A stretch of 64,000 nt of DNA from contig JAUXXD010000201.1 in assembly GCA_030681265.1 (NCBI GenBank), positions 7,870 through 71,869 of the forward strand. The letters are read 5' to 3'. The translations under genes and the position numbers were made by a program. Under the pieces are notes generated by a model. It searched no databases. It had not been told where the DNA came from and saw nothing but the letters and a program-made list of their open reading frames with translations. Shown here in pieces: positions 1 through 64,000 of the stretch. Origin of the DNA: Candidatus Didemnitutus sp. Lineage in GTDB: Bacteria; Verrucomicrobiota; Verrucomicrobiia; Opitutales; Opitutaceae. Position 1 is the first letter of the stretch; every line of letters starts with the position of its first letter.

Positions 1-8323: not shown

Positions 8324-10234
8324 TCAGGCGGCGCGTTTTTGGCGGCGGCGGTGCGCGATCACACCGACGAGTGCCAACGCACCGAAGAGCGCGGCGTAGG
8401 TGGACGGCTCGGGGATGATCGAGAGATTGCCCGTGCTCTGCGAGAAGCTCAGCACTTGCGAGCCACTGGTGAGCGACCAGACGCCGCTGTTGTTGGTGAA
8501 CGTGCCGACGTAGCTACCGGTGGCGGCGATGGACGAGAAGGCGCCCGCGCTACCGCTGCCGGAGAGGGCGAAGAGGCTGAGCACGTTGCCGTCGGCGATG
8601 GTGTTGCCAAAATTCAAATTGAAGGCGCCGCCGTAGGTAAGGAGGCCGGACGTGATATTGATGCCGTCGTAGGTGGTGCCGCGGGTGGTGCCGTTGATTT
8701 CGAAGTTGGTGATGCTGTCGCTGTCGAGGGTGAGGCCGTTACTGAATGTGAGGATGCCGGGGCTGTTGCCCGGAGCGAGGATACCGCCGCTTTGGATGGT
8801 GGTCGCGCCGCCGATCGTGCCGCTGCCGGAGAGTGTGCCGCCGGAAGCGACGGTCACGGAGCTGTTCGCATGGGTGGAGCCGTTGACGATCAGTGTGCCC
8901 TCGTTGATGGTCGTGGTGCCGGAATAGGTGTTGTTGCCGGAGAGCGTGGCGGTGCCGGCAGTGGATTTGATCAAACCGGCGGAGCCGGCGAGGATGGCCG
9001 AGGCGGAACCGGAACGCGCGTCGTAGTTGCCGCTGTTCTTGGTGAAGGTGCCGTTGGTGAGCGTGCCGCCGTTGAGGACGATTGCACCGCTGCGGGTGAG
9101 GGAGAGGCCGCCGAGGTTGAGCGTGCCACCGTTAATATTGACGGCAGTGCCGGCAGAATGGCCGAGCGTGCCGCTGCCGGAGAGGAGCATGGTGCCGGAG
9201 TTGACGGTGGTGTTGCCCTGATAGGTGTTGACGTTGGTGAGGGTGAGGGTGCCGGTGCCGGAGTAGGCGAGGCTTTGGTTGCCGGTCAGGTTGGTTTGCT
9301 TCACGGCGCCGTTGATCACCACGTTGCCGCCGCCGCTGAAGGTGAGGGTGCGGTTGGTCTCGGTGGTGGCATTGATGTCGATATCGCCGCCGATAGTCAG
9401 CGTGCTGGTGGAGACCGTGATGTTGCGGCTGGCGTTCATCGAGACTGCGCCAGTGCCGAGGTTGATGCTGTTGGCACCTGTGAAGGAAAAATTGGCGTTA
9501 AAGGACAGCGGATTATTATTCACAAAGGTCAGGGGCGCGCCACTGGTGTTTTCGACCGTCGCACCGAGACCCGAAACCAGAAAGATTCCCGTGCCCATGG
9601 CGGAACCTTGGCCGAGGCGGACGGTGGCACCGGCACCACTGATAGTTGTGTTGCCGGTGTAGGTATTGTTGCCGTTAAGGGTCAGCACGCCTGTGCCGGA
9701 GAAGGTTAAATTGCCGTTGCTGCCGGCAAAGCTGTTGCGAATGACACTGTTGATCGTCGTGTTGCCCGCGCCGGCAATCGTCAGGGTGCGGTTGGTGGCA
9801 CCGGTGCCGTTGAGGTCGAGAATGGCTCCGTTCATCTGGAGCAAACCACCCGCGGCAGTAGTCCAACTCGAACTCGTGCTTTGGTTGATATTGAGGGAGA
9901 GAGTTTGGGTGGCAGTGCCGAGATTATTAATGCCGTTGGCACCAAGAGTGAGCGTGCCCGCGCCACCGATGTTGTAGGAGCTGGCATCGGCGGAGAACGT
10001 CAGCAGGCCCTGGCTGCGAGCGGCGGCGAGGTTGGGATTGACGACCGAGCCGGAGGCTAAACCGAAGGTGGCATTGCCAGTGGTGGTGCTGCTCGCGGGG
10101 GCGGTGCCGCCGACCCAGTTTGCGCCGGTGGCATAGTCGGTGGCGGTATTGCCCCAGGAAATTGATTGGGCGGAGAGGCTGAGGACCGTGAGTGACGCCA
10201 GAGCGGTGGCGAGGAGGAAACGGGTAGGTTTCAT
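8324..10234 (-). CDS. PEP-CTERM protein with autotransporter-associated beta-strand repeats
   Basis: Likely start MKPTRFLLATALASLTVLSLSA; repeats such as LIKSTAGTATLSGNNTYSGTTTINEGTL; ends IPEPSTYAALFGALALVGVIAHRRRQKRAA. Confidence 0.93.
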   Translation of the reverse strand: MKPTRFLLATALASLTVLSLSAQSISWGNTATDYATGANWVGGTAPASSTTTGNATFGLASGSVVNPNLAAARSQGLLTFSADASSYNIGGAGTLTLGANGINNLGTATQTLSLNINQSTSSSWTTAAGGLLQMNGAILDLNGTGATNRTLTIAGAGNTTINSVIRNSFAGSNGNLTFSGTGVLTLNGNNTYTGNTTISGAGATVRLGQGSAMGTGIFLVSGLGATVENTSGAPLTFVNNNPLSFNANFSFTGANSINLGTGAVSMNASRNITVSTSTLTIGGDIDINATTETNRTLTFSGGGNVVINGAVKQTNLTGNQSLAYSGTGTLTLTNVNTYQGNTTVNSGTMLLSGSGTLGHSAGTAVNINGGTLNLGGLSLTRSGAIVLNGGTLTNGTFTKNSGNYDARSGSASAILAGSAGLIKSTAGTATLSGNNTYSGTTTINEGTLIVNGSTHANSSVTVASGGTLSGSGTIGGATTIQSGGILAPGNSPGILTFSNGLTLDSDSITNFEINGTTRGTTYDGINITSGLLTYGGAFNLNFGNTIADGNVLSLFALSGSGSAGAFSSIAATGSYVGTFTNNSGVWSLTSGSQVLSFSQSTGNLSIIPEPSTYAALFGALALVGVIAHRRRQKRAA

Positions 10235-10442
10235 GAGGAGCAAAAAAGCGAGCGAGGTGGGGAGAGGTGAACCGGCGGACGGACAGTGGGGAAAATCCTC
10301 TGAACAACCAGACAAATTCTGATAATTATTTGGAATGTCCGACGGTGCCGGACGAGAGTGAAAAAACGTCCGGCAATTCCCGACAATTTGGACTCAAATG
10401 AGGGGGGCGACGGGACAAGCGCAGGAAAAGTAAGCGCGCAGA

Positions 10443-10613
10443 CGAGAAATTCAGAGGCCACCACAAAACATACGAAGCAAACGAAAGGGGTTGGCTTGGC
10501 GGAACAGCAGATTCCGAAGGTAGGTTGCGCGCTCGCCGCGCAACGGGGTGCGGCCAGCGCGCAACCTACACCTGCAGAACCTCTGTGTCCTCCGTGTCTC
10601 CGTGGTTCAATTT
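10443..10613. repeat. Composite 9-mer array + REP element (third copy)
   Basis: GAAATTCAGAGGCCACCACAAAACATACGAAGCAAACGAAAG; GTAGG...CCTAC palindrome 10520-10569; CTCCGTGTCTCCGTGGTTCAA right arm. Confidence 0.8.
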
Positions 10614-10645
10614 GATGGGGGTGAAGCCGCTCGGAATCCGGGCAC

Positions 10646-10670
10646 AAAAAAGCCCGCGCGCACGCGGGCT
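10646..10670 (-). terminator. Rho-independent terminator
   Basis: Identical to the hairpin at 8275-8299. Confidence 0.85.
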
Positions 10671-10694
10671 GAAAGAGTGAGCGGGTGACGCGAC

Positions 10695-11444
10695 TCAGGC
10701 GGCGCGTTTTTGGCGGCGGCGGTGCGCGATCACACCGACGAGTGCCAACGCACCGAAGAGCGCGGCGTAGGTGGACGGCTCGGGGATGGCGGTGACGATG
10801 ATATTGTCGATCACGAGTGCGGGGGCGGCTGCTCCGCCGCCCTGACGAAGATTCACACTGTTAATGAGCGTGGGTTCAGCGGTCGCCGAGTTCCAAGTAT
10901 GGACGTGATACGGCGAAGCGAGTCCGTTGACCGTCAGGGTAATCGTGTCGTTCAAAGTTCCGGCGACGAAATTCCACACGGCGGTGATGGTGTAGTTGTT
11001 ATTGAGGCTGAGCACCTCGGTGCCATAGGTAATCGTGCCACTCGAAATTGCCATTAGGCCGAGTTGATAACCACCGGTAGCGGTGCGCGCGTAAATACGG
11101 CTGTAGAAGGTGGACGTATTCGCCATGTCGCCGAGATGCAGGAAATAGTCCCCCGCTCCCACGGCAGACAGATTGATCTGGGCCGAGAGCGAGAGCGAGT
11201 TGCCCGAGGCCGGCTCGACGTTGGTGAATTGGAGTCGGACATCCTGTCCGGTGTTGGCCATGGGCACCGTGCCGCTGGACACAGTAATTGGATTCACGGT
11301 TGAGGTGCCGGTGATGACCCAACCGCCTTGGCCGATCAGGCCGGCGTTGGTGTAGGAATTGAAATTCTCATTCACCAAAGTTTGCGCGGCGGCGGTGGCA
11401 GAGAAAACAAGAGCGGCGACAACAGGCAGGAGGTAACGTTTCAT
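10695..11444 (-). CDS. PEP-CTERM sorting domain protein
   Basis: Likely start MKRYLLPVVAALVFSATAAA; ends IPEPSTYAALFGALALVGVIAHRRRQKRAA. Confidence 0.93.
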   Translation of the reverse strand: MKRYLLPVVAALVFSATAAAQTLVNENFNSYTNAGLIGQGGWVITGTSTVNPITVSSGTVPMANTGQDVRLQFTNVEPASGNSLSLSAQINLSAVGAGDYFLHLGDMANTSTFYSRIYARTATGGYQLGLMAISSGTITYGTEVLSLNNNYTITAVWNFVAGTLNDTITLTVNGLASPYHVHTWNSATAEPTLINSVNLRQGGGAAAPALVIDNIIVTAIPEPSTYAALFGALALVGVIAHRRRQKRAA

Positions 11445-11618
11445 AAGCTGATGGGGTAGGGTGGGGCACAAGATAGGTTTATCCGGAAAGTTACAAGCAG
11501 AAGCTTGCTCAAGTTGCTGCGCACTGCCGCCCCTTTGCGCCTAACCTGACCCGTGGCATGGTCGTTCGGGGCGGAAGGGCACGGGAAATCCAGCCACAAA
11601 CTGCCTCCAGGGGGAAAA

Positions 11619-11695
11619 TGGTCGGGGCGATAGGATTCGAACCTACGACCTCCTGGTCCCAAACCAGGCGCTCTACCAGGCTAAGCTACACCCCG
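11619..11695 (-). tRNA. tRNA-Pro(TGG)
   Basis: Minus strand CGGGGTGTAGCTTAGCCTGGTAGAGCGCCTGGTTTGGGACCAGGAGGTCGTAGGTTCGAATCCTATCGCCCCGACCA: cloverleaf, TGG anticodon, GTTCGAA T-loop, encoded CCA. Confidence 0.97.
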
Positions 11696-11792
11696 ACGAC
11701 CGCAGCCAAAGGAGGGGCGATTCCGGCGACTGTCAACTGTGCACCTGTTTTAATTCCGCGCGGTGCACGCGGACGAGCAGGGTGCAACACAG

Positions 11793-11904
11793 CGCTTGCG
11801 CGGCACGTTGCGCGACGAGTGAGCGACCAGTCCTTGGCCTACTGCCTCGGCGGCCCGACCGCTTTCGTGTCCTTCGTGTGTTTCGTGGTGCCCTCTGATT
11901 TCTG
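11793..11904 (-). repeat. Composite element, inverted partial copy
   Basis: Reverse complement of 11862-11904 reads CAGAAATCAGAGGGCACCACGAAACACACGAAGGACACGAAAG; degenerate REP-like palindrome at about 11793-11830. Confidence 0.7.
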
Positions 11905-12020
11905 CACGGTTGCGCTCGTGGCGCGGGAGGTCGCGGTGAAGGAACTCTCACTTCGTGAACAAATGCTTCTTGCCTCACTGTGGGGCCGCGCCTAAAACGC
12001 CTCCTCAATCTTCTTATCAA

Positions 12021-12560
12021 ATGGATACTCTTTCACGAGACAGCGGTTCTAGCTCCAGCAGTATCATGCCTTTGGCCGGCGTCGGCTTGGGCGTGATCGC
12101 ACTCTTGCTCGGCATCTTCACTATGGTGAAGGCCAACAGAGTCGAAAAAGTCCTCGCGACTCAAGGCGACGAAATCGCCAAGATTGCGACCATCGAGAGC
12201 GAAATGCGCACCGCAACCGCCAAGACGGAAACCGACATGCGCAACTTGCGCGACGGTATCCAGAATGCGCTGAACCAAGTCGGCACCGAAATGGGCGCGA
12301 TCCGCGCTCAGGTGACGAAGATGGAAGAGCAAGCCAAGGCGCGTCCGGCTCCGGCCGCGGCGACCAAGGGCGGCGCCGCTCCGGCTCCCACCGGCGTGCG
12401 CAACGCCGACGGCACCTACACCATCGCCTCGGGCGACACCCTCGCGAAGGTCGCGACGAAGTTCGGCATCCGCCTCGATTCCCTCCTCGCGGAGAATCCC
12501 GGCATCGATCCGCGCAGTCTGCGCGTGGGCCAAAAGGTCCGTCTGCCCTCCGGTCGCTAA
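12021..12560 (+). CDS. Membrane-anchored coiled-coil protein with C-terminal LysM domain
   Basis: TM segment, coiled coil, then YTIASGDTLAKVATKFGIRLDSLLAENPGIDPRSLRVGQKVRLP (LysM). Confidence 0.9.
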   Translation: MDTLSRDSGSSSSSIMPLAGVGLGVIALLLGIFTMVKANRVEKVLATQGDEIAKIATIESEMRTATAKTETDMRNLRDGIQNALNQVGTEMGAIRAQVTKMEEQAKARPAPAAATKGGAAPAPTGVRNADGTYTIASGDTLAKVATKFGIRLDSLLAENPGIDPRSLRVGQKVRLPSGR

Positions 12561-12582
12561 GCGAGCACGAGAAATTTTTCCC

Positions 12583-12618
12583 ATGCCTCCCGACGCAAGT
12601 CGCGGAGGCATTTTTTTT
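12583..12618 (+). terminator. Rho-independent terminator after the LysM gene
   Basis: ATGCCTCC-CGAC-GCAA-GTCG-C-GGAGGCAT followed by a T run. Confidence 0.8.
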
Positions 12619-12733
12619 GCGCGCGTGGCGACACGTGTGCTGGTTCGGTCTCAAAAACACAGCAGAACAGAGTAATCATCCTCGGGGCATTTGACCAGAC
12701 CCACGCCATGCCAGCAAAAGCTCATCCGATTCC

Positions 12734-12858
12734 TGTAGCTGCGAGCGCCAGCGAGTGGTTACTTGTCCGCTCGCTGGCGCTCACGGCTACACCACGACGT
12801 CCGGGCGCGTGCTGCGCATCTTTTACTTGTCCGCTCGCTGGCGTTCGCGGCTACACCA
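12734..12858. repeat. Second GTAG-type REP family: inverted doublet plus a direct third copy
   Basis: 12734-12758 pairs with 12767-12791 (22/25); 12759-12794 repeats directly at 12823-12858. Confidence 0.8.
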
Positions 12859-13119
12859 ACCAAGCCGAAGCAAGCTTCGGGGTATCGGACCCACGGCGAT
12901 TGACCCACTGATTTCACCGATAACACGGATGCAAGCGACGGCGGTGCCGCCCTCGGTTGCGGCAAACGGCACCAACTGCCTCTCGCGACAGTTCTCCCGC
13001 GCACCAGTTACTTTCGTGTATTTCGTGGTGACCCGGTTTTCTATTCGGTCAGCCCGGGTAATTTTCGCCGTCGCAGAAACGGAGTTGCGCGCACGCGCAG
13101 AGTGCGAAATGCGTGTCGC

Positions 13120-13701
13120 ATGACTTCTCCGCATCGTCCGCAACGCTGGCGCAAACTCGACTCGCGCACGGTGGCGCACACGCGTATCTTCGACGTGGAG
13201 AGCGTGGATTTCCAGCATCCCGACCACGCGGCGCCGCGCGATTTTTTTGTGATCAACCCGCCGGACTGGGTCAACGTGGTCGCGCTGACGCCGCAGGAGG
13301 AACTGGTGTTGGTGCGGCAATTTCGTTTCGGCACGAATGATCTTTCGCTCGAAACGCCGGGCGGAGTGGTCGACGCGGGGGAAGATCCGCTCGTGACGGG
13401 CGTGCGCGAGTTGCGCGAAGAGACGGGCTTCGTCGGCACGGCGGCGCGCGTGCTCGCCGTGGTGCATCCGAATCCGGCGATCCAGAGCAACCGGTGTCAC
13501 ATCGTGTTCGTGGAGGGCGCGGTGCCGAGCGCGGCGCTCGCGTGGGATCCGAATGAGGAATTCGAAATTCTCGTCGTGCCGGTGGCCGAGGCATTGGCGC
13601 GCGCGCAACGCGGTGAGATCACTCACGCGTTGGCGTTGAATGCGTTGTTTTATTTTTTACCCGAGTGGGAAAAGCGGTGCGCGGCGCGCGGGCGCGCATG
13701 A
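13120..13701 (+). CDS. NUDIX hydrolase (ADP-ribose pyrophosphatase-like)
   Basis: Nudix box GVVDAGEDPLVTGVRELREETG; VRQFRFG motif. Confidence 0.9.
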   Translation: MTSPHRPQRWRKLDSRTVAHTRIFDVESVDFQHPDHAAPRDFFVINPPDWVNVVALTPQEELVLVRQFRFGTNDLSLETPGGVVDAGEDPLVTGVRELREETGFVGTAARVLAVVHPNPAIQSNRCHIVFVEGAVPSAALAWDPNEEFEILVVPVAEALARAQRGEITHALALNALFYFLPEWEKRCAARGRA

Positions 13702-13753
13702 CGGGCGCGCCGTTTGACATTGCCGGAGCGGCGACTTTACTCGGTCAGTTCCC

Positions 13754-15025
13754 ATGGAAAGCGCCGTAACCACGCCCGCGTTTGCCAACTCACCGCACGC
13801 GCTCGGCGCCGCGGATGAGTTCGGTTTGCCAGCGGCACTCGAAGCGGAGATCCGCGCGATCTACGAGCGCAGTCCGCTCTATGCGAAACGGTTTCCGCTG
13901 CACGACGGCCGTTTGCAATGGGCGTGTTACCACGAGTTGCCGGTGTTGACGAAACAGGAGATCGTCGCGCGCGGGCACACGGAGTTTTTCGCGAACTACG
14001 CGGAAGTGGAGCGCGGCTTTGCGCAGAAAAAATTTGAATACGAACACACGTCCGGCACCACGAGCGGTCCGATGACGGTGGTGATGGAGGAGGGTTGGTG
14101 GGACGCGCAAACCCGCCGCGCTTACCTCGCGCATCCGCAACTCGCGGACTATGTCGGGCGTCCGTATCGCAAGTGCGTGCTCGCGCCGGTCGGTTGCTCG
14201 AGCAATTTGTGTCCGTATGAGGATCACCCGTTTCCGCACCGTTATTTCGACGGCACGGTTTACCTGAATCTGTCGAGCGATCCATTTTCGTTTCCCGAAG
14301 GCGAGTGGGAGCGCATCACGCGCGAGTTGCAGGCGGTGCAACCGGAAGTGCTCGAAGGCGAGCCGATTTACCTGTCGCTGTTGGCGCGCGCACTACGCAA
14401 ACGCAACGTGAGTGTGCCGAGTGTGCGCACGATTATTCTGACTTACGGCAAGGCGAGTCGGCAGCACAGCCGGCGTTTGGCGGAGACGTTTCCCGGCGCG
14501 GCGCAGGTCGATCTCTACGGTTCGACCGAGGCGGGCTACTTGTTGGTCGGTGATGCGTTGCAGGACAACTTGCGCGTGATCGACGGCAACGCGTTCATCG
14601 AGCTCGTGCCGTGGCGGGCGGCGGATCCGGAGGCGTTTCAAATTCAAGTGACGACGCGCGATCGCGTGGCGATGCCGCTGCTGCGTTACCACACGGGCGA
14701 CATCGTGCGGCGCACGCCGACGGGTTACCGGGTTCTCGGTCGCGAAAAAGATCTGCACACGCGCGCGGACGGCACGGTGGTATCCGCGTTCGAAATCGAT
14801 GCGGCGATGCCGCCGGCGTTCACCTGCTGGCATTGGAGTCTGGTGGGCGTGTCGGAGAACCGCTGGGAATTGCAATACGTCGCGGACCACGGCGCACCGG
14901 CCGGGCTCGATGTGGCGCTGGCGCGGGCGTTGGGCGACGGGGCGCGCGTGCGGTTGTTTCGCCGGAAATTTATCCAACCGGCGGCGAGCGGAAAATTCGC
15001 GTTGCTCAAACCGCTCGCGTCGTAA
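13754..15025 (+). CDS. Phenylacetate-CoA ligase / CapK-like adenylate-forming enzyme
   Basis: HTSGTTSGP loop, DLYGSTEAG, MPLLRYHTGD, SGKF C-terminal motif. Confidence 0.75.
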   Translation: MESAVTTPAFANSPHALGAADEFGLPAALEAEIRAIYERSPLYAKRFPLHDGRLQWACYHELPVLTKQEIVARGHTEFFANYAEVERGFAQKKFEYEHTSGTTSGPMTVVMEEGWWDAQTRRAYLAHPQLADYVGRPYRKCVLAPVGCSSNLCPYEDHPFPHRYFDGTVYLNLSSDPFSFPEGEWERITRELQAVQPEVLEGEPIYLSLLARALRKRNVSVPSVRTIILTYGKASRQHSRRLAETFPGAAQVDLYGSTEAGYLLVGDALQDNLRVIDGNAFIELVPWRAADPEAFQIQVTTRDRVAMPLLRYHTGDIVRRTPTGYRVLGREKDLHTRADGTVVSAFEIDAAMPPAFTCWHWSLVGVSENRWELQYVADHGAPAGLDVALARALGDGARVRLFRRKFIQPAASGKFALLKPLAS

Positions 15026-15248
15026 CCCGCGCGAGGGGGAGCGCAAACCCAAGCTCAAGCCGCGGCGCGGTCGCGGGCGCCGCACCGGACGAGCGCCTGC
15101 AGCCTTCTGGTGCGGGTTAGGGTCACTAATAAGCGGACGACCCGTTTCGCCGTCCCAGTCGCAGCCTTTACATCTTGGCCTGACGTTGGTTGGGTTTCGG
15201 CCTGTTGGCGCTCGACCCCTTCACGCCAGCGAACTGACAAAATCCGCG

Positions 15249-15959
15249 ATGAACCTACTTGGCTCGCTCTTCACCTCGTCCATTGGCAGAAAATTTCTGA
15301 TGGCGGCAACCGGACTCGTCTTGTTCGGTTTCGTCACGGGACACTTGGTCGGCAATATGCAGATTTTTCTCCCACCCGAGAAAATCAACACCTACGGGCA
15401 TCTGCTTGAATCGCTCGGAGTCGGGCTCTGGGCCGTGCGGCTCTTCCTGCTCGCCTGCGTGCTCGTGCACATCTGGCTGGCGATCCAACTCACATTGGAA
15501 AATCGCGCCGCGCGCCCGCAGGGCTACGGCGTCAACCACGTCAACCGCGCCACGCTCGCCTCGCGCGTCATGGCGCGCACCGGCATCGTCGTCCTGGCGT
15601 TTCTCCTTTTCCACATCGCTCACTACACCGCCCGCGTCTGGAATCCCGAATGGAGCGAACCCACCTACGCGTTGGCCGATGGCACGATGGTGCGCGACGT
15701 CTACGCGATGATGGTGGCGGGTTTCAGCAACATTCCCGTTTCGATCTTCTACATCGTGGCGGTCGGTTTGCTCAGCTACCACCTCGCGCACGGCATCGTC
15801 AGCATGGTGCAGACCTTCGGTTTGAAGAACGAAAAATGGACGCGCTGCCTCGAGCGCTTCGCCGTCGGTTATTGCTGGGTGTATTTCCTCCTCAACGCCG
15901 CCATCCCGCTCGCCGTGCTCGGCTACGTGCCGTTCCTCAGCGGTTTGATTCAACGCTAA
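15249..15959 (+). CDS. sdhC: Succinate dehydrogenase cytochrome b subunit (b558 type)
   Basis: SSIGRKFLMAATG, His-bearing TM helices, directly upstream of sdhA. Confidence 0.9.
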   Translation: MNLLGSLFTSSIGRKFLMAATGLVLFGFVTGHLVGNMQIFLPPEKINTYGHLLESLGVGLWAVRLFLLACVLVHIWLAIQLTLENRAARPQGYGVNHVNRATLASRVMARTGIVVLAFLLFHIAHYTARVWNPEWSEPTYALADGTMVRDVYAMMVAGFSNIPVSIFYIVAVGLLSYHLAHGIVSMVQTFGLKNEKWTRCLERFAVGYCWVYFLLNAAIPLAVLGYVPFLSGLIQR

Positions 15960-15971
15960 CTTTTTCCCGTC

Positions 15972-17894
<1,923 letters not shown>

Positions 17895-17903
17895 GACCCC
17901 GCA

Positions 17904-18336
17904 AATTACGAAGGACGAATTACGGATTACGATTTCAACGGGCCGCAATCTCCATGCACAAACACGAGCTCATCCAGCGGACCCAAACCTACGCTTTTCG
18001 CGTAGTGAAGGCGGTGCAAGCACTGCCACGTGACGAAATTTCCACCGTTCTCGGCAAACAATTGCTCCGTTCCGGCACCTCCGTCGGAGCCAACTACCGT
18101 GCCGCCTGCCGGGCCAAATCGACCGCTGACTTCGTGAACAAGCTCAAGATCGTCGAGGAGGAGTGCGACGAGTCCATTTATTGGATGGAATTGCTCGTAG
18201 CTGCCGGTTCGCTCTCTCGTCGTCGCCTTGAAGCGCTGCTTGATGAAAGCGACGAGCTTCTCTCCATCTTTGTTTCAGCTATCAAAACCACCCGCCGCTC
18301 CCGGGCCGCGTAATTCGTAATTCTGAAATCGTAAAT
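17904..18336. mobile_element. Four-helix-bundle gene cassette bounded by inverted heptamer arrays, between sdhA and sdhB
   Basis: Left 17904-17931 AATTACG AAGGACG AATTACG GATTACG; right 18309-18336 CGTAATT CGTAATT CTGAAAT CGTAAAT. Mobility is inferred, not shown. Confidence 0.55.
17954..18313 (+). CDS. Four helix bundle protein (23S rRNA IVS protein / TIGR02436-like family)
   Basis: 119 aa: RTQTYAFRVVK...LGKQLLRSGTSVGANYRAACRAKSTADFVNKLKIVEEECDESIYWMELL. Confidence 0.92.
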   Translation: MHKHELIQRTQTYAFRVVKAVQALPRDEISTVLGKQLLRSGTSVGANYRAACRAKSTADFVNKLKIVEEECDESIYWMELLVAAGSLSRRRLEALLDESDELLSIFVSAIKTTRRSRAA

Positions 18337-18343
18337 TCCTCTC

Positions 18344-19159
18344 ATGGTTGCCGAACACTCTCCTAAAAAACTTTTCTCCGTCACCCTCCGCGTCTGGCGT
18401 CAAGCCAGCACCAAGGAAGCGGGCCGCTTCGTCGATTACCCGTCGTCGAACGTCAGCCCCGACATGTCGTTCCTCGAATTGCTCGACGTCCTCAACGACG
18501 AGTTGACCATCAAGGGCGAGGAACCGATCGCGTTCGCCCACGATTGCCGCGAAGGCATCTGCGGCACGTGCTCGTGCACGATCAACGGTAAGCCGCATGG
18601 TCCGGGCAAAGGCATCGCTACTTGCCAGACTTACATGCGCAGCTTTCAGGAAGGCGACGTCATCGTCGTCGAGCCGTTCCGCGCCACGGCGTTTCCCATC
18701 ATCAAGGATCTCGTCACCGAACGCGCGGCCTTCGACAAGATTCAGCAAGCGGGCGGATTCATCTCCGTGCGCACCGGTGCCGCGCCGGATGCTAACAGCA
18801 TTCCGGTGCCGAAGGAAGATGCCGACCTCGCGATGGACGCCGCGCAATGCATCGGTTGTGGCGCTTGCGTGGCCGCGTGCAAAAACGCCAGCGCGATGCT
18901 CTTCGTCGCGGCGAAAGTTTCGCATCTCGGCCTCATGCCGCAGGGCCAACCGGAACGCGACCGCCGCGTGCTCGCGATGGTTTCGACGATGGACTCGCTC
19001 GGCTTCGGCAGTTGCACCAACCAATACGAGTGCAGCGCCGTGTGCCCGAAAACGATTTCGCACGACTTCATCGCGCGCCTGAATCGCGACTACGTCAGCG
19101 CGCTCATCAAGACGACGTTCAAGCCGACTTCCAATGCCGGCGCTGGCGGCGCGGGCTGA
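18344..19159 (+). CDS. sdhB: Succinate dehydrogenase iron-sulfur subunit
   Basis: [32 protein letters not shown]. Confidence 0.95.
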
Positions 19160-19184
19160 GTCGTTTTTACAACACGAATTTTCT

Positions 19185-19216
19185 GACGGCACGGTGCAAA
19201 CTGTGCCGTCTTTTTT
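19185..19216 (+). terminator. Terminator of the sdh operon
   Basis: GACGGCACGG-TGCAAA-CTGTGCCGTC-TTTTTT. Confidence 0.85.
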
Positions 19217-19321
19217 GCGTCGATTGCAGAGGAGAAAATGAGGCGGCCGCATTGTGATGCGGAATTGTCTGCAACTTTTCCGACGGGGCTGGGTTTTCCC
19301 AGTATCAACCAATCCACCATA

Positions 19322-19564
19322 ATGAAAACCGCACTTATCTCCACCATCGTCGCCACCCTCTTTGGGTTTGTCGCGCTCGCGAGCGGAATCCACTTCGCCG
19401 CTACCGATCTCATCGCACTGCTCTTCGCCGCCAATCTCGTGGCGTGGACCATTGAGCAATACAGCCGCACGCCACTCGCGCTCAACCTTGCCCGTCCCAT
19501 TCGCCTTCCGGTAACTCTCGGAGTCCGTCACTCCGCGAAGCAAGCCGGCCGGCTTGCCGCCTAA
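19322..19564 (+). CDS. Small hypothetical membrane protein (80 aa)
   Basis: MKTALISTIVATLFGFVALASG, two hydrophobic segments, own terminator downstream. Confidence 0.6.
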   Translation: MKTALISTIVATLFGFVALASGIHFAATDLIALLFAANLVAWTIEQYSRTPLALNLARPIRLPVTLGVRHSAKQAGRLAA

Positions 19565-19583
19565 TGGCGAAAGGTTTTTGGGC

Positions 19584-19616
19584 AGCGGTGCTGGTGCAAA
19601 CCGGCACCGCTTTTTT
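19584..19616 (+). terminator. Rho-independent terminator
   Basis: AGCGGTGCTGG-TGCAAA-CCGGCACCGCT followed by a T run. Confidence 0.8.
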
Positions 19617-19630
19617 ATTGGCAGTTACAA

Positions 19631-19680
19631 GTAGGCGGCGCGCTTGCTGCGCCACGTCGCGCGACGAGCGCGCAACCTAC
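19631..19680. repeat. Stand-alone GTAG-type REP palindrome
   Basis: GTAGGCGGCGCGCTTGCTGCGCCACGTCGCGCGACGAGCGCGCAACCTAC, same family as 6933-6982 and 10520-10569. Confidence 0.8.
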
Positions 19681-19711
19681 TTCTCCATCCGAATCCGATC
19701 GTCGGATTCGC

Positions 19712-20134
19712 TTACTTCACCGCGACCGTGCCGCTGCCTTGCAGCTTAATATCACGCGTGTTTTCGCCGTAGAGACGAAGCTCAAGTTTCGATTCGATGC
19801 GATACGCCCCGGCACCGCGCGCTACGTTACTGGTGCCTTTTACCACGCCGACGTGTTCGGCGATAGTTTGCGGTGCCATGCCGATCGGCTGCGTAATCTT
19901 CAGCGTGCCAACCGTGCGCCCATCGACGATCAGCTTGTGCTCGGCGCTCACGATGTTGAACGCGACCAACGTGGGATTGCCGATCCGCACCGTTGCCGTC
20001 ACCGAGCCGTCACTGCTGTTTTCCAACGACGTGAGTTCGACGTTGAGTCCGGTCAGCGTATTCTGGCTGTTGCAACTAGTGAGCAGACCGAGCGCGCCGC
20101 AAATCAGGAAAAGAGTCAGGACAAATTGCTTCAT
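19712..20134 (-). CDS. LEA type 2 (WHy)-like lipoprotein
   Basis: Lipobox-like LLTSC; VRIGNPTLVAFNI pattern typical of LEA_2. Confidence 0.65.
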   Translation of the reverse strand: MKQFVLTLFLICGALGLLTSCNSQNTLTGLNVELTSLENSSDGSVTATVRIGNPTLVAFNIVSAEHKLIVDGRTVGTLKITQPIGMAPQTIAEHVGVVKGTSNVARGAGAYRIESKLELRLYGENTRDIKLQGSGTVAVK

Positions 20135-20176
20135 GGGGAGCCACTGTGAGCGGCAGTCGCCACCGGCGGCAAGGCC

Positions 20177-20824
20177 TTACTCTTTGGCCGCTTTCTTCTT
20201 TCCGTCGCCGCTTTTCCCGCCGAGTTCGAACTGCGCGATCGCCCCGACTGCCGCGAGTGCGATGATGGCAGGGAACATCCAGCTGTTGTTCTCAATCAGC
20301 GCAGGAATCTGCTGCGGCTGGCGATAATAGAAAACCCAGTCGATCTGACTGGTGAAAAACGACAGCGCCAGCACCGCGCGGAACGAACCAAGCAGCGCCG
20401 TGGCGAGCATGATGAGCACGCGTTGCAACTTGAGCGCCGCAAACCCGCCGACCAAACCGGCGATGACCGCCGCGAGCACCGCCACCATGTGATCGAAGTG
20501 CGCCAACAACAGCAGCGCCAGCGTCGCGCCAAAACCGAATCCGGCGAAAAACACCGCCGCCAAGTAGAGCAGGAACGCCAACCCCGCGCCGAGCAACGCC
20601 CCCGCGAGGAGCGCCGCGAGCTCGATGTTGGAGCCGAGGCCGAGCGCCAGTGCGCCCGCTTGGCCGAGCAACGCGCCCGTCACCGCGCCGAGCAGCGCGA
20701 TGGTGACCTTGAAAATCCGGTAGCCGAAAAAGCAATCGAGCAGTCCCCACGTGAGGGCGGCGACAGAGATCCACGGATAAAGTTCAGGCTCGAATTGCAC
20801 CGCGGCCACCCAAGCGCAGTCCAC
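20177..20824 (-). CDS. DUF4203/TM198-like multi-pass membrane protein
   Basis: CFFGYRIFK motif, Gly/Ala-rich TM helices. Confidence 0.75.
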   Translation of the reverse strand: MDCAWVAAVQFEPELYPWISVAALTWGLLDCFFGYRIFKVTIALLGAVTGALLGQAGALALGLGSNIELAALLAGALLGAGLAFLLYLAAVFFAGFGFGATLALLLLAHFDHMVAVLAAVIAGLVGGFAALKLQRVLIMLATALLGSFRAVLALSFFTSQIDWVFYYRQPQQIPALIENNSWMFPAIIALAAVGAIAQFELGGKSGDGKKKAAKE

Positions 20825-21179
20825 GCAGAATTGCCATGCGGGAATTCTGCAAAATTAGACAGGCGCCTTCCCACTACTCAGCAAATTGCGCCCAGCAATG
20901 CCTCTGTGCATGTCGCCATCAATCGCGTATAATGTGTGCGTTGCGACACGGCATGTCCGGAGAATGCCGGCGTGTCGCGGTATCGAAGGAATCTCCATTG
21001 GCAAAGTTCACACTTACACGCGATCTACTGCGTAGCGATTTAGTGATCGTCCTCAGATTAAAACACACACGCCATTGACATTTTCCGGAATTCATCATTC
21101 TGGGCGTAGGTTGCGCATTCACACGCAATGTCATTTAGCGACGCACAAGGGCCATGTGCCTCGCTCATCAATAAATATT

Positions 21180-24100
21180 ATGCACTATCGATCTCTGGCC
21201 CGCCTGATTCGCGGTTTCGCGCTAATGCTCTTGCTCATTGGGCTGACTGGACGCGCATTCGCGCTGCCCCCTGGCTCGCAGTTGGATCCTCAAGATTTAG
21301 GTGGTGGCAATGGCGTGCCGTGGAGCACCGCGAATTTTATCACGACCGGCAGCGGCTACGATCTGCGTAGCGGCCGCGTGGTGAGAACGGTGAAGGACTT
21401 TGCGGTGGCGGGGAGCGTGGGAGGTGTGCCCTTGGAGCAAACGCGCGTGGCCTACACCCAGGCTGTCAGTGTTATTGGAGGCGTCCTCGGCGAGACTCGA
21501 TGGGTGATGAACGCCTACGATTACCAAGTGCTGCAACCCACGAGTCTGATATACCCCTCCGGCTCCAATGTGCAGTTCGCCGTTGCGAGCACCGATGGTG
21601 TCACGACTTGGCGGCAGCGGAATTACGGGCATGATCGTGTGAAACTCAATCCCGATAATACCATCGCGCAATTATGGCTGGGCGACGGCTCCTCCGTCGA
21701 GTTCTCCGCCAGCCGCGCCGTGAGGATCAAGGACCGGCATGGACTCGCCCTTACCCTTACCTACGGTGCGGACGGGCTTGCGCAGGTCTCCGATGCCGCT
21801 GGCCGGAGCATCACCTACACTTACTACACTGTGCCAGGGACAACGACCCGGCGACTCAGGCGAGCCACCGGCAGCGACGGTCAATGGGCGGAATACAGCT
21901 GGTCAGACGGCGCGCGCCTGATTGGCGTGACTTACAGTGACGGCACCTCGGCGTCGTATTCCTATACGGTTGCTTCGGGTGCCCAAGTCCTGCCCAGCGT
22001 GCTGCAAGATACTCGTGCGTCGGCCAAGATGCAGGCAGTGAAATACGCTTTCATGGGTCGAGCGGCCGGCAACCCCGAATCCCATACCGCGCTAGCCGTG
22101 CTCTCAGAGTCCGACCCGGGCACGAACACGCTTGTTACTCTCCGTGACCCCGATGCCTTTCAGCCGCGCAACTCGTCGACCATTGCTCCATTTTCGGAGA
22201 CTCGCGGAGATGGCGGTTATCGCGAGGTGCATTTTAAATACGAGCAGGTGGTCAAGGTCATCGGCTTTGCTGGTGACGTGACCAATATCATCTACGAGGG
22301 GCAAAACGGTCAGAACAACTGTGTCAAATCCGTGAGCGACGGATTGGGGCGCGTGACACAGTATGTAAACGAACCCGTCACTGGGCGTGTGTCGAAAATC
22401 ACGTATCCGGATGGCAACTACCGCGAGTTCACGTTCAGCAATGCGGCGCATCCCTACTTCGTCACCACCTCGCGGGATGAGCTGGGCCGCATCACGAACT
22501 ACACGCGCTATGCGAATGGGGCGTTGCAGCGTATCGACTACCCCGACGGCAGCCACGAGTCTTGGCCGACGCTTAATTCCTACAACCAACCGACATCGCA
22601 CCGCTTGCGCAATGGCGCGACCGAATGGTGGGAATTCGATTCGGCCGGCCGCTTGCTGAAACACTACTTGCCAAGCCATACCACGCAGCAGGATTACGTT
22701 GAATACACCTACTACCCTGACACCCATGTCTGGAAGGACCGAGTCAAGACCGTCCGCGATCCGCGCGGCAACGTCACCACCTACGAATACGACTTGGCAT
22801 TTGTGAATGATATCCAAGGCACCACGCCGTGCGCCGGCCGTGGGCTCGTAACGAGGATCATCAACCCCGACAACACGGAGCTCACCTTCGGCTACGATAA
22901 GTTTGGCAACAAAATTTGGGAGGAAAACGAGCTTCGTGAGCGCACCAGCTACACTTTCGACGGCTACCAACGTTTGCTGACGACAACCAACGCACTCAAC
23001 GAAACCACCACGCTCAATTACACGCACTATCGCGCTGCGGATGGGATGGCATTTGTTGGGACGAGGCACACCTCGGAACGTCCCGGCTCGGTCACGAGCC
23101 CTTCAGGTCGCGTCGACCGGTTTTACTATCTCGAGGATTACAAGCCGCTCAAGACGGTCACAGGCTACGGCACTGCGGATGCCTCTACCGTCGCCTTCGA
23201 ATACGACTCCGTCGGCAATCTTGCGAAACTAAGCCAGCAAGTTGATTTAACCCTCTGGCGCGTGACCACCTACGGCTACGACACGCGCAATCGCAAACGC
23301 TTCGAATATGCCCCGCTCAACCGCACCACCGAGTGGCAATACGACGCTGTCGGCAACGTGCGATTTGTCATCAACCCCGACGCCACCTCGACGGAGAAGA
23401 CCTACAACGCGATGAATCAGGTCGCGACCTCGGTTGACGAGATGGGCGACACCACCAGCTTTACCTACAACAGCGCCGGCCTCGTCCACCAGCTCATCGA
23501 TCCGCGCGGCAAAATCTACACCAACACCTACGCCGCCGCCGGCCGCCTGACTAAGCGGCAATACCCCGACGCGACGGAGGAAAACTGGGACTACGACGCC
23601 GCGGGCAATGTCGACGCCTACTACAACCGCTCGAACCAGAAACAGAGCTACGCCTACAACACCCGCAATCGCGAGACGGCCCGCTCCTGGCAGGGCGACG
23701 TGGCGCCGACCGTTAGCACGGCGTATTACGCCAACGGCCTCGTGTGGACGCGCGGCAACGGCGTCAGCACGACCACCAACACCTATTACGCCACCGGCGC
23801 TCTGCACACGCAGCAGCAGGCCATCGCCAGCGGCCCGTCCGTCACGCTGACTTTCAGCTACGATGCCGATGGCCGCCGCCAGACCTTCAACGGCGGCACC
23901 GGCCGCGACCACGGCTACACCTACAACGCGCGCGGCGGCTTGCACAACGTGAAGAACGGCGGGCTGAGCGGCACCGACCTCGCCACCTACACCTACAACC
24001 TCGCCGAGCAGCGCGCCACGCGCACCTCTGGCAACGGCATTGTCGCCACCTATGCCTACGACGCCGCCGGCCGCCTCAATTACCTCAACGCCGCCAGCGT

Positions 24101-25514
24101 GCTGCGCCTCGACTTCGGGCACGACGTGCGCGACCGCCGCACGTGGACTCTCCGCGACCAGAACCTCGGCGACACGTATGAGTATTTCAACGACAGCGAA
24201 CTCTACCGCTACCGCCACGGCGTTACGCGTCCGGACCAGAACTTCAACAACCCGGCCCAGCGCACCGACTCGTTCGACTACGACCCCTCGGGCAACCGCC
24301 TCCAATTCAGCCGCGGCGGCGCGGTGACTAGCTATACCGCCGGTGATGACAACCGCTACACCGCCGTCAGCGGCAATACGATCGCCCACGACGCACGCGG
24401 CAACGTCACCACGTGGGACGGCAAGACCTTCGGCTACGACGCCGACAACCGCCTCATCTCCGCCACCGCCACCGGCCTGACGATGACCTTCGCCTACGAC
24501 AGCGCCGGCCGGCTCGTGAAGCTCGTGAAAAACGGCGTTACCGAATACCGCTTCTACGATGGCGCGCAGTGCTTCCTCCGCACTGACGGCAACGGCACTG
24601 CCATCGACTGGACCGTCTGGGGCCCGACGCCCGACGAAGTCATCGCCCGCCAAGTGAGCGGCGCCTGGCAATTCTACCATCAGGACCAGATCAACAGCGT
24701 CTACGCCGTCACCAACGCCGCCGGCAGCGTCCTCGAGCGCTACCTCTACGACCCCTTCGGCCTGCCCGACGTCCGCGATGCGAACTGGGGCTCCCTCGGA
24801 ACCTACACCGTGATCGGGAATCCGTGGCTCTTCACCGGCCAGGAGTGGCGCGGCGATCTAAGTCTCTCCAACTACAAGGCTCGTTGGTATCAGCCGACGC
24901 TCGGCCGCTTCCTGCAGAACGATCCGGTGAGGTTCGATGCAGGGGACGTTAATCTCTATCGCTATTGTGGGAACGATCCAATGAACCGGTCTGATCCTCT
25001 CGGATTGGCTGACGTGATCCTTGTATTACAGCAAGATCGTGCGTTCTCAGCGGCCGAAAGTGTTCCGGCTGGGGGTGATATCTTTACGGTAGCTGTTCAC
25101 GGAATGGCGGACGGAGGCTTCGCAGCTGACAGACAGGGCGAGAACACCCTATCCACCCGGCAAGTCACGCGCAGCATCGAAAAAGGAGGGCACGAAGAAG
25201 GAAAACCGATCCAGATGATTATGTGTCATGCTGGTGCAAAGCCCAATCTACGCGCCATGAAAAGTATCGCCAAGAGCAGAAAATCTCCTGTAATTGCCGC
25301 AACAAAGGCAGTTGGGGTGAGGAACAAAGAGTCAGATGGCGCGTTCGTCGACGTTGTTACCGGAACATTCGATAAGGACGGTAACATAACGGAAAAGGGT
25401 GAATGGATTCAAGTTAACCCTGATGGATCGGTTACGCAAGTTACCGTGAGCGGCGCGCTTGGCGAGAAGGTCAAACTCCCGAAAGACCCACCGAAGCCTG
25501 AGGAAAAGAAATGA
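21180..25514 (+). CDS. Rhs/YD-repeat polymorphic toxin with N-terminal signal peptide and putative His/Cys protease C-terminal domain
   Basis: Likely start MHYRSLARLIRGFALMLLLIGLTGRAFA; YD repeats; core end GRFLQNDPVRFDAGDVNLYRYCGNDPMNRSDPLGL (ends at 25007); tip with FTVAVHG and IQMIMCHAG. Confidence 0.9.
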   Translation: MHYRSLARLIRGFALMLLLIGLTGRAFALPPGSQLDPQDLGGGNGVPWSTANFITTGSGYDLRSGRVVRTVKDFAVAGSVGGVPLEQTRVAYTQAVSVIGGVLGETRWVMNAYDYQVLQPTSLIYPSGSNVQFAVASTDGVTTWRQRNYGHDRVKLNPDNTIAQLWLGDGSSVEFSASRAVRIKDRHGLALTLTYGADGLAQVSDAAGRSITYTYYTVPGTTTRRLRRATGSDGQWAEYSWSDGARLIGVTYSDGTSASYSYTVASGAQVLPSVLQDTRASAKMQAVKYAFMGRAAGNPESHTALAVLSESDPGTNTLVTLRDPDAFQPRNSSTIAPFSETRGDGGYREVHFKYEQVVKVIGFAGDVTNIIYEGQNGQNNCVKSVSDGLGRVTQYVNEPVTGRVSKITYPDGNYREFTFSNAAHPYFVTTSRDELGRITNYTRYANGALQRIDYPDGSHESWPTLNSYNQPTSHRLRNGATEWWEFDSAGRLLKHYLPSHTTQQDYVEYTYYPDTHVWKDRVKTVRDPRGNVTTYEYDLAFVNDIQGTTPCAGRGLVTRIINPDNTELTFGYDKFGNKIWEENELRERTSYTFDGYQRLLTTTNALNETTTLNYTHYRAADGMAFVGTRHTSERPGSVTSPSGRVDRFYYLEDYKPLKTVTGYGTADASTVAFEYDSVGNLAKLSQQVDLTLWRVTTYGYDTRNRKRFEYAPLNRTTEWQYDAVGNVRFVINPDATSTEKTYNAMNQVATSVDEMGDTTSFTYNSAGLVHQLIDPRGKIYTNTYAAAGRLTKRQYPDATEENWDYDAAGNVDAYYNRSNQKQSYAYNTRNRETARSWQGDVAPTVSTAYYANGLVWTRGNGVSTTTNTYYATGALHTQQQAIASGPSVTLTFSYDADGRRQTFNGGTGRDHGYTYNARGGLHNVKNGGLSGTDLATYTYNLAEQRATRTSGNGIVATYAYDAAGRLNYLNAASVLRLDFGHDVRDRRTWTLRDQNLGDTYEYFNDSELYRYRHGVTRPDQNFNNPAQRTDSFDYDPSGNRLQFSRGGAVTSYTAGDDNRYTAVSGNTIAHDARGNVTTWDGKTFGYDADNRLISATATGLTMTFAYDSAGRLVKLVKNGVTEYRFYDGAQCFLRTDGNGTAIDWTVWGPTPDEVIARQVSGAWQFYHQDQINSVYAVTNAAGSVLERYLYDPFGLPDVRDANWGSLGTYTVIGNPWLFTGQEWRGDLSLSNYKARWYQPTLGRFLQNDPVRFDAGDVNLYRYCGNDPMNRSDPLGLADVILVLQQDRAFSAAESVPAGGDIFTVAVHGMADGGFAADRQGENTLSTRQVTRSIEKGGHEEGKPIQMIMCHAGAKPNLRAMKSIAKSRKSPVIAATKAVGVRNKESDGAFVDVVTGTFDKDGNITEKGEWIQVNPDGSVTQVTVSGALGEKVKLPKDPPKPEEKK

Positions 25515-25915
25515 AACATGTCGTCATAACGTTAGTAACAGCAATCTCCATGTTGGGTTGCGCTACTAGGCCGAAGGATAGTTCATTAGGATCAAAATCC
25601 ATTACGGTGCATTTAGGAGAACATGCGGTGATGGACGAAACGAGTTTGAAAAAAATGAGCGAACTGGCGCATGGGGGAGACGGTCCCGCAGCCTATGCGG
25701 TCGCGATGCATTACGCTATCGGTATAGGGGATCCTGAGAAAGCGTCCTACTACCGCAAGTTAGCGATCACCGCCGAGTATCCGCCAGCTGTTTATGCTGA
25801 AGCTATTCGCGCATGGGATATCGACGGTGATGCGGTGAGGGCTCGAAGTTTGCTAAAGCGGGCCTTAGAACTCGGGCACCCGGATACGGCGAACCTTGAT
25901 AAGGAGATTCCCTAA
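25511..25915 (+). CDS. Putative immunity lipoprotein with Sel1-like repeats
   Basis: ATGA overlap with the Rhs stop; MKHVVITLVTAISMLGC lipobox-like; GDGPAAYAVAMHYAIG..DPEKA; lower GC, like the toxin tip. Confidence 0.7.
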   Translation: MKHVVITLVTAISMLGCATRPKDSSLGSKSITVHLGEHAVMDETSLKKMSELAHGGDGPAAYAVAMHYAIGIGDPEKASYYRKLAITAEYPPAVYAEAIRAWDIDGDAVRARSLLKRALELGHPDTANLDKEIP

Positions 25916-26000
25916 AAGAAATCGCGGGCGGTCCGGGACAATCCGCCCGCTCGCGCAGCGACTTGGTATGAACCGTCAGGGAGCCACTGCTGTCCAGGTC

Positions 26001-26304
26001 AGCCAAATAAGGGGTCATTCCTTGAATCTTGACAAAAATGGTGACGGGCGCTGACTCACGCATATGGCACGAGCACTGCGATTGGAATTCGAGGGGGCGT
26101 GTTATCACGTGATCAACCGCGGGAATTACCGGCGGAATCTGTTCGAGCCGAAAGGGGCGGCGAAGGCGTTTGAGGACTGCTTGTTCGAGGTGTGTGCGAA
26201 GTGCGGCTGGCGGCTGCATGCCTATGTGATCATGCGCAACCACTTCCATCTGGCCTTGGAAACTCCCGAACCGAACCTCAGCGTAGGCATGAAGTGGCTG
26301 CAAG
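26001..26304 (+). pseudogene. Truncated 5' copy of the Y1/RAYT-like transposase element
   Basis: 304-bp direct repeat of the segment starting at 26305, with about 6 differences; ORF 26064 breaks after MKWLQ. Confidence 0.85.
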
Positions 26305-26312
26305 AGCCAAAT

Positions 26313-27360
26313 AAGGGGTCATTCCTTGAATCTTGACAAAAAGGGTGACGGGCGCTGACTCACGCATATGGCACGAGCACTGCGTTTGGAATTCGAGGGG
26401 GCGTGTTACCACGTGATCAACCGCGGGAATTACCGGCGGAATCTGTTCGAGCCGAAAGGGGCGGCGAAGGCGTTTGAGGACTGCTTGTTCGCGGTGTGTG
26501 CGAAGTGCGGCTGGCGGCTGCATGCCTATGTGATCATGCGCAACCACTTCCATCTGGCCTTGGAAACTCCCGAACCGAACCTCAGCATAGGCATGAAGTG
26601 GCTGCAGGGCACTTGGGCGGCGCGATTCAACCGGTTCCGCGGCCAAGTGGGGCGTCCATTTCAGGGGCGCTTCAAGGCGTTGCACGTCGAGCCCGGCCAC
26701 GCGCTCGCGCAGGTTGCCCACTATATCCATTTGAATCCCGTGCGCGCCAAGGTGGTGTCACCAGATCGGTTGGCCGAGTTTGAATGGAGCAGTTTGCGCT
26801 GGTTTGCGCGCAAAGACCGGCTGGCGTTCCTCGCGGCGGAAACGATCATGGGCGAGAGCGGCGGGTTGCCCGATACGGCCGCGGGCTGGAGGCGGTATCA
26901 CGCGTATTTGGCCCTGCTAGCAGAAGAGGCACCGGCCAAACGGGAAGAGCGTTTTGCGCGGCTCAGCCGGGGTTGGGTGGTGGGGTCGCCTGAGTTTAAG
27001 AAAGAGTTGCGCAAAGAGCTTCGGCAAAAGGGCGCGCTGCTGGACCGTGCGTCGCTGTCCGGCACGGACGCCGTGGCGGCGCTGCGCGAGGAGGAGTGGG
27101 AGGAGCAATTAACGAAGGCGGCGAAGGCCCTGCGGATCAATCTGGATAAACTAGGGCCGCGCAAGTCGGCCGCCGAGAAAGTGAAATTGGCCGCGGCGAT
27201 GAGGGCCGTGACGACGGCGTCGAACGGCTGGCTCGCGACGCGCTTGGCCATGGGACAGCCAGCGAGTGTGAGTCAGTTCACGCGCCGCTTCCGGCTCGAC
27301 GGCGGCCAGGATGCGCGCGATTTTCAGGCCGCTTTGTCAAGAATCAAGGAATGACCCCTT
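26313..27360 (+). mobile_element. Y1 (IS200-like/RAYT) transposase element with 26-bp terminal inverted repeats
   Basis: Left AAGGGGTCATTCCTTGAATCTTGACA (26313-26338); right TGTCAAGAATCAAGGAATGACCCCTT (27335-27360); 1 mismatch. Confidence 0.75.
26368..27354 (+). CDS. Y1/HUH transposase (RAYT-like) with C-terminal extension
   Basis: YHVINRGN, HAYVIMRNHFHL (HUH), YIHLNPVRA (catalytic Tyr). Confidence 0.88.
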   Translation: MARALRLEFEGACYHVINRGNYRRNLFEPKGAAKAFEDCLFAVCAKCGWRLHAYVIMRNHFHLALETPEPNLSIGMKWLQGTWAARFNRFRGQVGRPFQGRFKALHVEPGHALAQVAHYIHLNPVRAKVVSPDRLAEFEWSSLRWFARKDRLAFLAAETIMGESGGLPDTAAGWRRYHAYLALLAEEAPAKREERFARLSRGWVVGSPEFKKELRKELRQKGALLDRASLSGTDAVAALREEEWEEQLTKAAKALRINLDKLGPRKSAAEKVKLAAAMRAVTTASNGWLATRLAMGQPASVSQFTRRFRLDGGQDARDFQAALSRIKE

Positions 27361-27633
27361 TTCGCAGTTCCGCCACCCGGCCCAATCGCTTCCTCTACGT
27401 CCATACACCCAAGCATGGCTCTTGGCTCAATCTGGTCGAAACGCTCTTCGGGAAAATGGCGCGCACCTTCTTGCGTGGCATCCGGGTTCAAAGCTGGCAG
27501 GAATTGCGCGCCCGCATCCTGCAGGGCATTGCCGAAATTAATGCCGCCCCCGTCGTCCACCGCTGGCGCAACTTCACCGCCTTGGATAAACCGGCTGCTT
27601 AAGTGTTCACCTTTCATTCAAACGTTATACTAG
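27361..27633 (+). pseudogene. IS630-family transposase C-terminal fragment with probable element end
   Basis: HTPKHGSWLNLVETLFGKMARTFLRG is a typical IS630 DDE C-terminus; sequence ends ...GTTATACTAG. Confidence 0.8.
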
Positions 27634-27913
27634 TGAGGACCAACGTGCCTTGCGAGGTAGGTTGGGTCCTGAGTGTTAGGTATCACTTGATCCACGGTGA
27701 TGGGTGACACTTTCAAGGCATGTTCTGGAACCAGAGCGCGCCGCATAGAATAACTCATTTGATTCGTCAGGCGCGCTCGCCGCGCAACGTGGCGCGACCA
27801 TTACGCCATCTACAAAAGGCGAATAACAAAGCAGGCCTCGCGTCCGGGTTGCACCGGACGCGGTTCGCGTATCGCAGGAAAGCGGCGCTCGCTGACGCCG
27901 CCGCGGGTGCAAC

Positions 27914-29458
27914 TTAGTTTCCGAGGAAGAGTGGCGCGCCCGGGCCCATGGGGAGGCCGAAGGTTATCCAGCCGATCAGCACCAGTGTCCACACGACCAT
28001 AAACGCGATCGAGTAGGGTAGCATGGTCGCGATGAGCGTGCCGATGCCGGCCTTCGGGTCGTATTTGTGGATGAACGTCAGGATGAGCGGGAAGTAGCTC
28101 ATCAGCGGTGTGATGATGTTCGTCACACTGTCGCCGACGCGAAACGCGCCTTGCACCAACTCCGGCGAGTAACCGAGAATCATGAACATCGGCACGAACA
28201 CCGGCGCGAGCAGCGCCCACTTGGCCGATGCGCTCGAAATCAGAATGTTCACAATGCTGGCGAAGATCAGCACTGCGATCATCAGCAAAATCGGCATGTC
28301 TTGCAGGCCGAGTTTTTGAATAAAACCAGCGCCGCTCACGGCGGTGATGATGCCGAGATTCGTCCAGTTGAAATACGAGATGAACTGCGCCGCGAAGAAC
28401 GCTAACACGATGAACGACGCCATCGAGCGCATCGTCTTTGTCATGCCGTCGGCGATGTGGTGGTCGTTGCGAATCGTGCCTGCGGCGACGCCGTAGGCGA
28501 TGCCGGGCAGCAAACCGTAGAGGAAAATAAACGTCACCAACCCGCGCATAAATATCGAGTCCTTGAAATCGGGCCGCGCCGGATCGATCAGGAAACCATC
28601 CTTCGGCAACACGCCCCACAACACGACGGCCGTCAGCGCCACCGTGACTGCCGTTGCGGCCCAGAGACCGCGTTTTTCCGCAGCGGAGAGAGGCTTCAAC
28701 TCCTCGCGCGGTGCATCGCCTTTGTATTCACCGAGGCGCGGCGCGACGATTTTTTCGGTCACCCAAGTGCCGGCCGCCGTGATAACGAACGCCGAGACGA
28801 ACATGAAGTAGTAATTCGCCGTCGCCGCGACCTTGTAGTTGGGATCGACGATATGCGCGGCGGCTTCCGTCAGGCCCGCGAGGAGCACGTCCACTGAACC
28901 GACAAGCAAGTTGGCACTGTAACCGCCGGAGACACCGGCGAAGGCGGCCGCGAGACCGAGCAGCGGATGCCGCCCGAGCGCGTGGTAGAGCGCGGCGGCG
29001 AGCGGCGTGAGCAACACGTAGCCGACTTCACTGCCGGCGTTGGACATCACGGCGGCGAAAATCACCATCGGCGTGATCAACTTGCGTGGCGACGCGAGCA
29101 CCACTAGCCGCAGCATGGCACCCATCAGGCCGGCATATTCCGCGATACCGATACCGAGCAAACACATCAACGAAATGCCTAGCGGCGGGTAGGCGAGGAA
29201 GTTGCGCGTCGCTTCCAGAATCATCCGGTGCAGACCTTCGACGGAGAACAGGTTGACCACCGTGACGACTTTCTGCGTCGCGGGATTCGTTACTGAAACA
29301 CCGATGGAGTGCATCACGCCCGAAAGCACCACGACGACAACCGCGAGGATGGCGAAAAGCGTGGCGGGATTCGGGAGTGCGTTGCCGGCGCGTTCCACGC
29401 CATCAAGGAAACTCCTAAGCAAAGGGCTGCGTTGAGTGGTTGCAGTGGGGGAACTCAT
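27914..29458 (-). CDS. abgT: AbgT family transporter, paralog 2
   Basis: VERAGNALPNPATLF, AAFAGVSGGYSANL, SASAKWALLAPVFVPM, FRVGDSVTNIITP. Confidence 0.9.
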   Translation of the reverse strand: MSSPTATTQRSPLLRSFLDGVERAGNALPNPATLFAILAVVVVVLSGVMHSIGVSVTNPATQKVVTVVNLFSVEGLHRMILEATRNFLAYPPLGISLMCLLGIGIAEYAGLMGAMLRLVVLASPRKLITPMVIFAAVMSNAGSEVGYVLLTPLAAALYHALGRHPLLGLAAAFAGVSGGYSANLLVGSVDVLLAGLTEAAAHIVDPNYKVAATANYYFMFVSAFVITAAGTWVTEKIVAPRLGEYKGDAPREELKPLSAAEKRGLWAATAVTVALTAVVLWGVLPKDGFLIDPARPDFKDSIFMRGLVTFIFLYGLLPGIAYGVAAGTIRNDHHIADGMTKTMRSMASFIVLAFFAAQFISYFNWTNLGIITAVSGAGFIQKLGLQDMPILLMIAVLIFASIVNILISSASAKWALLAPVFVPMFMILGYSPELVQGAFRVGDSVTNIITPLMSYFPLILTFIHKYDPKAGIGTLIATMLPYSIAFMVVWTLVLIGWITFGLPMGPGAPLFLGN

Positions 29459-29476
29459 GGGAAGGTGACGAAGAAA

Positions 29477-31039
29477 TTACGGAGTTAAAAACAGCGGCGC
29501 GCCGGGGCCCATTGGAATTCCGAGCCAGATCCAGCCGATCAGCATCAGCGTCCACGCAATCATGAACGCGATCGAGTAGGGCATCATCGTGGCAATCATC
29601 GTGCCGATGCCCGTGTTGGGAACATAGCGGGCGGCGAAGGTGAGAATCAGCGGAAAATAGTTCATCAGCGGCGTGATGATGTTGGTGCAACTATCGCCCA
29701 CGCGATACGCGCCCTGCACAAGTTCGGGCGAGTAGCCGAGGAGCATAAACATCGGCACGAAGATCGGCGCGAGTAACGCCCACTTCGCCGACGCACTGCC
29801 GATCACGAGATTCACAAAGCCGGTGAAAAACACCAACGACACCATCAGGAGAATCGGGCTGTCCTGCAGGTTGAACGACTTGATCGTTTCCGCGCCTTTG
29901 ACAGCGAGCACCGTGCCGAGATTCGTCCAGTTGAAATAGGCGAGAAACTGCGCCGCGAAGAACGCCATCACGATGTAGGCGGCCATCGTGGAAATCGATT
30001 GGTCCATGCCGTGCACGACGTCGTTGTCATTCTTGAGCGTCCGCGCGCCAATGCCGTAAGCCAGACCGGAGACGAGACCGTAGAGGAAGATGAAGAAAAT
30101 CATCCCGCGCATCAGGTAGGAATTGAGCATCCGCTCACCGAGCAACGCCTGCGGGCGTGTCGCATCCGTCAGCCAACTGCCTTCCGGCAGCACGCCCCAC
30201 AAGATGACGCCGGTCAAACCGAGCACCGCCGCAACCGTCATCCAGAGGCCGCGTTTTTCGTTGGCGCTGAGCGGCACGATTTCCTCGCGCTTGGCGTCGC
30301 CCGTGTAAGGGCCGAGGCGTGGCTCGACGATTTTCTCGGTTACCCACGTGCCGACGATCGTCACGAGAAACGTCGCCGCGATGAGGAAGAACCAGTTCGC
30401 CGTCGGTTGCACCACTGTGCCGGGTCGAGCGACACCGGCCGCCGCTTGCGTGAGACCGGCGAGAATCACATCGATCGAACCGAGCACGAGATTCGCACTG
30501 AATCCACCCGATACGCCCGCGAATGCCGCCGCCAGACCCGCGAGCGGATGGCGTCCTGCGGCGTGGAAAATCGCCGCGCCAAGGGGAATGAACAACACGT
30601 AGCCGACATCCGCGCCCGAGTGCGACAGGATGCCGCCGAAAATCACGATCGACGTCAGCCAGCGTTTCGGCGCGGACAACACGATCAGGCGCAACCCTGC
30701 GGTGATCAGTCCGGAACGTTCCGCGACCGCGATACCGACCAAGCACGCCAACACGGTGCCGAGCGGCGGGAAGTTGATGAAGTTTGGCACCACGCTCGTG
30801 ATCATCCGCTGAAAGCCTTCGACCGAGAGCAGGTTGACCACCGCGATGGTTTGCCCGGTTGCCGGATGGATCACTTGCACGCCCATGCGGCTGAAGATCC
30901 ACGAGCAGAGCACGACGACGCCCGCGAGCAGCGCGAAGAGGGTGGAGGGGTTGGGGAGAGTGTTGCCGACTTTTTCGATCAACGAAAGGAACCGCTGAAA
31001 CATCGTGCGGCTCCCGACAGGGGTGGGGACGGAACTCAT
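29477..31039 (-). CDS. abgT: AbgT family transporter, paralog 1
   Basis: IEKVGNTLPNPSTLF, AAFAGVSGGFSANL, YRVGDSCTNIITP; start codon uncertain. Confidence 0.9.
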   Translation of the reverse strand: MSSVPTPVGSRTMFQRFLSLIEKVGNTLPNPSTLFALLAGVVVLCSWIFSRMGVQVIHPATGQTIAVVNLLSVEGFQRMITSVVPNFINFPPLGTVLACLVGIAVAERSGLITAGLRLIVLSAPKRWLTSIVIFGGILSHSGADVGYVLFIPLGAAIFHAAGRHPLAGLAAAFAGVSGGFSANLVLGSIDVILAGLTQAAAGVARPGTVVQPTANWFFLIAATFLVTIVGTWVTEKIVEPRLGPYTGDAKREEIVPLSANEKRGLWMTVAAVLGLTGVILWGVLPEGSWLTDATRPQALLGERMLNSYLMRGMIFFIFLYGLVSGLAYGIGARTLKNDNDVVHGMDQSISTMAAYIVMAFFAAQFLAYFNWTNLGTVLAVKGAETIKSFNLQDSPILLMVSLVFFTGFVNLVIGSASAKWALLAPIFVPMFMLLGYSPELVQGAYRVGDSCTNIITPLMNYFPLILTFAARYVPNTGIGTMIATMMPYSIAFMIAWTLMLIGWIWLGIPMGPGAPLFLTP

Positions 31040-31097
31040 GCGCCGATGCAAGCGGGGCGGCTTGCGACGTCAATTCCCTCTGTGCCCGAATGGTCGA

Positions 31098-31361
31098 TTA
31101 AAACGTCGCGAGCGCATTCGCGCTCTCGATCACGATCCATGCCGCCGCAAAAGCGGTCGCCCACATCAGCACACCTTTTGCTGCGCGGCGGCGACGCAAG
31201 CTGCGCTCATAAGTATCCACCGTGTGCGTGCGGTATCCGCTCGATTCCAGAAAACTGGCAAACTGCGCCCGCCGGGTGCGCGCCGTGCGGAGGCGCCGGT
31301 CGAGCCGTTGGGTTCGCCGGGACGTGAAAAAGGCCGAAATTTTTTGCAAGAGACGCCGCAC
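31098..31361 (-). CDS. Small hypothetical protein, basic N-terminus and C-terminal TM helix
   Basis: GTG start, Arg-rich, then VLMWATAFAAAWIVIES; fills the gap between abgT and lysA. Confidence 0.5.
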   Translation of the reverse strand: MRRLLQKISAFFTSRRTQRLDRRLRTARTRRAQFASFLESSGYRTHTVDTYERSLRRRRAAKGVLMWATAFAAAWIVIESANALATF

Positions 31362-31437
31362 GACTGCACCGTTTGGAAAATCACGCTTTCGTTCAAGGGC
31401 TTTCTCGGTATTTCCGTTCTTTCACCCACATATTTCC

Positions 31438-32745
31438 ATGCACCAGTTCTCTTACGTCGGAAACAAACTCCATTGCGAAGGCGTTGACCTCGCCGAAGTC
31501 GCCGCGCTCCACGGTTCGCCGACCTACGTTTACAGCGCCGCCACGATTGCGGACAACTACCGCCGCCTCGCCGCGAGCCTGAGCGGTCTCGACCTGCGCA
31601 TTTGCTACGCCAACAAGGCCAACTCCAACCTCGCCGTGCTGCGCCACTTCGCGAACCTCGGCGCGGCGTTCGACCTCGTCAGCGCAGGCGAACTCCAGCG
31701 CGTCGTCGCCGCGGGCGGTCGTGCACAAGACAGTGTCTTTGCCGGCGTCGGCAAAACCGAAGCGGAAATCAAAATGGCGCTCGAAGCCGGCGTTTACGGT
31801 TTCCACGTGGAAAGCGAACCGGAGTTGGAGCGCATCAACCACGTCGCCGGCCGCCTCGGTATGCGCGCGCCGATCGCCATCCGCATCAATCCTGACGTCG
31901 ACGCCAAGACGCACGCCAAGATCACGACCGGCAAGAGCGAGAATAAATTCGGCATTCCGCTCAAAGTCGCCGCCGCCGCCTACGCCGCCGCCGCGAAGCT
32001 CCCGCATCTCGAAATTCGCGGCGTGCAAATGCACATCGGCTCCCAGCTCACCACCGTCGCCCCGTTCGTCGAAGCGGTAAAAAAAGTGCTGCCCTTCGTC
32101 CTCGAACTGAAGGCGACCTACGGCATCCAGTATTTCAGCGTCGGTGGCGGCATCGGGATCGTCTACGAAGACGCGTTGGCCAGCGGCGCGCAGGCATGGT
32201 GGGACGGCAAAGCGGAAGGCGAGCGCCCGCTGACGCCCGAAGTTTACGGCGCAACCTTGCAACCGTTGCTCGCCCCGCTCGGCCTCAAGATTCTGCTCGA
32301 ACCCGGCCGCTTCCTCGTCGGCAACGCCGGCGTGCTTGTCTCGCGGGTCGAATACCTCAAGCGCGGCAGCGGGCGCAATTTCATCATTCTCGACGCCGCG
32401 ATGAACGACCTCGTGCGCCCCGCGATGTATGAAGCCTACCACGAAATCGTGCCGCTCGCGCGCGACTCCGCTCGCCCCGCGCTCGTCGCCGACATCGTCG
32501 GCCCCGTGTGCGAAAGCGGCGACTGCTTCGCCAAGGCGCGCACGTTGCAGGAAGTCCGCGAAGGCGAGTTCGTGGCCTTCATGAGCGCCGGCGCCTACGG
32601 TTACACGATGGCGAGCCGCTACAACACCCGCGCGCTCCCCGCCGAAGTGCTCGTCTCCGGCAACCGATTCGAGCTGGTCAACACACGCGAGTCGTTCGAA
32701 GCTATGGTCGCGAGCGAACGCATCCCCAGCTTCCTCAAATCTTAA
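31438..32745 (+). CDS. lysA: Diaminopimelate decarboxylase
   Basis: YANKAN PLP lysine motif, HIGSQ, EPGR, GPVCESGD, GAYG..MASRYN. Confidence 0.95.
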   Translation: MHQFSYVGNKLHCEGVDLAEVAALHGSPTYVYSAATIADNYRRLAASLSGLDLRICYANKANSNLAVLRHFANLGAAFDLVSAGELQRVVAAGGRAQDSVFAGVGKTEAEIKMALEAGVYGFHVESEPELERINHVAGRLGMRAPIAIRINPDVDAKTHAKITTGKSENKFGIPLKVAAAAYAAAAKLPHLEIRGVQMHIGSQLTTVAPFVEAVKKVLPFVLELKATYGIQYFSVGGGIGIVYEDALASGAQAWWDGKAEGERPLTPEVYGATLQPLLAPLGLKILLEPGRFLVGNAGVLVSRVEYLKRGSGRNFIILDAAMNDLVRPAMYEAYHEIVPLARDSARPALVADIVGPVCESGDCFAKARTLQEVREGEFVAFMSAGAYGYTMASRYNTRALPAEVLVSGNRFELVNTRESFEAMVASERIPSFLKS

Positions 32746-32760
32746 CCTCTACTACTTCCC

Positions 32761-33804
32761 TTGGCTGACGAGTCTTCCGTGAGATTTGCCGTGATCGGCG
32801 CCGGTGCGTGGGGCACCGCCTTCGCGACTCATCTCGCGCGACGTGGCCAACCGACCACGCTCGTCACGCGTCGCCCTGAGCACGCGTTGGCGATGCAGCA
32901 AGCGCGCGAAAATCGCGATTACCTCGCGGGCATCGCGCTACCGGAAAACCTGCTCCTCACCGCCGACCTCGCTGCCGCGTTGCGCGACGCCGACGTAGTG
33001 TTGATCGCGAGTCCGTCCCACGCGTTGCGCCAATGGTGCGAGCAGATTCGCGACGCGTTGAGCGCCACGAGTCCGTTGCAACTCGTCATCAGTCTGGTCA
33101 AAGGCATCGAAAACGTCACTCACCTGCGCCCCAGCCAAGTGATGGCCGACGTGCTCCCGGGCCGCAATGTCGCCACGCTCACCGGCCCGACCAACGCCGC
33201 CGAAGTCGCCCGCGGCCTGCCCGCCGCCATGGTGCTAGCCGCCGCCGAAACCAACGCCTTCGTCGATCGCGTCCAAGCCGCCATCAGCAGCGCCACGCTG
33301 CGTCTTTACACGAGCGACGATTTGCCGGGCGCGGAATACGGTGCGTGCTTGAAAAACATCTACGCCATCGCCGCCGGACTGTGCGACGGGCAGAAACTCG
33401 GCGACAACACCCGCGCCGCGCTCCTCACCCGCGCGCTCAGCGAAATGGTGCGCGTCGGCGAAGCCCTCGGCGCGCAACGCGAAACCTTTTACGGCCTAAG
33501 CGGCTTCGGCGATCTCGTGGCGACGTGCCACGGCCAGTGGAGCCGCAACCGCGAGTTTGGCCAATTCATCGGCGAAGGCCGCACCGTCGCCGAACTGATG
33601 GCCGACCGCATCACCGTCGTCGAAGGCTACCGCTCGACGAAGGCGTTCCACCATCTCTGCGACCAGAAATCCATCACCGCGCCGATCCTCGCCGAAGTTT
33701 ACGCGATTCTCTACGAGGAGAAGAAACCTGCCGCCGCGTTGCACGCGCTGATGACGCGCGAGCTGAAACGCGAATCCGGCGAGCCGAGTTCCGGCGGGCG
33801 CTAA
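32761..33804 (+). CDS. gpsA: NAD(P)H-dependent glycerol-3-phosphate dehydrogenase
   Basis: GAGAWGTA, LKNIYAIAAG, GLSGFGDLVATC, SRNR. Confidence 0.95.
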   Translation: MADESSVRFAVIGAGAWGTAFATHLARRGQPTTLVTRRPEHALAMQQARENRDYLAGIALPENLLLTADLAAALRDADVVLIASPSHALRQWCEQIRDALSATSPLQLVISLVKGIENVTHLRPSQVMADVLPGRNVATLTGPTNAAEVARGLPAAMVLAAAETNAFVDRVQAAISSATLRLYTSDDLPGAEYGACLKNIYAIAAGLCDGQKLGDNTRAALLTRALSEMVRVGEALGAQRETFYGLSGFGDLVATCHGQWSRNREFGQFIGEGRTVAELMADRITVVEGYRSTKAFHHLCDQKSITAPILAEVYAILYEEKKPAAALHALMTRELKRESGEPSSGGR

Positions 33805-33816
33805 CGGAGTCCCGCC

Positions 33817-34974
33817 ATGCGCGTGTTGCTCGCTTTCGATAAATTCAAGGATGCGCTGACGGCGCAGGCTGCTGTTGTCGTCGCTGCTGACGCTGTGCGT
33901 GCCGCGCAGCCCGACTGGACGATTGATGCGTGTCCGCTCGCCGACGGCGGCGAAGGCATGGCGGAAATTCTCACGCGCAGCGCGCAAGGCGAATGGCGCG
34001 AACACACCGTCACCGGCCCGCGCGGCGCACCGGTCAAAGCCGGTTTGGGTTTGGTCGCGGTAAAAAACATTTCCGCCGCAGCTCGCGCGATGCTGGGTTT
34101 GGCTTCTGCGACCGAAGGCAACGTCGCCGTGCTCGCGATGGCTTCCGCCAGCGGTCTCGCGCTGTTGACTCCTGACCAACGCGACCCGTGGCACACGACT
34201 TCGCGCGGCACCGGCGAACTCATCCAGGCTGCCGCGGCGACCGGCGCGGTCGCGATTATTGTGGGTGTCGGCGGCAGTGCGACGCACGACGTTGGCCTCG
34301 GCGCGCTCTCCGTGCTCGGTTTAACTTTTCATCCAACAGAAGGTGCCGCGATTGCGTCGCCCGTTCCCGCGACGTGGGCCTCGCTCGCTCGCGTGTCCGG
34401 AAAAATCCAACCCGATTTGCCGCCGCTCTTTGTCGCGTGCGATGTGACGAATCCGCTGATGGGAACTTTCGGCGCCGCGTCGGTGTTCGCGCCGCAGAAA
34501 GGATTGCTCGAGGAGGATTTCACGCGCCTCGAATACATGACCGGACGCATGGCCGCGTTGCTTGCGGGGCACGCGGGCAAGCCGCCGCTCTTGTGCGATA
34601 CGCCCAGTGCTGGTGCCGCGGGCGGGTTGGCATTCGGTTTGATGTGCTCCGCCAATGCGAGTCTCGTGCGCGGCTTCGACCTCGTGGCGGCGTGGCTCGA
34701 CTTGGACCAACGCATCGCAGCGGCGGATTTGGTTTTCACTGGTGAAGGTTGCTTCGACGCCACGTCGCTCGAAGGCAAAGGCCCGGGCGGCATCGTGGCC
34801 CGCGCGCGCGCGGCCGGCAAACCGGTGCACGTCTTTGCGGGGTCAGTGCAAACCGCCGCGGACGGCGTTGATCTGCACACGATCACGCCGGAGGGGCAGG
34901 CACTGCCGGCTGCGCTGACGCAAGCGGCCGCCAACCTCCGCCGCGCCGTGCGTGCCGCGGTGGCATCGGCTTAG
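33817..34974 (+). CDS. glxK: Glycerate kinase
   Basis: DKFKDAL, PLADGGEG, GGSATHD, FAPQKG, TGEG. Confidence 0.9.
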   Translation: MRVLLAFDKFKDALTAQAAVVVAADAVRAAQPDWTIDACPLADGGEGMAEILTRSAQGEWREHTVTGPRGAPVKAGLGLVAVKNISAAARAMLGLASATEGNVAVLAMASASGLALLTPDQRDPWHTTSRGTGELIQAAAATGAVAIIVGVGGSATHDVGLGALSVLGLTFHPTEGAAIASPVPATWASLARVSGKIQPDLPPLFVACDVTNPLMGTFGAASVFAPQKGLLEEDFTRLEYMTGRMAALLAGHAGKPPLLCDTPSAGAAGGLAFGLMCSANASLVRGFDLVAAWLDLDQRIAAADLVFTGEGCFDATSLEGKGPGGIVARARAAGKPVHVFAGSVQTAADGVDLHTITPEGQALPAALTQAAANLRRAVRAAVASA

Positions 34975-34980
34975 TCCGAC

Positions 34981-36813
34981 TCAGGTGAGGCAGCTCGCGA
35001 AGCGTGGTTGCGCGGCGGCGTGGCGGCGGTGCACATCGAGATAGGTTTCGTCAACCATCCGGTCGATCGCTTCGGCTTGCATGAACTTCTTGCTGAAGTT
35101 CGGTTTGTCGGTGTCGAGCGAGTTGCGCACAGCGGTGAGAAAATCACCGATGAGTTCACGCGGCGATTCGTCGCCCACGGCGATGCGGATGGTGGTCGGT
35201 GTGATGCCGGCGTCCTTGAGCGCGGCTTCGCTCAATTCCGAGTGCGACGTGAGCGCGGGGCAGAGCACGAGCGTGTTGCTCTGGCCGAGCGAAACCATGT
35301 GGCCGAACATCGGTGCGAGCGAATCGAAGAAACGCGCCAGCGTGACGCGGGAGATTTTGGCCTTCTCGAAATTGATCGTGAAAAGCGGCGCGGGCAGTTC
35401 GAGGTAGGAGAGGCGTTGGGAGATGGCGGCGTTGGGATCGCCGGGGTTGGCTGGGCCGGTGACGGTGATGTGCGGGTGCGACGCGAGCCAGCGCGCGAAG
35501 ACGAGCGTGTTGATGCATTTCTTCAACATGCGCTCTTCGAGCGTCTTCATGCCGGTGAGCACTTCGAAGGCTTTGTCGGAATCGAGAAACGCACCTTTGA
35601 TATAATAGACGTTCCAAAACATCGTGTCGTGCCAGCTCTTGCCGCTCGGACTGTGATCGCCCTTGGGAATGAACATGTCTTCGTTGCGACCGATGACGAC
35701 GCCCGCCGTCGTGGTGCCGTGGCCGGTGAGATCCTTCGTGTAACTGTGGATGATGTAGTCGGGGCGGCAGACCGCTTCGGGATGTTGCAATGGGCGGACG
35801 AGAAAGGGAGTGCCGACGGTCGAATCGCAAAGCACCGTGAGTCCGTCCGCGTGCGCGGCGCGGCAGATTTCCGGCACGTCGAGGAACACGCCGTGCGGGT
35901 TGCACGGACTTTCTAAGTAAACGTAGACGCGGCGACCCGCGGCAAGGCGGTCGGCGTATTTTTTCTTGGCGGTGGAGAGTGCCTTCTTGAAGGCTTCCGC
36001 GGTGTCGCCGTCGAAGAAGACTACGCCCGCGTCGAGGTTGGAGTGTTTGCCGAACCAATCGTGGATGAGTTGGTAGGCACCGCCGTAGATGTTGCGCGAC
36101 GAGAGGATGACGTCCTGGTAACCGACGAGGTGCGACAACGCGCCGTCGATCGCGCCCATGCCGGAATTAAAATTCCACGCCATGTAATCGCTCGCCTGCT
36201 GGCCGCACTCGATGTCAACGATGTGATTGGCGAGGGAGATCGACGTCGGGTTCATCAACCGCGAGTAGATCTCGTGGAGAAATTCCTTCCCCTGAAACGC
36301 GTCGTCGATCCACTCGGAGCAGGCGTAAAGGTAGGTCGCGGTGCGCGTGATGACGGGGTTGGCGGAGAAGATCGCGGTGACGTTGTCGAAGATCGGGTAA
36401 GGCCCCTTGGCCAGCATCGTCGAATTCGAGTAGCGCAGCGACTGGTGCGTTTTGCGCGACGGATTTTGCAACGTATCGAGCAGTTTCGCCAATTGGAACG
36501 AGAGGAATTTTTTCGCATTGAACAACGCGAGGCGATCCTGCCGAGGCAAGTGCGCGAGTTCGCGCGTCGTGGCTTCCCACAACGCCATCAAGTCACCGTG
36601 CGAGCCGTAGAGTTTTTCCGCGAGCGCGAGCAAGGGGCGGCCGACCGGACTCTGGGGGTCGATCGAGAAATGCTGCAGTTGCTCCAGCGCGAGTTCGTTG
36701 ACCGTGGTGGCTTGCGTGGTCTTGCGGCGCGGCGAAAGCACTTTGGCGGCCGGCGGGAGGCGCCGACCGGTATTAAGAGAAGGCGATTTCTGGGACGATG
36801 CTGGGGGACGCAT
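34981..36813 (-). CDS. PLP-dependent Cys/Met metabolism (trans-sulfuration family) enzyme with long N-terminal extension
   Basis: YSRLMNP, SGMGAI, YGG, ESPCNP, DSTVGTP, HSYTKDLTGHG; start uncertain (36813 or 36876). Confidence 0.8.
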   Translation of the reverse strand: MRPPASSQKSPSLNTGRRLPPAAKVLSPRRKTTQATTVNELALEQLQHFSIDPQSPVGRPLLALAEKLYGSHGDLMALWEATTRELAHLPRQDRLALFNAKKFLSFQLAKLLDTLQNPSRKTHQSLRYSNSTMLAKGPYPIFDNVTAIFSANPVITRTATYLYACSEWIDDAFQGKEFLHEIYSRLMNPTSISLANHIVDIECGQQASDYMAWNFNSGMGAIDGALSHLVGYQDVILSSRNIYGGAYQLIHDWFGKHSNLDAGVVFFDGDTAEAFKKALSTAKKKYADRLAAGRRVYVYLESPCNPHGVFLDVPEICRAAHADGLTVLCDSTVGTPFLVRPLQHPEAVCRPDYIIHSYTKDLTGHGTTTAGVVIGRNEDMFIPKGDHSPSGKSWHDTMFWNVYYIKGAFLDSDKAFEVLTGMKTLEERMLKKCINTLVFARWLASHPHITVTGPANPGDPNAAISQRLSYLELPAPLFTINFEKAKISRVTLARFFDSLAPMFGHMVSLGQSNTLVLCPALTSHSELSEAALKDAGITPTTIRIAVGDESPRELIGDFLTAVRNSLDTDKPNFSKKFMQAEAIDRMVDETYLDVHRRHAAAQPRFASCLT

Positions 36814-36915
36814 AATGGCAAATTTGAGAGGAGTTATGACACGGCGCAAGCGGCGTTGGTTTTTCCGGCTCGTCACAATGAACGGTAATAGCGAAGGATG
36901 GGCGCGGTGATACCG

Positions 36916-37917
36916 ATGAATTTAGAACGAGCCCGGCGTTTGCTTTGCCGCTTGCAAGACGAGATCCGCGTCACGGTGACTGCGGCGCGGCGGCAGGGCG
37001 CGGCGAAGTTGAGTCGCGTGGCGGGCGTGACGTCGGCGGACACGATTTACGGCGTCGACCGTATTTCCGAACGCGTGGTGTTGGCGTGGCTGGAGAAACA
37101 CTGGCCGCGCGCGTGGGCGTTGGAAGTGGTGATGGAGGGCATCGCCGACGGCGAGGTGGTGACGTTTCCGCACGGCACGTCCGTTGCGCAGACGCAGTGG
37201 AAACTCATCCTTGATCCAATCGATGGCACGCGCGGCTTGATGTATGATAAACGCAGCGCGTGGAGTCTCGCGGCGTTGGCGCCGCAACGCGGTGCGCGCA
37301 ACACGCTCGCGGATATTCAGGTGGCGGCGATGACGGAACTGCCGACGAGCAAGCTCGGCGTAGTGGATCAATTGAGTGCGGTGCGCGGTGTGGGCGTGAA
37401 AGCGACGCGACTCGTGTTGCATTCGAGTCGGCGGCAGGCGTTGCGCCTCGCGCCTTCGACCGCGAAGGACGTGACGCATGGTTTTGCGTCGTTCGCCAAG
37501 TTTTTGCCGGAGGGCAAAGCGTGGTTGGCGGAACGTGAGGAGGGGCTGTGGCAGAAACTCGGTTGGAGTGGGGCGAAGGGCGGGCAGCCGATTTTCGACG
37601 ACCAATACATCAGCACCGGCGGACAACTTTACGAATTGCTGATGGGCCACGATCGCTTCGTGGCGGATCTGCGGCCATTTGCTTATGCGCAGTTGGGCTT
37701 GGGTGAGTCTACGCCGCTGGCGTGCCACCCTTACGATATTTGCACCGCGCTGATTGCGCAGGAGGCGGGTTGCGTGGTGGTGGGCGCGGACGGCAAACCG
37801 CTGCGCGCGCCACTCGATACGACGACGTCAGTTGCGTGGGTTGGCTATGCCAACAAAGCGTTGGCGCGGAAGATCGGACCGGCGTTGCGCGAAGTGCTTG
37901 AACTAGATTCCTGCTGA
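36916..37917 (+). CDS. Inositol monophosphatase family protein
   Basis: ILDPIDGT motif, HPYDICTA..IAQEAG. Confidence 0.8.
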   Translation: MNLERARRLLCRLQDEIRVTVTAARRQGAAKLSRVAGVTSADTIYGVDRISERVVLAWLEKHWPRAWALEVVMEGIADGEVVTFPHGTSVAQTQWKLILDPIDGTRGLMYDKRSAWSLAALAPQRGARNTLADIQVAAMTELPTSKLGVVDQLSAVRGVGVKATRLVLHSSRRQALRLAPSTAKDVTHGFASFAKFLPEGKAWLAEREEGLWQKLGWSGAKGGQPIFDDQYISTGGQLYELLMGHDRFVADLRPFAYAQLGLGESTPLACHPYDICTALIAQEAGCVVVGADGKPLRAPLDTTTSVAWVGYANKALARKIGPALREVLELDSC

Positions 37918-37948
37918 GCGGCGCGCTGGGGCCGCTCGCGAAAGTGGC

Positions 37949-38401
37949 TTAGTTCTTCGCCTGTTCGATCACACTGACTTTACCATTTTCGAAGAGCACG
38001 CGGATGCGTTCCTCAACTTCCGGCCGGTAACTGTCGGCATAAACCGGCAAGAAGGTGACGCGGTAATTGTTGGTTGCTGGATCGAAAAGAACCCGACGCT
38101 GATAACCCATGAAGCGCGTGCCGTCGTAACGTTCGAAGTAGGTGTTGTAGACCCACGCGGTGGAAAGCCCGCTCGCCGAGCGCACGTCCCGTTTCGAATC
38201 GGGCGCGCCGAGCGCGAGGTAAACCATGTCTTCGGTGTATCCGAGATCGATCGTGCCCTGGCGGATTTTTTCCTGCGTTGCGGCATCGAGGTTGGCGAAG
38301 ACTTCGGGTTTTTGCTTGATGCGCGAATCGACGTTTTGACAACCGAGAGTAAACAGTGCGCCGGCGGCGGCGACGAGGGCGAGGAGGATGCGGGTGTTCA
38401 T
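37949..38401 (-). CDS. Lipoprotein, BamE/SmpA-like fold possible
   Basis: Lipobox FTLGC; GYTEDMVYLALGAP; VLFENGKV. Confidence 0.7.
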   Translation of the reverse strand: MNTRILLALVAAAGALFTLGCQNVDSRIKQKPEVFANLDAATQEKIRQGTIDLGYTEDMVYLALGAPDSKRDVRSASGLSTAWVYNTYFERYDGTRFMGYQRRVLFDPATNNYRVTFLPVYADSYRPEVEERIRVLFENGKVSVIEQAKN

Positions 38402-38457
38402 GGTGAAAGGTGGGACGTCCACACGCTACTCAGGTTCCGCGCAAAGGCGAGGGGCGT

Positions 38458-40518
38458 TCACAGGCGGACGCGGCGTAACCGCAGGGCGTTGGCCACGACG
38501 CTGACCGAACTCAGGCTCATCGCCACACCGGCGAACATCGGATTCAGCACCCAACCAAACATCGGGTAAAGTAATCCGGCAGCGAGAGGCAGGCCGGCAA
38601 TGTTGTAGGCGAAGGCCCAGAACAGGTTTTGTTTGATGTTGCGCAACACCGCGCGGCTCAAATGCACCGCGCGCACGAGCGCCTGCAAATCGCCTTTGAC
38701 CAACACGAGTCCGGCACTGTGCATCGCGACATCGGTGCCCGTGCCCATCGCGATGCCGACATCGGCGGCGGCGAGGGCAGGCGCGTCGTTGAGGCCGTCG
38801 CCGGCAAAGACCACGCGCTCACCGCGCGCTTGGTGCTCGCGCACGAGCTCCTGTTTGCGCGCGGGAGTGACTTCGGCGTGGAAACCGTCGAGTCCAAGTT
38901 CGTCCGCGACGGCTTTTGCGGCGGCGGTGCGATCGCCCGTGACCATGTAGACGCGCAGACCCTGGCGCTGAAGTTCGCGGATCGCGGCCGCCGTCGTCGG
39001 TTTGATTTGATCGGCCAGCGCAATGAGTCCGGCCGCTTGGCCGTCAATTGTCACGGCGACCAGCGTCGCGGTCGGGTGCGCGGCGAGTTGCGTGCCGACG
39101 GGCGCGCGACCGACGTTTACCTGCCGTCCGTCCACGCGAGCGCGAACACCGGCGCCGGGTTCGGCGGAAAATTCTTCCGCGGCGGTAAACGTGAGTGAGC
39201 GATTCTTGGCGGCGTCCACAATAGCGCGGGCGAGCGGGTGCTCGCTGAATGACTCCGCGGCGGCGGCGAAGCGCAGCACGTCGGCTTCGGTGAAATTATT
39301 CTCCACTTGCACAGCGACAACTTCGGGCCGGCCTGCGGTGAGTGTGCCGGTTTTGTCGATCAGCAACGTGGTGGCGTCAGACAACGCTTCGAGTGCCGCC
39401 GCATCTTTGACCAACACACCCGCTTGCGCGCCGCGACCGATGCCGGTGACGAGCGAGACCGGCGTGGCGAGACCGAGGGCACACGGGCACGCGATGATCA
39501 ACACCGACACGGCGCTCATCAGGCCGTAGAGCCAGCCGCGCTCGGCGGCGAGCAGCGTCCACGCGACGAACGACGTGCCCGCAATCGCGAGCACGACCGG
39601 AAAGAACCACGCGGACACGCGGTCGGCGAGTCGCGCGATTGGTGGCTCGCTCTCAGTGGCTTGTTCAACGAGCCGCACTATTTGCGCGAGCAACGTGTCG
39701 GCTCCGACGCGTTCGGCGCGGTAGAGGAAGGAGCCCGTCGTGTTCAGCGTGCCGGCGCTGACTTTGTCGCCGGATTTTTTGACAACTGGTAACGGTTCGC
39801 CGGTGAGCATCGATTCGTCGATCTCGGCAGTCGAGTGCGCGAGCACGCCGTCCACGGGAAGATTCTCGCCGGGGCGCACGCGCAATTGGTCGCCGGGATG
39901 CACTTGATCGACGGCGACGTCTTCTTCGGTGCCGTCGGCGCGCACGCGGTGCGCGATTTTCGGGGCGAGTTCCATCAACGCGCGAATCGCGGCGTCGGTG
40001 CGCGCGTGGGCGCGTTGCTCAATGATCTGTCCCAGCAAGACCACGGTCGTGATAAACGCCGCCGCTTCGAAATAGAGCGGCACACCGTGGTGCGTGCGGT
40101 ATTCCTCGGGGAAGTGGCGCCAGAGCAACACGGCCGCGATGCTGTAGAAATAGGCCGCGCCGGTGCCGGTCACGGTGAGCGTGAACATGTTCGGGTCGCG
40201 CTCGCGCAGTGATTTCCACCAACGCTGGATGAAGGGCCAGCCGCTCCAGAAAAAAATCGGCGTGGTCAACGCGAGTTGCCACCACGCGGAGACGTTGGGC
40301 GAGACGAAGTCGACAAGGCCGGGCCACACCATTTCGCCCATCGCGAGCACGAGCACGGGGACAGTCAGCACGGCGGCGACGTAAAATTTCGGCCGCAGAA
40401 AACGCTCGTGCGGCAGGCCCATGTAAACGGGCGCGTTGGCGTCTTGCTCGGTGTGGGATGAAGGCGAAGCGCCGTGTGCGTGGCCCGAGTCGGCGGAAGA
40501 GGAGGCGGAATGTTTCAT
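38458..40518 (-). CDS. copA: Copper-translocating P1B-type ATPase
   Basis: TGEP, IACPCALGLATP, DKTGTLT, GDGLNDAP, YN and M..SS in the last helices; His-rich N-terminus with no CxxC HMA domain. Confidence 0.9.
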   Translation of the reverse strand: MKHSASSSADSGHAHGASPSSHTEQDANAPVYMGLPHERFLRPKFYVAAVLTVPVLVLAMGEMVWPGLVDFVSPNVSAWWQLALTTPIFFWSGWPFIQRWWKSLRERDPNMFTLTVTGTGAAYFYSIAAVLLWRHFPEEYRTHHGVPLYFEAAAFITTVVLLGQIIEQRAHARTDAAIRALMELAPKIAHRVRADGTEEDVAVDQVHPGDQLRVRPGENLPVDGVLAHSTAEIDESMLTGEPLPVVKKSGDKVSAGTLNTTGSFLYRAERVGADTLLAQIVRLVEQATESEPPIARLADRVSAWFFPVVLAIAGTSFVAWTLLAAERGWLYGLMSAVSVLIIACPCALGLATPVSLVTGIGRGAQAGVLVKDAAALEALSDATTLLIDKTGTLTAGRPEVVAVQVENNFTEADVLRFAAAAESFSEHPLARAIVDAAKNRSLTFTAAEEFSAEPGAGVRARVDGRQVNVGRAPVGTQLAAHPTATLVAVTIDGQAAGLIALADQIKPTTAAAIRELQRQGLRVYMVTGDRTAAAKAVADELGLDGFHAEVTPARKQELVREHQARGERVVFAGDGLNDAPALAAADVGIAMGTGTDVAMHSAGLVLVKGDLQALVRAVHLSRAVLRNIKQNLFWAFAYNIAGLPLAAGLLYPMFGWVLNPMFAGVAMSLSSVSVVANALRLRRVRL

Positions 40519-40580
40519 ACGATGTGACTAGTGAAACCACGAAGGGCTGACGCGAACACGCGCCGTCGACTCCGAGGTGT

Positions 40581-40667
40581 TTAGGAATAGAGGAGATAAA
40601 AGGTGATAGCGAGCGCGACGGGCAGCAGGAAGCGCGCGAGCAGGAAATGGCGAGGATAGGCATTCAT
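40581..40667 (-). CDS. Putative 28-aa small membrane protein
   Basis: MNAYPRHFLLARFLLPVALAITFYLLYS, co-oriented just upstream of copA. Confidence 0.35.
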   Translation of the reverse strand: MNAYPRHFLLARFLLPVALAITFYLLYS

Positions 40668-40671
40668 GGTG

Positions 40672-40863
40672 TTAGCTGGTGCGGCGGAGGCGAGTGCTGG
40701 AGATCGCGCGATGGATGCGGGCGAAATCCCAGAGGACGAGCGCCATGGCGGCGTTGTGCACGGCGCAGCGGCACGGTGCGCCGTGGCGACGGCAACGGCA
40801 CGGAAAACAACCGCAAGGGCCGGTGCGTTTTGCGGGATGGAAGGAGCGGGTGATTTTGGACAT
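40672..40863 (-). CDS. Putative 63-aa Cys-rich small protein
   Basis: MSKITRSFHPAKRTGPCGCFPCRCRRHGAPCRCAVH; stop 4 nt before the next ATG. Confidence 0.4.
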   Translation of the reverse strand: MSKITRSFHPAKRTGPCGCFPCRCRRHGAPCRCAVHNAAMALVLWDFARIHRAISSTRLRRTS

Positions 40864-41021
40864 GGGAGGATGCGGTTCAACCCGGAGACGGACCACGCGG
40901 CGGAATCTTACGGCGGGAACGAAAAATGGGCGGTGCGCCGCCCATGGCGTATGATTACGCCTGGGCTGCTTCTGCATCGACGCCGTCAGCGATTTGGCGT
41001 CAGAAATGCGGGTAAGTCGCG

Positions 41022-42842
41022 ATGCCCTTCTCCTGCTTTCTCTTCATCCAGCGCGCGTGCCGTGCGGGTTTGTTTGCCCGCCGCGCGCCGGCCTTCGTTG
41101 GCGCGCTGTGGCTCGTCGCATTGGGCGGGGTAACCCCCACCGCGTTCGCCGCGCCGTTGCCGCCGACGGCGTTGATTGCGATTTCCGGCAACAACAGCCT
41201 GACGTTGCGTTGGGAAGCGTCGGCCGGTGCCACCAGTTACACGGTGCAACGCCGCACGTCACCGACCGGCACGCTCACCACGGTGGCGACCAATCTCACC
41301 GCACCCACCTACACGCAGACGGGACTGACCAACGGCACAATCTATTACTACGTCGTCACCGCGATCGATGGCACGGGCGCGAGCGCATTCTCCAATCAAG
41401 CGCGCGGCACGCCCTACGCGCCCGTAGTGCCGAGTAACGTCGTCTGGCCGTTGGCCAACTCGAGTGCGGCGGACGCCGATGTGATTCGCTACGCCTTCGG
41501 CCCGCGCAACATTGGCCGCTACGATTTTCACGGCGGCCTCGATCTTAACGCCCCCGAGGGCACGCCGATTTATGCGGTGATGGCGGGCACCGTGACCAAC
41601 AAGTCGACGTGGGACGGAGTGACTTCGGGCAGCGGCAACAGCCTCCTCGTCAATCACGGCGGGCAAAAGTGGGCGGCCTACTTGCATCTCAACGCGTTCG
41701 CCAACGATATCGGCATCGGCTCCGAGGTTAAGGCGGGCGATCTCCTCGGTTACGTCGGCAAGACTGGTTCCACCACCAATCACCTTCACTTCACTTACAT
41801 GGTCGGCCTGACGTCGGAGTCGGTCAGCGAGTCGCGCAGTCGCTCGCCGTTGGAGATTTTGCCGCACACCACCACGACCGCGGCGACGGCCAGTTTTCGC
41901 AACAACGGCACCGGCATCGTCGATCTCTTCATCCCCGCGCAACAAAACACGATTCGCTGGATCATCCTCAAAGGCGACGGCCTCACGCGCCTCGTCGATT
42001 ACTACGACATCGTGGCGCAAGGCTCCACTGACCGCGACACGCAGCGTCAATACGGCGTGCTCTTCAACGTCGCCGCGCCGACCCTCGCCTATCCCGCGGG
42101 AGGCGGCACGGTGCAAATCTGGGTCGCGCCCGATCCCGCCAGCGACTTCCCGCCGGAGCGCGTCATCGTGCTCGATTTTAATGGCAACACGCTGATCGAT
42201 CGCGTCGCGCTGCCGCCGTCGGCACCGGGCAATTTCTCCGCGAACGCCACCAGCACGACCGCGATCTCGCTCACGTGGACCGCGTCAGTCGGGGCGGATT
42301 CCTACACGCTCGAACGCAGTCCGACGGGCAGCGGCAACTGGACATCTCTCGCCTCTTTTCCCGCCAACTCCGTCACCCACAACGACACGATGCTTACGCC
42401 GCAGACGAATTATTTCTACCGGCTCAGCGCAATCAACACCGCGGGGCCGTCGAACTACGCGTCGGCCGCCGCCGTCACCCAGTCGCTTTATCACGCGTGG
42501 AAACTTTCCCACGGACTTTCCCCGGCCTTGTCCGACGATTCCGACGACGACGGCGACGGGCTCACGTTGTTCATGGAATACGCACTCGCGCTCGATCCGA
42601 CGCAGGCCTCGCAAGTTGGCGCGCCGGTGCTCACGCGTTCGACCGGACGCTTGGAACTGACCTACCGCCGCGCGCGTGCGGAACTGACATACGCAGTGGA
42701 AACCTCGACAGAGCTGACGGCGTGGACGACGAACGGCGTCACGCAAACGCACGCGGTAAACGGTGACTTCGTGACCGCTTCGGTCGTGCTGGAGGAAACG
42801 GGAAAGCGCTTCCTGCGACTCGTGGTGCCACGCACGCCTTAA
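41022..42842 (+). CDS. Secreted M23 family metallopeptidase with two FN3 domains and a C-terminal DDDGDG-containing domain
   Basis: HGGLD (HxxxD), YLHL, HLHF; FN3 signatures LRWEAS..ATSYTV and YYYVVTA; start uncertain. Confidence 0.85.
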   Translation: MPFSCFLFIQRACRAGLFARRAPAFVGALWLVALGGVTPTAFAAPLPPTALIAISGNNSLTLRWEASAGATSYTVQRRTSPTGTLTTVATNLTAPTYTQTGLTNGTIYYYVVTAIDGTGASAFSNQARGTPYAPVVPSNVVWPLANSSAADADVIRYAFGPRNIGRYDFHGGLDLNAPEGTPIYAVMAGTVTNKSTWDGVTSGSGNSLLVNHGGQKWAAYLHLNAFANDIGIGSEVKAGDLLGYVGKTGSTTNHLHFTYMVGLTSESVSESRSRSPLEILPHTTTTAATASFRNNGTGIVDLFIPAQQNTIRWIILKGDGLTRLVDYYDIVAQGSTDRDTQRQYGVLFNVAAPTLAYPAGGGTVQIWVAPDPASDFPPERVIVLDFNGNTLIDRVALPPSAPGNFSANATSTTAISLTWTASVGADSYTLERSPTGSGNWTSLASFPANSVTHNDTMLTPQTNYFYRLSAINTAGPSNYASAAAVTQSLYHAWKLSHGLSPALSDDSDDDGDGLTLFMEYALALDPTQASQVGAPVLTRSTGRLELTYRRARAELTYAVETSTELTAWTTNGVTQTHAVNGDFVTASVVLEETGKRFLRLVVPRTP

Positions 42843-42979
42843 GCCGATTCGTTCGCTCCCTCCGGTCCGCAGTCGCAATCGAGACACGCGCCGTCAGCGC
42901 AACCGCCGCAGAACGTCTTGAAGGCGCCGCGCTGCTCGTTGAGCGCGGCGATGAGTTGTTCGGGACGGCGGGAGCTCAT
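42839..42979 (-). pseudogene. 46-codon ORF resembling an internally deleted CorE-like (Cys-rich tail) ECF sigma factor
   Basis: Hand translation: MSSRRPEQLIAALNEQRGAFKTFCGGCADGACLDCDCGPEGANESA; CxxCxxxxCxxCxC tail; inside the copper locus. Family assignment is from recall. Confidence 0.55.
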
Positions 42980-43318
42980 GGCCGATTCGATCAATGCCCG
43001 GAGCGGCCATGTGCGCCGGCGTCAGCATGGCGGTGATGGCGACGTAAGCGTTCAGGTGCGCGGCGCGGACCGGGATATCGCATCAGCTCGGCGGCGCGGG
43101 CCAGACCCATGCCCCGGGCGGCGAGAAGGGTGACGAGAGCCGCAGGTTGAAACATGGGAGGGGAGTTGGACGTGGAGGGCGTGGAGCGGGAAGCCGGCGG
43201 CGCGATACGCGTCGAACCACGGTGTTGATACGCCACCGCGGAATTTTCCCCGCGAAAATAACTCGGTGGTTCTGCGAGATTTTCCGAGGGGTTTCGTCTC
43301 CGGGAGCATATTACCCGC

Positions 43319-43732
43319 ATGAACCTACCGCGTTCCTCCTCGTTGTTCTTCGCCAGTCTCGCTCTGGCCTTTGCCTCACCGCTGGTCGCGCAGCATCAGG
43401 GCCATGCCGGCCACGGCGCCGCCAAGCAGCAGGAAACCGCCGCCACCAAGGGCAAATTGGGCAAACTCACGAAAGCCGAAAAGCAATCCGAGTGGGCGCA
43501 GCAGGCGCGCGCCAATTACCCGTTGGACGTGTGCGTCGTATCCGAGGAAAGACTCGACAGCATGGGGGGTGCGGCGGAATACGCGTATCGCGTCGAGGGC
43601 CAGCCCGATCGCCTCGTGCAGTTCTGCTGCGCGGGTTGCGACGGCGATTTCGCTGACAATCCCGCAGCGTTTCTCGCGAAGCTCGATGAAGCCGCGAGAA
43701 ACAAGACGGCGGGCGAGAAGCAACGGAACTGA
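43319..43732 (+). CDS. Secreted His-rich YHS/TRASH-like metal-binding protein
   Basis: Signal-like N-terminus, QHQGHAGH, CVVSEERLDSMG, QFCCAGC. Confidence 0.75.
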   Translation: MNLPRSSSLFFASLALAFASPLVAQHQGHAGHGAAKQQETAATKGKLGKLTKAEKQSEWAQQARANYPLDVCVVSEERLDSMGGAAEYAYRVEGQPDRLVQFCCAGCDGDFADNPAAFLAKLDEAARNKTAGEKQRN

Positions 43733-43747
43733 TCAAGCTGACCGCCA

Positions 43748-45010
43748 ATGCGTCTGCACTCTCCTGTTATTCCGATTGTTTCGCTCGCTGCGGTGCTGCT
43801 CACGTCGCCGGGGAGCATGGCGCAGGAGGGCGGCGGGCAACCCGATCGCGCGAGCTCGAGGGAATTTCTCCGCTTCGTAATCGACTCGCCTGCGCTGTCA
43901 GGCGCCGCCCGGCGGATCAATGCCGCCGAACGGCGCGTGGACGCGGCGGGCTTGCTGCCGAATCCGGAGATCGAGGGCATGATCTCGCAGATGGACGGCG
44001 CGATGGGTGAACGGAACCGCATGTGGGAAGTGAACGTGCGGCAGCCGTTGCCGAAACGCGGTGAACGCGCCGCGCAACGCGACCGCGCTCGCGCCGGCGT
44101 GGCGATGGCCGCGGCCGATTACGCCCTGATGGCGGGCGAAATGGCAGCGGATACCGCGATGGCGCTCGCCGAAATCGAAGGCGGTCTCGCCCGCATCCAA
44201 TTGCTCGAAGCCCAACTCGCGCGGCTCGATGCGCTCCTCCGCAGCCTTGAAGTTCGGCTCGCCGCCGGCACCCAAGGACGCCTCGCAGAGCGACTCACGG
44301 TGCAATCGCAGATCGCGGCGATGCAACTGATGCTCGAAGGCGAACGCCGCATGGTGGGCGACGCGCAAGCGGAAGCCCGCGCCCGGCTCGGGCTTGCTCC
44401 CGACGTGGCGTTGCCGGAATTTTGCGCGCCCGTGGCCACCGAGGTGAGCGCTCACGACGCCGCGGCCATCCGTCTCGCGACGGCGCGCGCTGACGAAGCC
44501 GATGCGATGGGCAAGATGGCCCGTGCCACGGCGAATCCCATGACCGCGGTCGGGCTGCGTTTCGAGCGCGGACGCACGGCGATGGGCAACGAGGACACCG
44601 TCGGCATTGCATTCATGTCGGAGTTGCCGTTTCGCAGTCGCCGGGCTTCGCGTGCGGAATTGAGGGCTACCGCCGCCGAGCGAGCCGCGGCGCAGGCCGA
44701 TGCCTCCGTGGCGACCTATCGCATCGCCGCGGCCCTCACGCGCGTCGAGCGGGCGGAGCGACTCGCGGACATCGCACGCCGCCTCAGCGGTGAAACCCTC
44801 GATCGCCTCAACGCCGAATATGACGCGATGATCCGTTCCGCGAGCGCCGGTTCGCCGATGGAATCGACCGTGTTACTGACGATCGAGTTGCTCGAAAAAG
44901 CGACGGAAGCGGACCTGCGCGTCATCGAAGCACGGCAAGCCGCCCGCGCCGCCCGCGCCGAACTCTGGCGCTATGTGCCGGCGGAGTGGTTCACGTGGAC
45001 AAAATCCTGA
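43748..45010 (+). CDS. TolC/CusC-like outer membrane efflux protein
   Basis: GLLPNPEIE..., RQPLP, helical repeats; sits upstream of the adaptor and RND pump. Confidence 0.8.
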   Translation: MRLHSPVIPIVSLAAVLLTSPGSMAQEGGGQPDRASSREFLRFVIDSPALSGAARRINAAERRVDAAGLLPNPEIEGMISQMDGAMGERNRMWEVNVRQPLPKRGERAAQRDRARAGVAMAAADYALMAGEMAADTAMALAEIEGGLARIQLLEAQLARLDALLRSLEVRLAAGTQGRLAERLTVQSQIAAMQLMLEGERRMVGDAQAEARARLGLAPDVALPEFCAPVATEVSAHDAAAIRLATARADEADAMGKMARATANPMTAVGLRFERGRTAMGNEDTVGIAFMSELPFRSRRASRAELRATAAERAAAQADASVATYRIAAALTRVERAERLADIARRLSGETLDRLNAEYDAMIRSASAGSPMESTVLLTIELLEKATEADLRVIEARQAARAARAELWRYVPAEWFTWTKS

Positions 45011-45082
45011 CACCGACTTTCGGCGCCGACAGCGCCTGCGCCCACCTCTTCCTCCCCCAAACCTTCTTCCCTTTCATCCATT

Positions 45083-45556
45083 ATGACTCGCAACCTTCTT
45101 ATTTTTCTCGGCACGTTTATGACCGGTGCGCTCATTGCCCTCGTTGCCCGTGCGGCGATGTTTCAACCACACGTGGCGCATGAAGCCGGGGCAGTCGGTG
45201 GCGGCGATTATGCGCCGATGGTTTCCAATGCGCTGACGCCGGCGACCCCCCCCGCGACCGCGCCATCGGCCACGCCGAAAAAGGCAACACCTGCGCGCGC
45301 GGAGGATGATCACGCCAGCCACGACCTCGTGGCACTGAAACAGAACGCGACGAAGGAGACCGCGACGGCCGTGGCGGACCAGCCGGTGAACACCGTTTGC
45401 GCGATCTGCGGCATGGACGTCGACCCGAAGCTCCCGTCAGCGCAATATCAAGGGAAGACGATCGGCTTCGGCTGCAAGATGTGCCCGCCGAAATTCAAGG
45501 CGGATCCTGACCGGTGGGGGCCGCTCTATTTGAAGAACGAAGTCGTGAAGCGCTGA
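45083..45556 (+). CDS. Membrane-anchored YHS-domain protein
   Basis: N-terminal TM; VNTVCAICGMDVD...YQGKTIGFGCKMCPPKF. Confidence 0.75.
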   Translation: MTRNLLIFLGTFMTGALIALVARAAMFQPHVAHEAGAVGGGDYAPMVSNALTPATPPATAPSATPKKATPARAEDDHASHDLVALKQNATKETATAVADQPVNTVCAICGMDVDPKLPSAQYQGKTIGFGCKMCPPKFKADPDRWGPLYLKNEVVKR

Positions 45557-45568
45557 ACATTTATCCCC

Positions 45569-46891
45569 ATGCGCGCACCTCCTGTTTTTGTCATCGCCAT
45601 CGCCGGACTGCTCCTCGGGGCAGGCTTCGTGGTTCTGCTGCCGGAGCAATCGCTTTTTCAGGTTGCCGACCGAAACGACGACGCGGCCGCCGCCGCGCGG
45701 GGCGAGCGCTACGCCTGTCCGATGATGGATTTCATCGGCAACCGTCCCGGGGCCTGCCCAGTGTGTGGCATGCAGATGACGAGGGTCACCGCCGGCGAAC
45801 TGACCCGCGAACAACAGCGGCGCATGGGCGTGGAGTTGACGACCGCGGTCATGGGCGCGGCGACGATGACGGTGCGCGGATACGGCATCGCGGATTATGA
45901 TACCCGTTACGCCTCCGTCGTGATTCCACGGGTGCCCGGTCGCGTGGTGAAGCGTTACATGGCGACGTGGGGTTGCTGCGAAAGTATCGCCGCCGGTGCG
46001 CCGATCGTCGACCTCTACAGCCCCGAAGCCTATTCGGCGCAGGGCGAACTCGCGGCGGCGGTGAAGCTCGGCGACCAGCCGACCATCAACGCCCTCCAGG
46101 AACGCTTTGTCCGCTGGAATCTCGCCGATGTCGCCGAGGCAATCATCGCGGGCGGGGCACCGCGCGATGTCGTGACGATTCGCTCGCCGTTCGCGGGCAC
46201 GGTCGTGTTGCGCGATTTCGAGCTGGTGAGCGAAACGGTCCAAGTCGGCCGGGAAGTGACCGCCGACACGCCGCTGTTGCGGTTGGTCGATCCGGATCGT
46301 TTGACCTTGGTGGTGCAAGTGCCGGAAGGGCAGGCGCGCTTTTTGCGGGAAGGCCAACCGGTGCGGATTGCGAGCGATGAGCTGGGACCGCTGCCGGACA
46401 TCGAGGCGAAGATCGAGCGGTTGAGCTTTGAAATCAGTCCGGATACGCGCACCCGTGAAGTTCGCGTCTACATTCGCGGGGCCGCCGCCGTGTTGAATCC
46501 CGGCGCGCTCGTTTCGGCGCACATGCAAGGCGTGCTCGACGAAAATTTGCGGCCGGCCGATCCGGAGGATCCCGATACGTGGGGTCGTTTCGTGCTCGTG
46601 CCGAAGACGGCGGTGATTTCCACCGGAGTGCGCAACGTGGCGTGGCGCGTCGCGGGTCGCGAGCGCGACGGTCGGCTGCGTTTCGAACTGGCGCCGCTCG
46701 CGCTCGGTCCGCGCCTCGAGGACGACGCGGGCAACGATCTTTACGTCGTGCGCGCCGGGTTGCAGCCCGGCGATGAAGTGGCGACGCAGGGGGTGTTCCT
46801 CATCGACAGTCAGGCGCAACTCGCGGGCACGCCAAGCCTGCTGTTTCCGCATGGCGCCACTGCTCCCGCGGCGGGCGGACATTCGCATTGA
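45569..46891 (+). CDS. cusB: CusB-like RND periplasmic adaptor with heavy-metal-binding domain
   Basis: YACPMMDFIGNRPGACPVCGM, LYSPE, TIRSPFAG, FLIDSQAQL. Confidence 0.85.
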   Translation: MRAPPVFVIAIAGLLLGAGFVVLLPEQSLFQVADRNDDAAAAARGERYACPMMDFIGNRPGACPVCGMQMTRVTAGELTREQQRRMGVELTTAVMGAATMTVRGYGIADYDTRYASVVIPRVPGRVVKRYMATWGCCESIAAGAPIVDLYSPEAYSAQGELAAAVKLGDQPTINALQERFVRWNLADVAEAIIAGGAPRDVVTIRSPFAGTVVLRDFELVSETVQVGREVTADTPLLRLVDPDRLTLVVQVPEGQARFLREGQPVRIASDELGPLPDIEAKIERLSFEISPDTRTREVRVYIRGAAAVLNPGALVSAHMQGVLDENLRPADPEDPDTWGRFVLVPKTAVISTGVRNVAWRVAGRERDGRLRFELAPLALGPRLEDDAGNDLYVVRAGLQPGDEVATQGVFLIDSQAQLAGTPSLLFPHGATAPAAGGHSH

Positions 46892-47043
46892 GATGAGCCG
46901 GTTTCATCCGCTGCGACACATCCCGGCGCTGCGCGCCACCCCGCGCCAGCGGGGATCGTCGGCTGCTGAAGTCGAGCCGGTTGCAACCGGTCCCACCCTG
47001 AGGGGCTTCGTCGCTGCACTGGATTGCTCGCGGTAATTTCTTC

Positions 47044-50000
47044 ATGCTCACTTTCTTCATCCGTAATACGTTTCTCACGCTCGCGGCGGCAGTGGCCCTC
47101 GTGCTCGCCGGGTTGTGGGCGTGGCGCAACGTGCCGGTCGATGCGATCCCCGACCTGAGCGACAATCAGGTCATCGTGTGGGCCGAGTGGCCGGGGAAGA
47201 GCCCGCAGGATATGGACCAACAGGTGACGTCCCGCCTCGCGCGCGAACTGCAGGGGCTGCCTGGCGTCATCACCGTGCGCGGCATGTCGCTTTACGGCGC
47301 GAGCTACGTTTATGTGATCTTCGAAGAGCGGCGCGATCTCTACGATTGCCGCACGCGTGTGCTCGAGCGACTGGCGCAGATGCAAGGCTTGTTGCCGGCT
47401 GGCGTGAATCCGCGGCTCGGCCCGGATGCGACGGCGATGGGGCAGGTGTATGCCTTCACGTTGCAGGGGCCGGCGAGTGTCGAGCGGAAGCGCTACGTGC
47501 TCGACCAGATCGTCGTGCCGGCGCTGCAGGCCGTGCCGGGCGTGGCGGAGGTCGCACCTGCCGGCGGCATGGTGCGCGAGTATCAAATCGACGTCGACCC
47601 GGTGCGACTCGCTGCGCATGGCATCACGCTCGACATGCTGATGATGGCCGTGCAGCGGGCGGGGCGTGACGTCGGCGCGATGAGCGTGGAACAATCGGGC
47701 GTCGAAACCATGATTCGCGGACTCGGCTTCATCCGTTCGGTCGGCGACGTGGAAAACATCGTCGTCCGCGGTGATCCGAAAAAGGGTGCCGGTCTGCGGC
47801 TGGGCGACATCGCGCACGTGCAGCTCGGCGGACAATTCCGCCAGGGACTGCTCGCGGACGGTTATCAGGAGCACGTCGGTGCGATCATCGGCATGCGCGT
47901 TTACGAGGACCCGATGTCGGTCATCAATGCGGTTAAGCGTCAGCTCGTGAAGCTCACGCCGACGCTGGAGCGCGAGGGCTTGGTGGCGGAGGCGTTTTAC
48001 GATCGCTCGCAACTGATCCGGGAAACGACGGCGACGCTCGCGAACACGCTGCAACACGAAGTGATCGTGACGGCGTTGGTCGTGATGGCCTTTTTGCTGC
48101 ACGTGCGGGCGAGCATCGCGGTGGGTGTCGCGTTGCCGCTGGGAATGCTGTTCACGTTTACGGTGATGCACGCGTTCGGCGTGGGCGCGAATATCATGAG
48201 TCTCGCCGGCATCGCGATCGCGATCGGTGTGATGGTCGACTTCGGCATCATCATCACGGAAAATTCCACGCAGCACCTGATCGATTTGCAGGACCGCTGC
48301 CGGCGCGAAGGGCGGCCAATGCCGGTGTCGCCGTTCAACGCCGAAATCACCGAGGCGATCGTGAATGCGACGCGCGAAGTCGCGCGGCCGTTGTTGACGT
48401 CGGCCGCGACGACGATCGTGGGCTTCCTGCCGATCTTTTTTCTCACCGATCAGGCGGGGCGATTGTTTCAACCGCTCGCGCTGACGAAGACGCTGGCGAT
48501 TACCGGTGCGGTGATTGTCGGCACGTTGCTGGTGCCAGCGCTGTGCCGGTTGCTGCTGCCGCCGTGGCACGTGCGCAAGCCGGTGTTGCTCGCGATCGCC
48601 GGCGTCGTGGGCGGCGTGGCGTTCGGGTGGTTCATTCGCGACGGCTTCAGCATGCCGATGGAATACGGTCGCTGGGCGGTGAGCGTGCCGGGTTGGATTT
48701 TCGCGCCGTTGTTCGGTGGCTTGGTGGCGTCGGCGGTGTGGCGCGTCGGGCGGGAGCGGTTGGTGAACTACGAAGAGAATCCCGTCAGTCACGCGATTCA
48801 TGTCGGCTACAACTGGGCCTATGTGCGTGTGCTGCGGCATCGCGTGGCGTTCACGGTGGTGGTGGCGGCGCTGTCGGTCGGCGGGTATCTGCTCGGCGTC
48901 GGCTGGAACGCGATGAGCTGGCCACTGCGGAAAGTGTTTGCGGCGGCGGGCGCTGATCTCACGCAAACGACGCTCGATCAGCAAATGAGCCGATGGTTCC
49001 CCGGTGTGGGCGCCAGTTTTTTGCCGCCGCTCGATGAAGGCAGTTTGTTGTTCATGCCTTCGATTCCCGCGACGGGCGGGCTGGGCGAGACGCAGCGCGT
49101 GATGTTGATGCAGAACCGACTCATCGAAACGGTGCCGGAAGTCGCCGGCGTCATGGGCAAGATGGGCCGCGCCGAGACGGCGCTCGACCCGGCCCCGCTC
49201 GGCATGATCGAGACGGTGGTGTTGCTGAAGCCTTATGCGCAGTGGCCGGTGCATGAATTCCCGCGTGACGACGGGCGCATGGAAAAACGTCCGCGCACGC
49301 TCGCCGAGGTGCGGGCGGCGTTGGCGGCGATCAGCGACATTCCTGGCGTGGCACCGAGCTGGCTGCAGCCGATCGAGACGCGCGTGATCATGCTCTCGAC
49401 GGGCATCCGCAGTCTGATCGCACTGCAAGTGCTCGGTGACGACACGGACGCGCTCGAACGATTTGCGGAGAAGGCGGAGAAGGTTGTGCAACGCACGCCC
49501 GGTGCCGTCGACGTGCAGATGCAGCGCGAGGGCGGCAAACCCTACGCGGAGATCCGGCTCGATCCCGCCAAGCTCGCGCGCTTTGGCTTGCGCAATGACC
49601 AGGTGATGGACGCGGTCGAGACGGCGCTCGGCGGCATGGCGGTGACGTATTCGGTCGAAGGCGCGTTGCGTTATCCGGTGCGCATCCGCTACGCGCGCGA
49701 ACGCCGGGACGATCCGGATGAGTTGCTGGAGTTGCGCGTGCCGGTGGGCGAAAGTGCGGTGCCGTTGAGCAACCTGCTCGCGAAGCCGACGGTGCACGTG
49801 TTGGCGCTGGCGGAAACGGGATTGGACGCAGCGGCTTTGAGCGCGCGGCTGCCGTTGGCGCACCAGCGGAATTTCGTCGTGTTGTCGCCGCGGCGCGCGG
49901 AGCTGACGATGGCGGCCGGCGAGGTGTTGCCGAAGGAAATCACAGACGCCGTGAGCGCGCGCGAACTGCGGATTGCGGGGACGCGACCGAGTGCGCTCGG

Positions 50001-50745
50001 GTTGACTTACACGATCGGGCCGATGGCGATCCGCTCGGAAGGCGGCAAGCGCACGCAATATGTGATGCTCAACGTGAGCGGTCGCGGTGAAGTCGAGGTG
50101 GTGCGCGACGCCGATGCGCGGTTGCGCGAGGCGATTGCGCGCGGTGAGCTCGAATTGCCGGCGGGAGCGACGTTCCGCTGGGTGGGCCGTTACGAACAAA
50201 AACTGAAGGCCGATGCGGCGATGAAATGGATCATCATGGCGTCGATGGCGGTGATGATTGTGTTGATCTACGTCGGCACGCGTTCGTGGGTCGTGACTGG
50301 AATCATTTTGCTCTGCAATGTGCCGGTGAACACGGCCGGCGGTTTCCTGATGATCTGGCTGTGGGGCGCGGAGATGACGACGGCGGTGATCGTCGGCTTT
50401 CTTGTGCTACTTGGCGTGATGTTCAACGACAGCATTTTGCTCGGCACGTATATTCACGAGCAGTTCAAGACGCGGCCGAAGGACGTGGAGGAGGTGCGCG
50501 CCAGGGTGTTTTATGCCGGGCTGCGGCGGCGGCGACCGGCGATCATGACGACGGCAACCACGCTGATTTCGCTCGTGCCGGTGTTGTGGTCGACAGGCCG
50601 CGGCGCGGAACTGATGCAACCGATGGTGCTGCCGGTGGTGGGCGGCATGATCTTCGACGTGGTGTCGCTGTTCGCGGTGCCGGTGTTTTATACGTGGTAT
50701 TGGGAACGGAAGCTGGCGCGGGAGGCCGCGGCGGGCGTGAAGTGA
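47044..50745 (+). CDS. cusA: CusA-type heavy-metal RND efflux pump, Cu/Ag(I)-like, with insertions
   Basis: VDAIPDLSDNQVIV, AIGVMVD; Met-site equivalents LLFMP, PLGMIET, IMLSTG; 1233 aa. Confidence 0.9.
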   Translation: MLTFFIRNTFLTLAAAVALVLAGLWAWRNVPVDAIPDLSDNQVIVWAEWPGKSPQDMDQQVTSRLARELQGLPGVITVRGMSLYGASYVYVIFEERRDLYDCRTRVLERLAQMQGLLPAGVNPRLGPDATAMGQVYAFTLQGPASVERKRYVLDQIVVPALQAVPGVAEVAPAGGMVREYQIDVDPVRLAAHGITLDMLMMAVQRAGRDVGAMSVEQSGVETMIRGLGFIRSVGDVENIVVRGDPKKGAGLRLGDIAHVQLGGQFRQGLLADGYQEHVGAIIGMRVYEDPMSVINAVKRQLVKLTPTLEREGLVAEAFYDRSQLIRETTATLANTLQHEVIVTALVVMAFLLHVRASIAVGVALPLGMLFTFTVMHAFGVGANIMSLAGIAIAIGVMVDFGIIITENSTQHLIDLQDRCRREGRPMPVSPFNAEITEAIVNATREVARPLLTSAATTIVGFLPIFFLTDQAGRLFQPLALTKTLAITGAVIVGTLLVPALCRLLLPPWHVRKPVLLAIAGVVGGVAFGWFIRDGFSMPMEYGRWAVSVPGWIFAPLFGGLVASAVWRVGRERLVNYEENPVSHAIHVGYNWAYVRVLRHRVAFTVVVAALSVGGYLLGVGWNAMSWPLRKVFAAAGADLTQTTLDQQMSRWFPGVGASFLPPLDEGSLLFMPSIPATGGLGETQRVMLMQNRLIETVPEVAGVMGKMGRAETALDPAPLGMIETVVLLKPYAQWPVHEFPRDDGRMEKRPRTLAEVRAALAAISDIPGVAPSWLQPIETRVIMLSTGIRSLIALQVLGDDTDALERFAEKAEKVVQRTPGAVDVQMQREGGKPYAEIRLDPAKLARFGLRNDQVMDAVETALGGMAVTYSVEGALRYPVRIRYARERRDDPDELLELRVPVGESAVPLSNLLAKPTVHVLALAETGLDAAALSARLPLAHQRNFVVLSPRRAELTMAAGEVLPKEITDAVSARELRIAGTRPSALGLTYTIGPMAIRSEGGKRTQYVMLNVSGRGEVEVVRDADARLREAIARGELELPAGATFRWVGRYEQKLKADAAMKWIIMASMAVMIVLIYVGTRSWVVTGIILLCNVPVNTAGGFLMIWLWGAEMTTAVIVGFLVLLGVMFNDSILLGTYIHEQFKTRPKDVEEVRARVFYAGLRRRRPAIMTTATTLISLVPVLWSTGRGAELMQPMVLPVVGGMIFDVVSLFAVPVFYTWYWERKLAREAAAGVK

Positions 50746-50932
50746 AGCCGGGCCGGTTTCAACCAGCGCGCCGACCCAGCGCGGCGGCGGCGCTGGCCAC
50801 CGGGGCGAGCTCACCGTGGGCGGAGTTGTTTGTTGCAGCGGGCGCGCGCCTAGCGTTTCGGAACGGCGCACCGGCCGTGGGTAATGGTTAATTTTGACTC
50901 GGCACTGTTCGCGAGTTGGGAATGATGTAGCG

Positions 50933-52402
50933 ATGCAACGGCTGAAAGTTTTACTCGTCACCTCCGAAATGGAACCGTTTGTGAAGGTCGGCGGCTTGGC
51001 CGACATGGTCGGCGCGTTGCCGAAAGAAGTGGCGGCGTTGGGGCACGACGTGCGCGTCGTGTGCCCACTCTACGGTTCAACCAAACGCGTGGGGACGTGG
51101 AGCGCGCGACCTGAGCCGCTCGGCGTGGATGTCGGGGCGCAGGCGGCGTGGGCGCGCACGTGGGAGACGACATTGCCGGACAGTGCGGTGCCGGCGTATT
51201 TCATCGAGCATGAGCAGTATTTCGGCCGGCCTGAAGTTTATAGCGAGACCGACGACAATCCGTTTCGTTTTGCGTTGTTCTGCCGCGCGACATTGGCGCT
51301 ATGCGAGCAACTCGATTGGATTCCCGACGTGATTCACTGTCACGATTGGACGACGGGATTGTTGCCGGTGATGCTCAACACCACACTGCGCGACAAGCCA
51401 ATCGGGAACGCCGCGACGGTGTTCACGATACATAACATGGAGCACCAAGGACTCTCGCCCCATGCAATCGTCGACTACGCGCGCCTACCGGCGGCGGAGT
51501 ATCGCGGCGATAGTATCGAGAGCATGGGGCAGGTGAACATGCTCAAGGCCGCGCTCTATCACGCGTCGAAAATCACGACGGTCAGTCCGACCTACGCGGA
51601 GGAAATCCGGCGACGCGACGGTGGTTGTGGCTTGGATCATGTGTTGCGGTTTCGCGGCGCGGATTTGCTCGGCATCCTCAACGGCGTTGACACGGCGAGT
51701 TGGGATCCGGCGACGGATAAGGCCTTGCCCGCGAATTATACAGCGACAGACCTCGCCGGCAAAGCGACGTGCAAGGCGACATTGCAGGCGCGACTTGATC
51801 TCACGGTTGACGCGAAAGTGCCGGTGTTCGGTGTGGTGGCGCGACTCGTGCACCAAAAGGGTTTGGACCTGCTGGCGGAGTCGATCGGTCACATCGTCGA
51901 GCGGATGAAGGTGCAATTCGCCGTGCTCGGCAGTGGCGATGCGCGGGTTGAGGCGGAATTTAAGAAAGCCGTCGCGCGTTACCCGGGCCGGGTGGGCGCG
52001 CATATCGGGTTCGACGGAAAACTGGCGCGCTTGATTCAGGCGGGCAGCGCTGCGTTCGTGATGCCAAGTCGTGCGGAGCCGTGTGGTCTGACGCAAATGT
52101 ATGCATTGCGTTACGGCACGTTGCCGATTGTGCGCGCCACCGGCGGATTGGTGGACACGGTGGTGGACCAAGGGGAGCAGGGCCGCGGCACGGGCTTTAT
52201 TTTCCGCGAGGCAAATTCCGCCGCGCTCTACCAAGCGATCGGGCGCGCCTGTGCGACCTACTATGATCGACCGGACGAATGGCGCGCGATGCAACTGCGC
52301 GGGATGGCGGTAGATTTTTCGTGGGCCAACAGTGCGGCGCGCTACGCCGATTGCTATCGTTGGGCCATCACGGCGCGCACCGGAATCACGCCCGAAGCGT
52401 GA
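50933..52402 (+). CDS. glgA: Glycogen synthase
   Basis: KVGGLADM, HCHDW, TIHN, QKG, EPCGLTQM. Confidence 0.95.
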   Translation: MQRLKVLLVTSEMEPFVKVGGLADMVGALPKEVAALGHDVRVVCPLYGSTKRVGTWSARPEPLGVDVGAQAAWARTWETTLPDSAVPAYFIEHEQYFGRPEVYSETDDNPFRFALFCRATLALCEQLDWIPDVIHCHDWTTGLLPVMLNTTLRDKPIGNAATVFTIHNMEHQGLSPHAIVDYARLPAAEYRGDSIESMGQVNMLKAALYHASKITTVSPTYAEEIRRRDGGCGLDHVLRFRGADLLGILNGVDTASWDPATDKALPANYTATDLAGKATCKATLQARLDLTVDAKVPVFGVVARLVHQKGLDLLAESIGHIVERMKVQFAVLGSGDARVEAEFKKAVARYPGRVGAHIGFDGKLARLIQAGSAAFVMPSRAEPCGLTQMYALRYGTLPIVRATGGLVDTVVDQGEQGRGTGFIFREANSAALYQAIGRACATYYDRPDEWRAMQLRGMAVDFSWANSAARYADCYRWAITARTGITPEA

Positions 52403-52483
52403 AGCGCGCGACCCTTGCGATATGACACGCCGGCGCGAGGTCGGCGTTGACAGCGTCGCCCACAAACCACACCAACAAGGCCT

Positions 52484-52555
52484 GTGATTCGTTTCTCCGC
52501 CTATTTCTTTTTTGCATTCGCCGGCTACTTTGCCCCGCGAAACATGGGCGGCTAA
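52484..52555 (+). CDS. Phe/Tyr-rich attenuator leader peptide (23 aa)
   Basis: GTG start: MIRFSAYFFFAFAGYFAPRNMGG (6 Phe, 2 Tyr); TTGACA at 52447-52452. Confidence 0.85.
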   Translation: MIRFSAYFFFAFAGYFAPRNMGG

Positions 52556-52591
52556 CTCGAAGCATAAACTGATTAACCAGATTTAAGCACC

Positions 52592-52626
52592 AGAGCCGCC
52601 CCCCACCGGGCGGCTCTTTTGTTTTT
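52592..52626 (+). terminator. Attenuator terminator; antiterminator alternative with 52546-52553
   Basis: AGAGCCGCCC-CCCACC-GGGCGGCTCT then TTTGTTTTT; GGGCGGCT in the leader end can pair with AGCCGCCC (52594-52601). Confidence 0.88.
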
Positions 52627-52643
52627 CCAACCCCGCCAACGCC

Positions 52644-53696
52644 ATGATCCTGCCCAAGAACAATCGCCTCACTTCCGAACAACTGCTCGAAATCACCACC
52701 ATCGTGATGGAGTTCGATTGCAAGATTCAGCCCATCGACGGCGCTGTGCGCACCATCTACGCGATTGTCGGCGACGAGCGCGACGACCTCATGATCAACC
52801 GCCTCGAAGGACTCGATTATGTTGACCGTATCGATCGGATCCAGAGTCCGTTCAAGTTGATGGATCGTCGCTCGGACCTCGCCAATCACCGCCTCGTTAT
52901 CGGGAACGTCACGCTCGGGGAAGAGCTGCTCGTCATCGCGGGGCAGTGCACCATCGATCCGAAGAATCCCAACTACTTCATCGAAACTGCGCTTGCAGTA
53001 AAGGAAGCCGGCGCCAACGCCATCCGGGGCGGCGTGTGGAAGCCGCGCACCAATCCCTACAGCTTCCAAGGCGACGCGCGCTCGCTCGAAATCCTGATGG
53101 ACGCCTCGCGCCGCACCGGCTTGCCCGTTGTTTCCGAGGTGATGGAGCCGGAGCATATCAAGCTCGCGCTTGATGCCGGCGTGCATGTCTTGCAAATCGG
53201 TGCGCGCAACGCGCTCAACTACTCGCTGCTCCGCCAGGTCGGCCGCGCCATTGCCGGACGCACCACCACCGTGATGCTCAAGCGCAGCATTCACAACGGG
53301 CCTCTCAGCGAATTCATTTCCGCCGCCGAATACATCGCCGCCTTCGGCAATCCCAACGTCGTGCTCTGCCCGCGTGGCACCACGCCGACGCTCGACGGCT
53401 ACCGCAATTACCCCGACGAATCGATCACGCCGCTGCTGAAGGAGAAAACTTGGGCGCCCGTCGTCGTCGATCCGTCCCACTCCGTCGGCAAAGCCACCTA
53501 TGTGCCCGCCGCCGCGCTCGCCGCTGTGGCTTACGGCGCGGACGGGCTCTGCATCGAGGCGCACGTCAGCCCGTCGCACGGCATCGGCGACGACCCGAAA
53601 CAAGCGGTGACACCAGCCACCCTGATGGAAATTATTCACCGTGCCCGTGCTTTGCACGCCGTCGTCCACGCCACACCCACCGCCACCCGCTCATGA
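52644..53696 (+). CDS. aroF: DAHP synthase, class I-beta with N-terminal regulatory domain
   Basis: IAGQCTI, RGGVWKPRTNPYSFQG, LQIGARN, VVDPSH. Confidence 0.92.
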   Translation: MILPKNNRLTSEQLLEITTIVMEFDCKIQPIDGAVRTIYAIVGDERDDLMINRLEGLDYVDRIDRIQSPFKLMDRRSDLANHRLVIGNVTLGEELLVIAGQCTIDPKNPNYFIETALAVKEAGANAIRGGVWKPRTNPYSFQGDARSLEILMDASRRTGLPVVSEVMEPEHIKLALDAGVHVLQIGARNALNYSLLRQVGRAIAGRTTTVMLKRSIHNGPLSEFISAAEYIAAFGNPNVVLCPRGTTPTLDGYRNYPDESITPLLKEKTWAPVVVDPSHSVGKATYVPAAALAAVAYGADGLCIEAHVSPSHGIGDDPKQAVTPATLMEIIHRARALHAVVHATPTATRS

Positions 53697-54769
53697 AAAA
53701 GGAACTTTCCCAAATTCGCGTGCAGATCGATGCGATTGATCTGCGCGTCGTCAAGTTGCTCAACGCCCGCCTCAAACTCGCGCAACGCATCGGCGAAGTG
53801 AAGCGCGACGCACGCGGACGCATCTATGTCGCCGAGCGCGAAGCGGAAGTGTTGCGCCGCGTCGCCGAAGCGAACACCGGTCCGTTGCGCCCGGCGGCCT
53901 TGCAGGCGATTTACCGCGAGATCATGTCAGCCGCACTCGCGTTAGAGAAGCCGCTCATCGTTGCCTACCTCGGACCGGAAGCGACCAACACGCACGCGGC
54001 GGCGCTGAAGAAATTCGGCGCGAGCGTCGATTATCGTCCGATGCCATCGCTCAGCGATGTGTTCACGGCCGTGGAGAAGGGCGAAGCGGATTACGGCGTG
54101 GTGCCGATTGAAAATTCCACCGAAGGCTCCGTGCGCGACTCGCTCGATCTTTTCGTCGAGACGCCGCTGAAGCTTGTCGCCGAGCTGCAAATCGAAATCG
54201 ACCACACGTTGCTCTCCAACGAGCCGCTGGACAAGATTCGCAAAGTTTACTCGAAGGACCAGGCGCTGGCGCAGTGCCGTCGTTGGCTGCAACGCCATTT
54301 GCCACACGCGCAGTTGGTTGATGTGGACAGCACCGCGCTCGGCGTGCAGCGCGCCGCGCAAGAGAAGGGCGCCGCGGCCGTCGGTCCGCGACTGGCGGGT
54401 GTCCGTTATGGGGTGCCTGTCGCCGCCGCACGCATTCAGGATCAAAAGAACAACACGTCGCGCTTCGGCATTCTCGGTCTCGAACCATCGGGCACGGCGG
54501 GCAGTGGACGCGACAAGACGAGTCTGCTCGTCTCGTTGCATCACGAACCCGGCGCGCTGTTGAAGGCGTTGACGCCGTTCAATCGCCGCAAGCTCAACCT
54601 CACGCGCATCGAGTCGCGCCCGAGCCGGTTGCGGCCGTGGGACTACATTTTCTTCCTCGATGTCAGCGGCCACTACGACGACCCGTTGATGCAACGCGCC
54701 TTGAAGGACCTGCGCCGCCACTGCCCGTTAGTGAAGTGGCTCGGCAGTTATCCCGCCGCGAAGCTTTAG
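53693..54769 (+). CDS. pheA: Chorismate mutase / prephenate dehydratase (P-protein)
   Basis: RVQIDAID (CM), YLGPEAT, VPIENSTEG, NTSRF, IESRP (ACT). Confidence 0.95.
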   Translation: MKKELSQIRVQIDAIDLRVVKLLNARLKLAQRIGEVKRDARGRIYVAEREAEVLRRVAEANTGPLRPAALQAIYREIMSAALALEKPLIVAYLGPEATNTHAAALKKFGASVDYRPMPSLSDVFTAVEKGEADYGVVPIENSTEGSVRDSLDLFVETPLKLVAELQIEIDHTLLSNEPLDKIRKVYSKDQALAQCRRWLQRHLPHAQLVDVDSTALGVQRAAQEKGAAAVGPRLAGVRYGVPVAAARIQDQKNNTSRFGILGLEPSGTAGSGRDKTSLLVSLHHEPGALLKALTPFNRRKLNLTRIESRPSRLRPWDYIFFLDVSGHYDDPLMQRALKDLRRHCPLVKWLGSYPAAKL

Positions 54770-54947
54770 TCGGCTGGGGATTGGCGCGTGGTCGGGCTGG
54801 AATAGCCTTAGGCGAAAGCGAATTTCCCTCCGCACAGAAGTTGGGCGCGGCGATGATGGGCCGCGCCTCGGCCCATCGCTAATAACTCCCCCTATGTCAC
54901 AAGGTTCGCTCGGTCTCGGCTCAGTTCGTGCTAATTTATCTGTCGCT

Positions 54948-57900
54948 ATGCATCCCTGTGTTTCTCCCTCGCCGCTCTACGACCGCGAATTCGAGCATGA
55001 CGCTTGCGGTGTGGGCTTTGTTGCCCGCATCGATGGCTTCCGCACGCACGACGTGCTCAAACACAGTCTGACCGCCCTGAAAGCGCTCGCTCACCGCGGG
55101 GCGATTGACGCCGATTCTTCGACCGGTGACGGCGCCGGCGTCATGACCCAGCTCCCGTATGATATCATCCGCGCGCACTTGGCGGCGTTGAACGTCAACG
55201 CGGTGCCGAAGGACAAGGATCTGGCCGTCGCGATGTTGTTTCTTCCGCGCGACAACGATCTGGCGCAGGCGCAGATTCGCAAAATCGTCATCGAATCGAT
55301 CAAGGAAGAAGGTCTCGGCTTCGTCGCCTGGCGCGAGGTGCCGACGGATTTTTCGATTCTCGGTCGCAAAGCCGCGGACACGCGCCCGCTCATTTTACAG
55401 GCGATTATCGCGCGCCTCGACGATTCAAATGACGACGGTTTCGAACGTCATCTGTTCCTCGCGCAAAAAGTGGCGGAGCGCCGCTGCGCGTCGGCGCGGC
55501 TCGACGGTTTCTATATCTGCAGCTGTTCCGCGCGCACCATCGTTTACAAGGGCCTGCTCAACGCGCCCGAAGTGCGCCGCTTCTTCCCGGATTTGCGCGA
55601 CCCACGTTTCACGACGGCGTTTGCCATTTTCCACCAACGTTACTCGACCAACACGTTCCCGACGTGGAATCTCGCGCAGCCGTTCCGCGCGCTCGCCCAC
55701 AACGGTGAAATCAACACCGTGCGCGGCAACCGCGCTCGCATGCAGGCGCGCGAACGCGCCATGACCGGTGGCACATGGGGCCCGCGGTTCGCCGACCTGC
55801 ATCCGGTCGTGCAAGACGGCATGTCGGACTCCGCGAGCTTCGACAACGTCCTGGAAATCCTCTCGCTCGGTGAGCGCTCGATGCTGCACTCGATGATGAT
55901 GATGGCGCCGCCGGCGTGGGAACAGAATCCCAACCTCAGTCCGGAAGTGCGGGCGTTTTTTCAATACCATTCGCTGATGATGGAGCCGTGGGACGGTCCG
56001 TCCGCGCTCGTATTCTCCGATGGCCGGGTCGTTGGTGCGACGCTTGACCGCAACGGTCTGCGTCCGGCGCGCTACAAGGTTTACGACGACGGTCACGTCT
56101 TGCTCGCGTCGGAAACGGGGCTCGTGCCCGATTTGCCCGGCCAAGTGATTCACTCCGGCCGTCTCGGACCGGGTCGCATGATCGCAGTTGATTTGGAAAA
56201 CAAGCGCCTGCTGAGCGACGAAGACATCAAGCGCGAGATCGCCGCCAAGCCGATCTACAAGGATTGGTGCGATCGTCATCTGATCAACTTGCAGAAGTTT
56301 GCCGCCGCCGCGCCCGAAGGTGGCGTGATCACGCCGGAAGCCAACTATCGCGCCACCGTGCTGCAGCAGCAACTGGCCTTCGGTTACGACACCGAGGAGA
56401 TCGAACTCGTCCTCTCGCCCCTCGCCGTCGGCCTCGAGCCCACCGGCTCGATGGGCGACGACACGCCGCTCGCCGTGCTTTCGCGCCGCCCGCGTCTGCT
56501 CTACACGTATTTCAAGCAGCTCTTCGCGCAGGTGACAAATCCGCCGATCGATTCGATCCGCGAAAAATCCGTCATGTCGCTTGGCGCCTCCCTCGGGCCG
56601 CGCATGAGTCTCTTCGAAACCGCGCTCGCTCCGAGCGGCGTGCTCACGCTCGATTCACCGATTCTTTTCGACCACGAAGTCGAAGCACTCTCGGCCGTCC
56701 CGCTTTTCCGCAACGCCGTTGTGCGCCTCTCCGTGTTGCTGGAGGTCAACGGTAACGAAGACACCCTCGCCGAAGCCGTGCACGATCTCGCGCAACGCGC
56801 GCTCAACGCCGTGGAAAACCAAGGTGCGAAAATCATCATCCTTTCTGACCGCGGTTTGTCGCCGACGAAGGCGGCGATTCCGATGCTCCTCGCCACCGGT
56901 GCGGTGCAACATCGCCTCATTCGTGCGGGTCTTCGGCTCAAGTGCGACATCGTCGCCGAAACCGGCGAAGCGCGCGAAGTGCATCACGTCGCGTGTCTCG
57001 TCGGCTACGGGGCCAACGCCGTGAATCCTTACCTCGCCCTCGCGACGGTGCGTGAACTTGCCAACCAAGGTAAACTCGCCACGCCGGCGCAACCGCAGGA
57101 AGCGGAAAAGAATTTCAAGAAAGCGATCGAAGCCGGTCTCTTGAAGGTCCTCGCGCGCATGGGCATCAGCACCATCGCGAGCTACCGCGGCGCGCAGATT
57201 TTCGAAGCCATCGGCATCGGTAATAAAGTCGTCGAAGAATGTTTCGCGCGCACGCCGTCGCCGATCGGCGGCATCGGATATCGTCAAATCGCCGAGGAAA
57301 CTTTGCGGCGGCACGAACGCGCCTTTCCGCGTCCGAGTGGCGCGGCTTCCGAAGCAGAAGCGACCGCGGCTCCCGCCACAGGATTGTCCAGCGACGGTTA
57401 TTACAAGGTGAGCCGCAAGGGCGACGGCGAGTTCCACGGTTGGAACCCGAAGGTCGTCGCGGGCATGCACAAGTTTCTCAAAGGCGCGCAAGTCGAGGAT
57501 TTCAAAACCTTCTCGCACACGGCGAACGAACATCCGCCGGTTACGCTGAAAGATTTGCTCAAGTTGCGTTTTCCACCGGAAGGTCTGCCGCTCGAAGAAG
57601 TCGAGCCGGTGGAAGACATTCGTCGTCGCTTCACGACGGCGGGCATGTCGCTCGGCGCGCTCTCGCCCGAGGCGCACGAGACACTCGCGATTGCAATGAA
57701 CCGCATCGGCGGCAAATCGAACTCCGGCGAAGGCGGCGAAGATCCGTCGCGTTTCTTGCTCCGCGAAAATGGCGACAGCGCCAACAGTGCGATCAAGCAA
57801 GTCGCGTCGGGTCGCCTCGGCGTCACCGCGGAATATTTGGCCAACGCACGTGAAATCGAAATCAAGATGGCGCAAGGCGCGAAGCCCGGCGAGGGCGGCC

Positions 57901-59564
57901 AGTTGCCCGGCCACAAGGTTTCGCCACTGATCGCCACGCTGCGTTTCTCCGTGCCGGGCGTGACGCTCATTTCGCCACCGCCGCATCACGACATCTATTC
58001 GATCGAAGATCTCGCGCAGTTGATTCTCGACCTTAAGGAAGTGAATCCGCGGGCGAAGGTCTGCGTGAAACTCGTCTCGTCGTCAGGCGTCGGCACGATC
58101 GCCGCAGGTGTGGCGAAAGCCTACGCCGACGTCGTGTTGGTCTCCGGCCACGAAGGGGGCACGGGCGCGTCGCCGCTCGGCTCGATCAAGAACGCCGGCT
58201 CCGATTGGGTGCTCGGGCTCGCCGAGGCACACCAGGTGCTGATGATGAACGGACTGCGCAGCCGCGTGACGTTGCGCACCGACGGCGGCATGAAGACCGG
58301 CCGCGACATCGTCATCGCGGCGATTCTCGGTGCGGAGGAATTCAACTTCGGCACGGCTGCGCTCATCGCGGCCGGTTGCGCGATGTTCCGCGTCTGTCAC
58401 CAGAACACCTGTCCGGTCGGCGTCGCCACGCAACGCGAGGATCTCCGCGCGAAGTTCCGCGGCAAACCGGAGAACGTCATCGCTTACTTCGACGCCGTTG
58501 CGGAAGAGGTGCGTCATTACCTCGCGCGCCTCGGCGCGCACACGCTCAACGACATCATCGGTCGCCCCGAGTTGCTCGAGCAAATCGACGACCCGGCCAA
58601 CGCGAAGACGCGCTTCGTCAATCTCTCCGGCGTGTTGCACAACGTCGATCCGACGGGCCAGCTCGACCGCTTCCACACGCGCGAGCGCAATGAGCGTTTC
58701 GGCGGCGAAGGTTCGCTCGACGAGTTGATCATTCAGGAAGCGCGCCATGTCATCGCGGGCCGCTCCGGTCGTTTCGCGGGCAGTTACAAGGTGACGAATG
58801 TGAACCGTTGCCTCGGCACGCATCTCTCCGGCCAGATCGCCTATTTGCGCGGCAGCGAGAGCCCGCTCGCGCCCCGCACGATCGATCTCGAATTCAAAGG
58901 CACGGCCGGGCAGAGCTTCGGCACCTTCCTCGTGCGCGGTGTGCGCCTCAGTCTCACGGGCGAGGCCAACGACTATGTCGGCAAGGGCATGAGCGGGGGC
59001 GAGATTGTGATTCGTCCGCGCTCGGATGAACTTTTCCAATGGGAAACCAACGTGCTCCTCGGCAACACCTGCCTTTACGGGGCGACAGGCGGCCTGCTCT
59101 TCGCCGCCGGTTGCGCCGGGGAACGTTTCGCGGTGCGCAATTCCGGCGCGACCGCCGTCGTCGAAAGCGTGGGTGACCACGGTTGTGAATACATGACGCG
59201 TGGCGCGGTGGTGGTGCTCGGTCCCACGGGACTGAATTTCGCCGCCGGAATGAGTGGTGGTCTGGCGTTTGTGTTCGACGAACACAACACGCTGCCGACG
59301 AGTTACAATCCGCAGATGGTGGAACTCGAACGGTTGGAAAACGCCGCTGAAACGGAAGCGTTGCGCCAACTCATCGCGGCCCACGCGGCCGCGACGGGCA
59401 GCCCGCACGCGCAACGAATTCTCGCCAACTGGACGACAAGTCTGGCGAAGTTTTGGAAAGTGGCGCCGCAGGCTACGACTCCGGACGCACCGAAAACCTT
59501 TTTCACCTACGAGGAAATCATCGGACCGAAAGCCGTGCCGCGCGCCGTGCCAACGGCCAGCTGA
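54948..59564 (+). CDS. gltB: Glutamate synthase large subunit
   Basis: EHDACGVGF N-terminal Cys, HQRYSTNT, HNGEIN, EPWDGP, IKMAQGAKPGEGGQLPG, CRVCHQNTC-type cluster (CAMFRVCHQNTCP); start 54948 or 54894. Confidence 0.97.
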   Translation: MHPCVSPSPLYDREFEHDACGVGFVARIDGFRTHDVLKHSLTALKALAHRGAIDADSSTGDGAGVMTQLPYDIIRAHLAALNVNAVPKDKDLAVAMLFLPRDNDLAQAQIRKIVIESIKEEGLGFVAWREVPTDFSILGRKAADTRPLILQAIIARLDDSNDDGFERHLFLAQKVAERRCASARLDGFYICSCSARTIVYKGLLNAPEVRRFFPDLRDPRFTTAFAIFHQRYSTNTFPTWNLAQPFRALAHNGEINTVRGNRARMQARERAMTGGTWGPRFADLHPVVQDGMSDSASFDNVLEILSLGERSMLHSMMMMAPPAWEQNPNLSPEVRAFFQYHSLMMEPWDGPSALVFSDGRVVGATLDRNGLRPARYKVYDDGHVLLASETGLVPDLPGQVIHSGRLGPGRMIAVDLENKRLLSDEDIKREIAAKPIYKDWCDRHLINLQKFAAAAPEGGVITPEANYRATVLQQQLAFGYDTEEIELVLSPLAVGLEPTGSMGDDTPLAVLSRRPRLLYTYFKQLFAQVTNPPIDSIREKSVMSLGASLGPRMSLFETALAPSGVLTLDSPILFDHEVEALSAVPLFRNAVVRLSVLLEVNGNEDTLAEAVHDLAQRALNAVENQGAKIIILSDRGLSPTKAAIPMLLATGAVQHRLIRAGLRLKCDIVAETGEAREVHHVACLVGYGANAVNPYLALATVRELANQGKLATPAQPQEAEKNFKKAIEAGLLKVLARMGISTIASYRGAQIFEAIGIGNKVVEECFARTPSPIGGIGYRQIAEETLRRHERAFPRPSGAASEAEATAAPATGLSSDGYYKVSRKGDGEFHGWNPKVVAGMHKFLKGAQVEDFKTFSHTANEHPPVTLKDLLKLRFPPEGLPLEEVEPVEDIRRRFTTAGMSLGALSPEAHETLAIAMNRIGGKSNSGEGGEDPSRFLLRENGDSANSAIKQVASGRLGVTAEYLANAREIEIKMAQGAKPGEGGQLPGHKVSPLIATLRFSVPGVTLISPPPHHDIYSIEDLAQLILDLKEVNPRAKVCVKLVSSSGVGTIAAGVAKAYADVVLVSGHEGGTGASPLGSIKNAGSDWVLGLAEAHQVLMMNGLRSRVTLRTDGGMKTGRDIVIAAILGAEEFNFGTAALIAAGCAMFRVCHQNTCPVGVATQREDLRAKFRGKPENVIAYFDAVAEEVRHYLARLGAHTLNDIIGRPELLEQIDDPANAKTRFVNLSGVLHNVDPTGQLDRFHTRERNERFGGEGSLDELIIQEARHVIAGRSGRFAGSYKVTNVNRCLGTHLSGQIAYLRGSESPLAPRTIDLEFKGTAGQSFGTFLVRGVRLSLTGEANDYVGKGMSGGEIVIRPRSDELFQWETNVLLGNTCLYGATGGLLFAAGCAGERFAVRNSGATAVVESVGDHGCEYMTRGAVVVLGPTGLNFAAGMSGGLAFVFDEHNTLPTSYNPQMVELERLENAAETEALRQLIAAHAAATGSPHAQRILANWTTSLAKFWKVAPQATTPDAPKTFFTYEEIIGPKAVPRAVPTAS

Positions 59565-59593
59565 TTCTCGGGTTAACTGTCATAGTCGCAGGG

Positions 59594-59610
59594 TTGGCCG
59601 ACAGGTTGCT
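59594..59610 (+). promoter_or_regulatory. Sigma54 (-24/-12) promoter candidate for the porin gene
   Basis: TTGGCCGACAGGTTGCT: GG at 59596-59597 and GC at 59608-59609 (GG-N10-GC), 65 nt before the ATG. Confidence 0.55.
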
Positions 59611-59674
59611 TTGAGTAAGGCGTCCGATGCGGTGTGAGCCGCATCCACGCCTCAACTCAGAACAAGCCAACCAC

Positions 59675-60373
59675 ATGAAGAAACTACTATTGACCACGCT
59701 GGTGTTCGTCGCCGCGAGCCTGTCCGCGGACGAAGCCAAGTCCTCTTACTCGATCAGCACGGATTTCACGTTCGTCTCGGAATACGTTTTCCGCGGCGTG
59801 AAACAACAAAGCGCCTCCTTCCAACCTTCCGTCACAATTACGTCGGGCGGATTCTCCGCCGGGGTCTGGACCGCGCAAGCGCTCGAAGACCGCGCGGCGA
59901 CGTGGGCCGATGGCAACGAAATCGATCTTTTCGCCAGCTATGCAGTGGCGATCGATGGCGGCTACGCCTTCACCGTCGGCGCGACGTCTTACCAGTATCC
60001 GTCGGCCCGCCCGTTGCTCGGCGAACTTGATCGGACCTTCGAGATCAGCGCCGGGTTCTCCGGCCCGCTGGGCCCGTTGTCTGGTTCGCTGACCTATTTC
60101 CGCGATTTCGATCTCGACGCCGACATCTACGAACTGGGCCTCAGCTACGGTGCCGATATCAACGACAAGACTTCCTACGAAGTTGGAGGCTCCTACGGCA
60201 TCGCGCGTTACGATGCGGGTGGCGATTATGATTACTACGCCCTGAACGCGACCGTGAGCTACAAACTCAGTGAGAAAACGGCGCTGACGGTGGGCGCACA
60301 CTGGTCCGCCACCGACATCACCGGCCTCAAGTCGAACACCTGGTTTTCGGTTGGCTTCAGGGCCGACCTTTAA
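59675..60373 (+). CDS. TorF-like putative porin (TIGR02001-like)
   Basis: Signal peptide, SEYVFRGVKQ, EIDLFASY, beta-strand pattern, near-terminal aromatic residue. Confidence 0.75.
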   Translation: MKKLLLTTLVFVAASLSADEAKSSYSISTDFTFVSEYVFRGVKQQSASFQPSVTITSGGFSAGVWTAQALEDRAATWADGNEIDLFASYAVAIDGGYAFTVGATSYQYPSARPLLGELDRTFEISAGFSGPLGPLSGSLTYFRDFDLDADIYELGLSYGADINDKTSYEVGGSYGIARYDAGGDYDYYALNATVSYKLSEKTALTVGAHWSATDITGLKSNTWFSVGFRADL

Positions 60374-60396
60374 GACAGAACGCATAGCAAAATGGG

Positions 60397-60431
60397 ACCG
60401 GCCGCGCCCGTGGGGGGCGCGGCCGGTTTTA
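60397..60431 (+). terminator. Rho-independent terminator after the porin
   Basis: ACCGGCCGCGCCC...GGGCGCGGCCGGT followed by a T run. Confidence 0.85.
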
Positions 60432-60511
60432 CTAATGACACACGCAAGCCCAAAAGAACGAGAATCAGGCTGGCAGAGCGGGACATTTCCCCTTGGCTGA
60501 CTCGTTTCACA

Positions 60512-61741
60512 ATGAAACCACGCAAGGTCGCCCTTCTTACTGCCGGTGGATTAGCCCCGTGCTTGAGCGCGGCGGTCGGAGAACTGATTTTGCAATACAC
60601 CGATGCGTCTCCGGAAACGGAAATCATCTGTTATCGCTCGGGTTACAAGGGACTGCTGCTCGGTGATTCGATTCAAGTAACCCCCGACATGCGCGCGCAA
60701 GCCGGCGTGTTGCGTCGCTACGGCGGCAGCCCCATTGGCAACAGCCGCGTGCGGCTCACCAACGTCGACGACTGCGTGAAGCGCGGGCTCGTGCAATTGG
60801 GTCAAGACCCGCAGGCCGTCGCGGCCCAGCAGCTGCAAAAAGACCAGATTGACGTGCTCCACACGATTGGGGGCGACGATACGAATACGGCGGCCGCTGA
60901 TCTCGCGGCGTTTCTCAACCTCCACGGTTACCACCTCACGGTCATCGGTCTGCCCAAGACCATCGACAACGACATCATTCCCGTTCGGCAAAGTCTCGGT
61001 GCGTGGACCGCCGCCGAGCAGGGCGCGAATTTTTTCCAAAATGTCGTGAGCGAACACAGTGCAAGCACCCGCATGCTCTTGGTGCACGAAGTCATGGGAC
61101 GCCACTCCGGTTGGCTCACGGCGGCGACCACACGCGACTATTTTAACATCATCGACAGCGGGCATTTCATTCCCGGACTCGGCCATTGCGAAAAACGTTG
61201 GAGCGTGCACGGCGTTTATCTACCCGAGATGGAACTCGATATTGAGGCCGAAGCCGACCGCCTCCGCCAAACGATGGACACCCTCGGCAACGTAAACCTT
61301 TTTGTCAGCGAAGGCGCCTGCGTGGAAACAGTGTTGGCCGAAATGATAGCGCGCGGCGAACCGATCGAACGCGACGCGTTTGGTCACGTGAGACTCGACA
61401 AGGTCAACGTCGGTGCTTGGTTCGGCAATCGCTTCGGCGCCTTGCTCAGCGCGGACAAAGTGCTCGTGCAAAAGAGCGGTTACTTCGCGCGCTCAGCCGC
61501 GGCAAACGAAGCCGATCTCGTGCTCATTGGCCGTTGCGTCGAACACGCCGTCCAGTGCGCCATGAATGGCGAGTCGGGCTTGATTGGCGAAGACGACAAC
61601 CGCAACGGCCAGTTGCGTCCGATTGAATTTTCCCGCGTCCAAGGCGGTAAGGAATTCGACCTGAACGCACGGTGGTTCAATGACGTGCTCACCCGCACCG
61701 GTCAGACACTCGGCATCAAAGGGAAGAGCATGGTGCACTGA
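60512..61741 (+). CDS. pfp: Pyrophosphate-dependent 6-phosphofructokinase
   Basis: TAGGLAPC, GGDDT (Asp marks PPi specificity), PKTIDND, EVMGR. Confidence 0.9.
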   Translation: MKPRKVALLTAGGLAPCLSAAVGELILQYTDASPETEIICYRSGYKGLLLGDSIQVTPDMRAQAGVLRRYGGSPIGNSRVRLTNVDDCVKRGLVQLGQDPQAVAAQQLQKDQIDVLHTIGGDDTNTAAADLAAFLNLHGYHLTVIGLPKTIDNDIIPVRQSLGAWTAAEQGANFFQNVVSEHSASTRMLLVHEVMGRHSGWLTAATTRDYFNIIDSGHFIPGLGHCEKRWSVHGVYLPEMELDIEAEADRLRQTMDTLGNVNLFVSEGACVETVLAEMIARGEPIERDAFGHVRLDKVNVGAWFGNRFGALLSADKVLVQKSGYFARSAAANEADLVLIGRCVEHAVQCAMNGESGLIGEDDNRNGQLRPIEFSRVQGGKEFDLNARWFNDVLTRTGQTLGIKGKSMVH

Positions 61742-61962
61742 GTGAGCGGCCGGTCGGTCGCCGCCCACGGCCGCGCGCAACAAGGGACGCCGCCGGGTTT
61801 GTAACGCCATCGGTGACAAACGCCGGTGCCACAGGAGCTGAGGGGCAGTGGACCACTGGGCTTTGAGCCGCGCTCCGGTCAAATTGTGGCGGTGGTGGCC
61901 GTGGTGTAATTGTGCGCCTTCGGCATTGCGGCGCCGCCCCCCGCGGCCTAACTGTTGGTCTA

Positions 61963-62529
61963 ATGTTTTTGCGGCTGACTGTTTTCCTCGCGATTCCCGC
62001 TCTGTCGTTGCTGGCCCAACCGGCGGCGCCGTCGTTGCGGAATTTGGTGACGAATTCGCCATTCGCTTCCTTTGGTCCCGTCAATAGCACCGCGGCCGCT
62101 AACGCGCCGCTCGAATTTCGCGGCACCTTCGTCGAAAGCGGCGAACGTTTTTTCAGCATTCTCGACACCGGCACACGTCGCGCCGAGTGGGTGGGGCTTA
62201 ACGAACCGGGCCAACTCTTCGCCGTGAAAAATTACCACCCCGAACGCGAAGCGATCACCGTGGAATTTCAGGGCCGCGTGATGGAACTCAATTTGCATTC
62301 CGCGCGTGTCGCGGTGTTGGCAGCGGCCCCACCGCCGCCACCGCCGAACAATACCGCGGCGGTTTCCGGCCAAAATCGCCCCGCGGCCGCCGCCACCGCT
62401 CCCGCGGGCAACGAAGCACAGCGGCTCGCGCAAGTCGCCGAGGAAATCCGCCGCCGCCGCGCCCTGCGGCAGCAAGCCACTCAACCGGGCCAACTGCAGA
62501 CTCAACCTCCCGCTCCTCCGAATCGCTAA
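61963..62529 (+). CDS. Hypothetical protein upstream of the pseudopilins, possibly GspC-like
   Basis: N-terminal hydrophobic segment, beta-rich middle, Pro/Ala-rich tail; 1 nt before gspG. Confidence 0.55.
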   Translation: MFLRLTVFLAIPALSLLAQPAAPSLRNLVTNSPFASFGPVNSTAAANAPLEFRGTFVESGERFFSILDTGTRRAEWVGLNEPGQLFAVKNYHPEREAITVEFQGRVMELNLHSARVAVLAAAPPPPPPNNTAAVSGQNRPAAAATAPAGNEAQRLAQVAEEIRRRRALRQQATQPGQLQTQPPAPPNR

Positions 62530-62530
62530 C

Positions 62531-62950
62531 ATGAATTCACGCTCCGCCTTCACGCTGCTCGAAATCCTCGTCACGCTCGCCATCATCGGTTTGCTCGCCG
62601 GACTCGCGATTAGCAACAGCGATAAAATTTTCGGCCAAAGTCAGGAAGCCGTCGCGCGCATCTTTGTGCGCGATTCGCTCAAGACCTCGCTCACGCGCTA
62701 CCGCATCGATCTTGGTGATTATCCCTCCACCGCGGAAGGGCTGGCCGCGCTCTTCACGGCACCCGCCAATCGCGCCGAACGTTGGCGCGGTCCCTACGCC
62801 GAAGCGACCGGCGGCAAGTTGCCCAGCGATCCGTGGGGCGAAGCCTACCGTTATCGCTATCCGGGCGTGAAAAACAAGGGCGGCTACGATCTCTACTCGA
62901 CCGGTCCCGACAAAGCCGACGGCACCGAAGACGATATCGGTAACTGGTAA
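62531..62950 (+). CDS. gspG: Type II secretion major pseudopilin
   Basis: AFTLLEILV N-methylation motif, YRIDLGDYP, WRGPY, DPWG..Y.Y..PG, DDIGNW. Confidence 0.93.
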   Translation: MNSRSAFTLLEILVTLAIIGLLAGLAISNSDKIFGQSQEAVARIFVRDSLKTSLTRYRIDLGDYPSTAEGLAALFTAPANRAERWRGPYAEATGGKLPSDPWGEAYRYRYPGVKNKGGYDLYSTGPDKADGTEDDIGNW

Positions 62951-62983
62951 CGCGGTCTTGTCCGCGCGTCCCACCAACCCGTC

Positions 62984-63523
62984 ATGAGGTTCGCCGGTCA
63001 CACGACGATTTCGGCGCTTGGTTCATCTCGCGCCATGCTCGCCACCCGCGCGGGATTTACGTTGGTGGAAGTGTTGCTCGTGCTGGCACTGCTCGCGTTG
63101 TTGGCGGCGGTTTTTATTCCGGGAGTGAATTCCATTTTGCGCGACATCAACGCGCGCGGACCTGACCAATTGCTCAGCGAAGCCATGCTCGCCGCTCGGC
63201 ACGAGGCGCTGGCCACCGGCCGCGTCGTCGAGTTGCGCTACCACACCGAGGCGCGGCAACTCTGGTGGAGTGAAACCGCGCCGCGCGCGGAGCCGCTACC
63301 TGCGGGGATGGAAGTCTCGTTTCTCCCACTCGCGTCAGGTTCCAGTATTTTGCTCGGCGGTCAGCTCGCCGAAGCGCAAGAGCCGTTGCGCCGCGTGCGG
63401 TTTTTCCCCGACGGCACGTGCGATGCGTTTCGCGTCAGTCTCAAAGCGGCTAACGCCGCGCCGCGGCTCTTCGTGGTTGATCCCTGGACCTGCGCCCTGA
63501 GTCCGCTGCCGACCACCCGTTAA
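62984..63523 (+). CDS. Minor pseudopilin, GspH-like
   Basis: GFTLVEVLLVL; FFPDG motif; an alternative later start is possible. Confidence 0.75.
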   Translation: MRFAGHTTISALGSSRAMLATRAGFTLVEVLLVLALLALLAAVFIPGVNSILRDINARGPDQLLSEAMLAARHEALATGRVVELRYHTEARQLWWSETAPRAEPLPAGMEVSFLPLASGSSILLGGQLAEAQEPLRRVRFFPDGTCDAFRVSLKAANAAPRLFVVDPWTCALSPLPTTR

Positions 63524-63524
63524 C

Positions 63525-63974
63525 ATGCGCGCACGTTCCTCCGCTTTCACGTTGCTTGAGGTGCTGATTGGCATCGCCGTGCTCGGCATTGCCGCCGTCG
63601 TGCTCGGCGCGGCCTACGTCAACACACTCAGTGCGCACGCCGCGGTCGCGCAGCGCGCCACGGATGGTTCGCTCTTGGATCATTTGAGCGAAGTGGTGCT
63701 CAACGAACCCGACCGCGCCAAGGTCGAAGCGGGCGGCGATATTCCGTTGCCCGACAATCGCCGTCTGCGCTGGCAGGCGACGATCGAGGAAGCACCGGTG
63801 CCGGACTTGTTTCGCGTGGTCGTAAAAGGCGAAGTGCGCGGCGACGCGACGAAAGCGACCGAAGAATTCACGCAGACACTGATGCTGTTGCGACCCACGT
63901 GGTCCGATCCGCAGCGCCGTGAACAATTGAGCACCGACTGGCGCGAGAGTCAGGCGAAGGGGACACCGCGATGA
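63525..63974 (+). CDS. Minor pseudopilin, GspI-like
   Basis: AFTLLEVLIGIAVL. Confidence 0.75.
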   Translation: MRARSSAFTLLEVLIGIAVLGIAAVVLGAAYVNTLSAHAAVAQRATDGSLLDHLSEVVLNEPDRAKVEAGGDIPLPDNRRLRWQATIEEAPVPDLFRVVVKGEVRGDATKATEEFTQTLMLLRPTWSDPQRREQLSTDWRESQAKGTPR

Positions 63975-64000
63975 AGCGCGTGCGCGGCTTTACGATGATT
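63971..64000 (+). CDS. Start of next pseudopilin (GspJ-like), partial
   Basis: ATGA overlap; MKRVRGFTMI. Confidence 0.6.
   Translation, partial: MKRVRGFTMI

Follow-up and report, generated by a model that had tools for sequence, protein, structure and literature searches.

The stretch of DNA that we analyzed (the window, 64,000 nt from a Candidatus Didemnitutus genome, called G000 below) carries an sdhCAB operon in which the spacer between sdhA and sdhB is occupied by a small gene set between two arrays of tandem heptamers (Table 1). The encoded protein of 119 aa has PF05635 ('23S_rRNA_IVP') as its sole Pfam match (62.8 bits in a profile search, against a cut-off of 33.8); it also matches TIGR02436 ('four helix bundle protein'; 85.4 bits, cut-off 24) and, over residues 9-115, the solved four-helix-bundle structure PDB 2RLD (E 9.5e-23). 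The original prediction, made from the letters of the window, had placed a four-helix-bundle (4HB) gene here between two intact host genes, and this is borne out by the profile matches and by the full-length domains of both neighbors: in sdhA the FAD_binding_2 and Succ_DH_flav_C profiles are covered in full and the TAA stop ends at 17894. The left arm begins 8 nt past this stop, and its array was found by Tandem Repeats Finder at 17904-17932 (period 7, 4.1 copies of AATTACG); the right array was found at 18309-18334 (period 7, 3.7 copies of CGTAATT), and 6 nt separate the end of the right arm from the ATG of sdhB. The four units on the left and four reverse-complement units on the right that had been read from the letters are thus recovered at about four each, and the TAA stop of the 4HB gene (18311-18313) does fall within the first right unit, CGTAATT. 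An inverted-repeat search paired 17903-17931 with 18309-18337 over 29 nt, at 76% complementarity.

Table 1. Features of the sdhCAB locus and of a second hairpin in the window (positions of the window, forward strand numbering)
Feature	Position	Strand	Basis
Separate gene-less hairpin of the same class	3603..3797	+	Tandem Repeats Finder pair C102:11472-11504 / 11606-11666
sdhC-like membrane subunit, first gene of the host operon	15243..15959 (start approximate)	+	PF01127 Sdh_cyt, E 5.8e-8
sdhA, flavoprotein subunit, upstream host gene, intact	15972..17894	+	PF00890 180.5 bits, PF02910 124.3 bits
Left arm, about 4-5 heptamer units (AATTACG AAGGACG AATTACG GATTACG ATTTCA)	17903..17937	+	Tandem Repeats Finder, inverted repeats, folds
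4HB gene, 119 aa, cargo in the loop	17954..18313	+	PF05635 / TIGR02436 matches
Right arm (CGTAATT CGTAATT CTGAAAT CGTAAAT)	18309..18337	+	Tandem Repeats Finder; recurring 25-mer
sdhB, iron-sulfur subunit, downstream host gene, intact	18344..19159	+	PF13085 (Fer2_3) 73.4 bits, Fer4 domains

It had further been proposed that the arms could pair in the mRNA and loop the ORF out. The minimum-free-energy fold of 17890-18350 is closed by the two arms, but the fold of the whole cassette is no better than those of shuffled sequences (z = -0.24). Joined by a GAAA loop, the arms fold at -22.5 kcal/mol (z = -3.1, 1 of 200 shuffles being as good), and they can form a stem of 15 bp plus 6-9 bp. Their score by stringent local alignment, 25, equals the 99th percentile of a null made up of 1500 genome windows drawn at random with the same geometry. 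From this score and the closing of the fold we take the sdh arms to be real, but at the weak end of the range of the family. The cassette encodes neither a transposase nor a reverse transcriptase. A scan of 17700-18500 against Rfam (E up to 10) gave two chance-level matches only and no match to rRNA, and the element is not an insertion in helix 25 or 45 of 23S rRNA, since it sits between sdhA and sdhB.

The sdhA|sdhB junction was compared in 24 congeners and occurs in three states: empty, with 16-69 nt and no arms (9/24); filled by a 4HB cassette (5/24); or filled by an ORF6N gene of about 190 aa (PF10543; 10/24). In other families of the order the sdhA-sdhB gap stays within about 30 nt. The 4HB gene is evidently not fixed among the congeners, and on the sdhA/sdhB tree the state of the junction requires at least 10 changes. 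The sdh-junction 4HB genes of G000, G001, G009 and G004 form one clade, and that of G042, the sister of G004, belongs to the other deep protein clade; with 4HB genes of the two deepest clades in sister genomes, unrelated cassettes must have entered the sdh site on at least two occasions, and ORF6N has filled it too. Three more sites (rfb, kdtA-like and one other) likewise house two unrelated 4HB clades. No target-site duplication was found in comparing filled with empty junctions. The junction between an ABC ATPase gene and its permease gene, which holds a cassette in 14 of 27 congeners and only 4-27 nt in 5, offers the cleanest case: G006 and G023 have flanks that are 92.8% identical there and differ by an indel of 414 nt that comprises both arms and the gene, without duplication (TGA TCC[ATTTTCG...AATCCAAA]ATG versus TGA CCG ATG). 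Gene and arms are gained and lost together as one block, and the earlier suggestion, that the arms are the ends of a non-canonical mobile cassette lacking its own transposase, finds good support as far as a unit of evolutionary gain and loss is concerned: nine junctions are both empty and arm-less, sister species hold unrelated 4HB subfamilies, the indel is clean, and three unlinked junctions of G000, sdhA|sdhB among them, share the arm sequence (see below). Replication slippage can cleanly remove long palindromes, so that clean loss needs no excision function. Most cassettes of the genus have nonetheless kept their site and been passed down vertically: the protein tree shows 45 site changes for 43 sites, and cassette proteins group by host site. 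Entry of the 4HB gene into a pre-existing hairpin was considered as well and is unsupported at the sdh site, where the empty junctions have no arms. Gene-less hairpins of the same family were sought at the ABC ATPase|permease junction, with its 14 cassette-bearing congeners, and none was found; deletion derivatives that keep the arms are therefore not the rule at that site.

The arms are a general attribute of this gene family. Our genus sample comprises 28 genomes, 26 of which carry PF05635 genes (2 to 11 each, four in G000), and 107 full-length genes were analyzed. Arms were scored by stringent local alignment, with random windows and non-cognate flanks as nulls. Of the 107 genes, 75 have flanks whose complementarity lies above the 99th percentile for 1500 random windows matched in geometry, and 62 surpass even the highest-scoring of these windows, so the paralogs do have the inverted heptamer flanks that the original prediction had led us to look for. 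Duplex-folding energies of cognate versus non-cognate flanks were tried and dropped, as GC-rich flanks of 100 nt give energies too large to discriminate. A cross-phylum set of 76 loci with the same protein subfamily was collected with a subfamily alignment of 8 sequences, from Planctomycetota, Acidobacteriota, Chloroflexota, Bacteroidota, Cyanobacteria and others, and 60 of these loci have arm scores above 30. The median arm is 31 nt long, or 4.4 units; arms match themselves at 0.63 at a lag of 7, versus about 0.25 at other lags. The unit itself varies by subfamily (GTTGAGA, GGAGTCA, GTCAGCG, GAGTAGC, ATTTTCG, GCGGATT, TCGTTCT and others). Between host sites, the more alike two proteins are, the more alike are their arms (r = 0.21, Mantel 2/2000), and a GA[TAG]T motif in phase with the units was seen in 46 of 61 cross-phylum loci and in 10 of 23 loci of clade A (the genus loci that belong to the protein clade of the cross-phylum set), versus 1 of 45 loci of the other clade, clade B (p = 5e-14). 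The sequence of the unit tracks the protein subfamily, across phyla too.

The arms might also act without any pairing, as inverted clusters of sites for a DNA-binding protein, much like the subterminal repeats of transposons, their complementarity being a by-product of a shared consensus. The conservation of the unit motif across phyla at 50-65% protein identity would fit this, as would the absence of a G·U signature described below. A shared consensus does not, however, require that variant units be mirrored in order between the two arms, and this is what we find: arms score 41.9 in the genus, versus 31.9 when the order of the units is permuted, and 51.1 versus 38.9 in the set from other phyla. 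The arms are accordingly genuine complements, which is more than a common consensus would make them. Left and right arms at one host site also pair better with each other than with arms of other species at that site (34.7 versus 28.1, p = 1e-6), and we regard unpaired binding sites as improbable.

The closest relative in print of the sdh cassette is the ORF-bearing intervening sequence (IVS) of 23S rRNA, known from Coxiella and Leptospira, which has the same protein family in its loop, terminal inverted repeats and a stem of about 28 bp (PMC4990558). In Coxiella burnetii the IVS lies in helix 45, with the S23p ORF in a 28-bp stem; its tandem heptamers, GACAGAT in sequence, stand like those of the left sdh arm upstream of the ORF, in the 5' arm, vary in copy number as units, and the stem is cleaved by RNase III in vitro, whereby the IVS is excised (PMC4990558), a link to the family that the original prediction had drawn correctly. 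For these IVSs, as for the sdh cassette, no enzyme is known, a mobile origin having long been suspected for them (PMC4990558). The two differ in that the one occupies an rRNA helix and the other an mRNA operon junction, and in that RNase III cleavage is known for the Coxiella IVS and hypothetical for the sdh cassette. In addition the ORF of the Coxiella IVS is decaying and probably untranslated, whereas the 4HB gene of the sdh cassette is under purifying selection (dN/dS 0.16 versus the sister genome; dN 0.165 versus G009, with dS saturated). In the protein alignment Q31 and E68 are invariant and R34, S38 and N42 nearly so, numbered on its trimmed first sequence; in the 119-aa protein these numbers are higher by about 6. 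Finally, unlike the 23S IVS, the sdh cassette has gene-less copies with its own arms at other junctions.

A strict IVS in the sdhCAB transcript would form a double-stranded stem that RNase III cuts, releasing the 4HB mRNA while the host fragments are held together by the lower stem, and its arms would be kept by selection on the RNA stem alone. The precedent of the Coxiella stem speaks for this, and so do the 15 bp plus 6-9 bp available to the sdh arms and the co-orientation of cassettes with their host operons (see below). Moreover, the sense strand is rich in G in left arms and rich in C in right arms (57:1 and 49:19), which makes the element polar with respect to transcription. An RNA stem under selection on that strand is harder to reconcile with the mismatches of the arms, which show no sense-strand excess of G·U: G:T mismatches number 52 and A:C mismatches 85 in the genus, the opposite direction (p = 0.006), and 49 and 61 in 61 cassettes of other phyla, where the two classes do not differ. 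Antisense hairpins are as stable as sense ones, or more so. Furthermore, the 4HB reading frame continues through the right arm in many copies, where translation would melt the stem. On this balance a strict IVS appears doubtful. In the genus, arm pairing seemed to favor the antisense strand, but this bias was not reproduced in the 61 cassettes of other phyla, and for that reason we keep only the weaker statement that a sense-strand G·U excess is absent.

The 107 cassette genes of the genus are spread over 43 host sites. Named by eye from the ends of the flanking proteins, these include sdhA|sdhB, nuoF|nuoG, atpG|atpD, pheS|pheT, rfbB|rfbA, the ABC ATPase|permease pair and positions before livH, ilvC and thrC; all sites that can be named from their flanks are cistron junctions of core operons. 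The cassette reads in the same direction as both of its neighbors in 79 of 107 cases, and an opposed neighbor was found in 5 (orientation was called by a GC3 criterion, as calling the longest ORF gave spurious antisense ORFs in this GC-rich genome). The median distance from the host stop to the left arm is 5 nt and that from the right arm to the host start 7 nt, leaving a median spacer of 15 nt once the hairpin is closed. This figure is close to the spacing of 16-24 nt in empty sdh junctions, and it raises the prospect of a translational bridge: the closed hairpin would restore the short spacing, ribosomes coming off sdhA or off the cassette ORF would re-initiate on sdhB without a Shine-Dalgarno site, and arms would be kept since arm-less inserts would break the coupling. 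In line with this, most empty sdh junctions bear a GAGGA-type motif (by eye) that is absent from the filled ones, the junction comparison revealed no Shine-Dalgarno-like motif ahead of sdhB in the filled allele, and a Shine-Dalgarno-like tetramer is kept by 4 of 56 downstream host genes (a raw count); in one subfamily the stop of the cassette even overlaps the ATG of the host (ATGA). Shunting of ribosomes over a stem has, however, yet to be established for bacteria, hairpins that lack a gene would call for a separate explanation, and a bridge would account for the tolerance of the insert and not for its origin or spread. As an explanation of the element we think it unlikely.

Hairpins of the same kind are found without any gene. 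The one at 3603-3797 of the window consists of GGAGACA/GGAGTCA units and their complement around a loop of about 100 nt, and its unit family is that of the nuoF|nuoG cassette of the same genome. The right arm of the sdh cassette holds a 25-mer, GTAATTCGTAATTCTGAAATCGTAA, that occurs exactly three times in G000 and three times in the sister genome G001 (zero occurrences for the reversed-pattern control); the other two copies are hairpins at sufB|sufD, with a loop of 19 nt, and at nuoD|nuoE, with a loop of 45 nt. G000 and G001 agree at 93 of 93 positions of the sufB|sufD hairpin, next to a SufD N-terminus that is only 84% identical. About 20 of 25 congeners have a gene-less heptamer hairpin at sufB|sufD, of at least 8 unit families (by eye), and two genomes are empty there. 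Of 22 such hairpins, 10 match best (score 32-76) with a 4HB cassette at another locus of their own genome; own-genome cassettes have a mean rank of 7.2 versus 13.5, with 0 of 5000 permutations as low, a within-genome match that is partly confounded by shared ancestry. Among the period-7 arrays of G000 outside cassettes, 13 of 59 belong to the four unit families of its resident cassettes, against 7.3% by chance (p = 2.8e-4).

These observations bring into play a cognate system of protein and repeat, in which a pentamer of the 4HB protein would recognize arrays with 4-5 copies of its heptamer, whether as duplex, as RNA or as single-stranded DNA, and would maintain or spread them, the gene serving as the 'master' copy for a family of gene-less hairpins in its genome. 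The tracking of protein clade by unit family across phyla and host sites argues for it together with the resident-family hairpins and arrays just described, and a median of 4.4 units per arm would suit a pentamer, relatives being homopentameric (Xanthomonas S23p, cited in PMC4990558). The abundance of arrays also goes with the cognate gene: the median number of windows with GTTGAGA arrays is 116 for the 7 genomes with the cognate 4HB clade versus 1 for the 21 others, and GGAGTCA arrays are commonest in three of the four genomes with a nuoF|nuoG cassette, phylogeny being uncontrolled in both comparisons. Against it, G002, G011, G013 and G021 are rich in GTTGAGA arrays yet the cognate 4HB gene was not found in them, no 4HB gene goes with the GAGTAGC-type family (about 10 arrays) in the G000 assembly, and the 4HB protein has no recognizable nuclease or recombinase motif. 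We hold such a cognate system to be possible, on a tentative footing.

Its models, and the closest parallels in logic to the sdh cassette, are REP/REPIN-RAYT and NTS-Ssn. With REPIN-RAYT (PMC3733652) the cassette shares the layout of one gene between inverted short repeats, the gene-less dispersal of that repeat between co-directional genes of the same genome, and genome-specific repeat families. The protagonists differ: RAYT is a tyrosine transposase of the HUH type (HUH/Y1), whereas the sdh cassette protein is a four-helix bundle of 119 aa that is no such transposase and has no known activity, and REP repeats are palindromes of 20-40 bp with a GTAG tag where the cassette has tandem heptamer arrays. 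In the Ssn/NTS system (PMC11893778), too, each homolog of a small protein family is tied to its own dispersed repeat, which surrounds genes, but Ssn is a nuclease of the GIY-YIG type for which cleavage of ssDNA has been demonstrated, and no comparable activity or nuclease fold is known for PF05635. Intergenic heptamers have been described on their own, as inverted pairs of GGGAATC in Xanthomonas (PMC4692102), as GGGACCG and MTYCTGA in Geobacter (PMC2700814) and as TAACTGA in Beggiatoaceae (PMC4679880). Like our arms they comprise about four units of 7 nt between co-directional genes, often in convergent pairs and often abutting start codons without a Shine-Dalgarno site; these papers name no gene family and propose G-quadruplexes or translational control. 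From classical IS elements and MITEs the sdh cassette is set apart by having neither a transposase nor a target-site duplication.

A relation of PF05635 to Avd, the accessory protein of diversity-generating retroelements (DGRs), had likewise been pointed out, and rightly so, as the two have a homologous four-helix-bundle fold and family (PMC10053308). Such a resemblance is what would commend the gene as an Avd gene of a DGR or as part of another reverse-transcriptase-dependent element. Unlike Avd, however, it has no reverse transcriptase and no evident template/variable repeat context around it, its neighbors being sdhA and sdhB; RVT_1 is absent from G000 and present in only 6 of 28 congeners, against 4HB genes in 26 of 28. 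We rejected this reading, which we find scarcely credible.

Taken as a whole, the element is probably an insertable heptamer-hairpin cassette of IVS-like build, gene and two arms forming one block, and its relation to the gene-less copies is best read, by analogy, as much like that of a RAYT gene to REPINs. The cassette would have settled in the sdhA-sdhB spacer and be carried on the operon transcript. Its arms would pair in the transcript, in single-stranded DNA or in both, looping the gene out, and the closed hairpin would leave about 15 nt between the stop of one host gene and the start of the next; this restored distance may be why an insert is tolerated at tightly coupled junctions. New copies would arise when the hairpin is copied to other junctions, with or without the gene, and the copying agent may be the 4HB protein itself. 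Counting against the cassette reading are the lack of a target-site duplication and of an enzyme, the mostly vertical inheritance, the weakness of the sdh arms (score 25), the unremarkable fold of the whole cassette and the missing G·U signature; nor was any movement observed among near-identical genomes.

The sdh cassette is one case of a general and widespread class of operon-dwelling hairpin elements that has barely been described; a literature search for a gene-plus-arms cassette outside rRNA found no description. New here are the well-sampled three-state junction, the match of hairpins to cassettes within genomes, the clean indel between close species and the negative outcome of the G·U test. 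Going further, PF05635 pentamers might be sequence-specific partners of heptamer arrays in a two-component system that crosses phyla, with cassettes as masters and gene-less hairpins as dependents; the IVSs of rRNA would then be copies that landed in rRNA, and the junctions would also be landing pads for single-gene cassettes of the ORF6N kind. We offer this as a conjecture whose chances we put below even. If true, it would join three loose ends: what the abundant '23S rRNA IVS protein / four helix bundle protein' family does, where rRNA intervening sequences come from, and why bacteria have a surplus of intergenic heptamer repeats. The genus makes the question testable, as its species differ in junction state (empty, gene-less hairpin or gene-bearing cassette) and unit families are matched within its genomes. 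As core operons (sdh, nuo, atp, suf, pheST, liv, rfb) harbor them, the inserts matter for annotation and for the reading of operon expression.

Looser copies of the sdh arm are also encountered elsewhere in the genus: G024 has one before ftsY, G004 one at infB|rbfA, and G011 one that lies in frame within hsdM.

At the junction of sdhA and sdhB, the four-helix-bundle (4HB) cassette, that is, the PF05635 gene between two inverted arms of tandem 7-nt units, is replaced in 10 congeners by an ORF6N gene of ~190 aa (PF10543 match, 103.8 bits), with the ATG of sdhB starting 6-7 nt past the ORF6N stop codon. The gene is intact in most of these loci and decayed in two (see table). Palindromes such as GGATATCCCAATTTGTGACATCC occur both within the ORF6N coding sequence and upstream of the gene. 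In one congener (locus L020, genome G003) a gene-less ACTGAAA-type hairpin, i.e. inverted heptamer arms with no 4HB gene in their loop of ~95 nt, lies 3' of the ORF6N gene, and therefore a single junction hosts two different inserts. Two otherwise "empty" sdhA-sdhB junctions are 50 nt (L007) and 69 nt (L010) long; the former carries the motif GTCATCCTGAGCGAAGCCGAAGGATC and the latter a close variant of it, and the motif resembles a dispersed repeat of some different type.

A second host site, the junction between an ABC ATPase and its permease gene, is empty in G005 (L286), where it reads TGA TTTTCG ATG, and in G010 (L285), where it reads TGA TTTTTGCCC ATG. Each therefore holds one unit similar to the ATTTTCG arms found at the same site in other species; this single unit could be either a footprint or a chance likeness.

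In 68 armed cassettes of the genus, A:C mismatches between the arms outnumber G:T mismatches (85 vs 52; by host sites, 15 vs 4), and the hairpin is more stable on the antisense strand in 44 cassettes vs 24. This antisense-side bias, in mismatches and in stability alike, was not reproduced in cassettes of other phyla.

Arms and arrays also occur in places where they have no 4HB gene of their own. The window itself holds a gene-less hairpin whose units belong to the same family as those of the nuoF-nuoG cassette of its genome (G000); it adjoins a convergent membrane-protein gene, at a site that is not an operon junction. The array of a tandemly duplicated module on contig C16 belongs to the GAGTAGC family, of which G000 has ~10 copies; no 4HB gene with arms of this family was found in the G000 assembly. 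In G004, an arm "graveyard" lies within ~230 nt upstream of rbfA, and in G011 an array in frame within a type I methylase (hsdM-like) gene is read through in translation as ..PKIVNRKSEIVNY..

Arrays, hairpins and cassettes outside the ABC transporter junction, and ORF6N genes (G000, genome of the window; C, contig)
Feature	Location	Content
ORF6N gene, intact	sdhA-sdhB: L009, L012, L013, L017, L018, L020, L024, L025	
ORF6N gene, decayed	sdhA-sdhB: L026, L027	
Gene-less inverted heptamer hairpin	window 3603-3635 and 3737-3797	GGAGACA/GGAGTCA units and complement; loop ~100 nt
nuoF-nuoG cassette	G000:C74:388-693	
Tandemly duplicated module before a gene start	G000:C16:32425-32550	small palindrome GGGAGCGAGCTAGCTCGC; CTCGCTA-type heptamer array
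Arm "graveyard" (L227)	G004:C71, infB-rbfA junction	small ATTTTCG-type hairpin; extra solo right arm, ATTTTCG family; solo right arm, AATTACG family
In-frame array (L225)	G011:C72:328-352	AATCGTAAATCGTAAATCCGAAATCGTAAAT
Neighbouring 4HB cassettes (L070)	G016:C85:3864-4172 and 5240-5554	GAGACCA-type arms

Locus L046 (G015:C110) departs from the inverted design: the CAGCTCC-type arrays on the two sides of its 4HB gene point the same way instead of being inverted. In G016, two closely related cassettes with related arms occupy neighbouring junctions of one contig, 1.4 kb apart, an arrangement that suggests a local duplication or hop.

Follow-up and report, generated by a model that had tools for sequence, protein, structure and literature searches.

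The locus described here consists of a long Rhs gene and a short lipoprotein gene that follow one another on the forward strand of a 64,000-nucleotide stretch of DNA, the window analysed throughout (Table 1). The host is a soil or water bacterium of the Opitutaceae (Verrucomicrobiota), near Candidatus Didemnitutus. An open reading frame at 21075–25514 (+) has an in-frame ATG at 21180, from which it encodes 1,444 residues (P0001), and the protein is a Rhs/YD-repeat polymorphic toxin by its repeats, its core and a divergent tip with a partner gene. Pfam RHS_repeat (PF05593) matches eight stretches of it (E-value 3e-33) and the NCBIfam models RHS_core, Rhs_assc_core and YD_repeat_2x match as well, with RHS_core found in six stretches, the best at residues 554–842, and TIGR01643 scoring 2.1e-18. 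The Rhs-associated core model TIGR03696 is matched at residues 1190–1276 over its full length (E-value 4e-19; 68.9 bits, with the cut-off at 32.5; model positions 1–76 of 76). The match stops precisely at ...SDPLGL, directly before the variable tip, in line with the original prediction of a 168-residue tip (residues 1277–1444) after DPLGL, and DPLGL is the expected site of autoproteolytic release by the Rhs core. L007, an orphan cassette of a close relative, shares 88% identity with this protein in the Rhs core and 51% in the tip, and the GC content here drops from 0.66 in the Rhs core to 0.53 across the tip plus immunity gene.

At its N-terminus (MHYRSLARLIRGFALMLLLIGLTGRAFA, then LPPG), the Rhs protein has three Arg residues, a hydrophobic core of 13 residues and an A-F-A cleavage motif, which together bear out the Sec-type start first proposed for it. 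This signal peptide was assigned by eye and by Kyte–Doolittle hydropathy, which reaches a maximum of 2.65 in an 11-residue window. A Pfam search of the protein found no PAAR, VgrG, SpvB or other delivery domain, in agreement with the claimed absence of a PAAR or VgrG-related region.

Table 1 Features of the Rhs toxin–immunity locus, in positions of the window (gene coordinates include the stop codon of the Rhs gene).
Feature	Positions	Strand	Basis
Rhs polymorphic toxin gene (P0001, 1444 aa)	21180..25514	+	ORF list, translation, Pfam/NCBIfam matches
Predicted Sec (SPase I) signal peptide, aa 1-28, cleavage after AFA	21180..21263	+	By eye and hydropathy
N-terminal region of no assigned type and YD/RHS-repeat shell, aa 29-1189	21264..24746	+	RHS_repeat, RHS_core
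Rhs-associated core domain, aa 1190-1276, DPLGL at end	24747..25007	+	TIGR03696
Toxin tip, predicted clan CD-like cysteine peptidase domain, aa 1277-1444 (168 aa)	25008..25511	+	Family, alignment, AF2, Foldseek, hhalign
His1307 codon (HG motif), predicted catalytic His	25098..25100	+	Invariant in 22/22; after strand E27-30
Cys1349 codon, predicted nucleophile	25224..25226	+	Invariant in 22/22; after strand E69-72
Predicted cognate immunity gene, 134-aa Sel1-like-repeat lipoprotein (P0002)	25511..25915	+	ATGA overlap, conserved pairing

The start of the second gene overlaps the Rhs stop by 4 nt (ATGA, within ...GAGGAAAAGAAATGA...) and is preceded by a GAGGA Shine–Dalgarno motif. The product begins with MKHVVITLVTAISMLGC, a lipoprotein pattern in which the lipobox residue Cys17 is encoded at 25559–25561, and the overlap and lipobox noted originally are thus both present. 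The Sel1-like helices that had also been proposed are seen weakly in the single sequence, in which Pfam Sel1 scores 12.9 bits (E-value 0.18), under the cut-off of 30.7, and no other Pfam family is matched by P0002. All five members of the immunity family match Sel1 in the same weak manner, and a profile of the family matches solved Sel1-repeat structures (4bwr at 7.4e-5; also 5b26, 6lch and 6onw). A search with the immunity protein alone recovered only itself. A second Opitutaceae genome has this tip too (L005), and the lipoprotein encoded 3′ of the toxin there is 42% identical to P0002 (E-value 1e-35); the pairing of tip and lipoprotein is repeated in L008/L010/L011 and in L013, and four independent Rhs-type loci have a lipoprotein partner 3′ of the toxin domain. 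L015 encodes a stand-alone secreted toxin followed by a divergent exported homologue of the immunity protein (95%). L009 holds a copy of the partner alone, in a small-ORF island 3′ of another toxin-like tail, which we read as an immunity-gene island. The partner protein is always exported, by a lipobox or by an SPase I signal. That several independent loci keep a Sel1-like partner next to the toxin domain agrees with the proposed immunity role of the lipoprotein and, on these comparative sequence grounds, we take tip and lipoprotein to be a real toxin–immunity pair, one without earlier characterisation.

Relatives of the tip form a rare family, with 21 representative matches among 1.84 billion proteins. 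Only two columns of the 22-sequence family alignment are invariant, His1307 and Cys1349; their codons begin at 25098 and 25224 in the translated frame, 42 residues apart, as claimed, and the suggested His/Cys dyad, as the sole invariant pair of the family, is no product of chance. D11, T28, N81 and T100 are conserved besides these two. The alignment contains no invariant Glu or Lys and no column that is at least 80% Lys/Arg (a sequence proxy for a basic pocket). No Pfam peptidase model is matched by the tip, and when the tip region was searched by word index against proteins of Rhs length, only the query protein itself was recovered. Matches of the tip to PDB sequences involve one 17-residue β-hairpin (GEWIQVNPDGSVT) against designed β-trefoils and were set aside as spurious and repeat-inflated. 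Tip-type domains also form internal arrays in giant actinobacterial-type toxins (P0007, P0023 and P0024), accompanied in one giant toxin by a Scabin-like ADP-ribosyltransferase, and a Bdellovibrionales protein has such a domain behind a hydrophobic N-terminus that resembles a signal peptide (by eye).

Modelling of the last 168 residues, proposed as a check of the original prediction, gives a confident structure with AlphaFold2 and the family alignment (pLDDT 91, pTM 0.84); the single sequence gives a pLDDT of 42. In the model, H32-G33 follows strand E27–30 and C74 follows strand E69–72, with a β-rich C-terminal subdomain after the catalytic core. The hydrophobic strand expected before each residue is therefore in place, and the arrangement is that of MEROPS clan CD, in which His-Gly precedes Cys and each ends a β-strand. 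The best PDB match found by Foldseek is a C80 cysteine protease domain (3gcd; E-value 3.9e-3, probability 0.97); other PDB matches include two large toxins that contain a C80 domain, identified by their names in the fold-search table, and several legumain-type C13 enzymes. The best match in BFVD is a MuF-type phage protein (E-value 1.3e-4), and clostripain C11 entries appear there too. In the PDB search, no match has an E-value of 1e-3 or below, the top TM-score is 0.42 and clan CD entries are interleaved with Argonaute and nitrilase entries. The caspase–hemoglobinase fold suggested at the outset is thus echoed by C80, C13 and C11 matches, all of weak score, and from this model, with its weak fold matches, the tip is predicted to be a clan CD-like cysteine peptidase domain.

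Peptidase C80, the clan CD family of InsP6-activated cysteine protease domains in MARTX and large clostridial toxins, resembles the tip in having His before Cys, each after a β-strand, and a β-rich C-terminal subdomain after the catalytic core; its His–Cys spacing is about 42–49 residues. The setting differs: C80 domains lie inside toxins aimed at a host and serve there for autoprocessing, whereas the tip stands alone as the warhead and has an immunity protein of its own. Neither the tip nor any of the 22 family members matches Pfam Peptidase_C80 at E ≤ 1. As the family alignment has no conserved basic column, an InsP6 pocket in the tip is unlikely, and we rejected an InsP6-activated reading on this ground. 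The NCBIfam model NF012197 (‘lonely Cys’) was also rejected, as it scores 20 bits (cut-off 200) and matches only 2 of the 22 members.

Judged by its published description, the Tox-Caspase class catalogued in 2012 is one that the tip fits. Tox-Caspase is a caspase-like α/β domain with conserved H and C that stands as the C-terminal-most toxin or in internal arrays in Streptomyces-type giant toxins, and one of its delivery classes, ‘T2SS/Sec-dependent’, combines RHS repeats with a signal peptide (Zhang, de Souza, Anantharaman, Iyer and Aravind 2012, PMC3482391). All three contexts (C-terminal toxin, internal array and Sec/RHS) are seen among the relatives of the tip, whereas the Tox-Caspase immunity families, Imm36 and Imm57, differ from the immunity protein here. 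DUF4347 (PF14252) shares the HG motif, the Cys about 42 residues on and a (V/I)AA(S/T) strand after it; this domain is N-terminal in giant surface or RTX-like proteins of 1000–16000 residues, whereas the tip is C-terminal. The giant-protein relative P0007 matches DUF4347 at 2.8e-15, 3 of the 22 tip-family members match it weakly (best 0.0033) and the tip itself gives no match. An hhalign comparison of the two families (13%, E-value 2e-3) pairs the two His residues with each other, and likewise the two Cys residues; in an alignment of 40 DUF4347 rows (39 sampled copies and the seed), the His column has His in 28 of 40 and the Cys column has Cys in 31 of 40. With no model match and 13% in hhalign, membership of the tip in DUF4347 is suggestive and below significance, and we did not adopt it.

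A further relative is found in E. coli K-12, in which the orphan cassette yibJ′–yibG, with yibJ′ a pseudogene, sits downstream of rhsA; intact YibJ-type Rhs tips exist. Both the YibJ-type tip and the tip here start with GL(V/A)D(I/V)NL straight after DPxGL and have the HG ... C layout, and hhalign aligns them with their His and Cys residues matched (96.3%, E-value 1.6e-9). In both cases the next gene encodes an exported Sel1/TPR-like protein. YibG aligns with the immunity family here at 68.6% (E-value 4.6e-5) and has a signal of the SPase I type, in contrast to the lipoprotein of this locus. YibJ-type proteins are too distant to be among the 21 phmmer matches of the tip. From these profile alignments, we judge the two cassettes to be related at the level of a superfamily, with no close membership. 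We found no functional study of YibJ-type tips or YibG in the literature, and no experiment there on caspase-fold tips of polymorphic toxins, the yibJ′–yibG relatives included.

TssC, Hcp and PAAR were not found in the host genome, which is 98.9% complete, and control genomes gave matches in the same searches; this supports the claim that the toxin is independent of a T6SS. TssC was likewise not found in the L005 genome. Signal peptides are present on all three full-length Rhs proteins of the host, and the Rhs protein of L005 also starts with one. A T6SS-delivered Rhs effector would be recognized by a PAAR or VgrG-binding N-terminus in a genome that also encodes a T6SS, and neither is seen here. 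WapA-type Rhs/YD toxins of Gram-positive bacteria have a Sec signal peptide, an adjacent immunity gene and no T6SS, and the toxin here shares with them the signal-peptide Rhs/YD architecture, the neighbouring immunity gene and the freedom from a T6SS. Unlike WapA hosts, however, this bacterium has two membranes, and an extra outer-membrane step is therefore needed. We found no accessory export gene common to the three Rhs loci of the host genome. GspH-like pseudopilin genes lie at 62984–63974 and the genome encodes four secretins; a T2SS is a possible route for the Rhs protein across the outer membrane, with no link between the T2SS genes and Rhs.

We consider it rather likely that these features belong to a single system, in which a Sec-exported Rhs protein releases a clan CD peptidase tip against the envelope and a lipoprotein gives immunity. 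The locus would be a two-gene polymorphic toxin–immunity cassette in a T6SS-less Opitutaceae genome. Sec would carry the Rhs protein over the inner membrane, the YD-repeat shell would enclose the C-terminal 168-residue tip and aspartyl autoproteolysis by the Rhs core would free the tip after DPLGL. The tip, a putative minimal cysteine peptidase of the caspase–hemoglobinase fold (clan CD, C80-like), would use His1307 and Cys1349 to attack a substrate in the envelope or periplasm of competing bacteria. In the producer’s periplasm, the co-translated Sel1-like-repeat lipoprotein would block the enzyme by binding. We infer peptidase activity from the predicted fold and the invariant pair; a periplasmic site of action is suggested by the export of every partner protein, our sole ground for placing the tip in the envelope. 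Inhibition through binding by the lipoprotein is likewise presumed, as is a route that would lead across the producer’s outer membrane and into the target.

Clan CD also includes ligase and transamidase chemistry, in the legumain-type ligases and in GPI transamidase, and the tip could be a clan CD-fold thiol enzyme other than a simple endopeptidase: a transpeptidase, ligase or amidase that targets peptidoglycan stems or the links between lipoproteins and peptidoglycan. Its fold matches include the legumain-type peptide ligases 6l4y and 5h0i, export of the immunity protein suggests that the substrate lies in the envelope, and beyond D11, T28, N81 and T100 no basic pocket or specificity feature is conserved. 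Nothing specific favours such chemistry, however, and the top fold matches are hydrolytic autoprocessing domains; we regard this alternative as unlikely.

A second alternative places the toxin’s work in the target cytoplasm, with the lipoprotein shielding only the producer’s periplasm during Rhs transit. The Sec-exported Rhs protein does cross that periplasm, and a periplasmic antidote would therefore be needed wherever the toxin finally acts. Yet the YibJ-type tips of E. coli are carried by signal-less Rhs proteins, which we take to be of the T6SS type, and are nevertheless paired with an exported Sel1 protein. Moreover, the Rhs shell already protects the tip in transit, shielding of cargo by the shell being established for Rhs and Tc cages, and the Bdellovibrionales protein has the domain behind an N-terminus that looks by eye like a signal peptide. 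We rate a cytoplasmic target as very unlikely.

The domain could also be a self-releasing or processing peptidase only, no toxin at all, with the lipoprotein as its helper. Caspase-like domains in polymorphic toxins are mostly releasing peptidases (Zhang et al. 2012, PMC3482391), and P0007, P0023 and P0024 have repeated internal copies of the domain; here, however, it is the C-terminal-most domain and the sole one past the Rhs release site, and domain and partner move together as orphan cassettes, with the partner also found solo in the L009 island, which makes a pure processing role highly improbable. A wrong fold, with the tip a Rossmann-like or nitrilase-like enzyme that uses its His and Cys otherwise, for example in metal binding, is hardly credible: many nitrilase-superfamily and Argonaute matches have E-values near those of clan CD, but a nitrilase triad would need Glu/Lys, neither of which is invariant (the reason for which we rejected a nitrilase-type reading), three clan CD families are matched over two libraries, and the order and spacing of HG...C agree with clan CD.

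For the favoured reading of a Sec-exported Rhs toxin with an envelope-directed peptidase tip, the locus provides an intact and compact example, with a confident model, a defined predicted catalytic pair and a conserved partner. Caspase-fold tips were predicted in 2012 and have relatives in E. coli K-12; at issue are their substrate and the constant export of the antidote, and this locus is well suited for comparing periplasmic with cytoplasmic toxicity. As every Rhs protein of the host has a signal peptide and a T6SS is absent, the bacterium offers a clean case for the question of how a Rhs cage passes the outer membrane. A bolder proposal, which we think decidedly unlikely, is that Sec-exported Rhs cages in T6SS-less Verrucomicrobia are a working contact-dependent or diffusible weapon that leaves through a T2SS-like or other exit and puts a cofactor-independent clan CD enzyme into the rival periplasm, where it would cut or transamidate an essential envelope component. 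Were this true, the toxin would become the first antibacterial one of the caspase fold whose target in the periplasm is defined, with Sel1-repeat lipoproteins as inhibitors dedicated to it.

P0001, the 1444-residue Rhs protein, begins with MHYRSLARLIRGFALMLLLIGLTGRAFA followed by LPPG. Read by eye, this N terminus is a classical Sec signal: the n-region is basic, the hydrophobic core spans 13 residues (hydropathy maximum 2.65) and an AxA site follows. The sole Pfam match in P0001 is to RHS repeats (3e-33, in eight stretches); PAAR, VgrG, SpvB and other delivery domains are all absent, in agreement with the original observation of a Sec-type N terminus lacking PAAR and VgrG. The NCBIfam Rhs-associated core (aa 1190–1276, 4e-19) ends exactly at DPLGL, leaving the 168-residue C-terminal tip in which, as had been noted, His and Cys codons lie 42 residues apart. 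Compared with the orphan cassette of L007, from a close relative, identity is 88% in the core and only 51% in the tip, as is usual for exchangeable warheads; GC content is 0.53 across the tip and immunity gene versus 0.66 in the Rhs core. Public gene calls start later than ours, P0003 (1429 aa) cutting into the Rhs signal peptide and P0025 (94 aa) losing the lipobox and conserved H34/G36 of the immunity protein, so that automatic annotation would miss the export of both proteins.

Features of the Rhs–immunity locus and its surroundings in the window
Feature	Position	Strand	Remarks
Rhs ORF	21075-25514	+	In-frame ATG 21180 gives P0001, 1444 aa
His1307	codon 25098	+	In tip of P0001
Cys1349	codon 25224	+	In tip of P0001, 42 residues from His1307
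Immunity gene (P0002)	25511-25915	+	Start within ...GAGGAAAAGAAATGA...; Shine-Dalgarno motif
GC-rich hairpin	25924-25950		GCGGGCGG, 11-nt loop, CCGCCCGC; 9 nt 3' of immunity stop; T-run absent; Y1 transposase genes adjoin
Truncated IS200-like Y1 transposase	26064-26336		90 aa; directly 5' of full copy
Full IS200-like Y1 transposase	26368-27354		328 aa; PF01797, 2.1e-10
DDE_3 transposase remnant	27351-27602		83 aa; PF13358, 4e-4; between IS200-like gene and abgT
Two pseudopilin genes	62984-63974		N_methyl motif, one with GspH domain; at contig edge

The immunity gene overlaps the Rhs stop through ATGA, and its product, P0002, starts with MKHVVITLVTAISMLGC, which fits the lipoprotein pattern, confirming the overlapping lipobox gene noted earlier. 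The suggestion of Sel1-like helices also held: the family profile matches Sel1-repeat proteins of solved structure (4bwr, 7.4e-5; 5b26, 6lch and 6onw likewise) and all five family members match Pfam Sel1 weakly. In another Opitutaceae metagenome-assembled genome (MAG; locus L005), a larger Rhs protein carries the same tip at 45% identity. Next to it come a 138-residue lipoprotein, which shares 42% identity with P0002 (E 1e-35), and an orphan Rhs C terminus with a different tip. The toxin–lipoprotein order recurs, as orphan cassettes or Rhs ends, on metagenome contigs L008/L010/L011 and L013; on L009 the lipoprotein occurs without the toxin, last in a row of small ORFs 3' of another toxin-like tail, and we interpret this row as an island of immunity genes. 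At L015, in a distant Verrucomicrobiota genome, a 213-residue stand-alone secreted protein with the domain (1405-2046, minus strand; 93% by hhalign) is followed by a Sel1-like protein of 168 residues that bears an SPase I signal (912-1418, minus strand; 95% by hhalign), so the pairing persists outside Rhs. A lipobox is present in all four homologues with a readable N terminus, P0002 included, and in the more distant partners (L015 and Escherichia coli YibG) the signal is of SPase I type instead; the partner is thus extracytoplasmic in every delivery context examined, and for this reason we put the predicted toxin action in the envelope. Judged from sequence, the lipoprotein is the putative cognate exported partner of the tip.

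Housekeeping genes flank the pair: sdhA and sdhB lie on its upstream side and abgT on its downstream side, with IS200-like and DDE transposase remnants after the immunity gene. The truncated and full Y1 transposase copies have nearly identical N termini, and a remnant of such a gene (306-884) adjoins the orphan Rhs array in L007. The hairpin beyond the immunity stop may belong to a REP-like element or serve as a terminator.

Modelled from the single sequence, the tip reached a pLDDT of only 42; with A1, the 22-sequence alignment of its family, AlphaFold gave a pLDDT of 91 and a pTM of 0.84. The model has an alpha/beta core, with the His after strand 27–30 and the Cys after strand 69–72, and a beta-rich C-terminal part. 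Foldseek returned nothing from the PDB at E ≤ 1e-3; the top match was the Vibrio cholerae RTX cysteine protease domain, of family C80 (E 3.9e-3, probability 0.97, TM 0.42), followed by large clostridial toxins, which contain this domain too, and by several C13 enzymes of the legumain type, with Argonaute and nitrilase-superfamily entries interspersed. In BFVD a 'minor capsid protein' from a siphovirus ranked first (E 1.3e-4, probability 1.0, TMq 0.51); we take it to be a MuF-type toxin carrier. Giant-virus clostripain (C11) entries also appeared. Because three clan CD families match across two libraries and the HG...C order is kept, clan CD is the best reading of the predicted fold, favouring the caspase/C80-like assignment first proposed, albeit with a weak best PDB match. 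A nitrilase reading was excluded, the invariant Glu or Lys being absent.

A word-indexed search with the tip found no protein other than P0001 itself; exhaustive phmmer over 1.84 billion representatives found 21 relatives, 11 of them below 1e-10. Most are C-terminal pieces of Rhs-type proteins, with the domain beginning right after DPxGL, and one is a 2875-residue SpvB/FG-GAP/RHS protein. Three (P0007, P0023 and P0024) are giant actinobacterial-type proteins with up to five internal copies, alternating in P0007 (3184 aa) with PI3/PI4-kinase-like (SCO1664 family) domains and joined in P0023 by a Scabin-like ADP-ribosyltransferase. Only H32 (His1307) and C74 (Cys1349) are invariant in A1; G33, G37, G66, I69, N81 and G141 are nearly so, and no column is at least 80% basic. 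The tip occurs in just 2 of 401 genomes sampled from Verrucomicrobiota. Eight members (P0012–P0017, P0020 and P0021) bear an extra Ala/Lys/Gln-rich C-terminal tail of 100–150 residues, absent from P0001, which ends in about half (P0012, P0013, P0016 and P0017) in a short ..(N/R)(P/H/T)PL motif. A Bdellovibrionales MAG (L006:2432-4363) encodes a 643-residue non-Rhs protein with the domain C-terminal and, by eye, a hydrophobic, signal-peptide-like N terminus; its neighbours, judged by inspection, include no obvious Sel1-like partner. The domain's presence in a predator inhabiting the prey periplasm hints at an envelope target.

Zhang et al. (2012, PMC3482391) describe Tox-Caspase as a caspase-like H,C domain serving as C-terminal toxin or internal releasing peptidase, arrayed in Streptomyces giant toxins and delivered, among other routes, by a 'T2SS/Sec-dependent' one that combines RHS repeats with a signal peptide; these domain contexts and this delivery agree with those of the tip and its relatives. 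DUF4347 (PF14252) shares the tip's layout (SHG, about 42 aa, YGC); P0007 matches it at 2.8e-15, and hhalign of the tip family with 40 aligned DUF4347 sequences gave only 13% probability, though with His on His and Cys on Cys. DUF4347 is present in 53 of the 401 genomes, and in most of the loci listed (L016–L045) it sits in an open frame some 1000 to 16000 aa long; across the 40 rows (39 sampled copies plus seed) His is kept in 28 and Cys in 31, so many copies may be inactive. In E. coli K-12, the YibJ piece before the internal stop aligns with A1 (96.3% probability, E 1.6e-9) from GLVDINL via HG up to the Cys, and YibG matches the immunity family (68.6%, E 4.6e-5); a literature search found no functional paper on yibJ' or yibG.

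A protein sharing at least 90% identity with the window's AbgT transporter carries the annotation Candidatus Didemnitutus sp. (Opitutaceae, Verrucomicrobiota). The source genome (3.56 Mb, 98.9% complete) has no match to TssC, Hcp or PAAR, all found in control genomes, which upholds the predicted T6SS independence. TssC is likewise absent from the L005 genome, whose Rhs N terminus has a signal peptide. Four Rhs cores are present in the source genome, and all three full-length Rhs proteins carry signal peptides. The second (C45:2839-9072, 2077 aa), with a 141-aa ORF directly 3', has a tip without a Pfam match, in which HTHPY...S..D recalls a JAB/MPN metalloprotease motif. The third (C115:1684-8028) runs past the contig end, and its tip is related to that of an orphan C terminus (C88:1-588; ..K(A/S)GWTL.QIL..); neither tip has a Pfam match. 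In the Opitutaceae MAG with the L005 locus, the N-terminal region of the same-tip Rhs (L050:1-1842, minus strand) contains a transglutaminase-like motif, and a 1952-residue RCC1-repeat secreted protein (1839-7697, minus strand) lies upstream, overlapping the Rhs start by 4 nt. Four secretins in the source genome and the pseudopilin genes, the remainder of whose cluster, if any, lies beyond the contig, make a T2SS a possible export route; nothing ties it to the Rhs, and no accessory gene is common to the three Rhs loci.

We propose that Sec carries the Rhs protein over the inner membrane; that the Rhs shell encloses the tip until autoproteolysis frees it after DPLGL; that the freed tip would be a cysteine peptidase of clan CD type, relying on His1307 and Cys1349, whose substrate in rival bacteria lies in the envelope or periplasm; and that the Sel1-repeat lipoprotein would neutralize it in the producer's periplasm. 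We consider this proposal as a whole probable. The foremost alternative, unlikely on balance, keeps the clan CD fold and its invariant His and Cys but assigns them transpeptidase, ligase or amidase chemistry. A cytoplasmic target, the lipoprotein guarding only during transit, would also suit an exported partner; we think it improbable. That the tip is a releasing peptidase only and no toxin, a role described for internal Tox-Caspase domains, seems very improbable for a C-terminal domain with a paired lipoprotein. An erroneous fold assignment, conceivable given the weak PDB matches, is just as improbable given the convergence of three clan CD families.

The class has been known from computational cataloguing since 2012 and has distant relatives in E. 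coli; the pair described here represents new, unclassified toxin and immunity subfamilies. The locus is a clean case in which to ask which substrates are cut by antibacterial toxins of the caspase fold and how Sec-dependent Rhs toxins work in two-membrane bacteria.
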